Source: an uncultured Candidatus Saccharibacteria bacterium (GTDB lineage Bacteria > Patescibacteriota > Saccharimonadia > Saccharimonadales > JAGQNJ01). From it: a stretch of 64,000 nucleotides of DNA. Position 1 is the stretch's first letter. Every line of letters begins with the position of its first letter. The translations under genes were made by a program, and so were the position numbers. The notes under the pieces were generated by a model. The model was not told the origin of the DNA and ran no database searches. It saw nothing but the letters and a program-made list of their open reading frames with translations. Below, one piece after another: positions 1 to 64,000 of this stretch. The stretch is from positions 175,873-239,872 of the forward strand of contig CAZPVO010000001.1 of NCBI GenBank assembly GCA_964590205.1, given 5' to 3'.

Positions 1-23
1 TGCCACAGGCTATTCTGATACTT

Positions 24-299
24 GTGCTTTCATCTGGTTTATGGATTTTTCTGGCTTGGGTTACAAAACATGCTATGCTTTGGCTTGCTAAAAAATTCGA
101 TGCTACGGAAAAATCGTGGCAAATCATGAAAGCATTGATATTGATTATGGGCTGGATCGCCCTCTGTGTCACAGCAAATGCTCTTAATGGCGGTATTAGC
201 ACACGCTTTATAACTAATAGTTTGCTGTTTGCGTTTGTTGGCGTACTAAGTTTTGGATTAGAATTTATTCTCACCCGTACTCTACTTCATAAAAAGTAA
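24..299 (+). CDS. Hydrophobic membrane protein, probably 5'-partial (frame stays open to the left window edge)
   Basis: ORF track. The translation is mostly hydrophobic helices. There is no stop between position 3 and 24 in this frame. Confidence 0.4.
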   Translation: MLSSGLWIFLAWVTKHAMLWLAKKFDATEKSWQIMKALILIMGWIALCVTANALNGGISTRFITNSLLFAFVGVLSFGLEFILTRTLLHKK

Positions 300-367
300 A
301 ATGCTTATGCTTGCCTTGAATTGGCGGGCACGAGTATAGTCTTTGGTAGCAAAAAGGGGAGATATTT

Positions 368-1669
368 ATGGCAATTGAGATGTTGAATGAGCATATGCTG
401 CATATCGAAGGCGGACCGATTGATATACATACTCATCCACGTAAATTTGATGCACAGACTGACGATATGTTGGGTAGTCCAGCACGTGGCTACGAGGGTA
501 AAGCTGGGCTTAGAATTTATACAGAAGTCGCCCTGCGAAGTGGCATTACTGCCATGCTGGCGATGTCTAATGAATCAGTTCGTGTGCCGCTGTCGCTTGA
601 CCCACTGGTGACCGAAACGCGGCCGTATTCTATCGCCACGCCAGATCGATTGTTGGCGTCACAGTATTTGACAGCTACTGAGGCTTATATTCCTGTTGGC
701 GATTTCTTCGGACTGGATCCGGAAGAAACCTATGTTGATAAAGACAAGCAGCAGTTGGACACAAATAAACTGTATGATTTGTTTGGTTCAGTTGCCGAGG
801 ACTGCATTGGCCTTAAGATTTATGGTGACGAAACAACCGGCGGATATAATATCGATGTCAAAGATATATCTTCTGTAGTTCAAATTTGGAACGAAGTAAA
901 TCCCGAGCATCCAATCGTGCTACATCTTGAAAACGAAAACGTTAGCAAAGTTCTCGAGTCAATCTATAAACTGCCACATGGTAAAGATATGCCAATTCAC
1001 ATTGCTCATGTTTCCTCAATCGAAGAATTAGACGGGGTTATAGCGGCTAAACAATTCGGCATGAACGTCACTTGCGAAGTAACGCCTCATCATTTGTTTC
1101 TCGATGCTACATTGAGCGAAGTTGTGCCTGAAGGTTTTTCTCACGTAAAACCAACCCTGAAAGAGCGACGTAATCAGCAGTATTTGCGAGCTAAATTTCA
1201 TGATTGGATTGATGACATCGCAAGTGATTGTGCGCCTCACCGATCAGTTGATAAGGAAAAAGGCATCCCTGGATTGGCTAACCACAGTGTCCTATTGCCG
1301 CTTGCACTGGGTGCTGTTCAGCTAGAAGCTGAGAAACCCGAAGAAGAGCGATGGATTACGCTGGAAGACATTAACAAGAAGATGGTGGTTAACCCGAGAA
1401 AACGATTTAACTTACCGATGAATGATGGTAGCTCCATTGATGTTGATATAAGTCCTGAAACAAATCGCAACGCTATGCTTCGTGACAGTGATGCGTCCAG
1501 AAAGTATGGCTATAATCCGTTTGCGGCCTATAACGGTAACTTTGATGTGCCGATGATCGGTCGGGTTGTAAATGCTCAAGCCGGTAAATCTTCTATCAGA
1601 GACGGCAAAGCCAGTTTGCATACCAGCTACACGCATGTGATCTCACCTCGAACCCTAAAAGCCGCCTAG
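368..1669 (+). CDS. Dihydroorotase-like cyclic amidohydrolase
   Basis: Amidohydrolase/DHOase-type motifs in order: DIHTHPR (HxH metal site), GLKIYGD (Lys), HLEN, IAHVSS, CEVTPHHL, SDCAPH (catalytic Asp). Size of 433 aa fits. SD-like aaaggggag lies just upstream. Confidence 0.75.
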   Translation: MAIEMLNEHMLHIEGGPIDIHTHPRKFDAQTDDMLGSPARGYEGKAGLRIYTEVALRSGITAMLAMSNESVRVPLSLDPLVTETRPYSIATPDRLLASQYLTATEAYIPVGDFFGLDPEETYVDKDKQQLDTNKLYDLFGSVAEDCIGLKIYGDETTGGYNIDVKDISSVVQIWNEVNPEHPIVLHLENENVSKVLESIYKLPHGKDMPIHIAHVSSIEELDGVIAAKQFGMNVTCEVTPHHLFLDATLSEVVPEGFSHVKPTLKERRNQQYLRAKFHDWIDDIASDCAPHRSVDKEKGIPGLANHSVLLPLALGAVQLEAEKPEEERWITLEDINKKMVVNPRKRFNLPMNDGSSIDVDISPETNRNAMLRDSDASRKYGYNPFAAYNGNFDVPMIGRVVNAQAGKSSIRDGKASLHTSYTHVISPRTLKAA

Positions 1670-1672
1670 CCG

Positions 1673-2812
1673 ATGAACTTGCAAGAAACGAAAGAGTTTC
1701 TCAGTAGCGAAGGACTCAAGATGGCTACAGAGTTTCTTGTTGAGCGACTCGCCATACAAGAACTTGGTCGCGCTGCAGTGGGCAGGGAGCTCATTTCTCG
1801 CTACGCCTACTGCGGCCATAGACGGCTAGAAAGCCCGCGTCTTGCTGTGGATCTCGCCGGCATCGCACTTGATAATCCCGTCATGCTTGGCGCAGGCTGG
1901 GATAAAAAATTCAAAACCATGAAAGGTATATATGCGCTGGGTTTTGCTGGCTCCGAAGATGGCGGCGTGAGTTTATATGAGCAACCGGGCTGGGATCGAC
2001 CGCGTATGTGGTTTATTGATGACGATGGCACTGTCCTCATTAACAGGCTTGGATTCAACAATAAAGGAGCCGAGAAAACTCAAAAAATTTTGAAGAAAGC
2101 CGGTGATATTCCCGGCGTACTCGGCGCCAACATTACAATCAACAAATATACCGATGCCGAGGAAGCACCACGAGCTCTGGCGAAAGTAATTCCGTTTATA
2201 TATGATCACGTAAAATTTGTCACTGTTGCTATATCCTCTCCTAATACAGAGAACATTCGCTCATTGCAGCGCAGAGAGCCCTTGAGTGACATTATCGATG
2301 CTCTGCACGAAGAAATGGATCGTTTGGGGGAGCGAAAGCCGATTTTTGTAAAACATGATGGCGATCAAAGCTGGCGGCTCTTCGATGAGTTGATTGAAAC
2401 AGCTCTTGCAAAAAAAGTTGGCCTGGTTGGCATTAATACAACAATTAATCCAGACATAAAGGGCAAGTATGGGAAACGGTGGCACAGTCAACCGGGGGGC
2501 TTAAGCGGTGCTGACCCTGAGTATCAACAGAAAGCCCGTGATTTTTGCAAATATGCCTATGAGCAAGCTGGTGACGAGCTGGTATACGTTAGCTGCGGTG
2601 GTATTGATAGCGGTGAAGAAGCATGGCGACGCATGGAACTCGGCGCGACAGCCGTTCAGGTCGTAACAGCCATGAAACCATCGTATCTGCGCATTGCCGC
2701 TAAAGTTAATACCTATATTGATAACCGCCTGCAAAACGAAGGTGTCGAAAATGTTCGCTACATCATTGGCCGCGATACCGATCGTGGGCCAAAATACACG
2801 CTTGCTGCTTAA
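1673..2812 (+). CDS. pyrD: Dihydroorotate dehydrogenase, class 2 (quinone-type) signature
   Basis: Motifs NRLGFNNKG, EQPGWDRPRMW, ISSPNT (Ser catalytic base typical of class 2) and GGLSG. It has an N-terminal extension as in membrane-associated class 2 enzymes. Confidence 0.8.
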   Translation: MNLQETKEFLSSEGLKMATEFLVERLAIQELGRAAVGRELISRYAYCGHRRLESPRLAVDLAGIALDNPVMLGAGWDKKFKTMKGIYALGFAGSEDGGVSLYEQPGWDRPRMWFIDDDGTVLINRLGFNNKGAEKTQKILKKAGDIPGVLGANITINKYTDAEEAPRALAKVIPFIYDHVKFVTVAISSPNTENIRSLQRREPLSDIIDALHEEMDRLGERKPIFVKHDGDQSWRLFDELIETALAKKVGLVGINTTINPDIKGKYGKRWHSQPGGLSGADPEYQQKARDFCKYAYEQAGDELVYVSCGGIDSGEEAWRRMELGATAVQVVTAMKPSYLRIAAKVNTYIDNRLQNEGVENVRYIIGRDTDRGPKYTLAA

Positions 2813-3642
2813 AGGTAATCAGTAATTGGTTTTGTCATTTTCCACAATGATTCGTGAATTTTGCGCTGCATTTGGGCAAATTCGGCGCTTTCAACTTCAA
2901 AGCCGTGGATACGCACACTTTTCAAATAGACGTGCGCATATATGTTGCCATACATTAGTGTATCGCCAGACACTTCAAAAATGCTCGGATCAATTGCACC
3001 GATTGATTCAATTGGCGTTCTCATGGTAGGTGATCCCGGGTATGTGTATCGTCGAATTGATTCGATTGCGTGTTTTGTAGGGTTCATAATGACTCTTTCT
3101 TTGATTCCGCGGCGTCGGGATTCGTCGACAAACCTTGAATAAAATTTCATTCCCACATATCGTCCACGCCCCCAGTCACTCATGACGTATACAACATCGT
3201 CAGTTTTTAGTGAATTCCAGAAAAGTTGCCGGGCTCCAGAGCGATTTTTGTAGACTCGTATCTCTGAAAAATTATCTCTTTTACCTATCGCCACACTTTG
3301 CTTGATTGTCTTTTCGAGCTCGTCCAAATCTCTCGTAAGTCTTTGAATTCTTATCGCTTCATCTTCTAGTCCATGACGCATAGTACCGATGCTATATGCT
3401 CGGATTTTTTTGTATTTGTCATGGATTACTTCTTCGATGATACCAAGCTCGAATAGCTTGCTTAGGCAGTCATAAACTGATGTTCGCGCGATTCCAGTTT
3501 TGGCAACGATTTCCTGGACTCTTAAGTCACCAGTTTTTATTAGTAAAAGATAAATATCGCATTGATATGGCGAAAGGCCAAACTTCATAAGTTCTAACTT
3601 AATCAAATCTCCGTCAGTCATAGGGGTAGGATGATGTCGCAT
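2809..3642 (-). CDS. TrmB-family winged-helix transcriptional regulator (start uncertain: 3642 or 3621; the track start 3723 would overlap the divergent gene)
   Basis: N-terminal HTH region FGLSPYQCDIYLLLIKTGDLRVQEIVAKTGIARTSVYDCLSKLFELGII resembles the TrmB N-domain. It is divergent from the gene at 3717. Confidence 0.6.
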   Translation of the reverse strand: MRHHPTPMTDGDLIKLELMKFGLSPYQCDIYLLLIKTGDLRVQEIVAKTGIARTSVYDCLSKLFELGIIEEVIHDKYKKIRAYSIGTMRHGLEDEAIRIQRLTRDLDELEKTIKQSVAIGKRDNFSEIRVYKNRSGARQLFWNSLKTDDVVYVMSDWGRGRYVGMKFYSRFVDESRRRGIKERVIMNPTKHAIESIRRYTYPGSPTMRTPIESIGAIDPSIFEVSGDTLMYGNIYAHVYLKSVRIHGFEVESAEFAQMQRKIHESLWKMTKPITDYL

Positions 3643-3716
3643 TACGCCGACAAATTTTCTCCTTTTACATTTCAGCACATATTTGAAAGCACTGCAAACA
3701 TAAGGAGGAAAAAAGT

Positions 3717-4691
3717 ATGGCATATGAATTTAATAGCAGCATTGGTCATCTTGAAGGGCTGGAGTCACCGTGGGGAAATGCCGGTGGCGTTGTAAAAACT
3801 GTTCATGATGTTGAAGCGATGGCTAAAACTGGTGTGGGCTGGATTGAAGCTGGTTCGTACACATTGGAACAAAGGTGGGGTAATGCAGCTGAGCTTGGAG
3901 ATGATGGATTGCCGATTCCTGGGGTTCAAAAAACGGTTTATTATCACGATCCAGTAACTGGTGAAACAACCAACAGTTTAGGTATGCCAAATATGGGCTT
4001 CGACACACTGGAGGAAGAATTACCAGAAATGATCGAAATTGCGCACGCTTATAACAAACAATTTGTTCTAAATGTTGCGCCGGTGACTGCTGAACCAGTT
4101 GCAGAAGTCCAAGAGCTTGTGCAAAGAGCGAGTGAAGCAGGTGTCGATGCAGTGCTTGTCAATGCTGGTTGTCCAAACGTTGTGCTCGAAGACGGAGGCC
4201 GTAAGGAGTTATTAAGTCGTAATCCAGAGAAACTTGCTGTTGTTTTGAGTGGGCTAATGTTTGCTAGCTATCCCAATAAACCAATATGGGTAAGGATTTC
4301 TCCGCAAGAAACATACGCTCAAGCTCAAGAAATTTTCGGTGTTATCAAGGATAGCAGTGTTGTGAGCGCAGTTGTTGATCCAAATACCTGGCCAAACTTT
4401 GTACCCGTTGACGAAGGCGGCAATGCAATCCTGGAAGTTCCAGGTGGGGCTGGGGGACGAAGTGGTCCGGCAACTGCGGATGAGTCAGCCGAACAAACAG
4501 CTTGGGGCGTCGAACTTTTACAAGGCTCGGGAATCGATCTAGTCAGTTCAAGCGGCATTATGAATGCTCGCGAACTTGCTCGCCGCCTAGGTCAAGGTGC
4601 CGCAGGTGGCGCAGGAACAACATTCTACTATGAGTCCGTAGAAGGTTGGGCTGATGACACAAATAAAATGCTGCGCGAACTAGCCTCTTAG
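3717..4691 (+). CDS. Dihydroorotate dehydrogenase-family TIM-barrel protein, class 1-like (Cys signature)
   Basis: NAGGV, NSLGMPNMGF, VNAGCPNV (compare NLSCPNV of class 1 DHODH) and GGAGGRSG, with a C-terminal Gly-rich FMN-phosphate region. SD aaggagg lies 9 nt upstream. Confidence 0.65.
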   Translation: MAYEFNSSIGHLEGLESPWGNAGGVVKTVHDVEAMAKTGVGWIEAGSYTLEQRWGNAAELGDDGLPIPGVQKTVYYHDPVTGETTNSLGMPNMGFDTLEEELPEMIEIAHAYNKQFVLNVAPVTAEPVAEVQELVQRASEAGVDAVLVNAGCPNVVLEDGGRKELLSRNPEKLAVVLSGLMFASYPNKPIWVRISPQETYAQAQEIFGVIKDSSVVSAVVDPNTWPNFVPVDEGGNAILEVPGGAGGRSGPATADESAEQTAWGVELLQGSGIDLVSSSGIMNARELARRLGQGAAGGAGTTFYYESVEGWADDTNKMLRELAS

Positions 4692-5185
4692 CGGAAGTTT
4701 GTAAATTGTAGCGGGAAGTCGAACGGTTGGCTTTTGAGCAGCTGCATCACAAGTTGTAGCTCGTCCTTTTTTGCGCTGGTCACACGGACTTCTTCGCCCT
4801 GAATCTGAGTTTTAACTTTCGGAATTTTTTCTTTTACCAGTTTGGTAATTTGCTTAGCCTTTTCTTGATCAAGTCCCCGAAGAAACGGAACTTCTTTGGA
4901 GGTCTGCAGATTATTGTTAGTGGACTCTTTTGAAACATCCAACACTTTTTGGCTTTGTTCACGTGCAGCTAACTTTTTACGCAAAATATCGGTGATCGCA
5001 TCAATTTGATAATCACTGTCGCCAATAATTTTTACACCAGTTTTATCGCTGTTGAGCCACTCAATAGCAGCTGGCGTGCCTTTAAAGTCATACCGAGTTT
5101 GAATTTCACGCAAAACTTGGTCGAAAACGTTGTTCATCTCGGCCTTGTCGTAATCGCTGACTACATCAAATGAGAAGTTTGCCAT
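4688..5185 (-). CDS. yajQ: YajQ-family nucleotide-binding protein (UPF0234)
   Basis: MANFSFDVVSDYDKAEMNNVFDQ...RYDFKG...QIQGEEVRVTS...PLQFTNFR is collinear with YajQ. The start is refined to the internal ATG at 5185. Confidence 0.8.
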   Translation of the reverse strand: MANFSFDVVSDYDKAEMNNVFDQVLREIQTRYDFKGTPAAIEWLNSDKTGVKIIGDSDYQIDAITDILRKKLAAREQSQKVLDVSKESTNNNLQTSKEVPFLRGLDQEKAKQITKLVKEKIPKVKTQIQGEEVRVTSAKKDELQLVMQLLKSQPFDFPLQFTNFR

Positions 5186-5186
5186 A

Positions 5187-5354
5187 TCACAAGTTTCGCA
5201 CCACACGAGCCTGCTGTCCAGCAGAGCTGGCCACACTGCTCGTGTTGCTAGCGCCCTGCTGTGTCAAAAGCTCCGTTGCTTACTCGTCGTATGGTCCGAC
5301 TTATTCCGCGACTCGCTTTTTCCTTGCACTGCATCTAGCTGCGCAAGTTGTGAC
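5187..5354. repeat. Palindromic intergenic element, copy A (between divergent yajQ and pheS)
   Basis: Terminal inverted repeat tcacaagtttcgcacc (5187-5202) against gctgcgcaagttgtga (5339-5354), 13 of 16 complementary. Internal stem 5201-5210 against 5238-5247. Its left part matches copy C and its right part matches copy B. Confidence 0.45.
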
Positions 5355-5370
5355 ATTACCGGTATGGAAC

Positions 5371-5379
5371 TGGTATAAT
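5371..5379 (+). promoter_or_regulatory. Extended -10 box (TGGTATAAT), 9 nt before the pheS ATG
   Basis: Direct read; no SD in between. Confidence 0.5.
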
Positions 5380-5388
5380 CATCCTAAG

Positions 5389-6423
5389 ATGACTTATCAA
5401 AATAAGAAAGTTGCCGAAGTCGCAGCTAAACTGACAAAACGCATTGAAGGTTTGGAAAACAAAGCCAGTATCCTTCGTGCACCTGAACTCAAGGCGCTGT
5501 ATGACGAAATGAAGGTTATTAAGCCAGAAGAGCGCGCGGCTTTCGGTAAAGAAGTTAACCAGCTCAAGAATGAACTACAAAAGCTGGTTGATGAAGCCCA
5601 CGACGCTAGCGAAAAGCTGGCACCAATCGATGTAACAGCGCCGTTTGACGTTAACACACCGAATGAATTGAAACCGCAGATTTTACGAGCCGATCAAGGT
5701 AGCAAGCACCCTCTGATGGTTGAACTCGATAAAGTTATCGATATTTTTGCGCGCATGGGTTTTATACATATGGACGCTCGCCAAATTGACGACGAATATC
5801 ACATGTTCGATAGCTTAAACTTCCCAAAAGGCCATCCGGCCCGTGATGATTACGATACATTTACAACAACTGACGGTTTAGTCGCACCAGCGCATGCCAG
5901 CATTATGCAAAACCGCCTGCAGCGTGCATACAAAGCAAATCTAGAAAAAGGCAAACCAATCGGTGTTGTCTACACAGGTCGTAGTTATCGTAATGAAGAT
6001 GTTGATGCAAGGCACGAACATACCTTTTATCAGGTTGAAATCAGCTACATTGATAAAAATATCAATGCTGGTAATTTAGTCGCAACCTTTAAAACCTTCT
6101 TGAGCGAATATTACCAAAAAGAAGTCGAAGTAAAGATGCAGCCGTTTTATTTTCCGTTTACCGAGCCAAGCTTTGAAATGGCACTGAGCTGTCCTTTTTG
6201 CGACAAGAAAGGCTGTAACATTTGTGGTGAGGGCTGGATTGAGCTTCTGGGCTGCGGCATGATTAATCCGAATGTGCTGAAAATGGGCGGTATCGACCCG
6301 ACAAAATACACCGGCTTTGCAGGTGGTTTAGGTCTGGATCGGCTCGTCATGATGAAATACGATATCGAAGACGTCCGGCACTTCCACTCCGGTAAATTAG
6401 AATTTCTGAGGCAGTTCTCATGA
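5389..6423 (+). CDS. pheS: Phenylalanine--tRNA ligase alpha subunit
   Basis: Class II aaRS motifs (HPARD, FRNE-like SYRNEDVDARHEHTFYQVE, GFAGGLGLDRL). The start is refined to ATG 5389. The upstream 73 codons of the track ORF are read-through of the intergenic repeat. Confidence 0.9.
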   Translation: MTYQNKKVAEVAAKLTKRIEGLENKASILRAPELKALYDEMKVIKPEERAAFGKEVNQLKNELQKLVDEAHDASEKLAPIDVTAPFDVNTPNELKPQILRADQGSKHPLMVELDKVIDIFARMGFIHMDARQIDDEYHMFDSLNFPKGHPARDDYDTFTTTDGLVAPAHASIMQNRLQRAYKANLEKGKPIGVVYTGRSYRNEDVDARHEHTFYQVEISYIDKNINAGNLVATFKTFLSEYYQKEVEVKMQPFYFPFTEPSFEMALSCPFCDKKGCNICGEGWIELLGCGMINPNVLKMGGIDPTKYTGFAGGLGLDRLVMMKYDIEDVRHFHSGKLEFLRQFS

Positions 6424-8924
6424 AAGTAAGTGTTAATTGGTTGAAGGAATTTACTGACATCAAAGTGTCTGTTGATGAGTTAGTGACCAAAATTGGAGCG
6501 CAGCTTGGTGCGGTGGAGGAAGTTATTGATCTTGGTGAACGCTACCAAGGAATTATTGTGGCTAAAGTCGTGAGTTGTCATAAACACGAAAATGCCAATC
6601 GACTTAATGTTTGCGTTATTGACGATGGTGGTAAAGCGACCAATGTAACGCGTAACGCACAGGGGAATGTGCAGGTAATTTGTGGTGCACCAAATGCTCG
6701 CGTGGGTATTACAGTGGCGTGGCTGCCTCCCGGAACTATCGTGCCGGCGACATTTGATAAAGAAAAATTCACTCTCGAAGCTAGAGAAATTCGCGGCGAA
6801 ATCAGCAATGGCATGTTGGCCAGTGGACTGGAACTCGCCATTAATGAAGATCACAGCGGCATTGTTGAGCTTGATGATCAACTAAAAGCCGGTGAGAGCT
6901 TGATTAAAGCATTGCAACTTGATGACTACATTATTGATATTGAAAACAAGATGTTTACGCATCGACCAGATCTTTTTGGCCAGCTGGGCGTGGCCCGCGA
7001 AGTAGCCGGAATTCAACAAATTGCTTTTAAGTCTCCTGACTGGTATTTGAAGGCCTTCAAATTAGAATCCAAGGCTAATGATTTGCCGCTCAACGTGCAA
7101 AATGATATTCCAGAACTTGTGCCGCGCTTCATGGCAGTAGCCATGAGTGGCGCCAAAGTTGAGCCATCACCGTTGCTTATGCAAAGTTATTTGAGCCGAG
7201 TGGGCTTAAAGCCAATTAATAATGTGGTGGATATTACGAACTTTGTGATGATGCTCACGGCTCAGCCCCTCCATGCCTACGATTACGACAAAGTAGCAGA
7301 TCGCAGTGGTAAAACTCCAACAATTGTGGCCAGAAAAGCCACAAAAAAAGAAGGTATTAATCTGCTAAACGGCAAACGTGTTGAATTTGAAGATCCAGCA
7401 ATTTTAATCGCTACCGATCAAGAACCAATCGGCGTTGGTGGCATTATGGGCGGCGCGGATACCGAAGTCGATGAAAATACCAAAAACATTATTTTGGAAT
7501 GCGCCAGTTTTGATATGTACTCAATTCGTCGAACTGCTATGAAGTACGGCTTGTTTACTGATGCAGTTACCAGGTTCAACAAAGGCCAAAGCCCGCTACA
7601 AAACGACAAAGTCTTCGCCTACGCCTCACATATGTTGCGTGAACTAAGCAGTGCGGAGTTCGCCAGCAAAGTGTTTGATATCAATCACGCTCACGAAGCC
7701 AATAAACCAGTGAGTTTAACGGCTGAATTTATTAATGAAAGATTGGGGCTTGAACTCAATGACAAAGAAATCACCTCGCTACTTACGAATGTTGAATTTG
7801 AAGCTAACAATGATAGTGCAACAAAGACACTACATTTTACACCAGGTTTTTGGCGCACCGATATCGAAATTAAAGAAGATATTGTCGAGGAAGTAGGCCG
7901 GCTATACGGCTACGACCACCTGCCATTGAAACTGCCGAAACGTGATCTGACACCTACTGAAAAAACTCGTCTCGTTGAATTTAAAGCGAGCTTACGTGAT
8001 GTGCTGGCCGACGCAGGCGCTAATGAACTGCTTACTTATAACTTTGTACACGGCGACCTGCTCGACAAAGTTGGTCAGAACCGCGAATTAGCATATCAAC
8101 TCAATAATGCGCTCAGCCCTGATTTGCAGTATTACCGAGTTAGCTTATTGCCGAGTTTGCTCACTAAAGTTCATCCAAACATTAAAGCCGGTTTTGATAA
8201 TTTTGCCCTGTTTGAGATCAATAAATCGCACGATAAAAGTAATGTCCATGAAGATGGCTTGCCGATAGAAGAAGAGAGAGTGGCTCTTGTTTGGTCGGCG
8301 GCCGATAAAGCCGTGGATAAGAAGGCTGGTGCGGCTTACTACCAAGCGAGACATTATGCAGAGTACTTATTGAACAAGCTAGGATTGCCGGTTGAATTCA
8401 AACCAATCACCAAAGTGCCACAAAACGATACAACCAAACAGGCGCTTGCCCCATTTGATCATGAGCGGAGTGCCTATGTAACAAGCGACGGCAAACTGTT
8501 GGGTTTTGTGGGCGAATTCAAAACAAGTGTTAAGAAAAACCTGAAGCTACCAGATAACACCGCTGGTTTTGAATTAGATATTTCGATGCTTCTTGAATAT
8601 CACAAACCAGTTAACTACCGACAACTGTCACGTTTTCCATCAACCGAGCAAGACATTAGCCTGAAAGTTGGAAATCAAGTTACGTACCATCAATTGTCCG
8701 AAGTAGTCGAAGCAGTTCTGTTGAAGGCAGAAAAAGAACACGGCTACATATCAAGCTTGTTACCACTTGATATTTACGAGGCAGAAGGCGCAAAAACCAA
8801 GCATACAACATATCGAATTGTGCTCACGCATTTTGAACGAACACTAACCACAAGCGAAGTTAACAAATTGCTCGATGAAATTGCTGCTACGGCTAAAGCT
8901 AAGCTTGCGGCCGAGCGTCTGTAG
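6420..8924 (+). CDS. pheT: Phenylalanine--tRNA ligase beta subunit
   Basis: MKVSVNWLKEF start, tRNA-binding domain, B3/4 and B5 regions, FDVF-like C-terminus. ATGA overlap with pheS. Confidence 0.9.
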   Translation: MKVSVNWLKEFTDIKVSVDELVTKIGAQLGAVEEVIDLGERYQGIIVAKVVSCHKHENANRLNVCVIDDGGKATNVTRNAQGNVQVICGAPNARVGITVAWLPPGTIVPATFDKEKFTLEAREIRGEISNGMLASGLELAINEDHSGIVELDDQLKAGESLIKALQLDDYIIDIENKMFTHRPDLFGQLGVAREVAGIQQIAFKSPDWYLKAFKLESKANDLPLNVQNDIPELVPRFMAVAMSGAKVEPSPLLMQSYLSRVGLKPINNVVDITNFVMMLTAQPLHAYDYDKVADRSGKTPTIVARKATKKEGINLLNGKRVEFEDPAILIATDQEPIGVGGIMGGADTEVDENTKNIILECASFDMYSIRRTAMKYGLFTDAVTRFNKGQSPLQNDKVFAYASHMLRELSSAEFASKVFDINHAHEANKPVSLTAEFINERLGLELNDKEITSLLTNVEFEANNDSATKTLHFTPGFWRTDIEIKEDIVEEVGRLYGYDHLPLKLPKRDLTPTEKTRLVEFKASLRDVLADAGANELLTYNFVHGDLLDKVGQNRELAYQLNNALSPDLQYYRVSLLPSLLTKVHPNIKAGFDNFALFEINKSHDKSNVHEDGLPIEEERVALVWSAADKAVDKKAGAAYYQARHYAEYLLNKLGLPVEFKPITKVPQNDTTKQALAPFDHERSAYVTSDGKLLGFVGEFKTSVKKNLKLPDNTAGFELDISMLLEYHKPVNYRQLSRFPSTEQDISLKVGNQVTYHQLSEVVEAVLLKAEKEHGYISSLLPLDIYEAEGAKTKHTTYRIVLTHFERTLTTSEVNKLLDEIAATAKAKLAAERL

Positions 8925-10173
8925 TTTTTGACAGTTCGTTTTTAATCGTATCTGACGGTGAATGCGTACGCTTTGCGAGCAAGATAAACGGTAGTGCCAA
9001 AATCTCAAACGCGGCACCCACAACATAAGATGTGCCGTATCCCCAAACGTCGGCTGTTTTACCAAGAATAGGTTGAATCACAGCCGCCCCAGCTGAGCCG
9101 AGCAAATTGTCAGATGATAACAGCGTGGCTCGTTGTGCAGACGGAATTAAACCATTGAGGTAAGACATGCGAACTGGAACGCTCGCAGCATACAAAGCTC
9201 CCCAAATTGCTAGCAAAATTAGCACAAGCCAGAAGTTAGATGTCAGTCCGATTGCAGCGAGTGTTGCAGCACCAAACGCAATGTTGAAGAACAAGAATGA
9301 TGTGCGTTTTTTGAAAATCTTGCCAACAAACGGAACGCTCAAGCCACCAATAATTTGCGTGCCGGCCACAATTGCTGCGGCCAATCCGGCTATAGCATAC
9401 GCAGACTGCTTACCGTACAACTGAAGTAAATACGGTTGCATAGCATAGAATGCGTAGAACAATACACCGCTCACAAACGGACCGGACAGCATAATCCAAC
9501 GAACTGACGGTCTGCGCAGACCTTGGTCCCATGAGGCTTTGACAATTTTGCGCATTTCTGTGCCAACGCGTTCGCTCTTTCGCGGTGTAAAGCCGACATC
9601 CTTCATGAGTATAAACGCCACAATAAAAGTGAGTGCCAAAGCGGCTGAGCGCAAAATATACGGCACTCCGAGATTAGTGACCTGCGCGATCACACCACCG
9701 CCAATTGTTCCGGTCAGCATAGCGATTCCGCCAGCGATTTGGCCTTTGGCAAACGCACTATCGAGCGATTTTTTATAACCGGTGGCTTTCAGTCCGTCAA
9801 CCAGCCACGCTTCGGTTGCACCAGAGAAGAATGTAAAGCCAAGTCCAAGCAAAATTGAAACTATCGCCCACCAAACAAATGGTCCATGAATCTTCCATAA
9901 ATACAGATACATTAAAGTTGATATAAACAGAGTGGCAGAACCCAGTAAATATGAAGCACGACGACCCACTGTATCAGCTACCACACCGGTCGGTACTTCA
10001 AACACCACTTGACCGACTGTGAAAAAGGCATTGGCCGCAAATGCTTGAGTAATCGATAGCCCAGCATTGAGCAAGAAGAGAGTGTTAATTCCCCAAATAA
10101 ATGAAGAGGCAAAAGTAGATAACAAAGTTAGCGTCACATACGTTCGCAAAATCTGTTTAGGAGTAGGCCGCAT
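8899..10173 (-). CDS. MFS transporter
   Basis: About 12 predicted TM helices and a GVVADTVGRR loop (the MFS D-R/K-x-G-R-R/K motif between TM2 and TM3). The start is refined to ATG at 10173. Confidence 0.75.
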   Translation of the reverse strand: MRPTPKQILRTYVTLTLLSTFASSFIWGINTLFLLNAGLSITQAFAANAFFTVGQVVFEVPTGVVADTVGRRASYLLGSATLFISTLMYLYLWKIHGPFVWWAIVSILLGLGFTFFSGATEAWLVDGLKATGYKKSLDSAFAKGQIAGGIAMLTGTIGGGVIAQVTNLGVPYILRSAALALTFIVAFILMKDVGFTPRKSERVGTEMRKIVKASWDQGLRRPSVRWIMLSGPFVSGVLFYAFYAMQPYLLQLYGKQSAYAIAGLAAAIVAGTQIIGGLSVPFVGKIFKKRTSFLFFNIAFGAATLAAIGLTSNFWLVLILLAIWGALYAASVPVRMSYLNGLIPSAQRATLLSSDNLLGSAGAAVIQPILGKTADVWGYGTSYVVGAAFEILALPFILLAKRTHSPSDTIKNELSKTTDARPQA

Positions 10174-10233
10174 GAGAACTATTGTAACTGAACTAGTCAA
10201 ATTTGGGCGTACAATATAAGTAAGGAGGGCATT

Positions 10234-10437
10234 ATGGCAAAAGGAAAAAATGCAAGTGTAAAAGTAATTGATAAGAGTGGACCAACCGGCTTTGTGCTTT
10301 TTGTGGCTTGGATAGGCGCATTGGTTTATTTTGTGCAACAATCGTTTGGCTTTTGGGGTTTTGTTTTGGCCGTGCTCAAATCATTTGTTTGGCCAGCCTA
10401 TGTGCTGTATCACATCATGCAGGTTCTTAGAGTTTAA
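10234..10437 (+). CDS. Small two-TM membrane protein
   Basis: TACAAT at 10210-10215 and SD aaggaggg precede the ATG. The body is hydrophobic. Confidence 0.55.
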   Translation: MAKGKNASVKVIDKSGPTGFVLFVAWIGALVYFVQQSFGFWGFVLAVLKSFVWPAYVLYHIMQVLRV

Positions 10438-10617
10438 ATGAACACCTACACTTCGACTTTAATTGTACTGCTCGATTTTATTGTGATCATCATGCTGTTA
10501 CGAGACTGCTTTTATAATGCCAAAAATCATAAAGAAATTTGGCTTGTAGTTATCATCATAACAGGTGTCATCGGCTATTTATTTTTTTACTTTTCTGGTG
10601 ATCGGGCACAAACGTAA
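10438..10617 (+). CDS. 59-aa two-TM protein, PLD-nuclease-N-terminal (PLDc_N)-like; not in the supplied ORF track
   Basis: My own translation: MNTYTSTLIVLLDFIVIIMLLRDCFYNAKNHKEIWLVVIIITGVIGYLFFYFSGDRAQT. The ATG directly abuts the previous stop (taaATG). The stop lies 2 nt before the next ATG. Confidence 0.5.
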   Translation: MNTYTSTLIVLLDFIVIIMLLRDCFYNAKNHKEIWLVVIIITGVIGYLFFYFSGDRAQT

Positions 10618-10619
10618 CT

Positions 10620-11255
10620 ATGGCGCGAGATACACAGACATTTTCAGCTCGTCGACTCGAGGCCTTAACGGACGGTGTTTTTGCAATTGCAATGACGCTG
10701 TTGGTGCTGGACTTGAAAGTGCCAGAATTAGGTGAAGCGGCTACGAATCATCAGTTATGGCAGGCACTCGGCAATATGCAAACAATCATTGGCAGCTTTG
10801 TGGTAAGCTTTTTGGTTTTAGGCAGTATGTGGGCAGTGCATGTCAGGCAATTTGAATATATAACGAAAGCTGACCGCCATTTGACCATGATTAACACACT
10901 GCGCTTGCTGGTAGTCGTGACAATCCCGTTTACGACAAATCTGAACGGAACCTACCCAGACCTGACATTAGCAAACTTGCTGTTTGGACTTAACTTTTTA
11001 ATTTTGGCATTGGTCAGTTGGTGGCAGTGGAGTTACGCCACAAGACAAGGCAGTACTTTGTGTGAAAATATAACCAAAAATGAAATAGTTAGAGCTCGAA
11101 ATCGTAATATCGTCATAAGTGGCATGATGGCCATCATTATAATTTTGTCGTTATTCATTGGCCAGGCGGCTTTCCTTGTTTTTGTATTCACTGGCCCAAT
11201 ACTTGTTCTATTCACAAGGCATATAAAAGATACTCCGCAAAAATCACAACGCTAG
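10620..11255 (+). CDS. TMEM175/DUF1211-family putative K+ channel
   Basis: N-terminal signature RRLEALTDGVFAIAMTLLVLDL (the RxxxFSDGVFAIAITLL type) and 5-6 TM helices. Confidence 0.7.
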   Translation: MARDTQTFSARRLEALTDGVFAIAMTLLVLDLKVPELGEAATNHQLWQALGNMQTIIGSFVVSFLVLGSMWAVHVRQFEYITKADRHLTMINTLRLLVVVTIPFTTNLNGTYPDLTLANLLFGLNFLILALVSWWQWSYATRQGSTLCENITKNEIVRARNRNIVISGMMAIIIILSLFIGQAAFLVFVFTGPILVLFTRHIKDTPQKSQR

Positions 11256-11345
11256 TACCCTGTTAAATGAACTAAATTTGCGTAGATCAGTGAAAAAAGC
11301 TATAGTTTACTTACTAGTTACTAATATAAATAAGGAAACTAATCT

Positions 11346-11531
11346 ATGGGTCCACAAGACGATAATCAACCAGCAAACGACCAACCAGCTGACAATGGTG
11401 CTGCAGGCGACCAGCCAGTAGTTCCTCCAACACCTCCTGCAGGTGACGAACCGGAAGCACCAGCTCCAGAAGAGCCAAGTGCACCAGCCGATCCAGCTGC
11501 ACCAGCACCTGGTGGCGATCAACAAGTCTAG
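11346..11531 (+). CDS. Acidic Pro/Ala/Asp-rich 61-aa protein (low complexity)
   Basis: aaggaa lies 8 nt before the ATG. A strong hairpin follows at 11563-11590. No recognisable domain. Confidence 0.35.
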   Translation: MGPQDDNQPANDQPADNGAAGDQPVVPPTPPAGDEPEAPAPEEPSAPADPAAPAPGGDQQV

Positions 11532-11535
11532 TTAG

Positions 11536-12333
11536 TTATTGAACTTGAATTGACTTAATGATATCAACAGCCTGTTTATAGGCTGTTGATTCTTTATAGC
11601 TATCTGTCGAAACTTTATAAGTTTGAAGACCATCTTTGAAGTCTTTACTGCTAAAGCCGCCACCTATAATAAGCGTCTCGGCTTCTTTCCCATAATTTGG
11701 TCCAAGCGTTTCGCCTTTTTGCAAATTAAAATTGCCGGCAATTAAAAAGTAAGCAAAATTGTCTGGCTGATCAAGCCCAAAGTTAGTCAGATATGTTTCC
11801 TTGCGTTGTGAGGCTGTTGGTTGTGTGTAGACGATTTTTTCACTTGGCTCGATAGCATATCCCCGACCAATGTATTTACTGTCAGTCTCCTGGGCACCTT
11901 GGCGTACATACACGCGGAAGTTGCCAGTGACAGTACCCTTATCGATCGTTTGAAAGTTAAATTCAGGCGATTCAATTTTAAATGAGCCCACGTCTTCGGT
12001 AACTTTCCAGTTTTCTGGATAAGCCAGCGTCATGCGCATGACATTATTGGTATACGATTTTGTTGTAGTGGTGGTTGTATACGGTGCTTGTGTGTTTTGA
12101 GCTTCGCCGCTACCAGCTGGTGTATTTGAGGACGAAGGCTTGGCTTTCTTTTGGGTTAGCTTCCAGATTCCCAGTCCAGCAAGTGCTAAAACAATAACTA
12201 CGACTACAATGATTGCAATTTTCTTGCCGGCTTTTTTAGGAGACTTTTGAGGTGGCGGCGCAAATTGGTGCGTCGTATCGTCTTCTGGGAGTTCCAGCGG
12301 TCCACCAAGTGGTGAATCTGAATTTTCTGCCAT
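11536..12333 (-). CDS. N-terminally anchored extracellular protein with a (L/F)xYPxxW domain
   Basis: One TM helix (KIAIIVVVVIVLALAGLGIW), a Ser/Thr linker, then LAYPENWKV. The same motif occurs in the pilin-like paralogs at 25978 and 27392. Confidence 0.5.
   Translation of the reverse strand: MAENSDSPLGGPLELPEDDTTHQFAPPPQKSPKKAGKKIAIIVVVVIVLALAGLGIWKLTQKKAKPSSSNTPAGSGEAQNTQAPYTTTTTTKSYTNNVMRMTLAYPENWKVTEDVGSFKIESPEFNFQTIDKGTVTGNFRVYVRQGAQETDSKYIGRGYAIEPSEKIVYTQPTASQRKETYLTNFGLDQPDNFAYFLIAGNFNLQKGETLGPNYGKEAETLIIGGGFSSKDFKDGLQTYKVSTDSYKESTAYKQAVDIIKSIQVQ
11563..11590 (+). terminator. Perfect 10-bp hairpin after the Pro-rich small ORF, embedded in the 3' coding end of the convergent gene
   Basis: atcaacagcc-tgtttata-ggctgttgat, followed by tctttat. 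Confidence 0.45.
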
Positions 12334-12427
12334 GAAAACCTCGCTTATGTCTTTTTAGTATGCACTCATCGCTCATCACTTGCAAATTGACAGTAACATC
12401 ACGCTTATGCTTGAATGAAGACAGATT

Positions 12428-12994
12428 ATGGCACAAAAACAAATACTGAAGAACTGGTTACAGCTGAGTAGTTTACGTCTAAGCCGGATTCGCTACGTTT
12501 TAATCGCAATTTTTGTGGGCGGCACATTGACCGCAGACGCTTGGCATTTAATTCCGCCTGGCACAGTTTTGCAGCGCTGGACTTACCTGGGTATTCTTGG
12601 CATTGTTAACACGGTCTTCTGGTATCTTTCACGCTCACCATCAAAAAGTGAGGCTTATTATAAGCTATTGATTATTGCTCAAATTGCTGTGGATATTCTT
12701 ATGATTTCGTTGTTTATCTATTCGCAACGAGGTATTGCCAGTCGTGGCGTGGCGCTCTACGCTTTACCAATTGTTGCCTCGGCAGTTTTGCTGACGCGCA
12801 GTGCGATTTATGCTACGGCGACCATGTGCGCGAGTGCCTATGCGCTTACCGCCATTCGCTATCAGTTCCTGCATCCTGGTGAAGCCTACAAAGTTGAACT
12901 ATACAGTGAACTCTTTGTATACTGTGCGATCTTCTTCCTGATTGCTGCAATCCTCCAGATTATCATTCGCAGTAAAAACGCTACCAGCAAATAG
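12428..12994 (+). CDS. Polytopic membrane protein, unknown function
   Basis: Five to six hydrophobic helices. No recognised motif. Confidence 0.45.
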   Translation: MAQKQILKNWLQLSSLRLSRIRYVLIAIFVGGTLTADAWHLIPPGTVLQRWTYLGILGIVNTVFWYLSRSPSKSEAYYKLLIIAQIAVDILMISLFIYSQRGIASRGVALYALPIVASAVLLTRSAIYATATMCASAYALTAIRYQFLHPGEAYKVELYSELFVYCAIFFLIAAILQIIIRSKNATSK

Positions 12995-13058
12995 TTTTGA
13001 CTTTGCAGCTATTGGGTAAGTTACGTTATAATAAAATTCTTAAGTAGTGAGGTAATTC

Positions 13059-13622
13059 ATGGCCAAAAAGCGTGAAAGGGTGTTTGCGCTCAGCGCAGCC
13101 GTCCTGTTTTTAGTAACATCATTGGGTTTTAGCGTCCTGGTTATTTATCAAATGGCCCATCAAAAGAGCCAAGATCAGGCACAACAAAACCAAGCTCAAG
13201 CGCAAAATTCTTCGAAAGGAAAACAATTGGATAACTACACCCCCGTCTCGAGTGTTCCACAATTACAAAAGATCGATCAAACTGTCGGCACAGGCACTGA
13301 AGTTCAAGAAGGTGATGCCGTGACTGTGCACTATACATTGGCACTGGCCAAAGACGGTAAAATTATTGAGACTTCCAAAGATACAGGGCAGCCAGTTACA
13401 CTAACACTTGCTCAAGGTCAGGTTATTGATGGTTGGGTACAGGGTGTGCCTGGCATGAAAGTTGGTGGTTCCAGGCGCTTGCTTATTCCGGCTGCACTTG
13501 CTTATGGCGACAAAGGCGCGCCAAATGGCGGAATCCCACCAAACACTGATTTAGTTTTTGATATCGAGGTAGTAAACACGGCTCCTGCTTCAGAGACGCA
13601 ACAGCAACCGCCTCAGCAATAA
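13059..13622 (+). CDS. FKBP-type peptidyl-prolyl cis-trans isomerase, membrane-anchored
   Basis: GDAVTVHYTLAL...GQVIDGWVQGVPGMKVGGSRRLLIPAALAYG...LVFDIEVV. N-terminal TM helix. TATAAT at 13027-13032 plus SD. Confidence 0.85.
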   Translation: MAKKRERVFALSAAVLFLVTSLGFSVLVIYQMAHQKSQDQAQQNQAQAQNSSKGKQLDNYTPVSSVPQLQKIDQTVGTGTEVQEGDAVTVHYTLALAKDGKIIETSKDTGQPVTLTLAQGQVIDGWVQGVPGMKVGGSRRLLIPAALAYGDKGAPNGGIPPNTDLVFDIEVVNTAPASETQQQPPQQ

Positions 13623-13643
13623 AAAACACAACATGTGGGGGTA

Positions 13644-13672
13644 TTGAAATAAACATAAACACTAGGTACAAT
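13644..13672 (+). promoter_or_regulatory. Sigma70-type promoter of the glutaredoxin-like gene, with a long leader
   Basis: TTGAAA-17 nt-TACAAT. It predicts an approx. 120-nt 5' UTR. Confidence 0.55.
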
Positions 13673-13711
13673 AGAGATACAAAAGTACATTAAATATAAA
13701 ACTAACAAAAA

Positions 13712-13783
13712 ATCGAACTTTCAGGCGCCAAATTGTGGATCCAAAGCTCACCAGAGTAGTGGTTTTTGGCCTCAAATTTCGAT
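13712..13783 (+). promoter_or_regulatory. Structured 5'-leader candidate upstream of the glutaredoxin-like gene
   Basis: atcgaactttcag (13712-13724) pairs with ctcaaatttcgat (13771-13783) at 11 of 13 positions. This stacks on gccaaa (13727-13732) paired with tttggc (13765-13770). Confidence 0.3.
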
Positions 13784-13802
13784 CGAACAATAAGGGGATA
13801 AT

Positions 13803-14051
13803 ATGGCTAAAGACATTACAATTTACACTACCAACACCTGCGCCTACTGCGTGATGGTCAAAAGGTGGCTACAAGCAAAGGGAATGTCTTACAACGAAAT
13901 TAATTTGGACGAGAATCCTGACAAGCAGTCCGAAGCATTGGAGCTTTCCGGAGCATTGAGTGTTCCTGTTACTGTTGTTACAAAACATGATGACAGTCGA
14001 GAAGTTGTTATTGGGTATAATTTATCTCAACTAGCCCCAGCTGTCGCTTAA
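13803..14051 (+). CDS. Glutaredoxin-like protein (NrdH/Grx family)
   Basis: CAYC redox motif at residues 13-16, VPV and GYN motifs, 82 aa. SD aagggga. Confidence 0.75.
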   Translation: MAKDITIYTTNTCAYCVMVKRWLQAKGMSYNEINLDENPDKQSEALELSGALSVPVTVVTKHDDSREVVIGYNLSQLAPAVA

Positions 14052-14172
14052 AGATCTATTTTGAACGGCACAGTGCGGTGTCGAAGCTTCCGTGCTTCGT
14101 TCACCGTACTTTTATGTACGGCTCACTCCAGTACTCAACTTCTCCTAGCACTGCATTCGTCAAAATAAATCT
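14052..14172. repeat. Palindromic intergenic element, copy B (between the grx-like gene and trxB)
   Basis: The arms agatctattttgaacggcacagtgc... (14052 onward) and ...gcactgcattcgtcaaaataaatct (ending 14172) are largely complementary. Central perfect hairpin ccgtac-ttttat-gtacgg at 14104-14121. Confidence 0.5.
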
Positions 14173-14184
14173 AATAACGTGAGG

Positions 14185-14190
14185 TATAAT
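14185..14190 (+). promoter_or_regulatory. -10 box TATAAT, 10 nt before the trxB ATG
   Basis: Direct read; no SD in between. Confidence 0.45.
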
Positions 14191-14200
14191 AAACGAACAT

Positions 14201-15130
14201 ATGAGTGAGGAAAAACAGAAGATCCATGAGCTAGTAATTGTTGGAGCTGGGCCGGCGGCGCTCAGTGCGGCGATCTATACAACTCGTGAAGATATTGAGA
14301 CGGTATTGCTCGAAAAAGCAGTTCCAGGGGGGCTAGCTGCAGTTACAGATTGGGTTGATAATTATCCCGGCTTTCCAAAAGGCATCTCGGGCCTCGATTT
14401 GGCTGATAACCTGCGCCAGCAAGCCGAGCGCTTCGGTGCTGTTATCGAACCTGCCGAAGTAACGGCTATTGAAGACGAAGGCGATCATAAAGTACTAACA
14501 ACGACGGACGGCGAAGTAAAAGCTCGTGCGGTGCTCATTGCTACAGGTTCGGACTACAAAAAAATTGGCGTGCCTGGCGAAAAAGAGTTTTATGCCCGCG
14601 GCGTGCATTACTGCGCCACCTGTGATGGCGCATTTTACCGCGACAAAAAAATCGTTGTGGTTGGTGGTGGTAATTCGGCAGTTCAGGAAGCTTTATTTTT
14701 GACAAGGTTTGCCAGCCATATTGATATGCTGGTCCGCAGCACACTCAAAGCCTCGGATGTCCTCATTCATGAATTAGAAAAAAATGACAAAATCACTGTA
14801 CATCTTGGCACGACAACTGACGAAATTGTTGGTAAAGACAACAAGGTAACAAAAGTTTTGGGCACACATGATGGTAAAAAAGTTGAATTCGAAACTGACG
14901 GTGTTTTTGTATTTGTTGGCCTGCAGCCAAATACACAGTTTTTGCAGCACAACACAGCGATTCGCTTAGACGAGATTGGTTTTGTGATTGCTGCAGAAGG
15001 GCTGCAAACTTCTATGAAAGGCGTGTTTGCCGCTGGTGATGTACGATCAGGTGCAACCATGCAAATCGCCAGCGCGGTTGGCGAAGGAGCCACAGCGGCT
15101 CTGAGAATCCGCGAATACCTAGAAAGCTAA
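14201..15130 (+). CDS. trxB: Thioredoxin-disulfide reductase
   Basis: GAGPAA FAD site, CATCDG redox centre, GGGNSA NADPH site, GDV...Q. Confidence 0.9.
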   Translation: MSEEKQKIHELVIVGAGPAALSAAIYTTREDIETVLLEKAVPGGLAAVTDWVDNYPGFPKGISGLDLADNLRQQAERFGAVIEPAEVTAIEDEGDHKVLTTTDGEVKARAVLIATGSDYKKIGVPGEKEFYARGVHYCATCDGAFYRDKKIVVVGGGNSAVQEALFLTRFASHIDMLVRSTLKASDVLIHELEKNDKITVHLGTTTDEIVGKDNKVTKVLGTHDGKKVEFETDGVFVFVGLQPNTQFLQHNTAIRLDEIGFVIAAEGLQTSMKGVFAAGDVRSGATMQIASAVGEGATAALRIREYLES

Positions 15131-15141
15131 TAGATTCCAGG

Positions 15142-15150
15142 TGGTACAAT
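15142..15150 (+). promoter_or_regulatory. Extended -10 box (TGGTACAAT) of the cupredoxin gene (SD-containing leader)
   Basis: Direct read; aggaggg SD follows. Confidence 0.5.
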
Positions 15151-15179
15151 AAATATATCCGAGTTAATAGGAGGGATAT

Positions 15180-15623
15180 ATGAACAAAGGTCTTTTAGTA
15201 GGTATTGTCGTGGTTGTCTTAGCGCTTGTCGGCGGCGGCGCATATTATGCAATGCATAACAATAAGAAAACTGATACGAGCTCAAGCTCCCAAAATATGT
15301 CGAATATGAACATGGAGCAAAGTAGTTCAAGCAGTAACTCGAGCTCATCAAGCAATGCTAGCAACAGCAACACCAATAGCGTAACAATTCAAAACTTCGC
15401 CTTTAGCCCAGCCAATATTACGGTTAAAAAAGGCACGACGGTTACATGGACGAACCAAGATAGTGTTGGTCATACGGTAACTTCAGATAGCGGCAGCACA
15501 ATGGACAGCGCTTTATTATCAAAAGGCCAGACTTACAGCATGACTTTCAATGATGTTGGCACATTTGCTTATCATTGCAAGCCGCATACCTATATGAAGG
15601 GCACCGTGACCGTTACAGAGTAA
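15180..15623 (+). CDS. Membrane-anchored cupredoxin (plastocyanin/amicyanin-like blue copper protein)
   Basis: N-terminal TM helix, Ser/Asn-rich linker, then a cupredoxin domain with type 1 Cu ligands H...C-KPH-TYM (GHTV ... YHCKPHTYMKGTVTV). Confidence 0.75.
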   Translation: MNKGLLVGIVVVVLALVGGGAYYAMHNNKKTDTSSSSQNMSNMNMEQSSSSSNSSSSSNASNSNTNSVTIQNFAFSPANITVKKGTTVTWTNQDSVGHTVTSDSGSTMDSALLSKGQTYSMTFNDVGTFAYHCKPHTYMKGTVTVTE

Positions 15624-15625
15624 TT

Positions 15626-15634
15626 TGCTACAAT
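15626..15634 (+). promoter_or_regulatory. Extended -10 box (TGCTACAAT) of ppa (SD-containing leader)
   Basis: Direct read; aaaggag SD follows. Confidence 0.5.
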
Positions 15635-15659
15635 AAATACAAATTAAAGGAGTTTAGTA

Positions 15660-16184
15660 ATGTCCCAAGATGTTGGTTATGGTGATGATGCGCCAGATGT
15701 AGTTAACGTAATTATTGAGATTCAAAAAGGTTCTCGAAATAAAATCGAGAAAGATGAAGCAACCGGACGACTGTTTTTGGACCGTGTGAACGGGACACTG
15801 CTTGGATATCCAGCTGATTACGGCTACGTGCCCAATACTCTTTGTGATGACGGCGATCCGCTGGACGCACTGGTGATTATTGACGAATCTTTGCCGCACG
15901 GTGTGGGAGTGCCTGTTCGAGCAGTTGGCGTATTGTATTTTGAAGACGACGGTGACATGGACGAAAAACTCATTTGTGTGCCAGCCAAAGACATCAGTAA
16001 AGATCACATTAAACACCTAGATGATCTTGGAGAAGCCTTCAAGAAAAACATCGAACATTTCTACAAGCACTACAAAGATTGGAAAAAAGATTGGAAAGGC
16101 GTGAGTGCCGTACTCAAAGGCTGGGGCGGTCCAGACGAAGCCAAAAAAGTCATCCAAGAATCAATTGATCGCGCCAAGAAATAG
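15660..16184 (+). CDS. ppa: Inorganic pyrophosphatase (family I)
   Basis: IIEIQKGSRNKIE, YPADYGYVP, DGDPLDALV motifs. Confidence 0.9.
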   Translation: MSQDVGYGDDAPDVVNVIIEIQKGSRNKIEKDEATGRLFLDRVNGTLLGYPADYGYVPNTLCDDGDPLDALVIIDESLPHGVGVPVRAVGVLYFEDDGDMDEKLICVPAKDISKDHIKHLDDLGEAFKKNIEHFYKHYKDWKKDWKGVSAVLKGWGGPDEAKKVIQESIDRAKK

Positions 16185-16186
16185 CT

Positions 16187-16609
16187 ATGAAAAACGTTGT
16201 CGTAGCTAAAGCTTTTGTTATTAACAATGAGGGTAAAATCCTTGCTGTAAGGCGAAGTAAAACAGATGAGCGGCGACCACTACAGTGGGATACTCCCGGA
16301 GGTTGGCTGGAACAGGGCGAAGATATTACCGAAGCAACGGCCCGAGAAGTCGAAGAAGAAGCTGGCTTAAAAGTTAACCCCCATGATTTGACGCTTGTTT
16401 TTACAAAGACTGGGATTAGAAAGCCAAAAAATGAGTCAATGAACGTTAACTGGCTCTTTTTTGTAGTTAGAACAAACGAAACAGAAGTGAAGCTGAGCTA
16501 TGAACATGATAAAGCTCAGTGGATGACTTTAGATGAAGCACTCAAAGAGTTTGAGTATGATTTACACCTAGAGGCAATTCAACACCTCAAAGACAACGAT
16601 CTTATCTAA
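16187..16609 (+). CDS. NUDIX hydrolase
   Basis: Nudix box GGWLEQGEDITEATAREVEEEAG. Confidence 0.85.
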   Translation: MKNVVVAKAFVINNEGKILAVRRSKTDERRPLQWDTPGGWLEQGEDITEATAREVEEEAGLKVNPHDLTLVFTKTGIRKPKNESMNVNWLFFVVRTNETEVKLSYEHDKAQWMTLDEALKEFEYDLHLEAIQHLKDNDLI

Positions 16610-16682
16610 ACACTTGTCTTGATAAGCTCTAGCAGTTTATAATCTGTTAGAGAAATGGATACAATTCAGACAAGGGGACAAC

Positions 16683-17717
16683 ATGAAAACTAGGGTGGCA
16701 ATTAACGGATTTGGGCGTATCGGGCGAAATGCTTTTAAAATAGCTTTCGATCGTGCCGATATTGATGTCGTTGCAATTAACGACTTAACTGATACAAAAA
16801 CACTCGCCTATCTTTTAAAACACGATTCTAATTATGGTCTCTACGATCGCAAGGTTGAGTCTGATGATACGCATATTATCGTTGATGGTGACGCCATAAA
16901 AGTTACGGCTGAAAAAGATCCAGCTAAGCTGCCGTGGAAGGAAAATGATATCGATGTGGTTATTGAGTCCACTGGACGATTCACGAAAATCGAAGATGCC
17001 AAGCTGCATGTAACTGCGGGTGCGAAACGTGTTGTACTTTCAGGCCCAACAAAAAGTGACGGCATTGACACTGTTGTGCTCGGTGCAAATGATGATGATT
17101 TAGAAAAATCCACCGATATTATTAGCAATGCTAGTTGTACGACAAACTCGTTAGGTGCTGTGATGGCTGTCTTGGAAGCGAACTTTGGCGTCGAGAAGTC
17201 TCTCCTCACAACCGTACATAGTTATACGGCCAGTCAAATGTTGCAAGATGCTCCAGCTAAGGATGTACGAGAAGGTCGTAATGCGGCTGAAAACATTGTG
17301 CCAACAACAACCGGTGCGGCGATTGCTGTAACACTGACACTTCCTCATCTGAAGGGTAAATTTGACGGTTTGAGTATTCGGGTCCCAACCCCAGTTGTTT
17401 CACTCAGTGATGTCACGGCTCTACTTAAAAAGGACGTTACCGTTGAAGAAATCAACGAAGCGTTCAAAAAAGCAGCGGCTGAGCCATTTTATCAAGGTAT
17501 TTTAGATGTTAGTGACGAGCCGCTCGTCAGTAGTGACTATATTGGAAACAGTTTTTCGGGTACAGTTGATCTACTTTTAACAAAAGTTGTTGGCGGGAAT
17601 TTGGTGAAAGTGATGGTTTGGTATGACAACGAATGGGGTTATAGCAACCGCTTGGTTGAAGAAGTGGCTGATGTCGGAAAATTACTTCACGAAAAGGAAG
17701 AGCACGCACACGAATAG
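16683..17717 (+). CDS. gap: Type I glyceraldehyde-3-phosphate dehydrogenase
   Basis: INGFGRIGR, the ASCTTN active site, WYDNEWGYS. Confidence 0.92.
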   Translation: MKTRVAINGFGRIGRNAFKIAFDRADIDVVAINDLTDTKTLAYLLKHDSNYGLYDRKVESDDTHIIVDGDAIKVTAEKDPAKLPWKENDIDVVIESTGRFTKIEDAKLHVTAGAKRVVLSGPTKSDGIDTVVLGANDDDLEKSTDIISNASCTTNSLGAVMAVLEANFGVEKSLLTTVHSYTASQMLQDAPAKDVREGRNAAENIVPTTTGAAIAVTLTLPHLKGKFDGLSIRVPTPVVSLSDVTALLKKDVTVEEINEAFKKAAAEPFYQGILDVSDEPLVSSDYIGNSFSGTVDLLLTKVVGGNLVKVMVWYDNEWGYSNRLVEEVADVGKLLHEKEEHAHE

Positions 17718-17719
17718 CT

Positions 17720-18160
17720 ATGAAAATTTTTCTTGGCGCTGATCATAACGGCTATGAATTCAAGGAAAAACTTGAAGGCGATTTAAACTGGCAAGGTCAT
17801 GAAGTTGTCGACATGGGCGATATTGATCTTAATAAAGATGATGATTTTCCGGAATATGCTGCTAAAGTCGCAACAGCTGTACTGGGTGAAAAAGATAGTG
17901 TTGGCATTTTACTGTGTGGCAGTGGCCAAGGTGTTTGCATGGCAGCAAATCGCTACAAAGGCATTCGTGCAAGCTTGGTATGGGATCAAGATGAGGCAAA
18001 GGCTTCACGAAATGACGATGATGCTAATGTAATCTGTCTGCCAGCCAAAAAACTAACTTTTGAGCAAGTAAAAGAATTAGTTGATACATGGCTTTCTACA
18101 CCATTTGCGGGAGCCGCTCGGTTCCAGCGGCGTATAAAACAACTCGACGAGTTGAACTGA
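17720..18160 (+). CDS. rpiB: Ribose-5-phosphate isomerase B
   Basis: GADHNGYEFK, LLCGSGQGVCMAANR. Confidence 0.88.
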   Translation: MKIFLGADHNGYEFKEKLEGDLNWQGHEVVDMGDIDLNKDDDFPEYAAKVATAVLGEKDSVGILLCGSGQGVCMAANRYKGIRASLVWDQDEAKASRNDDDANVICLPAKKLTFEQVKELVDTWLSTPFAGAARFQRRIKQLDELN

Positions 18161-18789
18161 TGGCTGTAATTTGTCCGACGGTAACACCGCTTAGCATCAA
18201 TGATTATCATCAGCAGCTGGAGCGTATCACAAAATTTACCAAGCGAATTCATATCGATTGTATGGATGGCAAGTTTGCGCCAACTAAATCACCGTCACTC
18301 AAACACTTATCATGGCCAAAAAATATCGACGTCGATATTCACTTGATGTATGAACATCCCGAAGATGAAATTACACAGCTGATACAGCTTAAACCCAAAT
18401 TAGTAATACTGCACGCTGAAGCTGGCGGAAATTTTGTAACCATGGCTAATGATTTGCATGAGGCAAACATTCGAGTCGGCGTCGCGTTGTTACCTAAAAC
18501 TCCAGTGGACGTTATAAAGCCGGCACTTGAGATTACTGACTATGTGTTGATTTTTAGCGGCGATTTAGGCCATTTTGGTGGTTCTCCAAATCTAGTGCTG
18601 CTTGATAAAGTTAAAAAGGCTAAGCAGATGAAGCCTGAAGTTGAAATTGGCTGGGATGGCGGAATTGGCGATACGGTAGTGAAGCCACTGGTCGAAGCTG
18701 GTGTTGATGTACTCAATGTCGGCGGGTATATTCAGAAGGCCGAAAATCCAGCCGAGCGTTACGATATCCTGAAAAATCTGCTAAACTAA
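18160..18789 (+). CDS. rpe: Ribulose-phosphate 3-epimerase-family protein
   Basis: HIDCMDGKFAP, DIHLM, IGWDGGI. The start is refined to ATG 18160, a 1-nt overlap with the rpiB stop. Confidence 0.7.
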   Translation: MAVICPTVTPLSINDYHQQLERITKFTKRIHIDCMDGKFAPTKSPSLKHLSWPKNIDVDIHLMYEHPEDEITQLIQLKPKLVILHAEAGGNFVTMANDLHEANIRVGVALLPKTPVDVIKPALEITDYVLIFSGDLGHFGGSPNLVLLDKVKKAKQMKPEVEIGWDGGIGDTVVKPLVEAGVDVLNVGGYIQKAENPAERYDILKNLLN

Positions 18790-18813
18790 AAGCAAAAGCG
18801 GGAATGTGCGCAT

Positions 18814-19674
18814 ATGAACAAAAAAACGTACACAATTGAGGAATTAGAGCTCAAGGCCAACAGCATTCGCCAGGATATTATTAAAATGCTGGTGCATGCC
18901 GGTAGTGGCCATAGTGCGGGCCCACTAGGTTTAGCCGATATTTTTACGGCGCTTTATTTTGACATTTTAAAACACGATCCAAGCAAACCAGATTGGGATC
19001 AGCGCGATATTCTGCTCTTAAGTAATGGTCACTGCGTCCCGGTTCGCTATGCGACAATGGCCGAAGCTGGCTATTTTGATAAAAAAGAACTAATGACGCT
19101 TCGCAAGTTTGGCTCAAGACTACAAGGTCACCCCGAGCGACTTAAACTGCCAGGCCTAGAAAACACCAGTGGCCCGCTGGGCTGCGGCTTAAGTCAGGCA
19201 TGTGGAATGGCGCTGGCGCTACGCATGAACAAAGAACAGCATCGCTGGGTGTACGTAGTGATGGGTGATGGCGAGCTCGACGAAGGTAATGTCTGGGAAG
19301 CGGCGATGCTGGCATCCAAATACAAGCTCAACAATATAATCGGTATCATCGACCGCAACAATATTCAAATTGATGGCCCAACTGAGTCGGTTATGCCTCT
19401 CGAAGACCTCAAAGAAAAGTGGGAATCATTCGGCTTTCACGTTATTGAAATTGACGGTAATAACATCGAGGCTGTGATTGATGCCTGCGCAATGGGGCGT
19501 GCCGTGGTTGAAAAGCCAGTCATGATTATTGCCCACACCGTGCCAGGCAAAGGCGTTGATTTTATGGAATACGATTTTCATTGGCATGGAGTCCCACCAA
19601 ACGTTGAGCAGGCCAAAGAAGCGCTGCATGAAATCCGAACTTTGCGTGGCAAAATCAGGAGCGAACATGAGTGA
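18814..19674 (+). CDS. Transketolase, N-terminal (TPP-binding) subunit
   Basis: GHSAGPLG, GDGELDEGNVWEA and IDRNNIQIDG motifs. Confidence 0.88.
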   Translation: MNKKTYTIEELELKANSIRQDIIKMLVHAGSGHSAGPLGLADIFTALYFDILKHDPSKPDWDQRDILLLSNGHCVPVRYATMAEAGYFDKKELMTLRKFGSRLQGHPERLKLPGLENTSGPLGCGLSQACGMALALRMNKEQHRWVYVVMGDGELDEGNVWEAAMLASKYKLNNIIGIIDRNNIQIDGPTESVMPLEDLKEKWESFGFHVIEIDGNNIEAVIDACAMGRAVVEKPVMIIAHTVPGKGVDFMEYDFHWHGVPPNVEQAKEALHEIRTLRGKIRSEHE

Positions 19675-20644
19675 TGTTCATTTAGTAGGTGATATTACAG
19701 ATCCTGACGTTAAGGTTGAGCCGATCAGAGTTGGTTTTGGTAAAGGTTTACTAGAAGCTGGCCGGCGGGACGAAAATGTAGTCGGAGCTTGCGCTGATTT
19801 AACTGGTTCAACCAAAATGGACGGTTTTGCTGAAGCTTTTCCTGAGCGGTTCATTGAAATTGGTGTAGCCGAGCAAAATTTAGTAACGGTGGGATCAGGT
19901 TTGGCCGCCATGGGTAAAATTCCGTTTGTCAGCAGCTATGCGGCATTCAGCCCAGGTCGTAACTGGGAGCAAATTCGCACGACCATTTGTTTAAACGACC
20001 GACCAGTCAAAATTATTGGCTCTCACGCTGGCCTGTACACTGGTACAGATGGTGCAACACATCAAATGTTGGAGGATCTCGCACTTATGCGTGTGCTGCC
20101 AAATATGGTTGTGCTGGCACCGTGCGACAGTTTAGAGGCCGAAAAAGCCACGATTGCTATGGCGACAGACAAACGGCCAAATTACATGCGTGTCACTCGT
20201 GAAGGCACACCGGTATTCACTACGCACGATACACCTTTTGAAATTGGCAAAGCTCAAATTTTTGATCAAGGTGTTGATGTGACAATCGTAGCAACGGGTA
20301 CGATGACACATCCGGCTCTTGTGGCTGCAAAGCACTTATATAAAGAAGGTATCGATGCTGAAGTAGTCCACTGTGCGACAATCAAACCTCTTGATGGAGT
20401 GACAATTCTAAAAAGTGTGAGAAAGACTGGTGCGGTAGTAACTGCTGAAGAGCATCAAATTAATGGTGGTCTTGGCAGCGCCGTGGCGGAACTGGTGAGC
20501 GAAAATCATCCTGTGCCGCTCCGGCGGGTTGGCGTTAAGGATCACTTTGGTGAATCAGGCGAGCCAAAAGAACTGCTGGAGCACTTCGGATTAACGTACA
20601 AACACATTATGGCTGCCGCTCACGAGGTTTGTGGGGTAAAATAG
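19667..20644 (+). CDS. Transketolase, C-terminal (pyrimidine-binding) subunit
   Basis: ERFIEIGVAEQNLV, GATHQMLEDLALMR. The start is refined to ATG 19667, an 8-nt overlap with the N-terminal subunit. Confidence 0.88.
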   Translation: MSDVHLVGDITDPDVKVEPIRVGFGKGLLEAGRRDENVVGACADLTGSTKMDGFAEAFPERFIEIGVAEQNLVTVGSGLAAMGKIPFVSSYAAFSPGRNWEQIRTTICLNDRPVKIIGSHAGLYTGTDGATHQMLEDLALMRVLPNMVVLAPCDSLEAEKATIAMATDKRPNYMRVTREGTPVFTTHDTPFEIGKAQIFDQGVDVTIVATGTMTHPALVAAKHLYKEGIDAEVVHCATIKPLDGVTILKSVRKTGAVVTAEEHQINGGLGSAVAELVSENHPVPLRRVGVKDHFGESGEPKELLEHFGLTYKHIMAAAHEVCGVK

Positions 20645-20649
20645 TACTT

Positions 20650-21561
20650 ATGCCGCTTACGCTTAGAGAAATGCGCAACAATTGCCTAAAGGCGCGAGAG
20701 CTGATGGAACGTTCACGTCGTGAGCATTTTGCTGTTGGAGCGTTCAACTTAGACAATCAGGAAACTTTAATTGCTGTGTGCCGGGCCGCTAAAGCAAAAA
20801 GCGCACCTGTAATGGTTGAAGTGAGCAAGGGCGAAGTCGACGCTATGGGGCTCGACAATCTCCGCGATATGGTTGATAACTATAAAGCCGAATATGGTCT
20901 GGAGATGTTCATTAACCTCGATCACAGCCCAAGCGTTGAAGACGCGCTTGATGGTATTGAAGCCGGTTTTGAATTTATACACATTGATATTAGCCAAGCC
21001 AATCATGATGCGAGTGATGAGCAAATCATAAAAGCTACTCATCAAGTAGTTGATTACGCAAAATTAACTGGTGCACTTGTGGAGAGTGAACCGCACTATT
21101 TTGGTGGCGGAAGCAATGTTTTTACTAAGAAATTTGATTACGACGAAATAAAGAAAACCTTCAGCACACCGGAAGGTGCCAAAGCGTTCGTAAAAGCGAC
21201 CGGTATTGATACTTATGCGGCGGCTATCGGAAATCTGCACGGACACTACCCCGTACCAAAACGGCTAGACATTGATTTGCTCAAAAAAATTCGAGCAGCG
21301 ATCGACTGCAATATTAGTTTGCATGGTGGCAGTGACACGCCAGGTCACTATTTTGAAGAAGCGGTAAAAATTGGTGTCAGTAAGATCAACATTAATTCTG
21401 ATATGCGACTGGCTTACCGAAAAACTCTTGAAAAAGTTCTGGCCGAAAACAAGACCGAGTATGCCGTCGTAAAAATCATGGGCAAAGTGATTAAAGAAGT
21501 GCAAAGTGTCGTTGAAAGTAAAATTGATGTCTTCAACGCCACTGGCAAAGCTAAGACGTAG
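20650..21561 (+). CDS. Class II fructose/tagatose-bisphosphate aldolase
   Basis: AVGAFNLDN, NLDHS, HIDIS, GNLHG, LHGGSDTP, NINSD motifs. The start is refined to ATG 20650. Confidence 0.85.
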   Translation: MPLTLREMRNNCLKARELMERSRREHFAVGAFNLDNQETLIAVCRAAKAKSAPVMVEVSKGEVDAMGLDNLRDMVDNYKAEYGLEMFINLDHSPSVEDALDGIEAGFEFIHIDISQANHDASDEQIIKATHQVVDYAKLTGALVESEPHYFGGGSNVFTKKFDYDEIKKTFSTPEGAKAFVKATGIDTYAAAIGNLHGHYPVPKRLDIDLLKKIRAAIDCNISLHGGSDTPGHYFEEAVKIGVSKININSDMRLAYRKTLEKVLAENKTEYAVVKIMGKVIKEVQSVVESKIDVFNATGKAKT

Positions 21562-21564
21562 ATT

Positions 21565-22533
21565 ATGAAAGAAACCGTAAAGATTATTAGCATTGGTGCG
21601 GCAGTCCAAGACGTTTTTTTGCTCGGCAAACTTTTTAGACCGCATAAAGAAGATGACGGCGATATGGTTGAGGAATTTGAACTCGGCAGCAAAAACGATG
21701 TCGAAGACGTGGTTTTTAGCACCGGTGGCGGTGGAACAAACGCTGCTGTAACTTTCGCTCGCCAGGGTTTACACAGCATGTGCTTTGGGCACATTGGTGA
21801 TGATCTTGCCGGGCAAGCTGTCATGGATGATCTTCATAAAGAAGGTGTTGACACCTCGCTTATGAAGATTGAGAAAAACATCGGCACTGGCTATTCAACA
21901 TTACTACTCGCGCCTAATGGGGAACGCACAATACTAACTTACCGCGGTGCATCCGAAACATTTACTCTGCACGAAAGCGATTTCCATGATATGAAAGCCG
22001 ACTGGTTGTATGTCTCCTCACTTGGCGGAAATATCGAGGCACTTAAAACAATCGTAGCGTATGCCAAGGCTCACAATATAAAAATTGCTGCCAATCCTGG
22101 AAAAGGCGAGCTAGAGCAAAAGGCCGAAATACACAAACTTATTCCGCAATTTAGTATTTTGAGTCTAAATAAAGAGGAGTTGCAAATGATTTTTCCAGGG
22201 GAGACTTTGGAAGAATTAGTAACAACAGCTGCCAAGCAAATTCCATGTGTGATTGGTACTGATGGTCCAAAAGGTGCCGTGGCTATTTACGAGGGTAAAT
22301 TATACAAAGCCGGCATGTACGAAGATGTAAAGGTTGTTGATCGAACTGGTGCCGGGGATGCATTTAGTAGCGGCTTTGTAGCTGGTGCGGTCAAGGGTGG
22401 TAGCCCAGAACATGCTATTACGCTCGCTAGTGCGAATTCTACAAGCGTGGTCACCAAAGTGGGCGCCAAGCCAGGAATTCTAGGCTCTAGCGCTAAGCTG
22501 CATGCGATGCCAATTCAGGCACAGGATTTGTAA
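21565..22533 (+). CDS. PfkB-family carbohydrate kinase
   Basis: GGGGTNAA N-terminal motif and TGAGDAFSSGFV C-terminal signature. It directly follows the aldolase gene. Confidence 0.8.
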   Translation: MKETVKIISIGAAVQDVFLLGKLFRPHKEDDGDMVEEFELGSKNDVEDVVFSTGGGGTNAAVTFARQGLHSMCFGHIGDDLAGQAVMDDLHKEGVDTSLMKIEKNIGTGYSTLLLAPNGERTILTYRGASETFTLHESDFHDMKADWLYVSSLGGNIEALKTIVAYAKAHNIKIAANPGKGELEQKAEIHKLIPQFSILSLNKEELQMIFPGETLEELVTTAAKQIPCVIGTDGPKGAVAIYEGKLYKAGMYEDVKVVDRTGAGDAFSSGFVAGAVKGGSPEHAITLASANSTSVVTKVGAKPGILGSSAKLHAMPIQAQDL

Positions 22534-23347
22534 GGGGTATTCCTGCCAGGTTCAGCGCTGTGCGCCCGGTGCTGGACAATAGTTTTGTGACGTAATTTAC
22601 TTCACTTGGATCTTTGCCGAGCATTTCAAGATAAGCGTTCTCATTACTGATCATGATATCTGCGGCGCTATATACCGTTAGACCGATGCCAATAGCTTCA
22701 AGAGGTTTGCGTAGTACTGGCACTCGATCAAGAATTCCGGTTGCTTCAGCTGTTTGATGGGCATCCATGACGACTGTTTTAATTTGACTGATGGGCACTG
22801 CACTGCCGGCTTTTGTAACACCAAGCTGACGGTACGTTGAGCGTACTGAGCTCACCCAAAAATTCCGCGTTACATTAAGACTAGTGTAAAGCCATGATAA
22901 ATCACCGCCGACGCTTGCGCCAAGCTGGTCTGCAATCTGAGCGTACTTATCACACTCTTGATCTAGCGTACTGCCGTCAGTTTCACGTAGTGTTTGCATA
23001 ATAGCCCCTGCTCTTGTTCGAGTACTACCTCGCTGAGCGCAATTTTGTGCTATTTGCAGCATCATTTTGTTGGCACTAAAAATCACGGGCTTAGCTGTTG
23101 CAAATTCTTTGTCATGTTCCGCAACAAAGCCATCATGCCCATCTATAATCATCTTAGCTCCACGTACTAAGCCTGGAACCAGACCTTTTTTACCACGTGC
23201 TGCGGTATAAAAAAGATACGGGGCAATCAAAATACGGCCAGCACTTTCAGCATTGGCAATTTCACGACCATGTTCTTGATAAATTTGGCGGACTGATTCA
23301 GGAGTTATGGCCTGAAAAGCCCCGTTCTTAACATCTCGGATACTCAT
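22493..23347 (-). CDS. Hypothetical soluble protein (284 aa), no recognised domain
   Basis: Long ORF. The start is refined to MSIRD (ATG at 23347). Its 3' end overlaps pfkB by 41 nt in convergent orientation. Confidence 0.5.
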   Translation of the reverse strand: MSIRDVKNGAFQAITPESVRQIYQEHGREIANAESAGRILIAPYLFYTAARGKKGLVPGLVRGAKMIIDGHDGFVAEHDKEFATAKPVIFSANKMMLQIAQNCAQRGSTRTRAGAIMQTLRETDGSTLDQECDKYAQIADQLGASVGGDLSWLYTSLNVTRNFWVSSVRSTYRQLGVTKAGSAVPISQIKTVVMDAHQTAEATGILDRVPVLRKPLEAIGIGLTVYSAADIMISNENAYLEMLGKDPSEVNYVTKLLSSTGRTALNLAGIPLTNPVPELASHAA

Positions 23348-23431
23348 TAAGCTATTTTTAGCATAAAAGCAATTAAAAAGCAAAAACTGACTTTACGGAA
23401 CTATTCCGCTCATGGTAATCTGTAAATAACT

Positions 23432-24661
23432 ATGAGCAAAATGCTGTCAGAACTTTTGGGCGCTACTGAACCTATGTTTAGTTTGGCCCTGCAGCAGCTC
23501 GAAAAAGCCAGCGGCAGCACCGGTGTTGATTTGCGTTTAACATCGGAGATCATTGGTAAAGTTAATCTTAAAACGCGCGAACTTGGGCTGGATCCAGAAG
23601 ATACAACTGGCCGCGAACTTTATTTTGCCCTTCTTAATAAAGTTGAGCGTGACGACGAATACTTAGTGAAATTAATGGGAGGTACGGATCCAAACGACGC
23701 TGCTGCTCTCATGCCACTGATGAAAAAAATGTGGGATGATTATAAAACCCCAAAGGCAGCGTGGGTCCTTAAAAAGAGTGTCGCCAAACGCCTACTGCAC
23801 AGTATGCCACCTAAAAACATCATGAAGCATTTACATTACCGCTCGGTGGATTCAATGCTCAAAAATGAAAACCTGGCCGAAATTTACGGGGCGCTCCGAT
23901 TTGCTGAAGATCCAAAATGGCTTAATGAATTCGACAGTAGCTACAAAAAACTCAAGCCGAGTGATTTTGAAACCCGCAACATCGAAATTGTACAGATGTC
24001 GGCTGACCGGTGGGGCGACATTGCCGCGCCGTTTATTCATAAAAAGAAGCACAATATCACACACCTCAAAGAACTTGGCGTTATTTTGATGTTACCAATT
24101 TCTGGGCAATTGCGTGGTATTGCCATTTTTGCATTACCGTTATTATTTCATTACTTGAACGAAATTCGTCTGTACTCAGCTTTCTTTAAATTGCAACAGG
24201 TTAAACCTGACTTTGGTGAAATTTTAGTAACAACGCTTATTGCTGATCCACCGCAGGCTGCCGTTATGTCAGGTCAGAATATTCACTGGCGTGTGATTCA
24301 ACGTTACTTCGGTAAACTTGATAATGAATATCACCCGGAAATTTTTGAACCACATGTCCAGCCCGAGGATTTGCATTGGCGACGGGCCGAAGAAATGCTG
24401 TACGAACTTGATCCTGAGCTAGGCTTTTGGAAAGATCTTGATTACGTGGCTGCAATGCACGCCGGTCGGCCAATTACGTTTAATGTTTTGGATATAGCTG
24501 CAAGTTATGTCAACAAACTTCCGTATAAAGACAGAGCGATTTATCATTTTCGCGAGAGTCTGTGGACCGAAATTTTTGTGCGCTACATGGGCGAAAAAAC
24601 TCTTGAGCAGCAGGTGCTTAAGCAGCTCAACAATAATATGATTGAGCCTGAAAACCTATGA
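23432..24661 (+). CDS. Hypothetical protein (409 aa), no recognised domain
   Basis: Long ORF divergent from 23347. ATGA overlap with the next gene. Confidence 0.5.
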   Translation: MSKMLSELLGATEPMFSLALQQLEKASGSTGVDLRLTSEIIGKVNLKTRELGLDPEDTTGRELYFALLNKVERDDEYLVKLMGGTDPNDAAALMPLMKKMWDDYKTPKAAWVLKKSVAKRLLHSMPPKNIMKHLHYRSVDSMLKNENLAEIYGALRFAEDPKWLNEFDSSYKKLKPSDFETRNIEIVQMSADRWGDIAAPFIHKKKHNITHLKELGVILMLPISGQLRGIAIFALPLLFHYLNEIRLYSAFFKLQQVKPDFGEILVTTLIADPPQAAVMSGQNIHWRVIQRYFGKLDNEYHPEIFEPHVQPEDLHWRRAEEMLYELDPELGFWKDLDYVAAMHAGRPITFNVLDIAASYVNKLPYKDRAIYHFRESLWTEIFVRYMGEKTLEQQVLKQLNNNMIEPENL

Positions 24662-25278
24662 ACCCTTTACGAAGACATAAAATGCGATATTCAATTTGTT
24701 TGTCGGGCGCAGCGTCCGGTCATACGGTTGAACCAGCTCGCAAGATGGCTGAAGAAGTTGGCCGGGCGATTGCCAAGGCTGGACATATTATTACAACTGG
24801 TGCGACTATCGGGCTGCCATACTATGCAGCTAAAGCCGCAAAGGAAGCTGGTGGTATGAGTATTGGTTTTTCCCCAGCAGCCAGTATGCGTGAACACTTA
24901 TATAAGTACCGTTTGCCGCTCGATGTGTATGATTTTGTAAACTTTACAGGCATGCACTACGTTGGGCGCGATATTCACTTGGTACAGTCCAGCGATGCAA
25001 TTATTACTATTGGCGGACGGTTTGGTAGCTTGCACGAATTTACGACTGCGCTCGAAGCTAAGATGCCTTGCGGGGTACTACTTGGCAGTGGAGGCACGGC
25101 CGATGAAATTCCAGATCTTATGAACCGGCTTGAACCACCTAATCGCGACATGGTGACATTTGACGATGACGCAGGCAAGCTTGTTAAGGAAGTTATTGCC
25201 ATGCTCGATAAAGACTTAGCTGATATTGATCCATCTATCAATCATTCGGCGTGGTTTCACGAGGGCGACAAACACTAG
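24658..25278 (+). CDS. LOG/SLOG-superfamily Rossmann protein (TIGR00725-like)
   Basis: GAASG ... TTGATIGLPYYAAKAAKEAGGMSIGF ... ITIGGRFGSLHEF is collinear with the LOG-family GGxxGxM / PGGxGTxxE motifs. The alternative start is ATG 24682. Confidence 0.6.
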   Translation: MNPLRRHKMRYSICLSGAASGHTVEPARKMAEEVGRAIAKAGHIITTGATIGLPYYAAKAAKEAGGMSIGFSPAASMREHLYKYRLPLDVYDFVNFTGMHYVGRDIHLVQSSDAIITIGGRFGSLHEFTTALEAKMPCGVLLGSGGTADEIPDLMNRLEPPNRDMVTFDDDAGKLVKEVIAMLDKDLADIDPSINHSAWFHEGDKH

Positions 25279-25371
25279 CCACAGCTTTTCCACAGTGTGT
25301 TTGCTCTCGGGTATCTCTTGGGGTATGCTTATGCTTAAGATACGTCAAAAAGAAAGGGCACCACTTTAAAA

Positions 25372-25956
25372 ATGAAAAAACTCAACCAACATGGAATAGC
25401 AGGAACAATGGTCGCATTGATCATCGTATTAGTTTTAGCAGTTGGCGGCGTCGGCTACTACGTCTGGCATGCCAAAAAAGCAACTGAGAACACTTTGAAC
25501 AACACTTCTAACAGTATTGGCGAACCAAGTAAGTCAACAAAAAAGACGGCACCTACCTCACAATCGACTGTAACTTCCAAAAAATATCTTGAGATAAAGG
25601 AGCTGGGAATTAAGTTTGAATTAACAGATAGCATTGCTGATGCATATTATTATATTGATCCAAAAGTACCAGATGTTGCAACGTTATCGATTACATCGCT
25701 GAAAGGTACCGATCAATGTGGTGCCGATAAGGTTGGAATCGGACACGTTTCAAAAGGGTTAAAGACTGATAAGTATGGTGAAACGAATGATACATTTGAG
25801 AAGCTTGCTCAAACTGGCGGAAAAGTAATTGGCAACTACGCCTACGTTTACTTTGGTCCACAAGCTGCTTGTAGTGACAATCAGCAAACAGAAGCAAAAG
25901 CATTAGCTACTCAAAAAGAATTTGTGAAGCAGATGTCAACAATTCAGGCACTTTAG
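25372..25956 (+). CDS. Pilin-like N-terminally anchored protein, type A paralog 1
   Basis: MKKLNQHG|IAGTMVALIIVLVLAVGGVGYYVW, then a KYLEIKELGIKF domain with two Cys. Confidence 0.6.
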   Translation: MKKLNQHGIAGTMVALIIVLVLAVGGVGYYVWHAKKATENTLNNTSNSIGEPSKSTKKTAPTSQSTVTSKKYLEIKELGIKFELTDSIADAYYYIDPKVPDVATLSITSLKGTDQCGADKVGIGHVSKGLKTDKYGETNDTFEKLAQTGGKVIGNYAYVYFGPQAACSDNQQTEAKALATQKEFVKQMSTIQAL

Positions 25957-25977
25957 AAAAATAACTTAAGGTCAAAT

Positions 25978-26775
25978 ATGAAAAAACTCAACCAAAAAGG
26001 TTTTACTGCATTCGAAATAATCCTCTTAATTGTTGTGCTATTGCTGATTGCAGGAGCTGGCTACTACGTCTGGAAACTGCGAAGCGCAAACAAACCGGCC
26101 GGTGACACTTCTCCAAGTAAGCCTCACACATCAGAGAAAAAAGAAGAGCCAAGGGCTTACGATGTTTCTGGTCTTGGAGTAAAGCTAAAATATCCCAAAG
26201 ATTGGGGGGAGGCTACTTTAGCAGACGGACCTATTATGTCTCCCGGTACAGGCTCTTACAAACAGCTTACATTTTCTAGTCAAAAAAATATTAATATTAA
26301 CTTTGTTGTCGGGGCTTATAATAGCCCACTTGATGGCTGTGGCCTCGGCACCCCTGAAGAAAATGAGAAGCATGCACTCAATGCTGTAGAAGCATCTGTA
26401 ATAGGATGGGACGCCACCAATGTTAAGAGGTATATGTCAGGCCAAGGGACACCTGCAAAAGTTTATATGTACAGCATTAAGCCTGGAGAGATCGGTGATG
26501 GTTGGGTGAGTGTCTCGACAAGCGATAAAGTACTTGAATATAAAGACATTGATAGTGAATCAAACCGCTGGAAAGCTGACTCTGCGGGGCTTGCTTGCGG
26601 TACTGTTACCCAAGCACAGGCAGATGCGGCAAATGCATATAAGAAGTATGTCCATTATGCGGTAAACGTTTCAAATGATAAGTTTAAAGGTGCTAATGCA
26701 CAATATGATGCAAGAACAAATGATGATTCAGCACTCCGTGCGAAAATAGTAACAGTTCTTAATAGCATCCAATAG
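25978..26775 (+). CDS. Type IV pilin-like protein with canonical prepilin motif, type B paralog 1
   Basis: MKKLNQKG|FTAFEIILLIVVLLLIAG has Gly at -1, Phe at +1 and Glu at +5. The C-terminal domain begins with LKYPKDW. Confidence 0.65.
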   Translation: MKKLNQKGFTAFEIILLIVVLLLIAGAGYYVWKLRSANKPAGDTSPSKPHTSEKKEEPRAYDVSGLGVKLKYPKDWGEATLADGPIMSPGTGSYKQLTFSSQKNININFVVGAYNSPLDGCGLGTPEENEKHALNAVEASVIGWDATNVKRYMSGQGTPAKVYMYSIKPGEIGDGWVSVSTSDKVLEYKDIDSESNRWKADSAGLACGTVTQAQADAANAYKKYVHYAVNVSNDKFKGANAQYDARTNDDSALRAKIVTVLNSIQ

Positions 26776-26782
26776 GAGATAT

Positions 26783-27379
26783 ATGAAAAAACTCAATCAA
26801 ACGGGAATCGCAGGCACACTTGTTGCACTCATAATAGTACTAGTCTTGGCGGTTGGAGGCGTTGGCTACTATGTTTGGCACACCAAGCAGGCTACTGACA
26901 AGACTCTCAACGACACTTCTAATAGTGTCGGCGAACCAACTAACGCAACTTCAAAAAACACTACTACTTCAACGACCACAAAACCAGCCGACAGTATTAA
27001 ATACCTTGCAATAAAGGAGTGGAAGGTAGAGATTACACTTTCCGTTGCGACAAAAGATACACAATATGCTTTTGCGAACGGCAGTAGCTCAACTGTATAT
27101 ATATATTCTAAAACCGTTGCTGATAAGTATGCCGGCTGTCAAGGTGGAGGCTATACGCTTGTTAGAGCTAATGGTAATGATACGATTGGCAATACTACTT
27201 ATGAAGCGGCAGCCAAGGATCCGCAATCAGGTTTTAATAAAGATATAAAGAAGGTAGGCGACTATTATTACAGAAGAGTTAGTCATCAAGTGTACTGTAC
27301 TAGCCAGTCTACAGCAGATGAAAAAGCGGCCTCTGCGCTACTGAGCCCGACTTTCGATACGCTGCAAGTAACTAACTAA
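26783..27379 (+). CDS. Pilin-like N-terminally anchored protein, type A paralog 2
   Basis: MKKLNQTG|IAGTLVALIIVLVLAVGGVGYYVW. Its linker and KYLAIKEWKVE domain parallel the gene at 25372. Confidence 0.6.
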   Translation: MKKLNQTGIAGTLVALIIVLVLAVGGVGYYVWHTKQATDKTLNDTSNSVGEPTNATSKNTTTSTTTKPADSIKYLAIKEWKVEITLSVATKDTQYAFANGSSSTVYIYSKTVADKYAGCQGGGYTLVRANGNDTIGNTTYEAAAKDPQSGFNKDIKKVGDYYYRRVSHQVYCTSQSTADEKAASALLSPTFDTLQVTN

Positions 27380-27391
27380 AAAGGAACAGAT

Positions 27392-28066
27392 ATGAAAAAA
27401 CTCAACCAACAAGGAATCGCCGGCACTCTTGTAGCACTCATCATTGTACTTGTGCTCGCTGTAGGCGGCGTCGGCTACTACGTCTGGAAAATGCGAGGCG
27501 ACAGCAAGCCAGCTGGAGACACGGCGCCTAGTAAGCCACGAACAAGCACAAAGAAAGAGGCTGAAAAGCCAGCCCCAGATCCAACAGCTGATTGGGCGGC
27601 CTATTCGAACAAAGAAGGACAATTTTCGTTCAAATATCCTAAAACATGGGTACAGGCAACTCATCCAGAATTATGTAGCCCGGGTATTGCCCTGTTTGGT
27701 GCAAGTACTAGCTCTGTTGGCGTTTGTGCCTCAGAAAGTTTTGGTCAAATGAGCTTTATTTCACAGGCTGGTGATAAAACAGCCGAAAACCGAGAGACGA
27801 GCACAGATTATCTAGACATTACCTCAGAGACATTTACGATAAATGGAGTAACAGGCACAAAATATAGTGGTACCTATAAAGCCCCTCATGACCACACTGC
27901 ACAGCCCGTACCTGCACCTGGCACGAAATCGATAAATTATGTTATAGCTGCAAATGGGAGAACCTACACGATGTCCTATCAATCTGCTAACGCGACATCA
28001 ACGTACCCAGATGCGCTTAATGACTTCAATACACTCGTAACAAAAACCTTTAAGTTTACTCCTTAA
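27392..28066 (+). CDS. Pilin-like N-terminally anchored protein, type B paralog 2
   Basis: MKKLNQQG|IAGTLVALIIVLVLAVGGVGYYVW. Its KPAGDTAPSKP linker and FKYPKTW domain parallel the gene at 25978. Confidence 0.6.
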   Translation: MKKLNQQGIAGTLVALIIVLVLAVGGVGYYVWKMRGDSKPAGDTAPSKPRTSTKKEAEKPAPDPTADWAAYSNKEGQFSFKYPKTWVQATHPELCSPGIALFGASTSSVGVCASESFGQMSFISQAGDKTAENRETSTDYLDITSETFTINGVTGTKYSGTYKAPHDHTAQPVPAPGTKSINYVIAANGRTYTMSYQSANATSTYPDALNDFNTLVTKTFKFTP

Positions 28067-28072
28067 GATTCT

Positions 28073-28081
28073 TGCTACAAT
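28073..28081 (+). promoter_or_regulatory. Extended -10 box (TGCTACAAT), 6 nt before the uvrB ATG (leaderless geometry)
   Basis: Direct read. Confidence 0.5.
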
Positions 28082-28087
28082 ATAGGG

Positions 28088-30052
28088 ATGGCTAGGTTTA
28101 AGTTATCCTCAAAATACAAGCCGACTGGTGATCAACCCAAAGCTATTGAAGCATTGGTCAAAAATATCGAAGCTGGCACCAAAGAACAAACTCTTTTGGG
28201 TGTAACGGGTTCTGGTAAGACTTTTACGATGGCTAATGTTATTGAGAATCAACAAAAGCCAACTCTAGTGCTGAGTCATAACAAAACGCTGGCTGCGCAG
28301 CTGTACAACGAATTCCGCCAATACTTCCCTGAAAACGCTGTTCATTATTTTGTTAGCTATTTTGATTACTATCAACCAGAGGCGTACATTCCGCGGTCGG
28401 ATACATATATAGAAAAAGATTCACAGATTAACGAGGAGATCGATCGACTGCGACACGCTGCAACTGACGCGCTTTTAACACGTCGTGACGTCATTATTGT
28501 TGCTAGCGTGAGCTGTATTTATGGCATTGGCTCGGTTGAAGATTACGGCAACCTGGCAATCAAGATTAAAACAGGTGAACGACGGGTGCGCGATAAGTTT
28601 TTGCGCCAATTAACCGATATTCAGTATTCTCGCAACGACATAGATTTTCGGCGTGGTACGTTTCGAGTTCGCGGTGACGTGGTTGACGTGTTTCCGGCTG
28701 GTGAGGAGCTTGGTTACCGGCTTGAATTCTTTGGTGATGAAATAGAGAGAATCCTAAAAATTGATCCATTGACAGGTGAGGTCTTGGCAAAACCGAGTGA
28801 TTTGTCTATTTTCCCAAGCTCGCACTACGTTACACCGCAAGACAAGCTCAAACTAGCACTCGGAGAAATAAAAAATGAGCTCGATAACCGGCTGCAGCTA
28901 TTTAAGAAAAACGGTCAACTGCTGGAAGCACAGCGGCTGGAACAACGCACCAATTTTGACATCGAAATGATGGAAGAAACAGGCTTTGTTAAAGGCATCG
29001 AAAACTACAGCCGCTATCTAACTAATCGTGAAGAAGGCGAACAGCCAGCTACACTGCTGGATTATTTCCCAGATGATTATTTAATGTTTATCGATGAGTC
29101 GCACATGACACTTCCGCAGGTGCGCGGTATGTATAACGGTGATCGCGCCCGCAAGGAAGTGCTGGTGGAGCATGGATTCAGGTTGCCAAGCGCGCTGGAT
29201 AACCGCCCGCTGACTTTCCCAGAGTTCGAGCGCCACGTAAATAAAGTTGTATACGTCAGCGCTACGCCAGCGGACTATGAATTGAGCCGCAGTCCAAAAC
29301 CTGTCGAGCAAGTGATTCGTCCAACTGGACTGATTGATCCACCGATCGAAGTCCGTCCGGTTGAAAAGCAAATTGACGACTTGATAGATGAAATCAAAAA
29401 GACAGTCGATAAACAACAGCGTGTGCTCGTTACGACGCTCACAAAGCGCATGGCTGAGGATCTGACCGACTACCTCAAAGAAATTAACATAAAAGTCACC
29501 TATCTTCACAGCGATGTTGACACACTGGAGCGAACTGACATTTTGCGGGATTTACGGCTAGGTACCTATGACGTTGTGGTTGGCATTAACTTGCTGCGCG
29601 AAGGCTTGGATCTGCCAGAAGTAAGCTTGGTGGCAATTTTAGACGCCGACAAAGAAGGGTTCTTACGAAGTGAACAAGCTTTGATCCAGACTATCGGTCG
29701 TGCTGCTCGCCACGTTGAAGGGCACGTTATTATGTATGCCGATCACGAAACCGGCAGCATGAAACGGGCTATCGGCGAAACGAACCGTCGCCGTAAAATT
29801 CAAGAAGAATACAATAAAAAACACGGTATTACACCAAAAGGTATTGCTAAAGCAATTGAAGAAAATACCTTGCCACGCTCACCAAAAGAGGACAAACCCA
29901 AACTAGATCTTAAGAGAATTCCAGCCGAAGAATATCAACCACTTATTCGCGACTTAACTGCTCAAATGGATTTGGCAGCAGCAAATTTAGAATTTGAAAA
30001 AGCCGCTGAACTCCGCGACCTAATTGATGAAGTTAAAGCTAAGATAAAATAG
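28088..30052 (+). CDS. uvrB: Excinuclease ABC subunit B
   Basis: GVTGSGKT Walker A, DESH box, helicase motifs, and a C-terminal UVR motif ([11 protein letters not shown]). Confidence 0.95.
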
Positions 30053-30106
30053 TGAAAACAATTTCACTTGAAACTAGTGACTAAACGGCAGTAGAATTGC
30101 TTTACC

Positions 30107-30934
30107 ATGACTGAAGTGGCCGAGTGCGGCATTGAATATAACATTATTTCCGACGTACATACACGAGATGATTTATTAAAAGAAGCCTTGAGTTTGCCGG
30201 GTATGCCGGCAATGCTCGGTGACTTGGTTGATGGCATTGGCAACGAAAAAGAAACACTAAAAATGGCCCGATATCTGTTTGATCCTAACTATCCTAATAT
30301 CGGAGCTGGCAACCACGAAACTGAGCGTATACAAGTCGTGAATGCCGCTATGCATATTAAAGAAGGAATGGCGCCGCCGGAATTTGAACAATATGTCGAT
30401 GCTTGGGTAAATGCACCCCGCATGGGACGATACGCTCTTGCTAGTTACAGCGTGAGTTTGCGTAAATACAAGACTGGTGTTGACCGAGTTATGGCCATGT
30501 ATGATCGTATGCAAGAAGACAAGTTGTTTGATTTTCTCTTAAGTCTACCGGCCTTTCTTGAACTGTCCGATTACGAAGACCCTGCTAATAAACAAAGAGG
30601 TGTTATTGCCATTCATGCTGGCATGACCGATGATCCTTGGCAGCAGCAACGGAGCGATCTCAAGCGATTTACTCGCGAATTACGCATGGGAGATGTTGGC
30701 CAAATGCCGCCGCAAATTTATAGTCCCAATTTAGCACGTACCCCAGCTGGTTTTAGTGCAACTAAAAAAACAGTTGTGACTGGTCATGTGCCGCTTGAAA
30801 TGCCATTACATCAGCGGATTACGGCTGACGGCAAGCGCGTACGTCTTGGCTCACCAATTAAACATGTGAGCGAGAGCCCATTGTTCACCTACAACACTAA
30901 AAATCGAGAAGTAATTCCAGTTCAAGCCGCCTAG
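30107..30934 (+). CDS. Calcineurin-like metallophosphoesterase
   Basis: Motifs in order: ISDVH, GDLVDG, GNHE, HAG, TGH. Confidence 0.7.
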   Translation: MTEVAECGIEYNIISDVHTRDDLLKEALSLPGMPAMLGDLVDGIGNEKETLKMARYLFDPNYPNIGAGNHETERIQVVNAAMHIKEGMAPPEFEQYVDAWVNAPRMGRYALASYSVSLRKYKTGVDRVMAMYDRMQEDKLFDFLLSLPAFLELSDYEDPANKQRGVIAIHAGMTDDPWQQQRSDLKRFTRELRMGDVGQMPPQIYSPNLARTPAGFSATKKTVVTGHVPLEMPLHQRITADGKRVRLGSPIKHVSESPLFTYNTKNREVIPVQAA

Positions 30935-31932
30935 GCAGCGTCAAGTATTAAGTCTGCTGTTTCATCTGGTTCAAGTTGTGGCTTAAGATGATTCCCGCTC
31001 ACAGCTCTATAGCGGCGAACGAATCGTGATACATTTTGATGTACAGTTGCCTCATCAAATAAATGATCATCAACCATCTGTATAACATCTACCGGAATCT
31101 CTTTGTTTCTCAGGTACTGAATCGTTTGTCGACTATCCACGCCCACGACATGTCGCATCTCGCCAGCAGTTAAGTACGGATGCTTGGCAACATAATCAAT
31201 CACATGTTGCAAAACTCCTAGGTCAAATTCTTCGTGAAGCAGCGGCAAGGCGGGTACTAGTTCTTCCTTAAAGAAGCCAGGCAAGCGACTGGCCATTACG
31301 AGCATGTTATGATCTTCCAGCCCTGCTGAACCAATAACGGTTACCGATCCAACTTTATCTAATTTATGGGCTGCAATCTCTAAAGAAATTGGTCCACCCA
31401 TGGAATGTCCAACCAAGTGTACTGGTTTATTCGACTGAGCATAGGCTCGACGTACCACAGCATAGCCAGCTTTTGAAGTTTGCACCTCAGGCGTCAGCAA
31501 CTGCCAAGGATCAGTTATTAATTCTTTGATATCAGTAATCAGGTTTACAGGATTTAATTTATGAGCGAGACCTTTATTGTCGGGATGAGATTTATACGTT
31601 GTAGCTCGACCACCACCGAGGGCAATCATGCGACGTATCTTGCTGTAGCTTGGCTTAATGCCCATAAACCCAGGTATAAGCACGTATCGCTCCGGATTTG
31701 GATTTTTATCATCATCAAGCCATTCATCAGTGAAGTCCACTTCAACGCCAGCAATTTTGGCGATGCCTCTTTGAATGTGAGTTCCAAAATCGGCATCGAT
31801 ATAATCCTCGTAAATTAAAACACCCCTTGCGATTTCGGCAGGGGGTGTTAATTGTTCAGGTGAAGCAGCAACATGCAAGCGCTGGCCCATTTCTGGGCTT
31901 AGTTCGCCTCCGTTTGTTTCAGTTACCGCCAT
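30931..31932 (-). CDS. Alpha/beta-fold hydrolase
   Basis: Nucleophile elbow GHSMGG. The stop overlaps the convergent gene's stop (shared ctag). Confidence 0.7.
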   Translation of the reverse strand: MAVTETNGGELSPEMGQRLHVAASPEQLTPPAEIARGVLIYEDYIDADFGTHIQRGIAKIAGVEVDFTDEWLDDDKNPNPERYVLIPGFMGIKPSYSKIRRMIALGGGRATTYKSHPDNKGLAHKLNPVNLITDIKELITDPWQLLTPEVQTSKAGYAVVRRAYAQSNKPVHLVGHSMGGPISLEIAAHKLDKVGSVTVIGSAGLEDHNMLVMASRLPGFFKEELVPALPLLHEEFDLGVLQHVIDYVAKHPYLTAGEMRHVVGVDSRQTIQYLRNKEIPVDVIQMVDDHLFDEATVHQNVSRFVRRYRAVSGNHLKPQLEPDETADLILDAA

Positions 31933-32070
31933 TTTTTTGTGTCCTATTTTAGAACTAACTCACTAATAATTATGCACGCCGGCAAAAAAATTGTAAAGAT
32001 AATTTTGTTTATGTTTATTTGTTGGGATGAAACGGACAGGGTACAATAAGATGAAAATCTGAGTTCATGC

Positions 32071-34128
32071 ATGCAATATTATTTTGAACTATATACCCTA
32101 AGTGATGAGCTTTCCGAGGAGCTATGGAATACGCTCTATAAAACCATCGCCCAGTATTCGGGTACGATTGGTAAATTTCAGATCATTTTGAAACTGGAAG
32201 ACAATGTTGTACGTTATTTTATTGCTTCCGATAAGGACCTTGGGGTGCTTTCCAATAACCTTGAGCATGTCGTGCTAAGGCCTGCTGCAAAAGATGATTG
32301 CACACCTCCAAAAACTGAAGGTAAGGAGCGTTTTGTTAACTTTGTAACTGGTGGAAGTCTACTAGACGTGAAGGAAAAGTACGGAGTTAAGAGAGGCAAG
32401 CACCTCGAATACGTGACCTTTACAGTGCGCAGTGTGGCAGCATCTAAAGCCGTAACGACTGGCAAGCTTTACTTTAAGACTGCTGCGGGCACTTATACGC
32501 TTGGAAGTAAGTTGTTTAATTTCTTTCCAGCAAAATTACTGACCGTAGATTTTAAGCAAAACACGAAGTATCTTAAAAAAACTCCTCCAAAGTATTTAAA
32601 TATCGAAAAGACTCTTCATATTTTGGACAGCGCACCGGCCAATGCTCTGTTTGAAATCGACACATTTCCGTATTTTTCACATAATTATTATCTGAACATT
32701 CATAACTACGAATTTGATAAGCACTCATTTATTATTGGTGCCAGCGGTAGTGGAAAGTCAAAGTTCATCGAATTATTCGTTGATCGAATTCGCCAAACTT
32801 CGGCGGCTATGAATTACCGCATTGTCGTGATTGACCCTCATGCCTCGCTTGATCTGCAACATATTCCGCAATCCACCACTATTAACTTTAGCGGCGAAAC
32901 GACTGAGCTTTTCCCTGGTGCTGGAACAGATACCACTGCTGCAACAGAACTAACGAGTACGCTCTTTAAATCCCTTTTAGCGGACCAGTTCAACCCAAAG
33001 CTCGAGCGCGTCATGCGTTTTACGATCTATGTTTTGTTGGTTGCTCAGAGTATGTCGATGGATTATTTGAAGCGCTTTTTGACCGATTTAGATCTTAGAA
33101 CACAAGTACTTCAACACGTCGAAGGCCACGTGCCACCAAACATCACGCGCTTTTTCCAGACCGATTTCAATGAAATTCGTACTCAACATTATGACGAGGC
33201 CATCGTGCCGATAATCTCCCTGGTTGATGAAATGCAGATGCAGCCAGCGTTGGTGAATGAAAGCGATCAAAGCCTCGCGAAACTTATTAACGACAACTTC
33301 CTAACAGTCTTTTCGCTGAACAAAGTTAGTATGGGTGAAAAGGTTGTCAAAACAGTTTCCGGATTGCTGATTCAGCAGATATTTCTGTTGGCCCAAGCTA
33401 GGGCGTTTGGCCAAAAAGTTATTTTGATTATTGATGAGGTGTCAGTTGTTCAAAATCCAGCACTTGCCCAGATTTTGGCTGAGGCGCGTAAGTTTAATTT
33501 ATCAGTTATTTTAACGCAGCAGTATTTTGGGCAGATTGAGAAAGACTTACGAGCGGCCATCTTCAGTAACGTCTTTAATTACTACGCTTTTAAAGTATCC
33601 GAAGAAGATGCTCGGTCACTGGAGGGTAATTTAAACATCGAACTGCCCAAAGAGTTAATTGATCAAGAAAACAAGCATGGCATTAAAGAAGATCAGCTCA
33701 AAGTAAAGATTATGACCGAGCTGCACCCACGTGAGTGCTTGGTGCGTGTCACGGCTGGCGGGCAGATCTTGCCGGCGGTTAAAGCCCGCACACTGGACGT
33801 GCCAAACTATAATGCTGCGGCTGCAAAGAGTGATCCACAAAAAGCGGCGAAGCTCAAACCGTACGAACAAAAACAGTTGCCAGCAAAGTTTATTGAAGGC
33901 GCGGACAGTAATCTTGCGCCGGTTTCGATGCATGAAGAACCGCATATGGCAATTGCTCAAGCCGCTGCCCAAGCGAATGCAGGTGTGCCCTCGTCTGTGC
34001 AAGTTCAGGCGTCGGAGAAACAACCGCCAGCCCCGCCACCAAATCCGACTAAGCGCATGAGCCTCAGCGAGCTCTTGGCGGCACATTCATCGAGTAGGGA
34101 TTTCATAAACAAGCGAAAGGAAAAATAA
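32071..34128 (+). CDS. FtsK/HerA/VirD4-superfamily P-loop ATPase with unrecognised N-terminal domain
   Basis: Walker A GASGSGKS at about residue 224, Walker B LIIDEVS, then EARKFNLSVILTQQYFGQI as in HerA/TraG/VirD4 ATPases. The C-terminal tail is Pro/Lys/Ala-rich. Confidence 0.65.
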   Translation: MQYYFELYTLSDELSEELWNTLYKTIAQYSGTIGKFQIILKLEDNVVRYFIASDKDLGVLSNNLEHVVLRPAAKDDCTPPKTEGKERFVNFVTGGSLLDVKEKYGVKRGKHLEYVTFTVRSVAASKAVTTGKLYFKTAAGTYTLGSKLFNFFPAKLLTVDFKQNTKYLKKTPPKYLNIEKTLHILDSAPANALFEIDTFPYFSHNYYLNIHNYEFDKHSFIIGASGSGKSKFIELFVDRIRQTSAAMNYRIVVIDPHASLDLQHIPQSTTINFSGETTELFPGAGTDTTAATELTSTLFKSLLADQFNPKLERVMRFTIYVLLVAQSMSMDYLKRFLTDLDLRTQVLQHVEGHVPPNITRFFQTDFNEIRTQHYDEAIVPIISLVDEMQMQPALVNESDQSLAKLINDNFLTVFSLNKVSMGEKVVKTVSGLLIQQIFLLAQARAFGQKVILIIDEVSVVQNPALAQILAEARKFNLSVILTQQYFGQIEKDLRAAIFSNVFNYYAFKVSEEDARSLEGNLNIELPKELIDQENKHGIKEDQLKVKIMTELHPRECLVRVTAGGQILPAVKARTLDVPNYNAAAAKSDPQKAAKLKPYEQKQLPAKFIEGADSNLAPVSMHEEPHMAIAQAAAQANAGVPSSVQVQASEKQPPAPPPNPTKRMSLSELLAAHSSSRDFINKRKEK

Positions 34129-34826
34129 TGAACGAAAAACAAGCCAAAGAAGTACTCGACAAAATAGTTGGCCAAGTTTTTGGTTACCAAAATCCTTTCA
34201 CCCTTGAACAATTTGCTCAAAAGTATGCTTTTGATGTGCGTTTGCCTCAGCAAGTGACTGATGCAACTGATGGGAGCACGACATGGGCGCAATCAGTAAA
34301 CCCAACAAAGTTTATAACCATGGCCAATGCGCGCAAACGTGCCGATGTTGACGACTGGATTATCCCAAAACGGCCGCTTAACTCAATTGAAGATATGCTG
34401 GCTGCCTGGAATGAAGTTAACTTTACGGCGACGGAGCGTGAAATCCAGGGCATAAACGCTGCGCAGAGCGATATGGTGTATGAGTGTAATAATGTTTGGC
34501 GTTCTCAAGATGTACATCGTTCACAAAATATATTGTTTTGCGATGGTTGTATGGACATGGAAATGGTGGCTGCAAGCCAGCGATCGATTGCTTCAACGTA
34601 CAGTATTCGTTTAGAAGATAGCAAAGAATGTTCAAATAGCTTTTCAGTAAGCTGGAGCGGCAAAGTAAGCAACAGTTTCTTTATTCATGATTGTCATGAC
34701 GTGCATGATTCCATGTTTTGCTCGCATATTGCAGGTAAACGGTTCTGTATTGCCAACATGCAGTTTACCGAAGAAGAGTACAATCGACTCAAACCGATGG
34801 TGATTCAGTGGATTCTGACTAGCTAA
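34128..34826 (+). CDS. Hypothetical Cys/His-rich protein with hexad/dodecad repeat (possible beta-solenoid)
   Basis: TAATG overlap with the ATPase gene. The C-terminal approx. 100 aa parse into 16 consecutive hexads (see findings). Confidence 0.5.
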   Translation: MNEKQAKEVLDKIVGQVFGYQNPFTLEQFAQKYAFDVRLPQQVTDATDGSTTWAQSVNPTKFITMANARKRADVDDWIIPKRPLNSIEDMLAAWNEVNFTATEREIQGINAAQSDMVYECNNVWRSQDVHRSQNILFCDGCMDMEMVAASQRSIASTYSIRLEDSKECSNSFSVSWSGKVSNSFFIHDCHDVHDSMFCSHIAGKRFCIANMQFTEEEYNRLKPMVIQWILTS

Positions 34827-34842
34827 CAGGTGACACATCTTA

Positions 34843-34848
34843 TATAAT
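34843..34848 (+). promoter_or_regulatory. -10 box TATAAT, 10 nt before the gatC ATG
   Basis: Direct read. Confidence 0.4.
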
Positions 34849-34858
34849 TAGATCACTA

Positions 34859-35152
34859 ATGGCAATGCTCACACCCGAGGATGTATTAAAATTGGCCCGA
34901 TTAGCGCGGCTTCAGCTGACTGAAGACGAGCTTAATAAGTATTCCCAGGAGTTATCAGCGATCTTGCAGTATGTTGAGCAACTGGGCGAAGTGGAAACAA
35001 AAGGGCTGGAACCTACTTCACAAGTAACTGGTCTTACTGATGTAACTCGCGAAGACGAACTAATTAACTACGGAACGAGCGCTGAAGATTTGCTCAAAAA
35101 CCTGCCAGCACGTGAGAAAAACTACATTAAAGTTAAACGAGTCTTAGGATAA
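34859..35152 (+). CDS. gatC: Asp/Glu-tRNA amidotransferase subunit C
   Basis: LARLARLQLTEDEL...ILQYVEQL is typical of GatC; 97 aa. Confidence 0.9.
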   Translation: MAMLTPEDVLKLARLARLQLTEDELNKYSQELSAILQYVEQLGEVETKGLEPTSQVTGLTDVTREDELINYGTSAEDLLKNLPAREKNYIKVKRVLG

Positions 35153-35156
35153 CCTG

Positions 35157-36581
35157 ATGAGTACTTGGCCTGCAATTGAAGAAATCTCTGATTCAGTTTT
35201 GAGTGGTAAAACGACCGCAACTGCTCAGGTAGAAAAAGCCCTCAAGGCAATTGATGATAACAAAGATTATGACGCGATTATTGCAACCACACGTGATCGA
35301 GCGCTGAAACGGGCAGCGGAGATTGACGACAAAGTCAAAAAAGGTGAACAAAACGGTCGTTTAACAGGTGTACCATTTATCGCGAAGGATAATTTTTTAG
35401 TTTTTGGCGCTGATACAACCGCAGCCAGCAATATTTTGAAAGGTTTCGAAGCGCCATATCAAGCGACCGCAATTGAAAAGCTTGAAGCCGAGGGCGCAAT
35501 TTGTGTGGCTAAAGCTAATCTTGATGCCTTTGCACACGGAACAAGCACCGAAAATAGTGACTTTTTTACGACTAAAAATGCGCATGACAAAACAAGAGTT
35601 CCCGGCGGTTCATCTGGAGGCTCGGCAACGGCTGTAGCGCTCAGCATGGTTCCATTTGCGATTGGAACCGACACGGGTGGTTCAATTCGTCAACCGGCTA
35701 GCTTGAGCGGTGTTGTCGGCTATAAGCCGACCTATGGTTTGGTCTCCAGGAGCGGCGTGGTTGCTATGGCCAGCAGTACAGATACAATTGGTGCACTGGC
35801 AAATTCTGTTGAAGATACAGCACTTGTGATGGATGTTCTCAGTGGTCGAGATCCACTAGATGGTACAACAATTGAACGCGACCATACGCCATACACTGAA
35901 CTTGACCAGCCAGTTAAAGGCAAAAAAATTGGTGTTATAAAAGAATACTTTACTGATCAGCTGGACGAGTCAGTTAAAAAAGTTGTTGAAGACGCTATTG
36001 CCAAGCTCAAAGCTGCCGGTGCACAAATCACAGAAGTGAGCCTTCCATCGCTGCCGCTGGCTTTGGCGGTTTACTACATTATTTGCCCGGCAGAAGTTAG
36101 CAGTAATTTGTCTCGTTATGATGGACAACGATACGGGTTTAGCACCAAAGACGCGAAAAATCTGGATGAAAGCTTTGAGAATTCACGTTCTGAGGGTTTT
36201 GGTGAAGAGGCCAAGCGACGAATTATGATTGGCACGTATGTCCTGAGTAGCGGCTACTACGACGCTTATTATAAGAAGGCTCAAACGGTTCGCACTAAAC
36301 TCATCAATGAATTTAACGATGTTTTCAAAAAAGTCGATTTTTTGGTTGGTCCGGTTGCGCCAACGCCAGCATTTAAAATTGGTGAGCACAGTAAAGATCC
36401 GCTGCAGCTATACTTACAGGACATCATGACTGTAGCTGTTAACTTGGTCGGCATTCCTGGGATTAGTGTTCCGGCAGGTAAGGTCAATAATTTGCCAGTT
36501 GGTCTGCAGCTCATGGCCGCTCAAAAAGAGGACCGTGCATTATTATCATTAGCGAATGAAACAGAAAGGTTGCTAACGTGA
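35157..36581 (+). CDS. gatA: Asp/Glu-tRNA amidotransferase subunit A
   Basis: Amidase signature GGSSGGSATAVA and GTDTGGSIRQPA. Confidence 0.93.
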   Translation: MSTWPAIEEISDSVLSGKTTATAQVEKALKAIDDNKDYDAIIATTRDRALKRAAEIDDKVKKGEQNGRLTGVPFIAKDNFLVFGADTTAASNILKGFEAPYQATAIEKLEAEGAICVAKANLDAFAHGTSTENSDFFTTKNAHDKTRVPGGSSGGSATAVALSMVPFAIGTDTGGSIRQPASLSGVVGYKPTYGLVSRSGVVAMASSTDTIGALANSVEDTALVMDVLSGRDPLDGTTIERDHTPYTELDQPVKGKKIGVIKEYFTDQLDESVKKVVEDAIAKLKAAGAQITEVSLPSLPLALAVYYIICPAEVSSNLSRYDGQRYGFSTKDAKNLDESFENSRSEGFGEEAKRRIMIGTYVLSSGYYDAYYKKAQTVRTKLINEFNDVFKKVDFLVGPVAPTPAFKIGEHSKDPLQLYLQDIMTVAVNLVGIPGISVPAGKVNNLPVGLQLMAAQKEDRALLSLANETERLLT

Positions 36582-36997
36582 GTGTAGAAGCGATTACTGC
36601 CATTGTTGGGCTTGTAATAATTGGTCTAACCTTTATCGTGATTCTCAGTAAGTTTGTGGTTAAAAAAGTTCCAAGAAAGCTTAAGCCCGACAAATTTACA
36701 TTGAAGTGGAAAGACCTGGAAGCTTACTGCAAAAACAAGGACACATGGCCTGAGGCCCTGAAGGCAGCAGATAAACTATTGGATGAAGCACTCAAAAAGA
36801 GACGATTTAAAGGTAAGAATATGGGTGAGCGTTTAGTATCTGCACAGAATAAATTTAGTAATAATGATGATGTGTGGTTTGGACACAAGCTCACTAAGAA
36901 AATCATTGAAGATCCTGAGCTAAAACTCAAGGAATCCGAAGTAAAAGAGGCTTTGCTGAGTTTTCATAGGGCACTGAAGGACCTCGGAGCGTTATGA
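36578..36997 (+). CDS. Small N-terminally anchored helical protein inserted between gatA and gatB
   Basis: The GTG start overlaps the gatA stop (GTGA). Its stop overlaps the gatB ATG (ATGA). It has one TM helix and a Lys-rich helical domain. Confidence 0.5.
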   Translation: MSVEAITAIVGLVIIGLTFIVILSKFVVKKVPRKLKPDKFTLKWKDLEAYCKNKDTWPEALKAADKLLDEALKKRRFKGKNMGERLVSAQNKFSNNDDVWFGHKLTKKIIEDPELKLKESEVKEALLSFHRALKDLGAL

Positions 36998-38457
36998 GCG
37001 ACCAAGAAAAGTATTTGGTGAAAGGTTATTTGCCGACAATTGGTATTGAGTGTCATGTGCAGCTTAAAACCAAAACCAAACTTTTCGCAGGCGTGAGTAA
37101 CGATGCGCGGGATGCAGAGCCGAACACGCTCATTAGCCATATTTGTTTAGGCATGCCAGGCGCACTGCCGGTTCTCAACAAAAAAGCTGTTGAACTCGCG
37201 CAACGCGCAGCCTTTGCACTTGGTACAGAAGCACAACATTTCAGTAAGTTCGATCGAAAACACTACTTTTATCCTGATTTACCAAAAGGCTATCAAATTA
37301 CACAGTTTGATGAGCCTGTTATTTTAGGCGGCAATGTTGATATTACTGTTAATGGCGAGCAAAAAAGAATTGGCATTACCCGTGCGCATCTAGAAGAAGA
37401 TGCTGGCAAATCAACGCATCCTGCTGGTGTTGACTATAGTTTGGTTGACCTAAACCGAGCAGGCACGCCGTTGCTAGAAATTGTCAGCGAGCCGGATATG
37501 CATAATGCCGCTGAAGCCAAAGCTTATGCCAAAGAATTATATTTACTCATGAGGTACGCTGATGTTTCAGAGGCAAATTTATTTCATGGCAACATGCGCT
37601 TTGACGTAAACGTGAGTGTGAGTAAAGATCCAAAAGTTTTTGGCACCAGATCAGAAACCAAAAACCTTAATTCATTTAGAAGCGTTGAAAAAGCGGTTGA
37701 GTTTGAAATTAAACGTCAAATTGATCTGCTAGAAAAAGGTGAGACCATTGCTCAGGAAACTCGCGGCTGGGACGATGGCAAACAAAAAACCTTTAGCCAA
37801 CGAAGCAAAGAAGATGCTCACGATTATCGCTATTTTCCAGAGCCAGATATCCCGCCAGTGTCATTAACACAAAAAATGAATGACGATATTGGCAAAACCA
37901 TGCCAGTTATGCCACAGCTATTGCGCGCTAAGCTCGAAAAATTGGGACTTGATAAATCAGCAGTTGAAACTTTGGTTGACGAATTGCCAGCCGGACGGTT
38001 TATGCTCGAGATTTTAGAGCAAAGTGATGATAAAACAACCAAGCGAATTGCCAACTGGTTGACGAGCGATGTGCAAGCACTAGTTGTCAACGAAGAATTA
38101 ACGTGGGAGACTGCCAAGCTTGATGGGGTGGCTTTTATGCAGCTTGGGAAGCTGGTTGCCGATAACCAAGTTAGCTCAACTGGCGCCAAGGCAGTACTCA
38201 CTGAGTTAGTTAAAAGCGGTGGTGACCCAATGAAGATTGCTCAGGAGCGAGATCTTTTGCAAGTTTCTGATGAAGGCGAGATTGATGGCATAGTAAAAGC
38301 CGTTCTGGAAGCAAATCCAAAGGCGGCCGAAGATGTAAAGAACGGTGAAATGAAAGCCATTGGCTTCCTTACTGGTCAAGTTATGAAAGAATCAAAAGGT
38401 AAGGCTAACCCCGGCTTGGCTCAACAACTGATCAAAAAGCAACTAGGACTTCGATAG
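36994..38457 (+). CDS. gatB: Asp/Glu-tRNA amidotransferase subunit B
   Basis: GIECHVQL, HLEEDAGK, RFDVNVS, and a C-terminal YqeY-like tail. Confidence 0.93.
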   Translation: MSDQEKYLVKGYLPTIGIECHVQLKTKTKLFAGVSNDARDAEPNTLISHICLGMPGALPVLNKKAVELAQRAAFALGTEAQHFSKFDRKHYFYPDLPKGYQITQFDEPVILGGNVDITVNGEQKRIGITRAHLEEDAGKSTHPAGVDYSLVDLNRAGTPLLEIVSEPDMHNAAEAKAYAKELYLLMRYADVSEANLFHGNMRFDVNVSVSKDPKVFGTRSETKNLNSFRSVEKAVEFEIKRQIDLLEKGETIAQETRGWDDGKQKTFSQRSKEDAHDYRYFPEPDIPPVSLTQKMNDDIGKTMPVMPQLLRAKLEKLGLDKSAVETLVDELPAGRFMLEILEQSDDKTTKRIANWLTSDVQALVVNEELTWETAKLDGVAFMQLGKLVADNQVSSTGAKAVLTELVKSGGDPMKIAQERDLLQVSDEGEIDGIVKAVLEANPKAAEDVKNGEMKAIGFLTGQVMKESKGKANPGLAQQLIKKQLGLR

Positions 38458-40638
38458 TTTACGCAAAAAATTTATGACTTCTTCAGGGGTGCTAATGCTA
38501 AAACGTGCTGCTGACTGATCAAAACCAACCTTTACGCTAAAAGCCTTTTTGGGCAAAACCTTGAATATATCCTCATCAGTTGCATCATCGCCCATCGCTA
38601 GAACGAAATCCCAAGGCTGTTGGGCAACAAGTTTTTCAGTGAAGACACCCTTGTGAATGTTCTTTAGTTTAACTTCCAAAATTTTATGACCGTCGTGCAG
38701 GCCAACTTCACTATCCTTAATGAGCTGTTGGATGTCGTGACGCAGCTCTATTTTACGTACTTCAGCAAGTGCCGGCGGTACTTTGCGGTAATGCCAAACC
38801 AGCGCATATTCTTTTTCCTCAACAAATGAACCACCGGTTCTATCGACATAGTAATCCAGCAATGGCAAAAGTTTTTTCTTCCAAGCAGTAAATGATTGAG
38901 CTTGCTTTTGCCACTTGCCTTCAACTTTTTGCCAGGCGCCGTGCTCTGCAACTATGTCAACCGGCAGTTTTCCAAAAATTTTTTGCAAATATTGTTTTGG
39001 TCGACCACTTATAATGACAATTTTCGTCGCGCTCGTGCTAATCTTCTCGATAATGGTCAATAGTTCTTTCGGAGGCTTGGCTTCGGACGGCTCTGACGCA
39101 AAATCAATCAGAGTCCCATCATAGTCAAGCAGCACTAAACTTTGCTTGGACTTTTTAAAAGCCCGCATAACTTTTTGTTGCTCAACACCCGTTAAGTATT
39201 GCCCATTACGTTCCTGCTGAACTTTTTTGGTGTTTTGCAGCTGGTCAATAAAATCTTTGCCCCACTTTTTTGTGTCATATCGAGCGATTCGACTTTGCAT
39301 ATGTTTCATACGCGTCTTCCGCTCTATTTTGGGCATTTTCAGCGCGGTTTTAATAGCTGTAGCTACCGATTCGCGGTGATTTGGATTAACGATTATCGCT
39401 TCAGGCAGCTCACTAGCCGCTCCGGTCATTTCACTTAAAATTAATACGCCATCGCCGCTTTGCTTTGTTGCTACATATTCTTTGGCAACTAGGTTCATAC
39501 CATCCCGCAACGGTGTAATGAGGGCAATTTCTGCCTGCGAATAAAGTGCAATAAGTTGTTCAAATGGAATCGAGCGATAATAGTAAGATATCGGTGACCA
39601 GCCCATCTCAGAATACTTTCCATTAATACGGCTGACGGTAATTTCAATTTCTTTCCTCAGCGACTTGTAGGCAGCAACTTTCATACGTGATGGAATCGCG
39701 ATAATTACCATAACAACCTCGCCGTAATACCCAGGATTTTTACTCAGAAACAAATCATAGGCTTTGAGGCGTTCTAAAATTCCCTTGGAATAGTCAACAC
39801 GGTCAAGCGAGAGAATAAGCCGGGCATTTTTCAAACCTTTTTTAAGCGCTTGAACTTCTTTTTGAACCTTAGCTCGCTTAGCGTAGGTTGCGAATTTTGT
39901 GTAATCAATGCCGATTGGAAAAGCATCGGTGCGAACAATTCGATTTTGATAATTAATCAACCCAAGATTATTTTTAAGACCCAAAATTCGCAGAACACTA
40001 CTCAAGAAGTGGCGTGTGTAATCATATGTGTGAAACCCGATCAAATCAGCACCGAGAAGTCCACGCAAAATTTCGGCACGACTGGGCAATAATCTAAAAA
40101 TTTCAAATGATGGAAATGGAATATGCAGGAAAAAGCCAATTGTGCTGTTTGGCGTTTTGGCTCGTATCAGACCAGGCAATAGCATGAGCTGGTAATCGTG
40201 AACCCACACGACCGTGTCCTTGCGTTGTCGGCTGAGAACTGCAGTGGCAAAAAGTTGGTTTACCTCGCGGTAGGTTCTTAGGTATTTTGCCCGGTACTCC
40301 GTATGCTGCGTGAAATAGTGAAATAACGGCCACAAAGTAACGTTAGCGTAACCATAATAATAATTGTTCACTTGAGCTTCACTTAAAAATACCGGTAAAC
40401 AGTTGAATTTTTTCAATTCTTGAACAATTTGTTTTCTTTCTTTGGCAGTAAGTTCTTCGTTGGCAATGCCTGGCCAGCCAATCCAAAGCGAATTTGATTT
40501 GGTTAGTGCCGACAAACCAGAAGCAAGCCCGCCGTCGCTCGGCTTAAAAACTAACTTACCGGCCTTTTTGCTGATATTAACTGGCAAGCGATTAGAGACG
40601 ATTATAATTTCAGGTGAGCCTAAATAGTTCTTTGCCAT
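38443..40638 (-). CDS. Bifunctional trehalose-6-phosphate synthase / trehalose-6-phosphate phosphatase (OtsA-OtsB fusion)
   Basis: N-terminal GT20 region ([27 protein letters not shown]). The C-terminal HAD phosphatase has LLDYDGTL and GDDATDE. Confidence 0.85.
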
Positions 40639-40721
40639 TTTATCCCCAAGTTCTGACCAACAGACGCCACCATACTTTTTCGATCAAGACCAATTATATG
40701 CTCAAATATCACGTTTGCCCA

Positions 40722-40730
40722 TGGTACAAT
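40722..40730 (+). promoter_or_regulatory. Extended -10 box (TGGTACAAT), 7 nt before the galU ATG (leaderless geometry)
   Basis: Direct read. Confidence 0.5.
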
Positions 40731-40737
40731 TACTCCG

Positions 40738-41637
40738 ATGAGCCAACAAAAAGTACGAAAAGCTGTTATTGGCGCCGCTGGGTTTGGAACTCGCTTCTTG
40801 CCACAAACTAAGGCGATGCCGAAAGAAATGTTGCCTTTGGTCGACAAGCCGATCATTCAGTATATCGTTGAGGAATTAGCTGAAGCTGGTATAGAGGATA
40901 TCGTGATCGTTACCGGCTATCATAAGCGTTCAATCGAGGATCACTTTGATCATTTAAGTGGCGATCTTAGGGCCAACTTAAAACAAGGTGGTAAAACAGA
41001 ACTACTTGAACAGACTAAAAAGATTTCTGATCTGGCCAACTTTGCTTACGTCCGTCAAAAGGGACCATATGGTGCCGCAACCGCACTTTTAAATGTTTCG
41101 CACTTAATTGGTGACGAGCCGTTTATTTTTATCTTTGCAGACGATCTGATCCCTAGCACACCAAACCGATTTACACAGATGATTGATTTATATGAAGAAT
41201 TTGGCGGCAGCATCCTACCGTGCATTAAGATCGAAAAAGATGAAGAGTACAAGCGTTATGGTATTGTCGGCGGTGAAAAAATCCGTGACGGTGTGATTAA
41301 AATGAGTCATTTGGTGGAAAAACCTGGCAAAGAGAACGCACCTTCTGATCTGGCAAGCATCGGAGGTTACTTATTGACTCCAGATGTTTTTACCTACGCC
41401 ACTGAAAGCCGCAAAAATCTGCCAAAAGACGCTGAGTTTTACTTGAGTACCTACGCGCTGGAGCCAATGCTAGCAGATGGCAAAAGTCTGTATGCCTGTG
41501 AACTGAAAAACAGCAAATATTACGATACAGGTAACAAGCTTGGCTATCTGGAGGCGGTTGTGGATACGGCGCTTGCACATGAAGGTCTTGGCGATCAATT
41601 CAGATCATTTCTTGAGGAGCGTCTAAAAAGAGAGTAA
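40738..41637 (+). CDS. galU: UTP--glucose-1-phosphate uridylyltransferase
   Basis: KAVIGAAGFGTRFLPQTKAMPKEMLPLVDKPIIQY; VEKP motif. Confidence 0.92.
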   Translation: MSQQKVRKAVIGAAGFGTRFLPQTKAMPKEMLPLVDKPIIQYIVEELAEAGIEDIVIVTGYHKRSIEDHFDHLSGDLRANLKQGGKTELLEQTKKISDLANFAYVRQKGPYGAATALLNVSHLIGDEPFIFIFADDLIPSTPNRFTQMIDLYEEFGGSILPCIKIEKDEEYKRYGIVGGEKIRDGVIKMSHLVEKPGKENAPSDLASIGGYLLTPDVFTYATESRKNLPKDAEFYLSTYALEPMLADGKSLYACELKNSKYYDTGNKLGYLEAVVDTALAHEGLGDQFRSFLEERLKRE

Positions 41638-41647
41638 AGTAGTAATT

Positions 41648-41899
41648 ATGGATGCTTATTCAACATTAGTTATTATTTTGTCAATAACGCTCGCAATCTT
41701 TTTGGTCACTGCAATTGTTTTGACCGTATATTTAATCAAGTTAGTTAATCAAGTGCGTGGGATTACAGCGAAAGCTGATGCAGTTATGGATGATGTTGAG
41801 GCAGTCAGTGAGTTTTTTCGTAAAACAACTGTAAGCACGGCAGTCGGGACACTGCTGAGTAATATTGTTTCAACTTTAAGCAATAGGAGGAAGAAATGA
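41648..41899 (+). CDS. Small membrane-anchored protein (DUF948-like)
   Basis: An N-terminal TM helix followed by a helical segment. Operonic with the YtxH-like gene. Confidence 0.4.
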   Translation: MDAYSTLVIILSITLAIFLVTAIVLTVYLIKLVNQVRGITAKADAVMDDVEAVSEFFRKTTVSTAVGTLLSNIVSTLSNRRKK

Positions 41900-42303
41900 G
41901 TAAGGACGGAACTAAGAAATTAGCAATCGGTGCTGCTATTGGAGTAGCAGCTGGTTTTATAGCTGGTGTTTTAACAGCGCCAAAGAGTGGAAAAGAAACT
42001 CGCAAAGATATCAAGGACACTGCCACTAAAGTGACACGAGAAGCCGAAAAGAAACTAAAAGAACTTTACAATGAATTAACAGACGCCATCGAAAAGGGTA
42101 AAACTGTCGCAAAAAAAGAGGGCGCTAAGGTCAAAAAAGAACTTTTAACTGCGCTACACTCTGCGGAAAAAACTCAACAAAAAGTCAAAGAAGTCTTAAC
42201 CGCAATCCGAAATGGTGAAGCCGACAACCCTGAGCTTGATAAAGCCGTTAAAGATGCTAATGCCGCTAAAGCTACGTTGCTCAAGTATCTCGGCAATAAG
42301 TAA
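41896..42303 (+). CDS. YtxH-domain general-stress-type protein
   Basis: GAAIGVAAGFIAGVLTAPKSGKETRKDI is the YtxH signature. The tail is Lys/Glu-rich and helical. Confidence 0.7.
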   Translation: MSKDGTKKLAIGAAIGVAAGFIAGVLTAPKSGKETRKDIKDTATKVTREAEKKLKELYNELTDAIEKGKTVAKKEGAKVKKELLTALHSAEKTQQKVKEVLTAIRNGEADNPELDKAVKDANAAKATLLKYLGNK

Positions 42304-42575
42304 TGCCCGATAAAACAAAAAAACTGAGTGCGAAAGAATCTCAAGACGCCGCTAAGGCTTTAGAAGCTTTATTTGCTTCCGAATATGTTGATAAAAAGAA
42401 GCTTTACATCGCAAACTTTTGGCGTGGTATTTTTTTTAGCGTGGGCGCGGTAATTGGCGCAGCAATCGTTGTTACAATCCTACTCTGGCTTTTATCGTTG
42501 TTTAAAAATATTCCGCTTGTTGGTCCAGTTGTAGATAATTTTCATCACAGTGTTGAGCAACAACAAAAAAAGTAG
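42303..42575 (+). CDS. Small membrane protein
   Basis: NFWRGIFFSVGAVIGAAIVVTILLWLL hydrophobic core. TAATG overlap with the upstream gene. Confidence 0.45.
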   Translation: MPDKTKKLSAKESQDAAKALEALFASEYVDKKKLYIANFWRGIFFSVGAVIGAAIVVTILLWLLSLFKNIPLVGPVVDNFHHSVEQQQKK

Positions 42576-42595
42576 CCTGTGCGTCTGATTTTCTC

Positions 42596-42601
42596 TATAA
42601 T
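42596..42601 (+). promoter_or_regulatory. -10 box TATAAT, 11 nt before the dnaE ATG at 42613
   Basis: Direct read. Confidence 0.45.
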
Positions 42602-42612
42602 TGAACTTACGA

Positions 42613-45600
42613 ATGGGGAATAAAGTTACGCTCAAACAGAGTGATTATGTGCACCTACATAATCACACACAATATAGCTTGCTCGATGGATTAACAAAAG
42701 TGCCGGCCTTGATGGAGGTTGTACAAAAATCGGGTATGGAAGCTGTGGCCATAACTGATCATGGTACTCTCTCGGGCGCCATCGAATTTTATAAATCAGC
42801 ACACGCACACAAAATTAAACCGATTATCGGCATGGAAACCTATATTGCTGCACGAACGCACCTTGATAAAGAGCCTGAAAAGGACAAGCCAAATTACCAC
42901 TTGATAATTTTGGCTAAAAACAATGTTGGTTACCAAAATTTGATGCGTCTCAGTACAATTGCCAACCTGGAAGGGTTTTATTATAAGCCACGCATCGACC
43001 ATCAGTTACTCGAAAAATACCATGAGGGGTTGATTGTGCTTAGTGGCTGTATTGGTGGTGAGGTTGGTGATGCGCTTCGACAGGATCAATACGCCAAAGC
43101 TGTTGAGATTGCCAGTTGGTATAAATCAATATTTGGTGATGATTATTACTTGGAACTGCAGGACCACGGACACCCTGAGCATCCTAACAAGTGGCAAGAG
43201 CAGATGTCAGTCAACGAGCAGCTACAAAAAATAAGTAAGGAACTCAATATTCCATGTGTGGTAACCTGCGATGCTCACTATTTGAAGCATGAAGATCAAA
43301 CTGCGCACGAAATTTTACTTTGTGTGCAAACCGGATCTTTTTTGAGCGACGAAAAGCGAATGTCACTTTCCGATTTTGATTTGCATGTAATGGAGCCCGA
43401 GCAAGTAATAAAGCGCTGGGCCGACAATCCCGAAGCGATCAAAAACACTAAAAAGATTGCCGACAAGTGTGACGTGACAATTGAACTAGGCAAATATTTA
43501 ATTCCGAAGTTTCCAGTACCAAAGGGTGAGAACGAGAAGTCATATTTAGATATGCTTACCTACCAGGGCCTCGTTCAGCGTTATTCGCCGGATGAAAAGC
43601 CTGCCAAAACTCTCAGTGCCATCAAGAAACAGTTACCAAAAGAAGTTGTTGAGCGTGCTGAGTATGAGCTTGGTGTAATTGATCGCATGGGCTTTAATGG
43701 TTATTTCTTGATTGTACAGGATTTTATTAACTGGGGTAAAAACGAAGGAATTGTTTTTGGCCCGGGACGGGGTAGCGGCGCAAGTTCGATTGTTGCCTAT
43801 GGTCTTAGAATCACCGAACTAGACCCGCTCAAATACGACTTAATGTTCGAACGATTTTTAAACCCTGATAGAATTTCAATGCCTGATTTTGATATTGATA
43901 TTCAAGATAGCAGGCGCGACGAAGTAATCCAGTACTGTGTCGAAAAGTACGGTTCTAATCGCGTGGCCAACATTGCGACTTTTGGTACGATGGCAGCGCG
44001 AAACGCTGTGCGGGATGTCGCCCGAGTTTTGCAGGTTCCTTATGCCGAATCCGATCGATTGGCTAAGTCAATTCCGCCGCCAGTTCAGGGTCGTCATATT
44101 CCACTTGCGAAGTCACTTAAAGAAAATCCAGAACTAGCTGAGGAGTACAAATCTAATGAACAAACTAAAGAAGTTTTTGATTTAGCGGTGCGACTTGAAG
44201 GTACAATTCGCTCACACGGTGTTCACGCAGCGGGTGTGGTGATTGCACCGGACGAAATTGTAAAATTTGTGCCACTTGAAATGGCTCAAAAGGGTGTTGT
44301 TGCCACTCAGTATTCTATGGGACCTGTTGAAGAACTCGGGTTGCTTAAAATGGACTTTTTGGGACTGTCTAACCTGACAATTATCAAAAATACACTTCGA
44401 ATTATAAAACGTGTTTATGGTGAAGACATCGATATTAACAGCGTGTCAATGGACGATTCAAAGACTTATGAATTGCTGCGAGCTGGCGACACGACGGGCG
44501 TGTTTCAGTTTGAATCGGCTGGCATGAAAAGATATCTCAAAGAGCTTAAACCGAACCAGTTCGAAGACATTATCGCCATGGTTGCACTGTATCGACCAGG
44601 GCCGATGGCGGAATTTCCAAGATTCATTGAAGGCAAAAATAATCCGTCCAGCATTACATTTTTGCATCCATCGCTTAAGGCGGTTTTGGGTGATACGTAC
44701 GGCGTGATCGTTTTTCAAGAACAAATTATTGCATTGCTGCAATTAATTGCTGGCTATAGCCCGGGCGAAGCTGACCTTATTAGAAAAGCCATCGGAAAAA
44801 AGAAGCGCGACATTATGGAGTCTGAGCAACCGCGATTTATTGAAGGTTGTTTAAAGCAAGGTTTAACAGAAGCTGGAGCTAAAAAGCTTTGGGCGCTTAT
44901 TCAGCCTTTCGCTGATTACTCATTTAACAAAGCGCATGCGGCATGCTATGCCCTGATTGCTTATCAAACTGCCTACTTAAAGGCTCATTATTCAGCAGCA
45001 TTTATGGCTGCACTAATGACCAGTGACTTTGATGACACTGATCGGCTCGCAATTGAAATCAATGAGTGTAAACATATCGGTATAGACGTTTTGCCTCCTG
45101 ATATAAACGAGTCTTTTGTTGAATTTGCTGTCGTGCCGCACAAAAATCAGGTTCGTTTTGGCATGGCTGCCATTAAAAATGTCGGCACGGGTGCAGTAGA
45201 GGAAATCCTGCGCGCCAGACAAATCGACGGAACATTTATGAGTCTGGAGGATTTCTTTAGCAAGGTGAGTCCGCGAGTTGTAAACCGCAAAACGATCGAA
45301 AGTCTTATTAAAGCCGGAGCATTTGATAAGTTTGATAATCGTTCAACGCTTTTACATAACATTGATGTCTTACTGGCATACGCCAGCCGTATTCATAAAC
45401 AGCTAGCTTCTGGCCAGACTGATTTATTTGGCAATAGCGAGGAACTCAATCATCACGGTAAACCACAACTAAAGCTCGAAAGTGAGCAAGATGAAATTCC
45501 TTTGAGTGAACAACTGCTCTGGGAGCGTGAACTGCTCGGGCTTTACTTGTCGCAACATCCACTCGATGCATATAAGTCGCTGTTGGCAGAGCAGAGCGCA

Positions 45601-46224
45601 CCTATCAGTAGCTTAAATGTGGATCATCACAATAAACGTGTTGCTGTTGGTGGCAGTATTGTCGATGCCAGGGAGATAATTACCAGAAACGGTCAAAAAA
45701 TGGCCTTTGTAAAAATTAGCGATGAGCATTCAGAAATTGAAGTCGTACTGTTTCCAAGTATTTACCAGCAAACACTGGGCATTTGGGAGCGAGATAGAGT
45801 AGTTATTGTTAAAGGTAAAGTCTCTGCCCAGGATAAAGACGGTAATACATCGAACGAACTTAAAGTGTTGGCGGACGATGCGCGTGAAGTGACGCATGAA
45901 CAAGCTTCCGCTTATCAGCCAACTGGCAAAAAACCACCAATTCCGAAGGCAAGTAAGGCTAAACATATTTCTAGCGCCAGCAAGCCGGTAACGAATGAAA
46001 CCCATCGATTATACTTACGTTTACTCGATAGCAAGGACAGCGATCTATTGCTGACACTCAAACAGACAATTGATGCAAATCAAGGTGATCATGAAGTAGT
46101 TCTTGTACTTGGTCCAGATGAAGGCAAACAAGTCGTTAAATTGCCAGTTAAGTTTTCGCCCGAAAATGAGGCAATGGACAATATTATTGAGCTTATAGGT
46201 GCTGACAACGTCAAACTAGCTTAG
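42613..46224 (+). CDS. dnaE: DNA polymerase III alpha subunit
   Basis: PHP domain (HLHNHTQYSLLDG), the polymerase core GRGSGASS ... PDFDIDI, and an OB fold. The start is moved to ATG 42613 because TATAAT at 42596-42601 overlaps the TTG start in the track. Confidence 0.93.
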   Translation: MGNKVTLKQSDYVHLHNHTQYSLLDGLTKVPALMEVVQKSGMEAVAITDHGTLSGAIEFYKSAHAHKIKPIIGMETYIAARTHLDKEPEKDKPNYHLIILAKNNVGYQNLMRLSTIANLEGFYYKPRIDHQLLEKYHEGLIVLSGCIGGEVGDALRQDQYAKAVEIASWYKSIFGDDYYLELQDHGHPEHPNKWQEQMSVNEQLQKISKELNIPCVVTCDAHYLKHEDQTAHEILLCVQTGSFLSDEKRMSLSDFDLHVMEPEQVIKRWADNPEAIKNTKKIADKCDVTIELGKYLIPKFPVPKGENEKSYLDMLTYQGLVQRYSPDEKPAKTLSAIKKQLPKEVVERAEYELGVIDRMGFNGYFLIVQDFINWGKNEGIVFGPGRGSGASSIVAYGLRITELDPLKYDLMFERFLNPDRISMPDFDIDIQDSRRDEVIQYCVEKYGSNRVANIATFGTMAARNAVRDVARVLQVPYAESDRLAKSIPPPVQGRHIPLAKSLKENPELAEEYKSNEQTKEVFDLAVRLEGTIRSHGVHAAGVVIAPDEIVKFVPLEMAQKGVVATQYSMGPVEELGLLKMDFLGLSNLTIIKNTLRIIKRVYGEDIDINSVSMDDSKTYELLRAGDTTGVFQFESAGMKRYLKELKPNQFEDIIAMVALYRPGPMAEFPRFIEGKNNPSSITFLHPSLKAVLGDTYGVIVFQEQIIALLQLIAGYSPGEADLIRKAIGKKKRDIMESEQPRFIEGCLKQGLTEAGAKKLWALIQPFADYSFNKAHAACYALIAYQTAYLKAHYSAAFMAALMTSDFDDTDRLAIEINECKHIGIDVLPPDINESFVEFAVVPHKNQVRFGMAAIKNVGTGAVEEILRARQIDGTFMSLEDFFSKVSPRVVNRKTIESLIKAGAFDKFDNRSTLLHNIDVLLAYASRIHKQLASGQTDLFGNSEELNHHGKPQLKLESEQDEIPLSEQLLWERELLGLYLSQHPLDAYKSLLAEQSAPISSLNVDHHNKRVAVGGSIVDAREIITRNGQKMAFVKISDEHSEIEVVLFPSIYQQTLGIWERDRVVIVKGKVSAQDKDGNTSNELKVLADDAREVTHEQASAYQPTGKKPPIPKASKAKHISSASKPVTNETHRLYLRLLDSKDSDLLLTLKQTIDANQGDHEVVLVLGPDEGKQVVKLPVKFSPENEAMDNIIELIGADNVKLA

Positions 46225-46241
46225 CTAACTTCACACCGATC

Positions 46242-46339
46242 AGCCTGTCATCCAACAGAGCTGGCTGCGCTGCTGATCTCTTTGACTCATGCACAATTTT
46301 CTTCTGCGCTACTCCTGAGCAGTATTATCTATACAGCTC
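46242..46339. repeat. Palindromic intergenic element, copy C (between convergent dnaE and the CAP-domain gene)
   Basis: agcctgtcatccaacagagctggc (46242-46265) matches copy A at 5208-5231 in 20 of 24 positions. Nested stems gagctg/cagctc and ctgct/agcag. Confidence 0.4.
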
Positions 46340-46388
46340 AGTCCATTGCTCAAAGAAAAACTGCACCTGAGTCTAAAGTGTGAAGTTG

Positions 46389-47321
46389 CTACAAGATCAG
46401 GCCGACTTGTCTGGTAAAGAAGAAACTTCCAAGAATAACAAGTACCAAAATGACATCGACAGCCGGGTGAGTAACGACAAACTTCTCGCCCTTCTTTATC
46501 GAACGTTTGATAGCCAGACTATGCTTAAGGGCAAAAATCGCAATGGCTGCACCCATAACAAATGTAATTGTAGGAGTGATCCATGGGTACTTACTGCCCG
46601 TCAAGAGATCAATTCGACTGACAGTTTGTGGCTTTGAAGTTGGAGAGCCTTGCTGAGAAGTATTATATGACGTACTAGATACACTCCCCGAAGGGGTACT
46701 GGTGAAGCTAACAATTGGCGCTTCACTTGACGAGCGACCATACATGGCCACAACAACAGTCGAGGGGCCACTATTGTTATAGTTGTTACTACTGGCAATA
46801 CCAAAACCAACATCCAAAAAATCACCATCAAGGAGGTTTTGACGATGTGGTGGGCTATTCATCCAGCCATCAACAGTTGCGCTGCTATCTTTAAATCCAT
46901 ATGCCAGATTTTCTCCAGCTTTTTGATAGCTATAACCAGCATTACTTATAAATATCCAAGGCGGGTTGCCATCAGGGGTATTGTGCGACCAGTAATTGCG
47001 GGTAACCATATCCTCGGCTTTGGCTTGAGCTGCTGAATTTAGCTGATCGTTTAACCTCAAAGCACCCTTACTATTACTGGCTCTGTCTTTATTTGTAGCC
47101 GTAAGCAGACCTTGGGAGTTAGTATTGGTAGAGATAGCAAGTACGGAATGTGGCGATGGCTTAAAGACAACTGGTTTGAGCAACATAAGACCAACAACTA
47201 ACACCGTTACTAGCGGCAAGTATGGCCAGTAATGTTGAAGGTATTGTTTAGTATGTTTGTGTTTTGGGCGTAAGTTTGAATGATTTCTTTTATCACGCCT
47301 GATCACGCTACGCGCGGGCAT
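46389..47321 (-). CDS. CAP/SCP/PR1-like domain protein with N- and C-terminal TM helices
   Basis: YWSHNTPDGNPPW and GENLAYGF ... GWMNSPPHRQNLL are CAP-domain motifs. The start is refined to ATG 47321, 6 nt after a TATAAT box. Confidence 0.7.
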   Translation of the reverse strand: MPARSVIRRDKRNHSNLRPKHKHTKQYLQHYWPYLPLVTVLVVGLMLLKPVVFKPSPHSVLAISTNTNSQGLLTATNKDRASNSKGALRLNDQLNSAAQAKAEDMVTRNYWSHNTPDGNPPWIFISNAGYSYQKAGENLAYGFKDSSATVDGWMNSPPHRQNLLDGDFLDVGFGIASSNNYNNSGPSTVVVAMYGRSSSEAPIVSFTSTPSGSVSSTSYNTSQQGSPTSKPQTVSRIDLLTGSKYPWITPTITFVMGAAIAIFALKHSLAIKRSIKKGEKFVVTHPAVDVILVLVILGSFFFTRQVGLIL

Positions 47322-47327
47322 GAATAA

Positions 47328-47333
47328 ATTATA
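47328..47333 (-). promoter_or_regulatory. -10 box TATAAT (minus strand), 6 nt before the CAP-domain gene ATG, inside the 3' end region of trmH
   Basis: The minus strand reads ggTTATAATttattcATG. Confidence 0.45.
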
Positions 47334-47335
47334 AC

Positions 47336-47836
47336 CTAAAGCGGCATAAGCGTGCAATGGTAGAGCGCCATGGCAGCAGCCTGGACTACGTTAAAGGATT
47401 CTTTTTGCCCTTTCATCGGAATTTCGAGAGCAAAATCACATAAATCGAGTACCTCAGACTCGAGTCCTTCCACTTCTCGGCCTAAAATAATGGCCAGCAT
47501 TTCAGGAGGCTTGAAAGTATTAAGGGATATAGAACCTTCTGCTTGCTCTAATGCGGCAACCTTGTAGCCTGCTTTTTTAAGCTCAGCGATTAATGAATCT
47601 ATGTCGCTGCGCTGATGCCAATCGACAGTTTTCTCGGCTCCAAGTGCTGTTTTCTGTATCTGTGCATCGAGTTTTTTGGCTTCATGGGGCATTCGCTTAT
47701 CATTCTCAGCCAAAGGGTAAGGTGTATAGCCAGTTAAATATACTTTGCTTACTCCCAATCCGTCAGCAGTTCTGAGCAGTGAACCGACATTATGGGTGCT
47801 TCTTAGATTATGTGCTATCAGAATAATTTCGCGCAT
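47336..47836 (-). CDS. TrmH/SpoU-family RNA 2'-O-methyltransferase
   Basis: NVGSLLRTADGLG, ILGREVEGL, IPMKGQKESFNVVQAAAMAL. Confidence 0.85.
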   Translation of the reverse strand: MREIILIAHNLRSTHNVGSLLRTADGLGVSKVYLTGYTPYPLAENDKRMPHEAKKLDAQIQKTALGAEKTVDWHQRSDIDSLIAELKKAGYKVAALEQAEGSISLNTFKPPEMLAIILGREVEGLESEVLDLCDFALEIPMKGQKESFNVVQAAAMALYHCTLMPL

Positions 47837-47882
47837 GATAGCTATTTTACATTTATTAGGGGAAATATCACTCGCTTATGGT

Positions 47883-47888
47883 TATAAT
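47883..47888 (+). promoter_or_regulatory. -10 box TATAAT, 9 nt before the pilB ATG
   Basis: Direct read. Confidence 0.45.
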
Positions 47889-47897
47889 ATGTAGGTA

Positions 47898-49502
47898 ATG
47901 AGTCATGACGCAAGACGCGATGAAGAGCAGTTGACCCAACGGCGAGCTCGTATGCTGGGCTTTGAATATATTGATACATCACAAATTCAGGATAAGTTGC
48001 TGTATCCAAAACTTCTGAGCGTGCCTGAGCTCTACAGCATGAAGGTTATCCCAATCAACTCGGCGCAGGGACATATTACGTTCGGTATTACCACGACGAC
48101 TTCAAACCATACACTAGATACACTCAAACAGCGATTTCTGGATCAGCGCTTAGATTTCTCAATTATTTCTGATACTGGTTTTCGAGATTACATGCGATTG
48201 TATGATCCACCAAAGCCAATTGTATATCAGGATATTGAGCTGCCAACAGCCGGAACCGAAGCTTTAATTGAAGAAGTTTCACGTACGCTCGATTCTATAA
48301 AAGCCAACGATATGCTAGCTTACCTTGTCCAGCAGGCGCACAAATTAAAGGCCTCTGACATCCACATTGAGTCACAGCGTGGCTATGCGCGAATACGCTT
48401 GCGTATCGACGGAGTATTACACCCAATCGCACGTTTATCACCCATGAAAGAACATATTTTGTTGTCTGCAATTGCCAGTGCTGGTGATATTTCTACGGCT
48501 TCAAGCGATGCACAACAGGGGCATATTTCGCAAAAAATTCAGATGGCGGACGGCACTGATGTTGATGTTAACTTACGTTTGGAAACGGTGCCAACCGTCA
48601 ACGGTATTGATATTGTGATGAGACTTTTCAATATGGAGCAAGGAATGTACACGCTCGACAAACTTGCGCTGTCATCTGAGGAACGCAAAAAAGTCGATGA
48701 AATTATTAGCAAACCTACTGGACTTGTTATGGTTGTTGGTCCGACCGGTTCCGGAAAAACAACCACGCTGTATTCGATTTTAAACACGCTTAATTCTGAA
48801 GAGCGCAAAATTATTACCATTGAAGATCCGGTGGAATATCAGTTCGAAGGCGTTACGCAAATCCCAGTCTATTCAACCAGCGGGCAGGAAACAAATTTTG
48901 CCGACAAACTCCGGGCCGTACTTCGTTTAGACCCAGACATCGTGATGGTTGGTGAGATTCGTGATCTTGATACCGCAAAAACGGCGTTGCAGGCGGCCTT
49001 AACAGGGCACTTGGTGCTGGCGACTTTCCACGCCAGTTCAGCCGCTGCGGCCTTAACTCGTATTATGGACGTTGTTGGTGAAAATCCGTTGTTTGCTTCG
49101 GCTATTCGCTTAGTCATGGCTCAGCGACTTGTGCGAAAATTAGATGACAAAACAAAGAAGCCACGCAACCCGACCGAACAAGAACTCGCTAAAATCAAAG
49201 AAGTGTTAGCAACACTGCCGAAAGAAATCAAACAGCCTGATATTTCAAAGCTACAGCTATTTGATGCGGGTAAGTCTGACGACAACCCGTATGGGTATCG
49301 TGGTCAAGTGCCAATTCGTGAACAATTTACAATGACGGCCGATCTGGCCAAACTTATGCAATCTGGCGCAAAAAATCTGACAACTCAGGATATCGAAGCT
49401 GCGGCGATAAAAAGCGGTATGCGCACTATGCTGCAAGATGGGATCCTCAAAGTTGTTGCTGGTGAGACGACGATGGACGAAGTCTTCCGTGTGGTCGGCT
49501 AG
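47898..49502 (+). CDS. pilB: GspE/PilB-family type II/IV secretion (pilus assembly) ATPase
   Basis: T2SSE N-domain, Walker A GPTGSGKTTT, Asp box, Walker B IVMVGEIRD, His box. Confidence 0.88.
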   Translation: MSHDARRDEEQLTQRRARMLGFEYIDTSQIQDKLLYPKLLSVPELYSMKVIPINSAQGHITFGITTTTSNHTLDTLKQRFLDQRLDFSIISDTGFRDYMRLYDPPKPIVYQDIELPTAGTEALIEEVSRTLDSIKANDMLAYLVQQAHKLKASDIHIESQRGYARIRLRIDGVLHPIARLSPMKEHILLSAIASAGDISTASSDAQQGHISQKIQMADGTDVDVNLRLETVPTVNGIDIVMRLFNMEQGMYTLDKLALSSEERKKVDEIISKPTGLVMVVGPTGSGKTTTLYSILNTLNSEERKIITIEDPVEYQFEGVTQIPVYSTSGQETNFADKLRAVLRLDPDIVMVGEIRDLDTAKTALQAALTGHLVLATFHASSAAAALTRIMDVVGENPLFASAIRLVMAQRLVRKLDDKTKKPRNPTEQELAKIKEVLATLPKEIKQPDISKLQLFDAGKSDDNPYGYRGQVPIREQFTMTADLAKLMQSGAKNLTTQDIEAAAIKSGMRTMLQDGILKVVAGETTMDEVFRVVG

Positions 49503-50000
49503 CTAATCCTTATTTTGTTTTGGCGTGACGGTCATTTGTCCAACAGATCCACCTTCATAAGGTCTAATGGATCCTTTTACCATCAGCTCAGAGCTGATTG
49601 GGCGAGTTATGCCATTTCTTTCGTCTGAACGCAATTTACGGAAACAGTATCCAAGGCCACTAAAATTTATTCGTGAAAGATAATTAGGGCTGCCACGCTC
49701 AATGGTTGCTGTCAGTTTTGGATTATCAACAATCGTTTGGCCTTCGTCGTCTATATGTGTCGTTCTACCTAAAACAAAACGCAGAGAGTGAAAGCTTATC
49801 GCTCTGTCAAGATGCCCAATACCAAGTTCTTCGAGATGTTCAAGTGTTCCTGTTTCAACATCACTCACAACACTTCGAATGACGAGGGATTGAGGTGTGG
49901 CAATGCCAATTTCAGTATATCTATCTCCTAGGAGACCTTGAGGTAATGTAGGCAATTCAAAACCGTTAACATGCTGGATAGGGAGTTGAAGAGCTTTCAT
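49503..50000 (-). CDS. Hypothetical protein (165 aa)
   Basis: ORF only; no recognised motif. Its stop abuts the pilB stop. Confidence 0.4.
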   Translation of the reverse strand: MKALQLPIQHVNGFELPTLPQGLLGDRYTEIGIATPQSLVIRSVVSDVETGTLEHLEELGIGHLDRAISFHSLRFVLGRTTHIDDEGQTIVDNPKLTATIERGSPNYLSRINFSGLGYCFRKLRSDERNGITRPISSELMVKGSIRPYEGGSVGQMTVTPKQNKD

Positions 50001-50039
50001 ATAACGCGATAATAAACGAAAGTTATCAGTTATGCAATA

Positions 50040-51179
50040 TTATGTGATAACTTTAGCTATGGTGGGGACTAGACGATCGTCGAGGACTGATGGAATAATT
50101 TTGTCAGCTGTCGGTTTGTTAACTAAACTGGCTATTACTTCGGCGGCAGCAATTTTATGTCTATCAGTAATGTGCTTCACTTTATTATCAAGTGCTCCTC
50201 TAAAAATTCCTGGAAAAGCAATGGCGTTATTAACTTGATTTGGAAAATCAGATCTACCGGTTGCCATCACGGCAACGCCAGCCTTTTTGGCAATATCAGG
50301 CATAATTTCTGGTACGGGATTCGCCATGGCAATAATAATCGGGTCCTTGGCCATACTTTTGACCATTTCAGGGGTTACCAAGCCAGCAACTGACACACCA
50401 ATAAATATATCGGCATCTTTCATAGCGTCAGCTAGCAAACCCGTTTGATTGTTCTTGTTTGTAAATGTAAGCAACTTCTTTTTCTCGCTGTTCAGATCTT
50501 TTCGAGATTCTGCAACGATACCTTTACTGTCAACTGCCAGAATTTCTGGCTTTGCATACTTGTACAATAATTTCATGACAGCAGTTCCGGCCGCTCCCGA
50601 GCCAACACAAACAACTTTACAATCTTTAAGCTCACGGCCAGTAACTTTTGCGGCGTTGATAAGTCCGGCAAGTGCCACGACAGCTGTGCCATGTTGATCA
50701 TCGTGCATGACGGGAATACCTAAGTCTTTTTTGAGTCGGTCTTCGACTTCAAAACAGATAGGCGCGGCAATATCTTCCAGATTTATGCCACCAAAACTGG
50801 GTGCAATGGCCTTTACTGCGGCCACAATTTCATCTGCACTATGAACGTCTAAAACTATTGGCACGGCGTCGATGTTGGCAAAGTGTTTGAACAGCATGCA
50901 TTTACCTTCCATAACTGGCAACGCGCCGTATGGGCCGATATCACCAAGACCAAGTACGGCCGTACCATCGCTAATAACTGCTACAGAATTGTTTAGCCAT
51001 GTATAATCTCGAGCTTGATCTTCATGTTCAGAAACATAACTCGAAACAGTGCCGACACCTGGTGTGTAATAAATACTCAGCTTATCCTGTGTGTCCAGAT
51101 CATCCTTTAGCGAAACAGAGAGCTTACCCTTAAGTTCTTTGTGTTTTTGTAATGCAATTTTCCCAAAATTTTTTGCCAT
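50040..51179 (-). CDS. NAD(P)-dependent malic enzyme (short form)
   Basis: [38 protein letters not shown]. The start is refined to MAKNFGK (ATG at 51179). Confidence 0.88.
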
Positions 51180-51534
51180 ATTTACACATAATATCACTCA
51201 TGTATAATTAATGCTTTGTTCATAAAATAAACGAAAGAAAATAAGTGGGCGAACTTCTTAATTTTCCAGGCCGTGGCAACGAGACAATTGGTGAACGACC
51301 TGTCTCCGAAATGGATGAAACAACATATAGCGATACAACACTTGAAAAAGCGGCTGCGCTGAATACGTCTATGATGAGCCGCATTCTGTTAGGTGATGTA
51401 AGTAGAGTGCCGGCTATCGATCGGCTGCTTGCACGGTTACCTAACAATAAAGATACGGCTCATCTGAGAGCAAGTGATCACGAGGGCTAACAGGGGTTGC
51501 ATCAGGCACGATAAAATGATAGGATTGTCTAGTT

Positions 51535-52089
51535 ATGCCAACAGTTTTGGAAGCTATCAACGCAAAGTATAAAAAAAGCCAGGTCGTCGATGTACGGTCA
51601 GGTGATACTGTGCGTGTGCACCAAAAAATTAAAGAAGGCAACAAAGAGCGTATTCAGATTTTTGAAGGTTTGGTTATTCGAACTGATCGAAAAGGCAGCC
51701 ACACCAGTTCAATTACTGTACGTCGAGTAGCCAGTGGTATTGGCGTCGAGAAAACATACCTCATGCATTCACCACTTGTTACTAAAGTAGAAGTTACCAA
51801 GCGAAGTAAAGTTCGCCGAAATTATCTCACGTACATGCGTGCGCGAACCGGTAAATCAGCACGGCTTTCAGGCGTAGATTTTGATAAAGAAAAAGTTAAC
51901 ACTGTCCATGACGAAAAGGCTGAAGCCGAAGAAGCTAAGCTTAAGGCAGAAGCAGAAGCCAAGCATGAACAACAAGCAGCTGAAAAGGCCAAGGAGCAAG
52001 CAAAAGAAGATGCTAAAGTTGAAGCAGCGCTAGCACAACACGACCAAGCTCAAGAAGAGCCAAAAACAGAAGACAAAAAAGGGAGATAA
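51535..52089 (+). CDS. rplS: 50S ribosomal protein L19 with approx. 70-aa Lys/Glu/Ala-rich C-terminal extension
   Basis: RSGDTVRVHQKIKEGNKERIQIFEGLVI...ITVRR...GVEKTY..HSP is collinear with L19. The extra tail begins after ARTGKSARL. Confidence 0.9.
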   Translation: MPTVLEAINAKYKKSQVVDVRSGDTVRVHQKIKEGNKERIQIFEGLVIRTDRKGSHTSSITVRRVASGIGVEKTYLMHSPLVTKVEVTKRSKVRRNYLTYMRARTGKSARLSGVDFDKEKVNTVHDEKAEAEEAKLKAEAEAKHEQQAAEKAKEQAKEDAKVEAALAQHDQAQEEPKTEDKKGR

Positions 52090-52110
52090 TTTTTACCCCT
52101 CAATTTTGAT

Positions 52111-52135
52111 AGCCGCCGTAAAGGGCGGTTTTTTT
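52111..52135 (+). terminator. Intrinsic terminator after rplS
   Basis: Stem ccgcc (52113-52117) pairs with ggcgg (52124-52128), extendable by G-U and A-U pairs. A run of 7 T follows. Confidence 0.7.
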
Positions 52136-52149
52136 ATGAGCAAGTAGAA

Positions 52150-52530
52150 TTATGAGCAAGTATATGTAACGCCGTTTTCTTCGTGTGTACCTGGACCAAG
52201 TTCTTTACACTTTTGAACAAGTTTGCTGCCGCCAAAAATAGCGAGTGATAAGAAAATAATGCCCACAATAATACCAATAATGCCAAGAATAATACCGGCC
52301 AAGGCCAGGCCATTGCTCATACCGGCACTTTTGGATTTTTTAAGACCAACAATTCCTAGAATAAGGCCAACGATTCCAAAGCCAAGCAATGAAAAAATTA
52401 AGCTCAAAATTCCCATGGTTTTGCCTGGGTTTTCGCCAGTAGGTGCTGGTGCGGCAGGCTGCTCTGGCGCAACTGGAGCGGGTGTAGGCGCAGGTGTTGG
52501 TGCTGGTGCAGGTTGTTGATTTGGATCCAT
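52150..52530 (-). CDS. DUF4190-like small membrane protein with Pro/Ala-rich N-terminus
   Basis: (PAPT)n tract followed by two Gly/Ile-rich TM helices. Confidence 0.55.
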   Translation of the reverse strand: MDPNQQPAPAPTPAPTPAPVAPEQPAAPAPTGENPGKTMGILSLIFSLLGFGIVGLILGIVGLKKSKSAGMSNGLALAGIILGIIGIIVGIIFLSLAIFGGSKLVQKCKELGPGTHEENGVTYTCS

Positions 52531-52585
52531 GAAGAGTTTCCTTTTTTAGATATATCAATAAGTATAACAGGTTTGAAAGTATATT

Positions 52586-52594
52586 TGTTATGCT
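52586..52594 (+). promoter_or_regulatory. Extended -10-like box (TGTTATGCT), 6 nt before the rnhB ATG
   Basis: Direct read. Confidence 0.35.
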
Positions 52595-52600
52595 AAGATC

Positions 52601-53164
52601 ATGGGGCAAATAGTCGGCATCGATGAAGTAGGTAGAGGTTGCTGGGCTGGACCACTTTTAGTTGTCGCAGCAAGGCAAATCAACCAGTTACCAACCACTC
52701 TTAAGGATTCCAAACTACTGACCAAGAAAAAGCGCGAGTTACTTTACTATGACATCGAAATCGCCTGCGACATTGGTGAAGGATGGGTGGAGCCTGCAGA
52801 AATCGATAAACTTGGGCTAACAAATGCGATGTTTTTAGCTGTCAAAAGAGCTCTATCGATGCTTAACGCTTCGCATGATGAAACTATTATTATGGACGGC
52901 AACATTAATTACTGCCCACAAGATTTTAAAAACGTTAGCTGTATCATTAAGGCTGATTCACTGCATCCGATTGTGAGTGCAGCAAGTGTTTATGCCAAAG
53001 TTAAGCGAGATCGATTTATGACCGACATAGCCAAAAAATACCCTGATTATCAATTTCAAAAACACGTTGGTTACGGCACGAAGCTTCATAATGATTTACT
53101 TAAAAAATTTGGCGTAAGCCCAATTCATCGTCTATCATACAAACCCATTCAAAGTTTGTTATGA
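52601..53164 (+). CDS. rnhB: Ribonuclease HII
   Basis: VGIDEVGRGCWAGPL, DSKLLTKKKRE, SAASVYAKV. Confidence 0.9.
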   Translation: MGQIVGIDEVGRGCWAGPLLVVAARQINQLPTTLKDSKLLTKKKRELLYYDIEIACDIGEGWVEPAEIDKLGLTNAMFLAVKRALSMLNASHDETIIMDGNINYCPQDFKNVSCIIKADSLHPIVSAASVYAKVKRDRFMTDIAKKYPDYQFQKHVGYGTKLHNDLLKKFGVSPIHRLSYKPIQSLL

Positions 53165-53502
53165 CATCGTTCAATACAGGAAGACAAGCTGAAAACGTAG
53201 CCGCCGAGCATCTAAAAAAGCTCGGTTTTAAAATCTTGGAGCAAAATTGGCGTACGAGATTTTGTGAAATTGATATTGTTGCTCAGAGGAACGGCACAAT
53301 ATACTTTGTTGAAGTAAAGTACCGCATCAATAATATGCAAGGTTCGGGCCTTGACTACATTACTCCGCAAAAGTTAAGGCAGATGCGCTACGCTGCCGAG
53401 TTTTGGGTTTCAAAACACAGCTGGGATGGGGATTACAACCTGGCTGCTATAGAAGTAGCTGGCACAGACTTTAGGGTTACTGAGTTTGTTGATTGGCTTT
53501 GA
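53161..53502 (+). CDS. YraN-family endonuclease (UPF0102)
   Basis: GRQAENVAAEHLKKLGFKILEQNWR...EIDIVA...FVEVKYR. Confidence 0.85.
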   Translation: MTSFNTGRQAENVAAEHLKKLGFKILEQNWRTRFCEIDIVAQRNGTIYFVEVKYRINNMQGSGLDYITPQKLRQMRYAAEFWVSKHSWDGDYNLAAIEVAGTDFRVTEFVDWL

Positions 53503-56029
53503 AAAATTCTGTAACAGCTTTTAAGTCACGATCTTTCCAAGTAGCATGCCACTCAATCATTTCCTGACCTTGTTTGATGGCTCGTTCCAGCCCAGGCGCA
53601 TTTACTTTATGAAAAAATGCCAGATATTCTTTTAAGAACTTTTTGTCACTGTAACTTCGGCCAACGTAGACTGGAAATCTAAAAAAACTTAAGTCGGAGC
53701 CAAGATTATCGTTTAACCATGGCCAGTGACCCATTAACCATTTCCAGGTTTTATCACGTGCAAAACGGTTCATAAAACTGTAGGCAACCCAGTAAGAAAC
53801 ATCTTGTAAACGAACTTCAGGTTTATCAATAAGACCGAGTGCCTTATCGATAAGTTTTGGTTGCTTAAATGCTGTCAGAGCAGCTGTTAAGCGAGTTCGC
53901 TCTTCACTGTCATGAGAATTGTTATGTAGGGCGAGTAGCTTTTTAAATTCAGCTTCGCCACCATTGCGTGCCATGGTTGTGTAAATAACAGATCGAAGGT
54001 CTGGTTGAATATCTTCAGCTTTTTTCATTGCTTCGAATTGTTGCTTGGCAATTGCGAGCACAGAAGGTTCTTCAGCTAATGACGCCATGCCTAAAATTGT
54101 TGGACGAAGCAACGTATCAAAATATGGTTCACCTTCGACTTTTTGCCAGCCCAAACGCTCAAGCTGCTTGTTTACTAATTGCCGGATGTACGGTTTCATC
54201 AGATCACGCAGATCCTCATTGTCCATAACCATTCTGAGCTCAGCTATTCCAGAGGCAATAATATCCCAAACTGCTGCGTTATCTTCGTGCTCAAAAGCAG
54301 CCAAAAGTGTCAGTGCGTCGACGGTTTTTGTATAGCCGGCCTTTGCAGCCTCAAAAACGTCAGATAACAATCCTAATCGATCTAAAACGCTTAACTCACC
54401 AGCACTCACTTTCTCGGCAAGTTGACTGACATGCTCCGAGTTATAGGCTACTCGGTAATAGCCACTTCTCTCGGTGTTAAGTAAAAGAGTACTACTTTCG
54501 TTCAGCTCAAATGACGCGTTGGATTTGTCCAGCAATTTGTCTTTAAGCAGTTCATCACTACTCAGAAGTGGAATTGGCCACTTGGTTGTTGATTTGCTTT
54601 TGCCACTCACAATAAAGGTGTGCTGAGACAAGCTAAGCTTATTACTGTCAACCTTTGCTTCCACAATCGGGTAGCCAGGCTGAGATGTCCAGGCGTGCAT
54701 GAAATCTTTGACTGGCTTTTTGCTGGCCTGTTCAAGTGCCGCCCACAAATCAACCGTATCGGTGTTACTGTAGGCATGTTTTTTAAGATATAATTGCAGC
54801 CCTTTTTGGAAAACATCGGGGCTCAGATAGTGCTCGAGCATATGAATAACACTCGAACCTTTGCTATAACTTATTGTGTCAAAAATTGAGTGGATCTCGT
54901 CGGGATGGGCTACTGGCACTTCGATAGGATGAGTGTTCTCAAGCGCATCTAGCTTAAAGGCCGCCTGCTGCTCGTCGGCAATAAACTGTGTCCACATTTG
55001 CCACTCAGGAAAAATGTGATTTACTGCCAAATACTCAACCCAGCTGGCAAAACCTTCATTGAGCCATAAATCGGTCCACCAACGCATGGTAACCAAATTA
55101 CCAAACCACTGATGAGCTAATTCATGACAAACAACCATGGCGACATATTGTTTTGTGCCGACACTACTGTTTGCTGGATCAACTAACATGCATTGTTCTC
55201 GGTAGGTGATGCAGCCCCAGTTTTCCATGGCGCCAGCGGCGAAATCCGGCAGTGCAATCATGTCACACTTCTTCAGAGGATACGGCTGGCCGAAGTATTC
55301 GTTATAAAATTCAAGACACTTTACGGCGACATCAAGCGCAAAATCTGTAAAATCGACTTTGTTTGGCACACTGTAGGTTCGCACCACTGTGCCGGCTTTT
55401 GTTTTAGCTTCTTTATACTTCATTTCACCGTATGCAAATGCCAATAGATACGTTGACATTATCGGAGTTGTTTCAAATGTTGTGGTCGTGATATCTTTGG
55501 CAGCTTTTTGAGTTTTGACTGGTGTGTTGGCCAGCACTGTTTCGCCTTTAGGGGTATGTAGTGTCAAATCAAAAGTGGCTTTGGCTTCCGGCTCATCAAT
55601 ACATGGGAAAACCTGCCTTGCGTAGTGGCTTTCAAACTGAGTAGCAATGATCTGTTTCTTTTTGCCATTTTCTTCAAACAAACACGGATAAATGCCGTTC
55701 ATTGGTGGTGTAATAAGCCCTGAAAATTCCAGATGAATTGTATACTCACCCGGACGTAACATTTCTTTTGTATGCAAGCGAACCTCATCAAACCCTTTAT
55801 GTGTGTTAATACGATCAACTTCAATTGGTTTGCCGGCTTGTTGGATAGTAACGTCAATAATTGTTAGGTCTTTTTGATGAAATGTTAGGCGGTTTGATGG
55901 TCGTCCGGTCTTTTTGCCCGTGATAGTAACATTGCCTTTAAATAACATAGTCGATCTGTCAGGAAACAGCTCGAGTTTGTAGTTCTCAGGGGCAAATTGT
56001 TCAAATAATCGTTTTACCTGCTTAGCCAT
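53477..56029 (-). CDS. pepN: M1-family aminopeptidase N
   Basis: GAMENWG exopeptidase motif and HELAHQWFGNLVT-x18-E zinc site. The start is refined to MAKQVKR (ATG at 56029). Confidence 0.92.
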   Translation of the reverse strand: MAKQVKRLFEQFAPENYKLELFPDRSTMLFKGNVTITGKKTGRPSNRLTFHQKDLTIIDVTIQQAGKPIEVDRINTHKGFDEVRLHTKEMLRPGEYTIHLEFSGLITPPMNGIYPCLFEENGKKKQIIATQFESHYARQVFPCIDEPEAKATFDLTLHTPKGETVLANTPVKTQKAAKDITTTTFETTPIMSTYLLAFAYGEMKYKEAKTKAGTVVRTYSVPNKVDFTDFALDVAVKCLEFYNEYFGQPYPLKKCDMIALPDFAAGAMENWGCITYREQCMLVDPANSSVGTKQYVAMVVCHELAHQWFGNLVTMRWWTDLWLNEGFASWVEYLAVNHIFPEWQMWTQFIADEQQAAFKLDALENTHPIEVPVAHPDEIHSIFDTISYSKGSSVIHMLEHYLSPDVFQKGLQLYLKKHAYSNTDTVDLWAALEQASKKPVKDFMHAWTSQPGYPIVEAKVDSNKLSLSQHTFIVSGKSKSTTKWPIPLLSSDELLKDKLLDKSNASFELNESSTLLLNTERSGYYRVAYNSEHVSQLAEKVSAGELSVLDRLGLLSDVFEAAKAGYTKTVDALTLLAAFEHEDNAAVWDIIASGIAELRMVMDNEDLRDLMKPYIRQLVNKQLERLGWQKVEGEPYFDTLLRPTILGMASLAEEPSVLAIAKQQFEAMKKAEDIQPDLRSVIYTTMARNGGEAEFKKLLALHNNSHDSEERTRLTAALTAFKQPKLIDKALGLIDKPEVRLQDVSYWVAYSFMNRFARDKTWKWLMGHWPWLNDNLGSDLSFFRFPVYVGRSYSDKKFLKEYLAFFHKVNAPGLERAIKQGQEMIEWHATWKDRDLKAVTEFFKANQQTQ

Positions 56030-56056
56030 GTACCTCATTCTATCACGCACGTGCGG

Positions 56057-56085
56057 TTGATTTCTGTTTTGATTATTGCTACAAT
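56057..56085 (+). promoter_or_regulatory. Sigma70-type promoter of nusA
   Basis: TTGATT-17 nt-TACAAT with a TG extension (TGCTACAAT). Confidence 0.55.
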
Positions 56086-56139
56086 ACATCTGTTCAAGTC
56101 GGCCAGCAGGTCGATTTTTTTAATGAAAGGACCAAAAAC

Positions 56140-57333
56140 GTGGAACTTGATATGAAACAACTCGCACTAGCCGTGCGGACTATTGCCGAGGAAAAAAACC
56201 TTCCTGAAGAAGCTGTTCAGAATATTGTCGAGCAGGCTCTCGCTGCTGCTTATCGCCGAGATTACGGCGATCGTGAACAAGAAGTGCGCGTAACCATGAA
56301 TTTAAATAATGGTGACGTTGATGCATATGTTACCAAGCAAATTGTTGATGAAGTGACTGATGAACGAACCGAGATTAGCCTGAAAGAAGCTCAAGTGCGT
56401 CGTAAAAACGCTCAAGTGGGTGAAGAAATTGAAGTACACGAAGAAGTAAAAAACTTTGGTCGTGTGGCTGCGCAGACTGCTAAACAGGTTATTTTACAGC
56501 GGCTTCGTGAAGCAGAACGTGAGATTATTATGGCCGAATATGAAGATAAAATCGGCACTGTTATTAATGGAATTGTGGCTCGAGTGGAAGGGCGTATGGT
56601 TCGGGTTGATCTTGGCAAGGCTCAGGCGATTATGCCAGGCTCAGAGCAGATTCAAGGTGAACATTATTATCCTGGACAACGAGTCAAAGTATATCTAAAA
56701 GATGTTGAGCGTGGTCAGCGTGGTCCGCAGTTGATAGTTTCTCGTGGCAGTACAGAATTCGTAGAATGGTTATTCCGCGCTGAAGTTCCAGAAATGGAAA
56801 GTGGTGCCGTTGAAATCAAGAAAATCGCCCGTGAAGCCGGTGTAAGAAGCAAAATCGCTGTACACAGCACTGTTCCTGGTGTTGATCCTGTCGGGACATT
56901 CGTTGGTGGACACGGAACCCGCGTAAATGCAGTTATGAGCGAGATTGGCGAGCAAGAAAAGATCGACATCATCATTTGGGATGAAGATTCAGCCTCATTT
57001 ATTACCAACTCACTCAGCCCAACCAAAGTCGATAAAGTTGAAATCAACGAAAAAGATAAAAAGGCGACAATTATCGTTCCTGAGGATCAGTTAAGTATTG
57101 CGATTGGTAAAAGCGGTCAAAATGTCCGTTTAGCCAGCAAACTAACTGGCTATGAGCTTGATATTGCCCAAAAAGAAGAAGGTGCAAAAAAGTCTGAAGA
57201 AAAGCCAGCTGAACCTGTTGATGACAAGCCAAAAGCTCCACCAAAACTAAAGAAGAAATCAGAGCTGGAATCTAACTTGCTCGAAGCTATCGCCGAACAC
57301 GGCACTGAAGACACCGAAGAAAACAAGGAGTAA
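56140..57333 (+). CDS. nusA: Transcription termination/antitermination factor NusA
   Basis: N-terminal domain, S1 and two KH regions (SIAIGKSGQNVRLASKLTG). GTG start with gaaagga 8 nt upstream; the alternative is ATG 56152. Confidence 0.9.
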   Translation: MELDMKQLALAVRTIAEEKNLPEEAVQNIVEQALAAAYRRDYGDREQEVRVTMNLNNGDVDAYVTKQIVDEVTDERTEISLKEAQVRRKNAQVGEEIEVHEEVKNFGRVAAQTAKQVILQRLREAEREIIMAEYEDKIGTVINGIVARVEGRMVRVDLGKAQAIMPGSEQIQGEHYYPGQRVKVYLKDVERGQRGPQLIVSRGSTEFVEWLFRAEVPEMESGAVEIKKIAREAGVRSKIAVHSTVPGVDPVGTFVGGHGTRVNAVMSEIGEQEKIDIIIWDEDSASFITNSLSPTKVDKVEINEKDKKATIIVPEDQLSIAIGKSGQNVRLASKLTGYELDIAQKEEGAKKSEEKPAEPVDDKPKAPPKLKKKSELESNLLEAIAEHGTEDTEENKE

Positions 57334-57337
57334 GGGT

Positions 57338-57652
57338 ATGTCCACACCAGAACAAGAAGCCTACATTGAAGCAGCAGGTGAGTTTCGACATATTGTGAGT
57401 AAGGTGTTAGCTAAACCCATTGACTCTGTTCCAACCGACTTTAGTAAGTATGTATCAGAGTGCGACGATACTGTCGACGCTCTGGACTTATGTGAGATCG
57501 TTATGGCTGCTGAGGAACACTTTGGAATACGGCTTGTTGATCAAGACGAATTCGAACACGTCGTATATACAAAACCAGAATCTGTCGGTACTATGCCGAT
57601 GCCAAAAAACGATCTCACACTTGACGAGATTTTTGGACTGTTCTTACAATAA
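57338..57652 (+). CDS. Acyl-carrier-protein-like protein lacking the phosphopantetheine-attachment Ser
   Basis: DTVDALDLCEIVMAAEEHFGIRLVDQDEFE aligns with the ACP sequence [28 protein letters not shown]. The DSL Ser is Ala here. Confidence 0.6.
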   Translation: MSTPEQEAYIEAAGEFRHIVSKVLAKPIDSVPTDFSKYVSECDDTVDALDLCEIVMAAEEHFGIRLVDQDEFEHVVYTKPESVGTMPMPKNDLTLDEIFGLFLQ

Positions 57653-57653
57653 A

Positions 57654-57680
57654 TTAGCACTCTGGGTTGACGAGTGCCAA
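57654..57680. promoter_or_regulatory. CIRCE-like inverted repeat (HrcA operator type) overlapping the clpC promoter
   Basis: TTAGCACTC-tgggttgac-GAGTGCcAA compared with consensus TTAGCACTC-N9-GAGTGCTAA: 17 of 18 arm positions match. Confidence 0.7.
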
Positions 57681-57695
57681 TACTTGAGCTATATT
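57667..57695 (+). promoter_or_regulatory. Sigma70-type promoter of clpC
   Basis: TTGACG-17 nt-TATATT, about 50 nt upstream of the ATG. Confidence 0.6.
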
Positions 57696-57745
57696 AAGTG
57701 GTAGCGATGCTAAAATTAATCGCGGGATAGGGTTAAAATATATCT

Positions 57746-60223
57746 ATGATGCCAAGTTCACCAGACTTTCAAGATTTTCTGCAGCATTTAACTGATAATG
57801 CACTGCAAAGTTTGAAACATGCCGATGCTATTGCGAGAAGTTTCGGCAGTGCCTACATTGGCACGGAGCATTTACTGCTTGGTGTATTGGCACAAGACAG
57901 TTCGATGGGCGCTAAAGTACTCGAGAACGCTGGAGTAACACTCGACCGTGCCCGTGTAGCTTTAAATCTGACACCAAAAACCATGGTTATAAACATGGGT
58001 GCTAAAGGTTTGAGCGAAACAGCTAAACTGACGCTCAAGATGGCATATGACATTGCGCAGGACTTTAATCAAGAACACTGCGGCACGGAACATATTTTAT
58101 ATAGTATTCTCAGCCAAAAGAACGCGCGCGCAACCTTATTGCTTAAAGATATGAGTATTGATATCGATGCATTGGTTAGCGAATTAGAGCAATTTTTGAA
58201 TCGTCAGCAGTATGAAGATGGCGAATCAAACCCTGCAGCAACCAGACGACTGAAAAAAGGTCGTAAAACAGCGCTGGATTTCTTTGGAACAGACTTAACA
58301 GCTCAAGCCCGTTCAGGCAAACTCGACCCAGTTGTGGGTCGCGAAGCTCAAATTCGTCGTGTTGTAACTATTTTGAACCGTCGGACCAAGAATAACCCTG
58401 TGCTCATTGGCGAGCCAGGTGTGGGTAAGACCGCCATTGTTGAAGGTTTAGCGCAGCGAATTGTAAACGAAGATGTGCCGGATAGCCTGCTGGACAAGAG
58501 AATTGTACTGTTGGATCTTGCAGGCATGATTGCTGGCACCAAATATCGTGGTGAATTCGAAGAACGTCTTAAAAAAGTTATGGGCGAGCTCGAGAACGAC
58601 AGCAAAACTATTATCTTCATTGACGAGCTGCACTTAATCGTTGGCGCTGGCGCTGCCGAAGGTGCGATGGATGCCGGCAATATTCTTAAGCCAGCATTGG
58701 CTCGCGGAAAAATCCAAGTTATTGGCGCCACAACAACAGTTGAATACACCAAACACATCGAAAAAGATGCAGCGTTGGAGCGACGATTCCAGCCAATACA
58801 GGTTCCCGAAACGACTGTTCCCGAAACAATCGCAATTCTAAAGGGGCTTAAAAAGCATTATGAAAAATTCCATGGTGTAAAAATTAGCGACGAAGTGCTC
58901 GAAGATACTGTTAATCTTGCCAGCCGTTACATCAATGATCGCTTTATGCCGGATAAAGCTATTGACCTGCTCGATGAAACAGCCGCGCATTTGCGCATTG
59001 ATAAAGGACGCACACCACCAGAAGTTCGCAAACTACAGAAAGAGCTTAAACTCGTAAATGATCGCATTGAGGATGCCGTTGACGCTGAAGATTATGAAAA
59101 AGCGGCACAGTACAAGACTCGTGCCAGTCAAATTTATAGTGAGCTGAAAAAACTCCAGGCTCACGAGAAAGCGACTAAGCGAATTGTCATGACCAGTGAA
59201 GATATTGCCGAAATTGTGGCTCGAACTACTGGTGTGCCTGTAAAGAAAGTTATCCGTTCAGAAGCGAAGTACTTACTAAATCTCGAAAAAACACTAGGTA
59301 AACACATTATTGGTCAGCAAGAAGCCTTGGATGTGGTTGCCAAAGCTGTTCGACGTAATCGCTCTGGCATTAGTAGCGGTAAACGCCCAATCGGTTCATT
59401 TGTATTCTTAGGCCCAACCGGTGTTGGTAAAACTGAACTAGCTCGAGTACTGGCCCGTGAATTCTTTGGCAGCGAGGAAGCCTTAGTAAAAATTGACATG
59501 AGCGAATTTGGCGAACATCACACTGTTTCGCGATTGGTAGGAGCGCCAGCTGGCTACGTTGGTTACGAAGAAGGTGGCCAACTAACAGATAAAATTCGTA
59601 GACAGCCGTATAGTTTAGTGCTCTTTGATGAGATTGAAAAAGCCCACCCGGAAGTTTTTAATATGTTGCTGCAAATCCTTGAAGACGGCCATTTAACAGA
59701 TGCCAAAGGTCGCAAGATTGATTTTACAAACACGATCGTGATCATGACCAGCAATCTCGGTGCAGAAAAGCTACAGAAAGAAGTTAACTTGGGCTTTTCA
59801 GCCAGTGACGCCAGCGACTTTAAAGATCTTGATAAGCTTCATGCTAACAACAAAGATAAAGTTGAAGGCGATCTCAAAAAAATGCTCCGGCCGGAGCTAT
59901 TGAATCGAATTGATAAGATTATCGTTTTTCGTGCACTGACTAAAAAAGATGTTTTGCGAATTCTTGACATGCAAATTTCCGAACTGCGCAACAGACTTAT
60001 TAAACACGGCCTCGGTTTGCAGCTAACTAGTGCAGCAAAGAATTACTTGCTCGAAAATGGTTACGACGCCCAAAATGGTGTTCGGCCGATGCGACGACTT
60101 ATTCAAGATACCATCGAAGACCGCATTGCCTCTGAACTTTTAAGCGAAAAATATCAAAAAGGCAATATCGTAGAAGTTGGTTCCAAACTAAAAGAATTAA
60201 GCTACAGCATTATCTCAGAATAA
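57746..60223 (+). CDS. clpC: ATP-dependent Clp protease ATP-binding subunit ClpC
   Basis: Two Clp_N repeats, two AAA+ modules ([16 protein letters not shown]), a short UVR-type middle domain, and an LGF ClpP-docking loop. Confidence 0.9.
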
Positions 60224-60227
60224 CTCG

Positions 60228-60233
60228 TATAAT
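60228..60233 (+). promoter_or_regulatory. -10 box TATAAT, 9 nt before the ATG at 60243
   Basis: Direct read. Confidence 0.4.
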
Positions 60234-60242
60234 TTAAATGTA

Positions 60243-61229
60243 ATGCGACCAAATCAATCATCGTTTGGTAAGTTTCTTGGCAAGCTGCTATTTTTTGCAG
60301 TGTTAATTTCGTTGCCAGTTATATTTTGGCTCAATCACCAGAAGATTTACGACTGGTGGCGGCTACGCAATTATACGCCGTCGGCCGAAGTTCAGACACT
60401 CGCAACCAATACGACAATGAATGATGCCACTCGCAAAGTGTTTTATATCAATCATCCTGCAATTGAAGATGGCCAGCAGCTAAGTTCTGATTGTCGCGAA
60501 TCTGAGCGAACCATTGTTTTAGGCTGTTATATTAATGGAAAAGGCATTTTTATCTATAACGTGAGTGATGCACGGTTGAATGGCGTTAAAGAAGTTACTT
60601 CTGCACACGAGACACTGCATGCTGAATACGATCGTTTGTCACCGGATGAACGGACAAGTGTTGATCAGATGACACAAGCAGCGTATGCCCAAGTAACTGA
60701 CCAGCGCATCAAGGACACAGTTGAACAATACCGCAAACAGGATCCAAGTGTTGTGCCTAATGAGCTTCACTCAATTTTGGGGACAGAAGTGCGTAATTTG
60801 CCACCAGAACTAGAGAATTACTATAGGCGCTATTTTGATGATCGCTCGAAGATTGTGGCATATTCGGAAGGCTACGAAAGCGAGTTTAGCTCTCGTCAGG
60901 CCAAAGTGAGTGCTTACGATGCTCAACTTGCCACTATGAAAAAACAGATTGATGATAACCAACAAAGCTTGGCCACCCAGTCAGAGGCGATTAAACAAGA
61001 AAGAGCACGTCTTAATCAGCTCAAACAGAGTGGTAATTTTGAAGCATATAACAGCGGAGTTGATGCCTTTAATAGACAGGTTAGCGCATACAACGCTCTT
61101 GCCGATCAAACCAGTCAATTAATCACCAACTACAACAATCTTGTTGCCCAACGAAACGCTGTGGCCGTAGAGGTTAACGACCTAGCCAAAGCCATTGATT
61201 CTCGTCCGCAAGGGATTTCCAGCCAATAA
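60243..61229 (+). CDS. Membrane-anchored protein with HExxH motif and C-terminal coiled coil
   Basis: N-terminal TM helix, AHETLHAEY (HExxH), and a Gln/Asn-rich heptad-like C-terminal third. Confidence 0.5.
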   Translation: MRPNQSSFGKFLGKLLFFAVLISLPVIFWLNHQKIYDWWRLRNYTPSAEVQTLATNTTMNDATRKVFYINHPAIEDGQQLSSDCRESERTIVLGCYINGKGIFIYNVSDARLNGVKEVTSAHETLHAEYDRLSPDERTSVDQMTQAAYAQVTDQRIKDTVEQYRKQDPSVVPNELHSILGTEVRNLPPELENYYRRYFDDRSKIVAYSEGYESEFSSRQAKVSAYDAQLATMKKQIDDNQQSLATQSEAIKQERARLNQLKQSGNFEAYNSGVDAFNRQVSAYNALADQTSQLITNYNNLVAQRNAVAVEVNDLAKAIDSRPQGISSQ

Positions 61230-61244
61230 CGGCGGCTTTGCCTT

Positions 61245-61298
61245 TTGAGAGGGGAACATCCCCTCTCAACGCGCCAAGCAAAAAATGTGATTTTTGCT
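61245..61298 (+). other. Two consecutive perfect hairpins downstream of the gene at 60243
   Basis: ttgagagggg-aacat-cccctctcaa (61245-61269) and agcaaaaa-atgtga-tttttgct (61277-61298). Neither has a clear U-tract. Confidence 0.4.
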
Positions 61299-61357
61299 CG
61301 GGCTCTCTCCCCTGAAATCTATTGAATTACTTACTTCTTTTACATATCGCAAGTTTT

Positions 61358-61366
61358 TGATATAAA
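61358..61366 (+). promoter_or_regulatory. Extended -10-like box (TGATATAAA), 9 nt before the radA ATG
   Basis: Direct read. Confidence 0.4.
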
Positions 61367-61375
61367 CTAGGCGCT

Positions 61376-62713
61376 ATGGCTAAGAATACGACGAGATATG
61401 TGTGTAGCAACTGTGGGGCTGAAACCACAACGTGGGCTGGCCGCTGCCATGTTTGCGGAGAGTGGAATACTCTTGAGGAACAATTGAGTGAAACGGCGGT
61501 AACTCAACCGCAAGGACACAAATTAACGACTGAAAAAGTTTCCCAAGCGATTCGCTCCGACAATAAACGCTTCAACATCAATATTGGTGACACAGATACG
61601 GTATTTGGCGGAGGAGTAGTGCCTGGCAGTGTTATTTTAATGGCTGGTGAACCAGGCATCGGTAAAAGTACCGTATTGCTACAAATTAGCAATGCAGTCG
61701 CCAAATCTCATAATGTGCTGTATGTGAGTGGGGAAGAATCCACGCACCAGGTTGGGCTCCGCGCCAAACGGCTTAAAGCAAGCAGTGCCAAACTTTCGAT
61801 CACATCGGCTAATTTTGCAGATGACGTCGCCGCCAGTATGCTCAGTGGCAATTATGATCTGGTGATTGTTGACTCAATCCAAACCATTACTTGTGCTCAA
61901 CTAAAAAGTGCTGCAGGCACGGTCAGTCAAATCACTAGCAGCACACACTTACTTATGTCGGCAGCCAAAAAGAGCAATACGGCTGTTATATTAGTTGGCC
62001 ATGTTACCAAAGAAGGTGCGATTGCTGGGCCAAAAATTTTAGAACACATTGTTGACGTTGTGCTGCAGCTTGAAGGGGATCGCTACGGTGGCTTTAAAGT
62101 ACTTCGAAGCATAAAAAACCGCTTCGGCTCAACAAACGAAGTAGCTATATTTGAGATGGTTGAGGAGGGCCTAAAACCAGTCGACAACCCATCCAAGGCA
62201 CTTTTAGCTGAGCGGCAGGTTACTGATGGCTCTGTCGTGCTGGCGACTATGGAAGGCTCACGGCCAGTGCTGGTAGAAGTTCAGGCGCTGGTTAATAAAA
62301 CAGCCTACGGCTATCCAAAAAGGGCTTCCAGTGGCATTGATTTGAATCGACTTAACTTGCTGATTGCCATGCTTGAGCGACGGACTAAACTATCACTATT
62401 TGATCAAGACATTTATATCAATATTGTTGGAGGTATTCGTATTACTGAGCCGGCAGCTGATTTAGCTGTCTGTATGGCAATTGCATCTGCAGCAAAAGGC
62501 ATGAGCCTCAAGAAAAACGCCGTCGTATTTGGCGAAGTTGGGCTCTCAGGCGAAGTTCGTCATGTGCCATATATCGAAAAACGAATCGTTGAGGCTAAAA
62601 AGCTTGGTTTTGAGGCAGCAATAGGCCCAGTAGTAAAGACGGGCAAAAAACCAGCTCTACTGCACGGCGTCAATCACATTCGAACCGCGCTTAATACATT
62701 CTTAGAGATTTAA
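61376..62713 (+). CDS. radA: DNA repair protein RadA/Sms
   Basis: CxxC-x-CxxC zinc finger, GEPGIGKST Walker A, KNRFG motif, Lon-like C-terminal domain. Confidence 0.93.
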   Translation: MAKNTTRYVCSNCGAETTTWAGRCHVCGEWNTLEEQLSETAVTQPQGHKLTTEKVSQAIRSDNKRFNINIGDTDTVFGGGVVPGSVILMAGEPGIGKSTVLLQISNAVAKSHNVLYVSGEESTHQVGLRAKRLKASSAKLSITSANFADDVAASMLSGNYDLVIVDSIQTITCAQLKSAAGTVSQITSSTHLLMSAAKKSNTAVILVGHVTKEGAIAGPKILEHIVDVVLQLEGDRYGGFKVLRSIKNRFGSTNEVAIFEMVEEGLKPVDNPSKALLAERQVTDGSVVLATMEGSRPVLVEVQALVNKTAYGYPKRASSGIDLNRLNLLIAMLERRTKLSLFDQDIYINIVGGIRITEPAADLAVCMAIASAAKGMSLKKNAVVFGEVGLSGEVRHVPYIEKRIVEAKKLGFEAAIGPVVKTGKKPALLHGVNHIRTALNTFLEI

Positions 62714-64000
62714 TTGCCGCTAACTACCGTACCAGCGTCGTCTCTTGCTCCATAAGCTCCACTACCCGATCCTGAGCAAGTTTGGACTGATGCTGGGGCT
62801 GAACATATAAAAGTATTGCTTGGCGATTTAAAAACGGTTACTGTGCCTGTTCCACCAGTCCAAGTATATGTATTACTGCCACTCCGATGCAGGTTATCTA
62901 ATTGTCCCGTACTCGCACTTCCGCCACTTACTGGAGTACTGGCAGTTGCATCGTAGAGTACGCTGTCAATAACTTGCGCAGATACCGTTTCGCTGCCGTT
63001 TGGTCTATAACTATGGTATGTGACAGTTCCCGGGTTATCCATACCGTATGATCCGCCCGGTAATTGTTGACCATTGACCGAGAAAATAACCGTGCCTTTA
63101 AACTTATCGCCAGACAGTGGGTGTGTTCCTTGAGCAACTGTTGCACTGAGTTCATAACTACCATCACCGTTAGGGGTTGCAGTTAAACTAATGCTTGGTT
63201 TTACGTCTGCACAATTGTGAACGTCATCTTGCGAGGAAGTATCGGCGCTCGCGCCTGCACCGGTGAACTGATCACCCGAGAACTGATCAGCAGCCGCGTC
63301 CGTGACATCTTGACGAGCCAGAGGTGGCGTGCAGTCGGTCGCTAGTTTATTAGAAACTTTATCGATGGTTCGCTTGGCATTACTTGCTTTCTTATTATTT
63401 TGATACCAAGAAGGGAACAAATCGGTTGCTGGACTTGGCTCAACAGAACCGATACCAACATGTGTTCGAGTTACATAAGCAGGTAATGTCTGAACTCCGG
63501 CAGGCTTAACACGGTCCTCAGGCTTTAGGTTCTTGTGGGCAGCATCCATCCAGCCTTGCCAGATCGGTTGTGTCATATTTTCCATCGTGCCGCTCATAAC
63601 TCGCTGACGGTTATGGTAACCGACCCACACACCAGCGGCGTATTGTGTTGAGAAGCCCATCATCCAACCATCTTTTCCGTCGTTTGTTGTTCCAGTTTTC
63701 ATAGCAAATTTCCAGGTACCCTGGCCGTTGTTATAGCGGTGTGGCTTGCGACCAGCAGGGAAGTAGCTGGCGTTTGGATCGCTCATCATGTCGGCCACAA
63801 TATAAGCGGCATCTGCTCGGACAACCTGCTCGCCTTTTGGTGGCTTCCACTCATCAACTTTTTTACTACTAGCATCTTCAATTTTCAGAATAAATGTCTG
63901 CGGCAGCTGCAAGCCATTTCTTGAAATGGTACTGTAACCGTTGACATGGTCAGTTACGTGTAAATAGGCACCATCGCCAATAGCCGATGAAGCATAGCAA
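62710..64000 (-). CDS. Class A penicillin-binding protein, C-terminal part (partial; frame stays open to the right window edge)
   Basis: KTGTTN transpeptidase motif, followed by an approx. 220-aa Ser/Thr/Gly-rich Ig-like tail. There is no stop between 63912 and 64000 in this frame. Confidence 0.8.
   Translation of the reverse strand, partial: CYASSAIGDGAYLHVTDHVNGYSTISRNGLQLPQTFILKIEDASSKKVDEWKPPKGEQVVRADAAYIVADMMSDPNASYFPAGRKPHRYNNGQGTWKFAMKTGTTNDGKDGWMMGFSTQYAAGVWVGYHNRQRVMSGTMENMTQPIWQGWMDAAHKNLKPEDRVKPAGVQTLPAYVTRTHVGIGSVEPSPATDLFPSWYQNNKKASNAKRTIDKVSNKLATDCTPPLARQDVTDAAADQFSGDQFTGAGASADTSSQDDVHNCADVKPSISLTATPNGDGSYELSATVAQGTHPLSGDKFKGTVIFSVNGQQLPGGSYGMDNPGTVTYHSYRPNGSETVSAQVIDSVLYDATASTPVSGGSASTGQLDNLHRSGSNTYTWTGGTGTVTVFKSPSNTFICSAPASVQTCSGSGSGAYGARDDAGTVVSGN

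Follow-up and report, generated by a model that had tools for sequence, protein, structure and literature searches.

The imperfect palindrome that lies between a glutaredoxin-family gene and trxB in the 64,000-nt stretch of Saccharibacteria DNA analyzed here (the window) is one copy of an undescribed family of structured intergenic elements, 120-170 nt in length, which belongs to one clade of Saccharibacteria (TM7). The family is dispersed: the window contains three copies (A, B and C, the palindrome being copy A), all on the minus strand, and some 20 more distinct copies are spread over about 12 unrelated loci in relatives. Literature searches yielded no account of a comparable element from Saccharibacteria or Patescibacteria. 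Its base pairs covary and its two strands differ consistently, as expected of a conserved, structured, single-stranded element. We regard as probable, without being certain of it, that the family is old, that it has a history of insertion like that of MITEs or ERIC sequences, and that its functional form is a single-stranded fold of the minus strand, most likely as RNA. In the first-pass annotation of this region a MITE/REP-like element or a small structured RNA gene had been proposed, and the dispersal of the copies, the insertion history of B and the covariation all support that proposal.

Saccharibacteria have genomes of less than 1 Mb, almost without spare DNA, which makes any non-coding sequence that is kept in them informative. 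The genome from which the window comes is very compact, with tiny spacers, and the three elements of 120-170 nt in 64 kb occupy several of its few larger ones. To our knowledge, essentially no non-coding RNAs beyond the universal ones have been described for the phylum. If the fold works as RNA, it represents a new and easily testable family of non-coding RNAs; were DNA the working form, the elements would point to a system of single-strand recombination or transposition that has so far gone unrecognized.

Element A is a type 1 element, a single rod-like hairpin of 121 nt at positions 14052..14172 on the minus strand. It is located between the stop codon of the glutaredoxin-family gene (grx, 13803-14051 on the plus strand, 82 aa, Pfam PF00462) and the promoter region of trxB (14201-15130 on the plus strand), in the 149-nt spacer that separates the two genes, and it is antisense to both. 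The TAA stop codon of grx (14049..14051, plus strand) directly adjoins the 3' end of the element, and in the orthologues L096, L097 and L010 the corresponding stop codon is TAG and forms a part of the terminal stem. The coordinates and sequences given for this region in the first-pass annotation were all found as described. The arms of 34-35 nt are indeed nearly reverse-complementary (25 of 36 columns align), and the palindrome, although imperfect, is significant, with a self-reverse-complement score of 24 compared to -16.2 +/- 7.2 (maximum 7) in 300 shuffled sequences. Folding of the element yields z-scores of -4.85 for the minus strand and -3.54 for the plus strand, with none of 200 shuffled sequences folding as well, and the corresponding energies are -53.1 kcal/mol for the minus strand and -44.4 kcal/mol for the plus strand; in a second folding the minimum free energies were -48.8 and -39.2 kcal/mol, respectively. 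Both hairpins that had been reported inside the palindrome can be found in the sequence, with different outcomes. The one at 14104..14121 (CCGTAC, a 6-nt loop ttttat, GTACGG; minus strand) turned out to be the apex of the conserved fold, with a stem that is conserved and covaries across the family (alignment columns 53-59 with 67-73; for instance, columns 59/67 contain UA 12 times and CG 10 times) and a loop that varies in sequence. The gaagc/gcttc pairing at 14083-14098, on the other hand, is possible in the sequence but is not used in the structure supported by covariation, in which GAAGCT pairs with the far arm to form helix 2.

The resemblance of A to the spacer between yajQ and pheS, which had been claimed on the basis of an alignment, holds at the level of structure and is invisible to plain sequence comparison. 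Searches of the window with A, B and C by blastn-short returned only chance-level matches (E > 1), hence a sequence search alone would miss the family. We used two covariance models: R1, built from nine aligned copies that include A and B, and R2, a broader model. R1 reported exactly three matches in the window, namely A (118 bits), B (5235-5350, 96.5 bits) and C (46276-46380, 40.9 bits, E = 5e-10), all on the minus strand; R2 reported the same three, with 111, 88 and 59 bits, respectively, while the next best match in the window scored only 13-16 bits with either model. As C was absent from the training set of R1, its detection is an independent check of the model. Neither the window nor 642 kb of sequence from relatives yielded additional copies with R2.

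The 60 closest relatives of TrxB in the genome collection all come from Saccharibacteria or from Saccharimonadales metagenome-assembled genomes (MAGs). The grx-to-trxB synteny is kept among the relatives, with spacers from 0 to approximately 290 nt, and a clearly homologous hairpin is present in the spacer of only a subset of them. At the TrxB loci R1 identified a grx-trxB copy in L001, L010, L014, L018, L024, L027, L036 and L060, as well as a second copy in L010, upstream of ppa. The orthologues of A identified comprise these grx-trxB copies (that of L001 being listed as L001/L097) and those of L096, L093 and L106. A degenerate pattern of the conserved core matched 15 metagenome contigs, which hold 20 copies, and it gave 0 matches in viral contigs, so that a phage origin is not supported. 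The copies are found in the company of housekeeping genes: behind ssb (ahead of rpsR) and gyrB, ahead of nusA and of ppa, to either side of a pilin gene, and in the gap from uvrC to an ABC transporter. Copies from the same genome are 36-52% identical to each other and do not cluster around a master sequence, and no sequence relationship exists among the ends of A (AGATCTATTTTG), B (TCACAAGTTTCG) and C (CTAACTTCACAC). Two resemblances of a more local kind were noticed, one between the two copies of L010, which have common features (GCGCGG), the other among L083, L084a, L084b and L095, which have an identical apical loop.

The fold of the family is supported by extensive covariation. RNAalifold applied to the nine aligned copies predicted 36 base pairs, 30 of which exhibit compensatory double changes. 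A check for compensatory changes had been suggested in the first-pass annotation, and it was borne out in the alignment of 23 distinct copies: 93% of the pair cells contain standard pairs, as compared with 30-44% if the 3' partners are slid along the alignment; the number of doubly changed cells is 212 versus 23-45, and the covariation score is 0.71 versus 0.07-0.15. None of 500 shuffled controls reached any of the observed measures of pairing or covariation. The rod is composed of short covarying helices split by four 2x2 internal loops, in all of which 5'-GA-3' is found opposite 5'-GA-3' (columns 30-31/94-95, 38-39/86-87, 47-48/78-79 and 51-52/74-75). Two of these loops possess an additional bulged G, resulting in a pseudo-symmetric arrangement 'GA, 5 bp, GGA' on both strands, and the purine-rich internal loops AAGGA, CUGGA and CGGA are conserved together with the four GA/GA loops. 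We read the latter as putative tandem sheared G.A pairs.

Several lines of evidence distinguish the two strands. In the 23 copies, aligned according to the minus-strand model, we counted 63 G.U/U.G pairs versus 20 A.C/C.A pairs. This excess is to a large extent due to two conserved wobble columns, one with a nearly invariant U.G and the other alternating between G.U and G-C, and it becomes modest (34 versus 20) if they are removed. The modelled strand is also the more stable one in 21 of the 23 copies, on average by 8.4 kcal/mol, and all four 2x2 loops read GA/GA on the modelled strand and UC/UC on its complement. From the G.U excess, the greater stability and the loops we therefore take the minus strand (in window coordinates), antisense to grx and trxB, to be the one that folds. 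It has to be kept in mind that the alignment had been fitted to a model of this strand, and that tandem G.A pairs are stable in single-stranded DNA also. The GC skew around the three window copies, which all point the same way, is uniform and positive.

Copies B and C represent a second type of the element. Folding of every larger spacer of the window revealed long hairpins in the yajQ/pheS and dnaE/CAP-gene spacers, in both cases more stable on the minus strand, and the two spacers have a block of 33 nt in common. Element B (type 2, 167 nt, 5187..5353, minus strand) fills the divergent spacer of yajQ and pheS and ends 1 nt before the start codon of yajQ. It comprises a closing stem P1 (5340-5353 with 5187-5200), a rod P2 (approximately 5246-5339) and a 3' hairpin P3 (5203-5245), and its fold has an energy of -65.7 kcal/mol. 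Element C (type 2, 164 nt, 46225..46388, minus strand) fills the whole spacer between the convergent genes dnaE and a gene for a CAP-domain protein, and comprises P1 (46378-46387 with 46227-46236), a rod (approximately 46280-46377) and P3 (46238-46278), with a fold of -71.4 kcal/mol and a z-score of about -7.9. The terminal stem of C extends into the stop codons of both genes (TAGC...GCTA): its outermost pairs join the TAG of dnaE (46222..46224, plus strand) to CTA (46389-46391), the complement of the stop codon of the CAP gene. In addition to B and C, the type 2 subfamily has four members, found on metagenome contigs (one in L083, two in L084 and one in L095). The 3' hairpin and the closing stem, which type 2 possesses in addition to the rod, create a three-way junction; 33 of the 52 pairs in the type 2 consensus covary, P1 and P3 included, and the 8-bp outer stem of the hairpin covaries fully.

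The history of the family can be read from sites that are occupied in some genomes and empty in others. The yajQ-pheS spacer has 202 nt in the window and only 38 nt (CCATACCA...) in the relatives L096 (whose PheS is 82% identical to that of the window), L097 (OZ246406.1) and L105, where it reads …CCAT/ACCAACAG…TGGTATACT…/ATG. The extra 167 nt in the window start 1 nt from the start codon of yajQ. Given that three relatives keep the empty 38-nt spacer, B is a lineage-specific insertion beside the yajQ start codon. The empty site (GCCATACCA) and the filled one (GCCA-TA-(element...CAT)-TA-CC) are compatible with a target-site duplication, of TA or CAT(A), only on the assumption of one indel or of ends that are asymmetric. 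TA also flanks C and several orthologues of A, but this dinucleotide is self-complementary and is a part of stop codons. The site of C, unoccupied in L103, holds no element in the two contigs retrieved with the C-terminal half of DnaE, a query that found mostly fragmentary, distant proteins (at most 64% identity); these contigs are too distant to provide a clean empty site.

Copy A is old. Only some members of the clade have the element at the grx-trxB site, and the copies at this site cluster in the same way as the subclades of TrxB, which implies that they were inherited vertically and lost several times. In the comparison of the window with L097, the identity amounts to 91% for element A, to 42-47% for third codon positions in grx, trxB, the FKBP-domain gene (fkbp) and pheS, and to 81-96% for first and second positions of the same genes; between the window and L096 the identity is 78% for element A versus 45-52% for third codon positions. 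At 42-52% identity, synonymous sites are saturated. The differences between A and its orthologues include compensatory pairs, such as CAG/CUG to CUG/CAG and U-A to C-G. That element A retains 91% identity where synonymous sites are saturated shows strong purifying selection on it, comparable to the selection on amino acid-changing sites. A decaying MITE would not show such conservation.

The position of the copies relative to genes is strongly biased. Where both neighboring genes run in one direction, the element is antisense to them at 7 of 8 independent sites, and its 3' end adjoins the stop codon of the upstream gene or overlaps it by 1-3 nt; much of this adjacency can be explained by the compactness of the genome, since empty spacers measure only 0-38 nt. 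With 7 of 8 such sites antisense, most mRNAs carry the weaker complementary hairpin. Elsewhere the arrangement differs: B is directly upstream of yajQ in the sense orientation, C and the L095 copy follow a gene in the sense orientation, and in L082 two copies in opposite orientations, 2.4 kb apart, are located among genes that all run one way. A TATAAT box (within GAGGTATAAT) is present at 14186..14191 on the plus strand, 10 nt upstream of the ATG of trxB, and it is conserved in the spacer alignment with L097; a scan for two-hexamer promoters detected no full sigma-70-type site at trxB, and we read the box as a -10-only promoter, likely that of a nearly leaderless trxB mRNA. For pheS, a promoter-like site was identified at 5350..5379 on the plus strand (11 of 12 matches), in which GTGACA, the terminal hexamer of B, serves as the -35 and TG-TATAAT comes after a spacer of 18 nt, i.e. 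one copy of the element reshapes a promoter. Because the TATAAT boxes of trxB and pheS are situated 9-10 nt before ATG, the mRNAs of both genes are predicted to be nearly leaderless. On the minus strand the complement of the trxB box is TATTAT (TATAAT in L001), which in the window is located 13 nt upstream of where element A has its 5' end. As the complement is itself -10-like, divergent transcription into antisense copies is plausible, although the two-hexamer scan found no full promoter associated with the element. Neither a terminator-like site nor a U-tract was found at A, B or C on either strand, and we therefore rejected the possibility that the element is an intrinsic (Rho-independent) terminator. 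Searches for a partner protein among the small ORFs of the window (with Pfam) and among the neighbors at other loci revealed no RNA-binding protein, transposase or integrase.

The family has thus colonized, by insertion, the tiny spacers of a very compact genome, and individual copies are subsequently inherited vertically and kept by purifying selection. In the mechanism that we favor, the functional form would be a single-stranded transcript of the minus strand, serving as a putative module for protein recognition or processing, with B as the 5' leader of yajQ and C as the 3' UTR of the CAP-domain gene, while transcription of A and most type 1 copies, which are antisense to their neighbors, may start at the adjacent AT-rich, -10-only promoter, on its divergent face. 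A cut at the foot of the rod could release a stable rod RNA and, in the case of B, also a leaderless yajQ mRNA, and the donation of promoter parts by the ends of the element, as in the -35 hexamer of pheS, would be a side effect. More tentatively, and with distinctly less confidence, we suggest a new class of small structured RNA in the ultra-small CPR genomes, namely a rod with four tandem-G.A platforms, in some copies with a three-way junction, that would spread in the manner of a transposable element before being retained by the host, either as a protein-binding or RNA-processing 'punctuation' module that is excised from transcripts and leaves leaderless mRNAs, or for titration of an RNA-binding protein. 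If true, such a rod RNA would in effect be the bacterial counterpart of domesticated SINE-like RNAs.

Other explanations have to be weighed against this one. The palindrome might be nothing but the long terminal inverted repeats of a purely selfish, non-autonomous DNA transposon (MITE), recognized by a transposase encoded elsewhere and devoid of any function for the host. Such an element is expected to be small, non-coding, present in multiple copies (here three in 64 kb) and polymorphic in its insertion sites, and this is what was found, including the lineage-specific insertion of B, the patchy presence at the grx-trxB site, TA or CAT(A) on both sides of B and TA around C and several orthologues of A, the outward-facing -35 hexamer in the end of B, of a sort that ends of insertion sequences often supply, and the local resemblances of the L010 copies (GCGCGG) and of the apical loops in L083, L084a, L084b and L095. 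However, a dead MITE would have decayed, and the identity of A to its orthologues is still 91% and 78% against a background of saturated synonymous sites; one transposase could hardly recognize ends as unrelated as those of A, B and C, which share no terminal inverted repeats although they come from one genome; the features that make the arms asymmetric, namely the wobble columns and the four GA/GA loops, are conserved throughout the family; and no transposase gene is located near any copy in the loci that we read. We find this explanation rather unlikely. A folded single-stranded DNA site, i.e. a substrate for recombination or transposition such as the bottom strand of integron attC or the hairpins of HUH systems (IS200/IS605, REP-RAYT), would account for a strand-specific fold with conserved structure and very variable stem sequence, for the folding strand being usually antisense to the flanking genes and adjoining stop codons as attC bottom strands do, and for the common orientation of the three window copies within a uniform GC skew, and the stability of tandem G.A pairs in DNA is in line with it. 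It is at odds with flanking genes that are housekeeping genes in conserved synteny and not cassettes, with the lack of an integrase or Y1 transposase in any of the loci read, with ends that do not contain the attC core GTTRRRY, and with the oppositely oriented copies 2.4 kb apart in L082; moreover, the positive GC skew implies that the stable minus strand is the template of the leading strand and not the exposed template of the lagging strand. We thus consider a DNA site unlikely.

It could also be the complement, or the DNA itself, that matters, as suggested by the antisense orientation at 7 of 8 sites. Acting in the plus-strand mRNA, the complementary hairpin might serve as a terminator, a 3' stabilizer or an intercistronic processing site, like REP or ERIC sequences. 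The position directly after stop codons agrees with such a role, as does the presence of the complementary hairpin in mRNA at those co-directional sites, and in L088 rpsR has only a Shine-Dalgarno sequence after the element, so that the operon mRNA must read through it. Nonetheless, we deem a plus-strand element very improbable, because there is neither a U-tract nor a terminator-like site, because the plus-strand fold is the weaker one in 21 of 23 copies, with A.C mismatches at conserved positions and UC/UC loops, because B lies between two divergent start codons, where a 3' element would be needless, and because C and the L095 copy are oppositely oriented with respect to the gene they follow. 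As to a gene-specific palindromic operator for the regulation of trxB or of redox functions, the position upstream of trxB is its sole support; such an operator was already discounted in the first-pass annotation, rightly so, as the same element adjoins pheS, dnaE, ssb, gyrB, nusA and other unrelated genes, and with a length of 121 nt and internal loops that are conserved, it greatly exceeds the size of an operator. A chance palindrome is excluded by the shuffled controls and by the covariation, and we assign practically no probability to either of these two readings. The minus-strand single-stranded fold, most likely of an RNA, remains the reading that we prefer.

In its behavior the family is closest to the intergenic palindromes of the ERIC, Correia, RUP and REPIN type, and in its orientation and position it is like attC. 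ERIC sequences (IRU) are imperfect palindromes of approximately 120-130 nt, intergenic and non-coding, often transcribed, present or absent at orthologous sites and conserved for a long time, for which an RNA hairpin has been proposed as the constrained form. The element resembles them in length, dispersion, insertion polymorphism and covariation, and it is set apart, as far as their description goes, by its occurrence in an unrelated phylum, 36-52% identity within a genome, the strong orientation bias, the four GA/GA loops and the extra hairpin of type 2. Correia elements (NEMIS) of Neisseria and RUP of Streptococcus pneumoniae are MITEs of 100-160 nt with inverted-repeat ends, which insert at TA beside genes and can donate parts of promoters and form RNA hairpins. 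TA likewise flanks B, C and several orthologues of A, and a -35 hexamer is contributed by one end of B. In contrast to Correia and RUP, whose copies are near-identical and whose termini match a transposase, the termini of our element differ completely, its resident copies are under purifying selection, and its whole length, not just its ends, is a covarying rod. REP, BIME and REPIN sequences are intergenic palindromes found after stop codons, and the REPIN doublets form hairpins of approximately 100 nt that are inherited vertically for a long time and are thought to act as single strands. Unlike in the REP/REPIN-RAYT systems, we saw no RAYT gene in the loci read, no short repeated REP unit and no clustering around a master sequence, and the within-genome identity of 36-52% argues against a REP/REPIN family.

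The attC sites of integrons (e.g. the Vibrio cholerae repeats) are imperfect palindromes of 60-140 nt that follow stop codons; their bottom strand is the one that folds and functions, and their structure is conserved over their sequence. The antisense orientation and the adjacency to stop codons are attC-like, but the element does not form a cassette array, is not accompanied by an integrase in the loci read, has no RYYYAAC/GTTRRRY core at its ends, has housekeeping genes as neighbors and is conserved in its core sequence. Among RNAs, sponges of the CsrB/RsmZ type and the platforms built of tandem G.A pairs or K-turns are similar in their purine-rich internal loops, pseudo-two-fold arrangement and several divergent paralogues per genome; they differ in that our element has 1-nt instead of 3-nt bulges, GGA in internal and not in hairpin loops, and no match in Rfam. 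With Rfam 15 we obtained 0 matches in the whole window at the gathering thresholds, and with A and B in E-value mode only noise (12-17 bits, as compared to thresholds of 33-66).

A number of other known structures were considered and dropped. The resemblance to domain V of group II introns is limited to AGCCGUA at the apex, the bulge of a K-turn would have 3 nt instead of 1, and a T-box would be on the wrong strand for pheS. SRP RNA, 6S RNA and 5S rRNA were checked against the sequence and rejected. TIGR-Tas systems, which occur in parasitic bacteria, consist of tandem arrays of short dual-spacer units that adjoin a gene with a Nop domain (PMC12045711), while the copies described here are single and dispersed, not tandem.

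No tRNA or tmRNA genes were found in the window; its region at 17.7-19.5 kb holds the genes rpiB, rpe and transketolase. PheS is recorded as a protein of 417 aa because the ORF runs through copy B, an example of how these elements cause errors in the annotation of gene starts.

The recorded PheS of this genome (P0001 in the public record, 100% identical to the window translation) comprises 417 aa and occupies window positions 5170-6423; its reading frame, opened by the ATG at 5170, passes without a stop through element B (5187-5353), the copy of the hairpin element in the yajQ/pheS divergent spacer. Since the homologues of PheS are only 342-345 aa long, the true start is almost certainly the ATG at 5389. 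The same kind of over-extension was observed in two loci of relatives, for TrxB in L001 (ORF start at 2875) and for UvrC in L083. Both pheS and trxB are preceded by a (G)GTATAAT box that ends 9-10 nt upstream of the ATG (within 5365-5391 and 14176-14203, respectively), and no Shine-Dalgarno sequence was found in either of these two intervals, which together suggests, from sequence, that their mRNAs would be leaderless or nearly so. Unlike trxB and pheS, the genes that follow the element in L088 and L096 do possess Shine-Dalgarno-like sequences.

The cumulative GC skew climbs steadily over the window (1-64000), hence its plus strand is the leading strand. The majority of the genes lie on the plus strand, whereas all three copies of the element (14052-14172, 5187-5353 and 46225-46388) lie on the minus strand. 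A Logan short-read contig from the same species (L104), which carries the first genes of the window at 100% identity, ends at its position 9467 within yajQ, just before it would reach element B; the hairpin may have broken the assembly there.

Among the relatives, the grx-trxB spacer of L015 (2852-3000) is filled by a distinct long hairpin with a very stable fold (-64 kcal/mol, z about -10); neither of the covariance models built from element copies (R1 and the broader R2) matches this hairpin. It does contain CTGGAGCGAGG, though on the opposite arm, and it could be either a rearranged relative of the element or a member of a second family at the same site. No palindromic element is present in the grx-trxB spacers of L011, L037, L048 and L056, which are 244-289 nt long and seem to hold an extra small coding stretch on the plus strand. 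This stretch includes GGCGC(T/C)GA(T/C)TGGTG(T/C)GC(T/C)GA(T/C)TGC, which would be translated as G-A-D-W-C-A-D-C, a thioredoxin-like CxxC motif.

Four neighbouring paralogous genes at 25370-28066 share a 98-nt 5' region (63-81% identity) encoding MKKLNQ.GIAGT..., which looks like a pilin-type signal and N-terminal helix; no copy of the element was found in this region. In L084 (5188-6094), and also in L086, one pilin gene located between pilM-like and pilC-like genes is flanked by two copies of type 2 (with an extra 3' hairpin and closing stem) in the same orientation. The apical loop is identical among the two L084 copies and those on two further contigs (L083 and L095). Strong local hairpins, including a perfect 11-bp stem (TGAGAGGGGAA/TTCCCCTCTCA), are also present in the spacer at 61230-61375 (MFE -45 to -51 kcal/mol, z about -5 to -5.7); they are not related to the element family and may constitute a terminator.

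Follow-up and report, generated by a model that had tools for sequence, protein, structure and literature searches.

In Saccharibacteria, the conserved tail of the operon gap-rpiB-rpe-tkt-fba-pfkB, located 5' of uvrB, is a pair of genes that encode a 409-residue protein with relatives only in this group (p409) and a SLOG/LOG-type Rossmann protein of 206 residues (here SLOG). The pair was analysed in a window of 64,000 nucleotides from an uncultured Candidatus Saccharibacteria bacterium, in which a gene on the opposite strand, encoding a protein of 284 residues (p284), stands between pfkB and p409. The features of this region are the following:

16683-17717, plus strand, gap (Pfam assignment)
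17720-18160, plus strand, rpiB (Pfam assignment)
18088 to 18789 (ORF), plus strand, rpe (Pfam assignment)
18814-19674 and about 19667-20644, plus strand, split transketolase, tktN and tktC (Pfam assignments)
20629-21561, plus strand, class II aldolase, fba (Pfam assignment)
21565-22533, plus strand, pfkB kinase (Pfam assignment)
16683-22533, plus strand, the sugar-phosphate operon from gap to pfkB (same gene order in nearly all related loci)
22493-23347, minus strand, p284, predicted CDP-alcohol phosphotransferase fold (motif, AF2 model and Foldseek)
23348-23431, divergent spacer of 84 bp (sequence)
23432-24661, plus strand, p409, 409 residues, founding member of a Saccharibacteria-only family (ORF and 3195 homologues)
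24658-25278, plus strand, 206-residue SLOG cluster-4 Rossmann protein, LOG superfamily, MCP/TM1055-like (PF18306)

Pyrophosphatase and NUDIX genes lie upstream of gap (Pfam, within the window). The genes of p409, SLOG and p284 are real genes and not chance ORFs, given that the ORF list agrees with the positions in the preliminary description of this DNA and that homologues support each of them. That description was also right about the divergent spacer, about the ATGA through which the p409 and SLOG genes overlap at 24658-24661, and about the 41 nt by which p284 and pfkB, which are convergent, overlap at the end of pfkB (22533). The ORF of p284 extends over 22493-23383 on the minus strand, and its start was placed at the ATG at 23347, which gives 284 residues and is backed by the N-termini of the homologues (MS[IVAL]RD.K).

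In most relatives the gap between pfkB and p409 is just 0-80 nt. In this genome the spacer must hold the promoter or promoters of the p409-SLOG pair, because the antisense p284 gene separates the pair from pfkB. A consensus scan of the spacer detected no sigma-70-like site, the count of promoter consensus sites across the cluster was no higher than the shuffled expectation, and an Rfam scan of the spacer and of the whole cluster gave no match to an RNA family.

The order tktN-tktC-fba-pfkB-p409-SLOG-uvrB was found in nearly all of 86 loci, and the arrangement of operon, p409 and SLOG was kept down to 44%, and then 30%, p409 identity. The stop codon of p409 and the start codon of SLOG share 4 or 1 nt in 42 loci and lie within 30 nt of each other in another 18, and in the reciprocal scan anchored on SLOG, p409 was upstream in 74 of the 74 informative metagenome loci; the pairing put forward in the preliminary description thus holds far beyond this genome. 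In at least 502 species the pair is single-copy and has a fixed chromosomal position in the metabolic operon; it is vertically inherited, with synteny across the phylum. The three genes had been taken for one divergent cluster wedged between operons, a picture that does not stand: the pair is the conserved end of the sugar-phosphate operon, and p284 is a rare insertion. Frequently, the pfkB-p409 junction is interrupted by inserted genes.

Sensing is a known role of SLOG domains in conflict systems such as Thoeris, and the locus had been suggested to be a signalling or conflict operon; under this reading SLOG would sense a nucleotide signal and both proteins that came without annotation, p409 and p284, would be effectors. 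This reading is very improbable and already largely refuted. In PADLOC-DB neither p284 nor p409 had a match, and SLOG gave only a hit below threshold (10.7 bits, E = 0.049); no matches were obtained in PHROG or in phage and plasmid collections, where no copies of p409 were present, which also led us to reject a mobile-element origin for this gene. The vertical, single-copy inheritance of the pair and the position of p284 outside the conserved unit also speak against it, as does the selection acting on p409, which is enzyme-like: over 80 species, p409 has a median identity of 65%, compared with 67.5% (tktC), 72% (fba) and 54.5% (pfkB), and its sequence conservation and purifying selection are on a par with those of the neighbouring glycolytic enzymes. 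The p409-SLOG pair looks like housekeeping metabolism, perhaps one that turns scavenged nucleotides into energy.

For p409, 3195 homologues were found, the best 120 of these at 67% identity or above; the family comprises 807 clusters at 50% identity, occurs in the genomes of no fewer than 502 species and was seen only in Saccharibacteria. Residues L67, P127, E159, W163, D354 and Y385 are invariant. The protein is predicted to be soluble, with a mixed alpha/beta structure (AF2 model with pLDDT 84 and pTM 0.81). It gave no match in Pfam, NCBIfam, PADLOC or PHROG, its profile had no sequence match in the PDB, and its AlphaFold model had no match in the PDB or BFVD with Foldseek; by profile and by structure it corresponded to no described family or solved fold. 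Scans of 37 diverse homologues, member by member, against Pfam and NCBIfam revealed no recurrent match, and the hits to annexin, RFC_C and others were weak, occurred once each and were discarded as noise. The statement that two proteins of the locus could not be placed hence stands for p409; it fails for p284, which is placeable because its structure and motif give a CDP-alcohol phosphotransferase fold.

The p284 family is very small: just six proteins were found among 5.8 billion, the gene is missing from most related loci, and the five homologues (37-55% identity) share 53 invariant columns with it. It is a rare, lineage-restricted accessory gene inserted at the variable pfkB/p409 junction. 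Invariant in the family is D69xxD72G73 ... G125xxxD129xxxD133, which includes all four Asp and both Gly of the signature D(x)2DG(x)2AR(x)8G(x)3D(x)3D; in contrast with the signature, the Arg is replaced and the two halves of the motif are separated by about 50 residues and not by 8. The AF2 model, built on six sequences only (pLDDT 79), retrieved the PgsA structures 7drj/7drk at Foldseek ranks 1-4 (probability 1.00, target-normalised TM 0.72-0.74, E 0.017-0.07), with the PIP synthases 6h59 and 6wm5 lower in the list, which points to the CDP-alcohol phosphotransferase fold. The PF01066 score of p284 (18.9 bits) falls short of the 22-bit cut-off; its relatives in loci L007 and L008 reached 34.6 bits (above threshold) and 22.2 bits. 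To our knowledge, all characterised CDP-alcohol phosphatidyltransferases are integral membrane enzymes; in p284, no Kyte-Doolittle window of 19 residues exceeded 1.6 (maximum 1.35) and the mean hydropathy of its helices ranged from -0.66 to 0.55, values that do not indicate an integral membrane protein with about six transmembrane helices. The protein p284, which resembles the CDP-alcohol phosphatidyltransferases (PF01066; PgsA, PIP synthase) in predicted fold and in DxxDGxxA ... GxxxDxxxD, differs from them in its sub-threshold profile score, the replaced Arg, the long spacer and the absence of a transmembrane-grade segment, and is best described, on the model and the motif, as a divergent protein of this fold. 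Two groups of CDP-OH-transferase-like genes occur at this junction; their common motif and PF01066 matches suggest a relationship, and with a marginal hhalign score (E = 0.023, probability 2%) they are not proven homologues.

The 206-residue protein was correctly recognised as SLOG/LOG-type in the preliminary description, and the motifs quoted there are present. It belongs to PF18306 (LDcluster4; 98.3 bits, cut-off 26.3, E = 4e-28), with residues 13-149 spanning profile positions 4-125 of 151; its orthologues, which were found in nearly every related locus, score alike. In contrast, it remained below the cut-offs of TIGR00725, a hypothetical equivalog of NCBIfam (64.8 against 106.9 bits), PF03641 (23.2 against 27), TIGR00730 (42.3 against 96.35) and the cytokinin-LOG equivalog (25.9 against 300). 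Among 77 orthologues, conservation of the stretch GRD...SSDA...GGRxG[ST]LHEF is 90% or higher; this stretch includes the equivalents of the LOG catalytic Arg (GRD) and Glu (LHEF), whose integrity had been raised as a question and which are intact. The canonical LOG proteins (PF03641/TIGR00730, nucleotide 5'-monophosphate phosphoribohydrolases), which are of the same superfamily, have their Arg and Glu at equivalent positions; the SLOG loop GGRFG[ST]LHE differs from the canonical PGGxGTxxE in that it has no Pro and is one residue longer.

The nearest solved chains are 1rcu (TM1055) and 2iz5 (the Moco carrier protein of Chlamydomonas), which align with SLOG over about 140 residues, the Arg and the GG..G[ST]..E loop among them; the conserved Arg and Glu are thus no proof of catalysis, because both structures retain them. 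Unlike this group, the SLOG family has a conserved EH..YRLP motif of its own, and its gene sits in a sugar-phosphate operon, where it is coupled to the gene of a Saccharibacteria-only protein. We know of no biochemical activity for SLOG cluster-4 proteins, no function assigned to TM1055 and no member of the TIGR00725-like/SLOG cluster-4 group with a defined enzymatic role; a literature search on LDcluster4 and TIGR00725 found nothing useful.

The partner of p409 is not always a cluster-4 protein. A gene of the LOG superfamily adjoins p409 in almost every locus, whether overlapping, fused, convergent or divergent, and in the loci without a downstream cluster-4 SLOG, p409 is adjoined by a canonical LOG (PF03641, E 1e-28 to 1e-34). 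In L040 this LOG gene has the same direction as p409, in L091 the two genes converge, and in L055, L064, L065, L070 and L084 it lies upstream and is divergent. In locus L090, p409 and a canonical LOG are fused in a single protein of 658 residues (P0127), a fusion known from one representative protein on one contig. Given that the canonical-LOG cases occupy at least four separate positions in the p409 tree, cluster-4 SLOG and canonical LOG have been exchanged as partners at least four times independently. The adjacency of p409 and LOG persists through inversions, partner replacement and insertions, and it is likely that the two are functionally linked. Part of this adjacency is inherited gene order, since synteny across the class extends to uvrB and gatCAB; a mirror-tree comparison of p409 and SLOG controlled for tkt, fba and uvrB, a crude and weak test with 32 taxa, gave a partial r of -0.06.

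In S. epibionticum, the whole operon is kept and SLOG directly follows pfkB, with no p409 at the site; it follows that SLOG is a member of the operon independently of p409 and that p409 is dispensable in at least one lineage, and SLOG itself was non-essential in Tn-seq of this organism. In addition, the p409 orthologue of L004 is just 28% identical whereas the neighbouring genes of that locus are 65-79% identical, a divergence that would be unusual if p409 were a core enzyme.

An alternative is that p409 has a housekeeping role of its own, for instance as a non-homologous replacement for the missing transaldolase or for another sugar-phosphate step, its LOG adjacency being mostly inherited order. 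We consider this unlikely. Its constant position after pfkB/fba, its enzyme-like conservation, the predominance of Asp, Glu, Trp and Tyr among its conserved residues, which is typical of sugar-handling sites, the lack of a co-evolution signal with SLOG in the weak test mentioned above, and the general absence of transaldolase and PFK from Saccharibacteria (PMC6031116) are consistent with it; nonetheless, the adjacency to LOG has outlasted rearrangements while the pfkB-p409 junction is often broken, one fusion joins the two proteins, and S. epibionticum has the whole operon with no p409 there. The specific proposal of a missing transaldolase was rejected: the predicted secondary structure of p409 is not barrel-like (no TIM barrel), and both the S. 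epibionticum operon site and the absence of transaldolase from most Saccharibacteria (PMC6031116) rule against it.

As the best explanation overall, we tentatively propose that p409 and SLOG form a two-gene module, the last cistrons of a non-oxidative pentose-phosphate/glycolysis operon, which would carry out a LOG-type step from nucleotide to ribose-5-phosphate gated by p409, with p284 as a separate gene. In this module SLOG would most likely be a LOG-type phosphoribohydrolase, or at least bind a ligand similar to a nucleoside 5'-phosphate, and would free ribose-5-phosphate from scavenged nucleotides to feed the adjacent RpiB/Rpe/transketolase/aldolase route. For its part, p409 is probably a lineage-specific partner, produced in a stoichiometric ratio, which as a regulatory or specificity subunit would associate with SLOG and gate its activity. 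Saccharibacteria can make neither PRPP nor nucleotides de novo, have no phosphofructokinase and in most cases no transaldolase, and depend on external nucleic acids (PMC6031116). The gating of nucleotide breakdown would matter because the organism is unable to make nucleotides de novo. As a mechanism, the supply of ribose-5-phosphate from nucleotides with p409 as the regulator is conceivable, if doubtful.

A related arrangement is that of E. coli PpnN (YgdH), an allosterically controlled nucleotide nucleosidase in which regulatory domains flank a LOG core. By analogy, the Saccharibacteria pair may follow a PpnN-like logic, a LOG-type core with an additional non-catalytic polypeptide that is here the separate but coupled p409, or a part of the P0127 fusion. 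As a difference, p409 matches no Pfam family, those of the flanking domains of PpnN included, and is much larger (409 residues), and its regulatory role would be an extension of the analogy.

It is improbable, in our view, that SLOG is instead a non-catalytic carrier or sensor, as are the Moco carrier protein and YpsA, whose ligand would be a nucleotide-derived metabolite (for example ADP-ribose, a ribotide or a cofactor) and for which p409 would be the effector or client, the pair tuning central carbon metabolism and supplying no ribose-5-phosphate. Such a role would suit the best solved matches of SLOG, its scores below the LOG family thresholds, the ECOD class of its S. epibionticum orthologue ('MCP/YpsA-related') and the translational coupling of the two genes, which suggests a stoichiometric complex. 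Against it, the protein encoded beside p409 in four or more lineages is a canonical LOG whose PGGxGTxxE motif is complete, substituting for the cluster-4 protein and once fused to p409, which argues that LOG-type chemistry, beyond binding, is needed; the retention of SLOG in the S. epibionticum operon without p409 also counts against it.

With regard to the locus itself, a false lead has been removed, as it is no defence or conflict system. If the pair delivers the ribose of nucleotides to the pentose-phosphate route, the place of a LOG-family gene in a sugar-phosphate operon would be explained; this would be the first function for SLOG cluster-4 proteins, together with a new regulatory or catalytic fold. 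It is rather unlikely that p409 is a new fold and family acting as an obligate LOG partner that gates the path from host nucleotide to ribose-5-phosphate and ATP, or else that it is itself a new enzyme for a step that central metabolism lacks. An AMP-phosphorylase/RuBisCO nucleotide shunt has been proposed for other CPR lineages, and the p409-LOG gate, if real, would be its Saccharibacteria counterpart. Saccharibacteria are obligate epibionts, unable to make nucleotides, PRPP and many central enzymes, and p409, which is a testable subject because it combines enzyme-like conservation, restriction to this group, no sequence relatives and a tie to LOG by gene order and fusion, offers a concrete handle on how these bacteria turn scavenged material into energy.

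The three open reading frames that the preliminary description had placed between the sugar-phosphate operon and a pilin-like array are present in the window as follows:

22493-23347, minus strand: p284 gene, 284 aa, ATG start
23432-24661, plus strand: p409 gene, 409 aa
24658-25278, plus strand: SLOG gene, 206 aa, whose ATG overlaps the TGA of p409 (ctATGAacc)

The sequence also bears out the 84-bp spacer between the divergent p284 and p409 genes and the convergent overlap of 41 nt between p284 and pfkB. The p284 frame can be extended to a TTG at 23383; the ATG start is preferred because the homologues begin with MS[IVAL]RD.K. The 5' side of the p284 locus carries genes for a pyrophosphatase, a NUDIX protein, gap, rpiB, rpe, a split transketolase (tktN and tktC), a class II aldolase (fba) and a pfkB-family kinase, and four pilin-like paralogues followed by uvrB lie 3' of the SLOG gene. 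No RNA element was present at the locus in an Rfam scan. The earlier observations were thus confirmed, and their interpretation was borne out only in part. The object of interest is the pair formed by p409 and a LOG-superfamily protein, rather than a divergent cluster of three genes; p284 is outside it.

Some features of the flanking genes were also noted. The inorganic pyrophosphatase and the NUDIX hydrolase (15660-16609, plus strand) are directly 5' of gap, and a pyrophosphatase also precedes gap at a distant p409 locus; this placement hints that hydrolysis of nucleotide-diphosphate-sugars or ADP-ribose is part of the same supra-operon. The longest rpe frame, starting at 18088, shares 73 nt with the end of rpiB (18088-18160); rpe probably starts further 3', since the Pfam match begins at residue 28. 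The four tandem paralogues (25372-28066, plus strand; 194, 265, 198 and 224 aa) share the N-terminus MKKLNQxG[IF]... and, after it, a hydrophobic helix; a prepilin-like G|FTAFE site occurs in one of them, and the last shows a weak match to PsbP_2 (E = 1e-4). Most related genomes have at this place, between SLOG and uvrB, either no gene or a single one for a small membrane-anchored protein.

In related genomes p409 and SLOG come directly after pfkB on the same strand, followed by uvrB and gatCAB. A tblastn map of 86 loci revealed the order tktN-tktC-fba-pfkB-p409-SLOG-uvrB almost everywhere, and this order is kept at p409 identities of 44-49% and of ~30%. The stop of p409 and the start of SLOG share 4 nt in 28 loci and 1 nt in 14, and lie at most 30 nt apart in 18 more. 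Reciprocally, when metagenome contigs were scanned from SLOG, p409 was upstream in 74 of 74 informative loci (within 200 nt in 71). In contrast to this adjacency, the junction between pfkB and p409 is often interrupted by unrelated insertions. It is an insertion hotspot (window 22534-23431; L007:4440-6000, L091:4845-6950, L057:5382-5888, L068:5090-5911 and other p409 loci) where CDP-OH-transferase-like (p284-like) genes in both orientations, an alpha-amylase-like gene, secreted proteins, an unknown 168-aa frame and the LOG gene itself are found.

The association of p409 with LOG proteins exceeds inherited gene order on three counts: replacement, fusion and independent events. At the sufficiently flanked loci that seemingly have no SLOG after p409, a canonical LOG (PF03641, E from 1e-28 to 1e-34) adjoins p409 instead, being co-directional in L040, convergent in L091, and divergent and directly upstream in L055, L064, L065, L070 and L084. 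The exception is L031, the sole fully flanked locus in which no LOG-family gene was seen; none was present either in the available sequence of L006, whose contig stops just past p284, and the contigs of L005, L052 and L066 are cut. In one lineage p409 and a canonical LOG are fused in a single 658-aa protein (P0127), encoded at the equivalent syntenic position of an 808-kb contig. Loci with a canonical LOG occupy at least four distinct positions among the cluster-4 loci in a neighbour-joining p409 tree. A crude mirror-tree test of p409 gave no extra co-evolution signal. The comparative evidence for the partnership is unusually clean, and p409 and LOG are likely to be functionally linked.

In the clade with LOG divergent and upstream of p409, the stretch between p409 and uvrB repeatedly encodes a small membrane-anchored protein with the conserved Cys-rich motif SF[QE]EC.AAGNP[VI]MESYPEQC.A.G.TFTNP and no family match (L006:1122-1880, L055:4354-4695, L064:7240-7482, L066:1433-1723, L070:7051-7674 and L084:7289-7540).

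p409 represents an uncharacterised, Saccharibacteria-specific family that may have a new fold. It had no match in Pfam, NCBIfam, PADLOC or PHROGs, 37 diverse members scanned one by one gave no recurrent weak match, and single-sequence and profile searches of PDB sequences returned nothing. A word-indexed search recovered 3195 homologues, the best 120 of them at 67% identity or more, and an exhaustive search gave 807 clusters at 50% identity, nearly all of ~410 aa. The family occurs in at least 502 species-level genomes, all titled Saccharibacteria, Saccharimonadales or Patescibacteria except for one 'Magnetospirillaceae' bin; the 7-kb contig of the latter (L076, DATLJN010000122.1) has the complete Saccharibacteria synteny tkt-fba-pfkB-p409-SLOG and is probably binning contamination. 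In a diverse alignment (29-48% identity) L67, P127, E159, W163, D354 and Y385 are invariant, and the near-invariant residues are mostly Asp, Glu, Trp, Tyr and Ser. Two members are atypical. The orthologue at L004:4751-5956 (minus strand) is only 28% identical to that of the window, against 65-79% for the SLOG, fba, tktN and uvrB around it, and E180 and N351 are lost. The evolutionary rate is strikingly uneven here, and the locus also holds a p284-like gene. P0128 (L089:2378-4126, 582 aa) carries a 167-aa N-terminal extension resembling a truncated second copy, in which the N-terminal helices are joined to the C-terminal segment; this composition suggests that both ends of p409 form one structural unit and that the middle is an inserted domain.

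One of the main rival explanations is that p409 is an independent sugar-phosphate enzyme. Across 80 species, the median identity to the window is 65% for p409, 60% for SLOG, 67.5% for tktC, 72% for fba, 54.5% for pfkB and 78.5% for uvrB, therefore p409 is constrained like a core enzyme. On the other side stands the cultivated Southlakia epibionticum ML1, where gap, rpiB, rpe, tkt, tktC, fba and the carbohydrate kinase SEML1_0547 are followed, 9 bp downstream, by the 'LOG family protein' SEML1_0546 (PF18306), and then by small hypotheticals and uvrB, with no p409 at the site (PMC10633639 supplements). SLOG is thus a member of the operon independently of p409, and at least one reduced lineage can do without p409. 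This agrees better with p409 as an accessory or regulatory protein than as an essential enzyme. SEML1_0546 was itself non-essential in three of three Tn-seq conditions (PMC10633639 supplements). A second cluster-4 protein of this bacterium adjoins a PRTase-like protein (SEML1_0423/0424; PMC10633639 supplement), another link to nucleotide chemistry, and an intriguing one in an organism reported to be without PRPP synthesis.

The SLOG protein matches Pfam SLOG cluster 4 (PF18306) far over threshold (E = 4e-28), and is under the thresholds of PF03641, TIGR00725 and TIGR00730. Among solved structures, Thermotoga TM1055 (1rcu) and the Chlamydomonas Moco carrier protein (2iz5) are the closest to it in sequence, with canonical LOGs ranking lower. 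Among 77 orthologues from related loci, the N-terminal loops SGAA.G and TGAT.GLP, the Arg of GRD, SSDA, and GGR.G[ST]LHEF, including its Glu, show conservation of 90% or more; the motif EH..YRLP, specific to the subfamily, is also conserved. The equivalents of the LOG catalytic Arg and Glu, whose state had been left to be checked, are therefore intact; catalysis is not inferable from them alone, because carrier-type relatives keep both.

A conflict or signalling operon, as previously contemplated for the SLOG fold, finds no support and is very unlikely: PADLOC gave only a sub-threshold SLOG match (10.7 bits, E 0.049), PHROGs gave none, no phage or plasmid copies were found, and throughout the class the locus keeps a fixed chromosomal position within a metabolic operon.

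p284 has a recognisable fold and is an accessory gene outside the conserved pair. Only six proteins matched it in a collection of 5.8 billion sequences, and all placeable homologues sit between pfkB and p409. Its 53 invariant columns include D69xxD72G73 and G125xxxD129xxxD133, whose Asp and Gly residues correspond to the core of the CDP-alcohol phosphotransferase signature, although the spacer is ~50 residues instead of 8 and the Arg is replaced; the PF01066 score (18.9) is just under the threshold of 22. An AlphaFold model from the 6 sequences is all-helical (pLDDT 79), its four best Foldseek PDB matches are Staphylococcus aureus PgsA (probability 1.0, TM 0.73 on target), and PIP synthases are also among the matches. 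In other genomes this junction holds related genes, in one orientation or the other, which form two groups whose profile-profile alignment is only marginal: L004-L007 plus L028, where the 495-aa L007 version exceeds the PF01066 threshold (34.6 bits), and L008, L011, L031 and L053, with a canonical DRxDGxxAR. No p284 helix reaches transmembrane hydrophobicity, which is odd for this family; segments hydrophobic enough to cross a membrane are absent from p284 of the window (22493-23347, minus strand) and from L007:4469-5956, the latter being extended at its N-terminus by ~290 aa to which no domain could be assigned. If true, this would make both of them soluble or peripheral representatives of a family that, to our knowledge, is otherwise known only as integral membrane enzymes.

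Saccharibacteria have no PRPP synthesis, de novo nucleotide synthesis or phosphofructokinase, most have no transaldolase, and they depend on imported nucleic-acid components (PMC6031116). For TM7x, the role of PFK has been tentatively ascribed to the pfkB kinase that neighbours the aldolase (PMC12815258). A LOG-superfamily gene that ends an operon for RpiB, Rpe, transketolase, aldolase and GAPDH would be best explained as a putative phosphoribohydrolase, or at minimum a ribotide-binding protein, that may connect the ribose-5-phosphate of nucleotides to this route. Another main rival, a non-catalytic carrier or sensor that controls p409, agrees with the sequence proximity to the Moco carrier protein. 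Being translationally coupled to SLOG and once fused to LOG, p409 would be the lineage-specific partner of this putative phosphoribohydrolase; E. coli PpnN follows a similar logic, although no homology was detected. We tentatively consider this mechanism possible, with p409 guessed to be a gating or specificity subunit, since an auxotroph would suffer from unchecked nucleotide breakdown.
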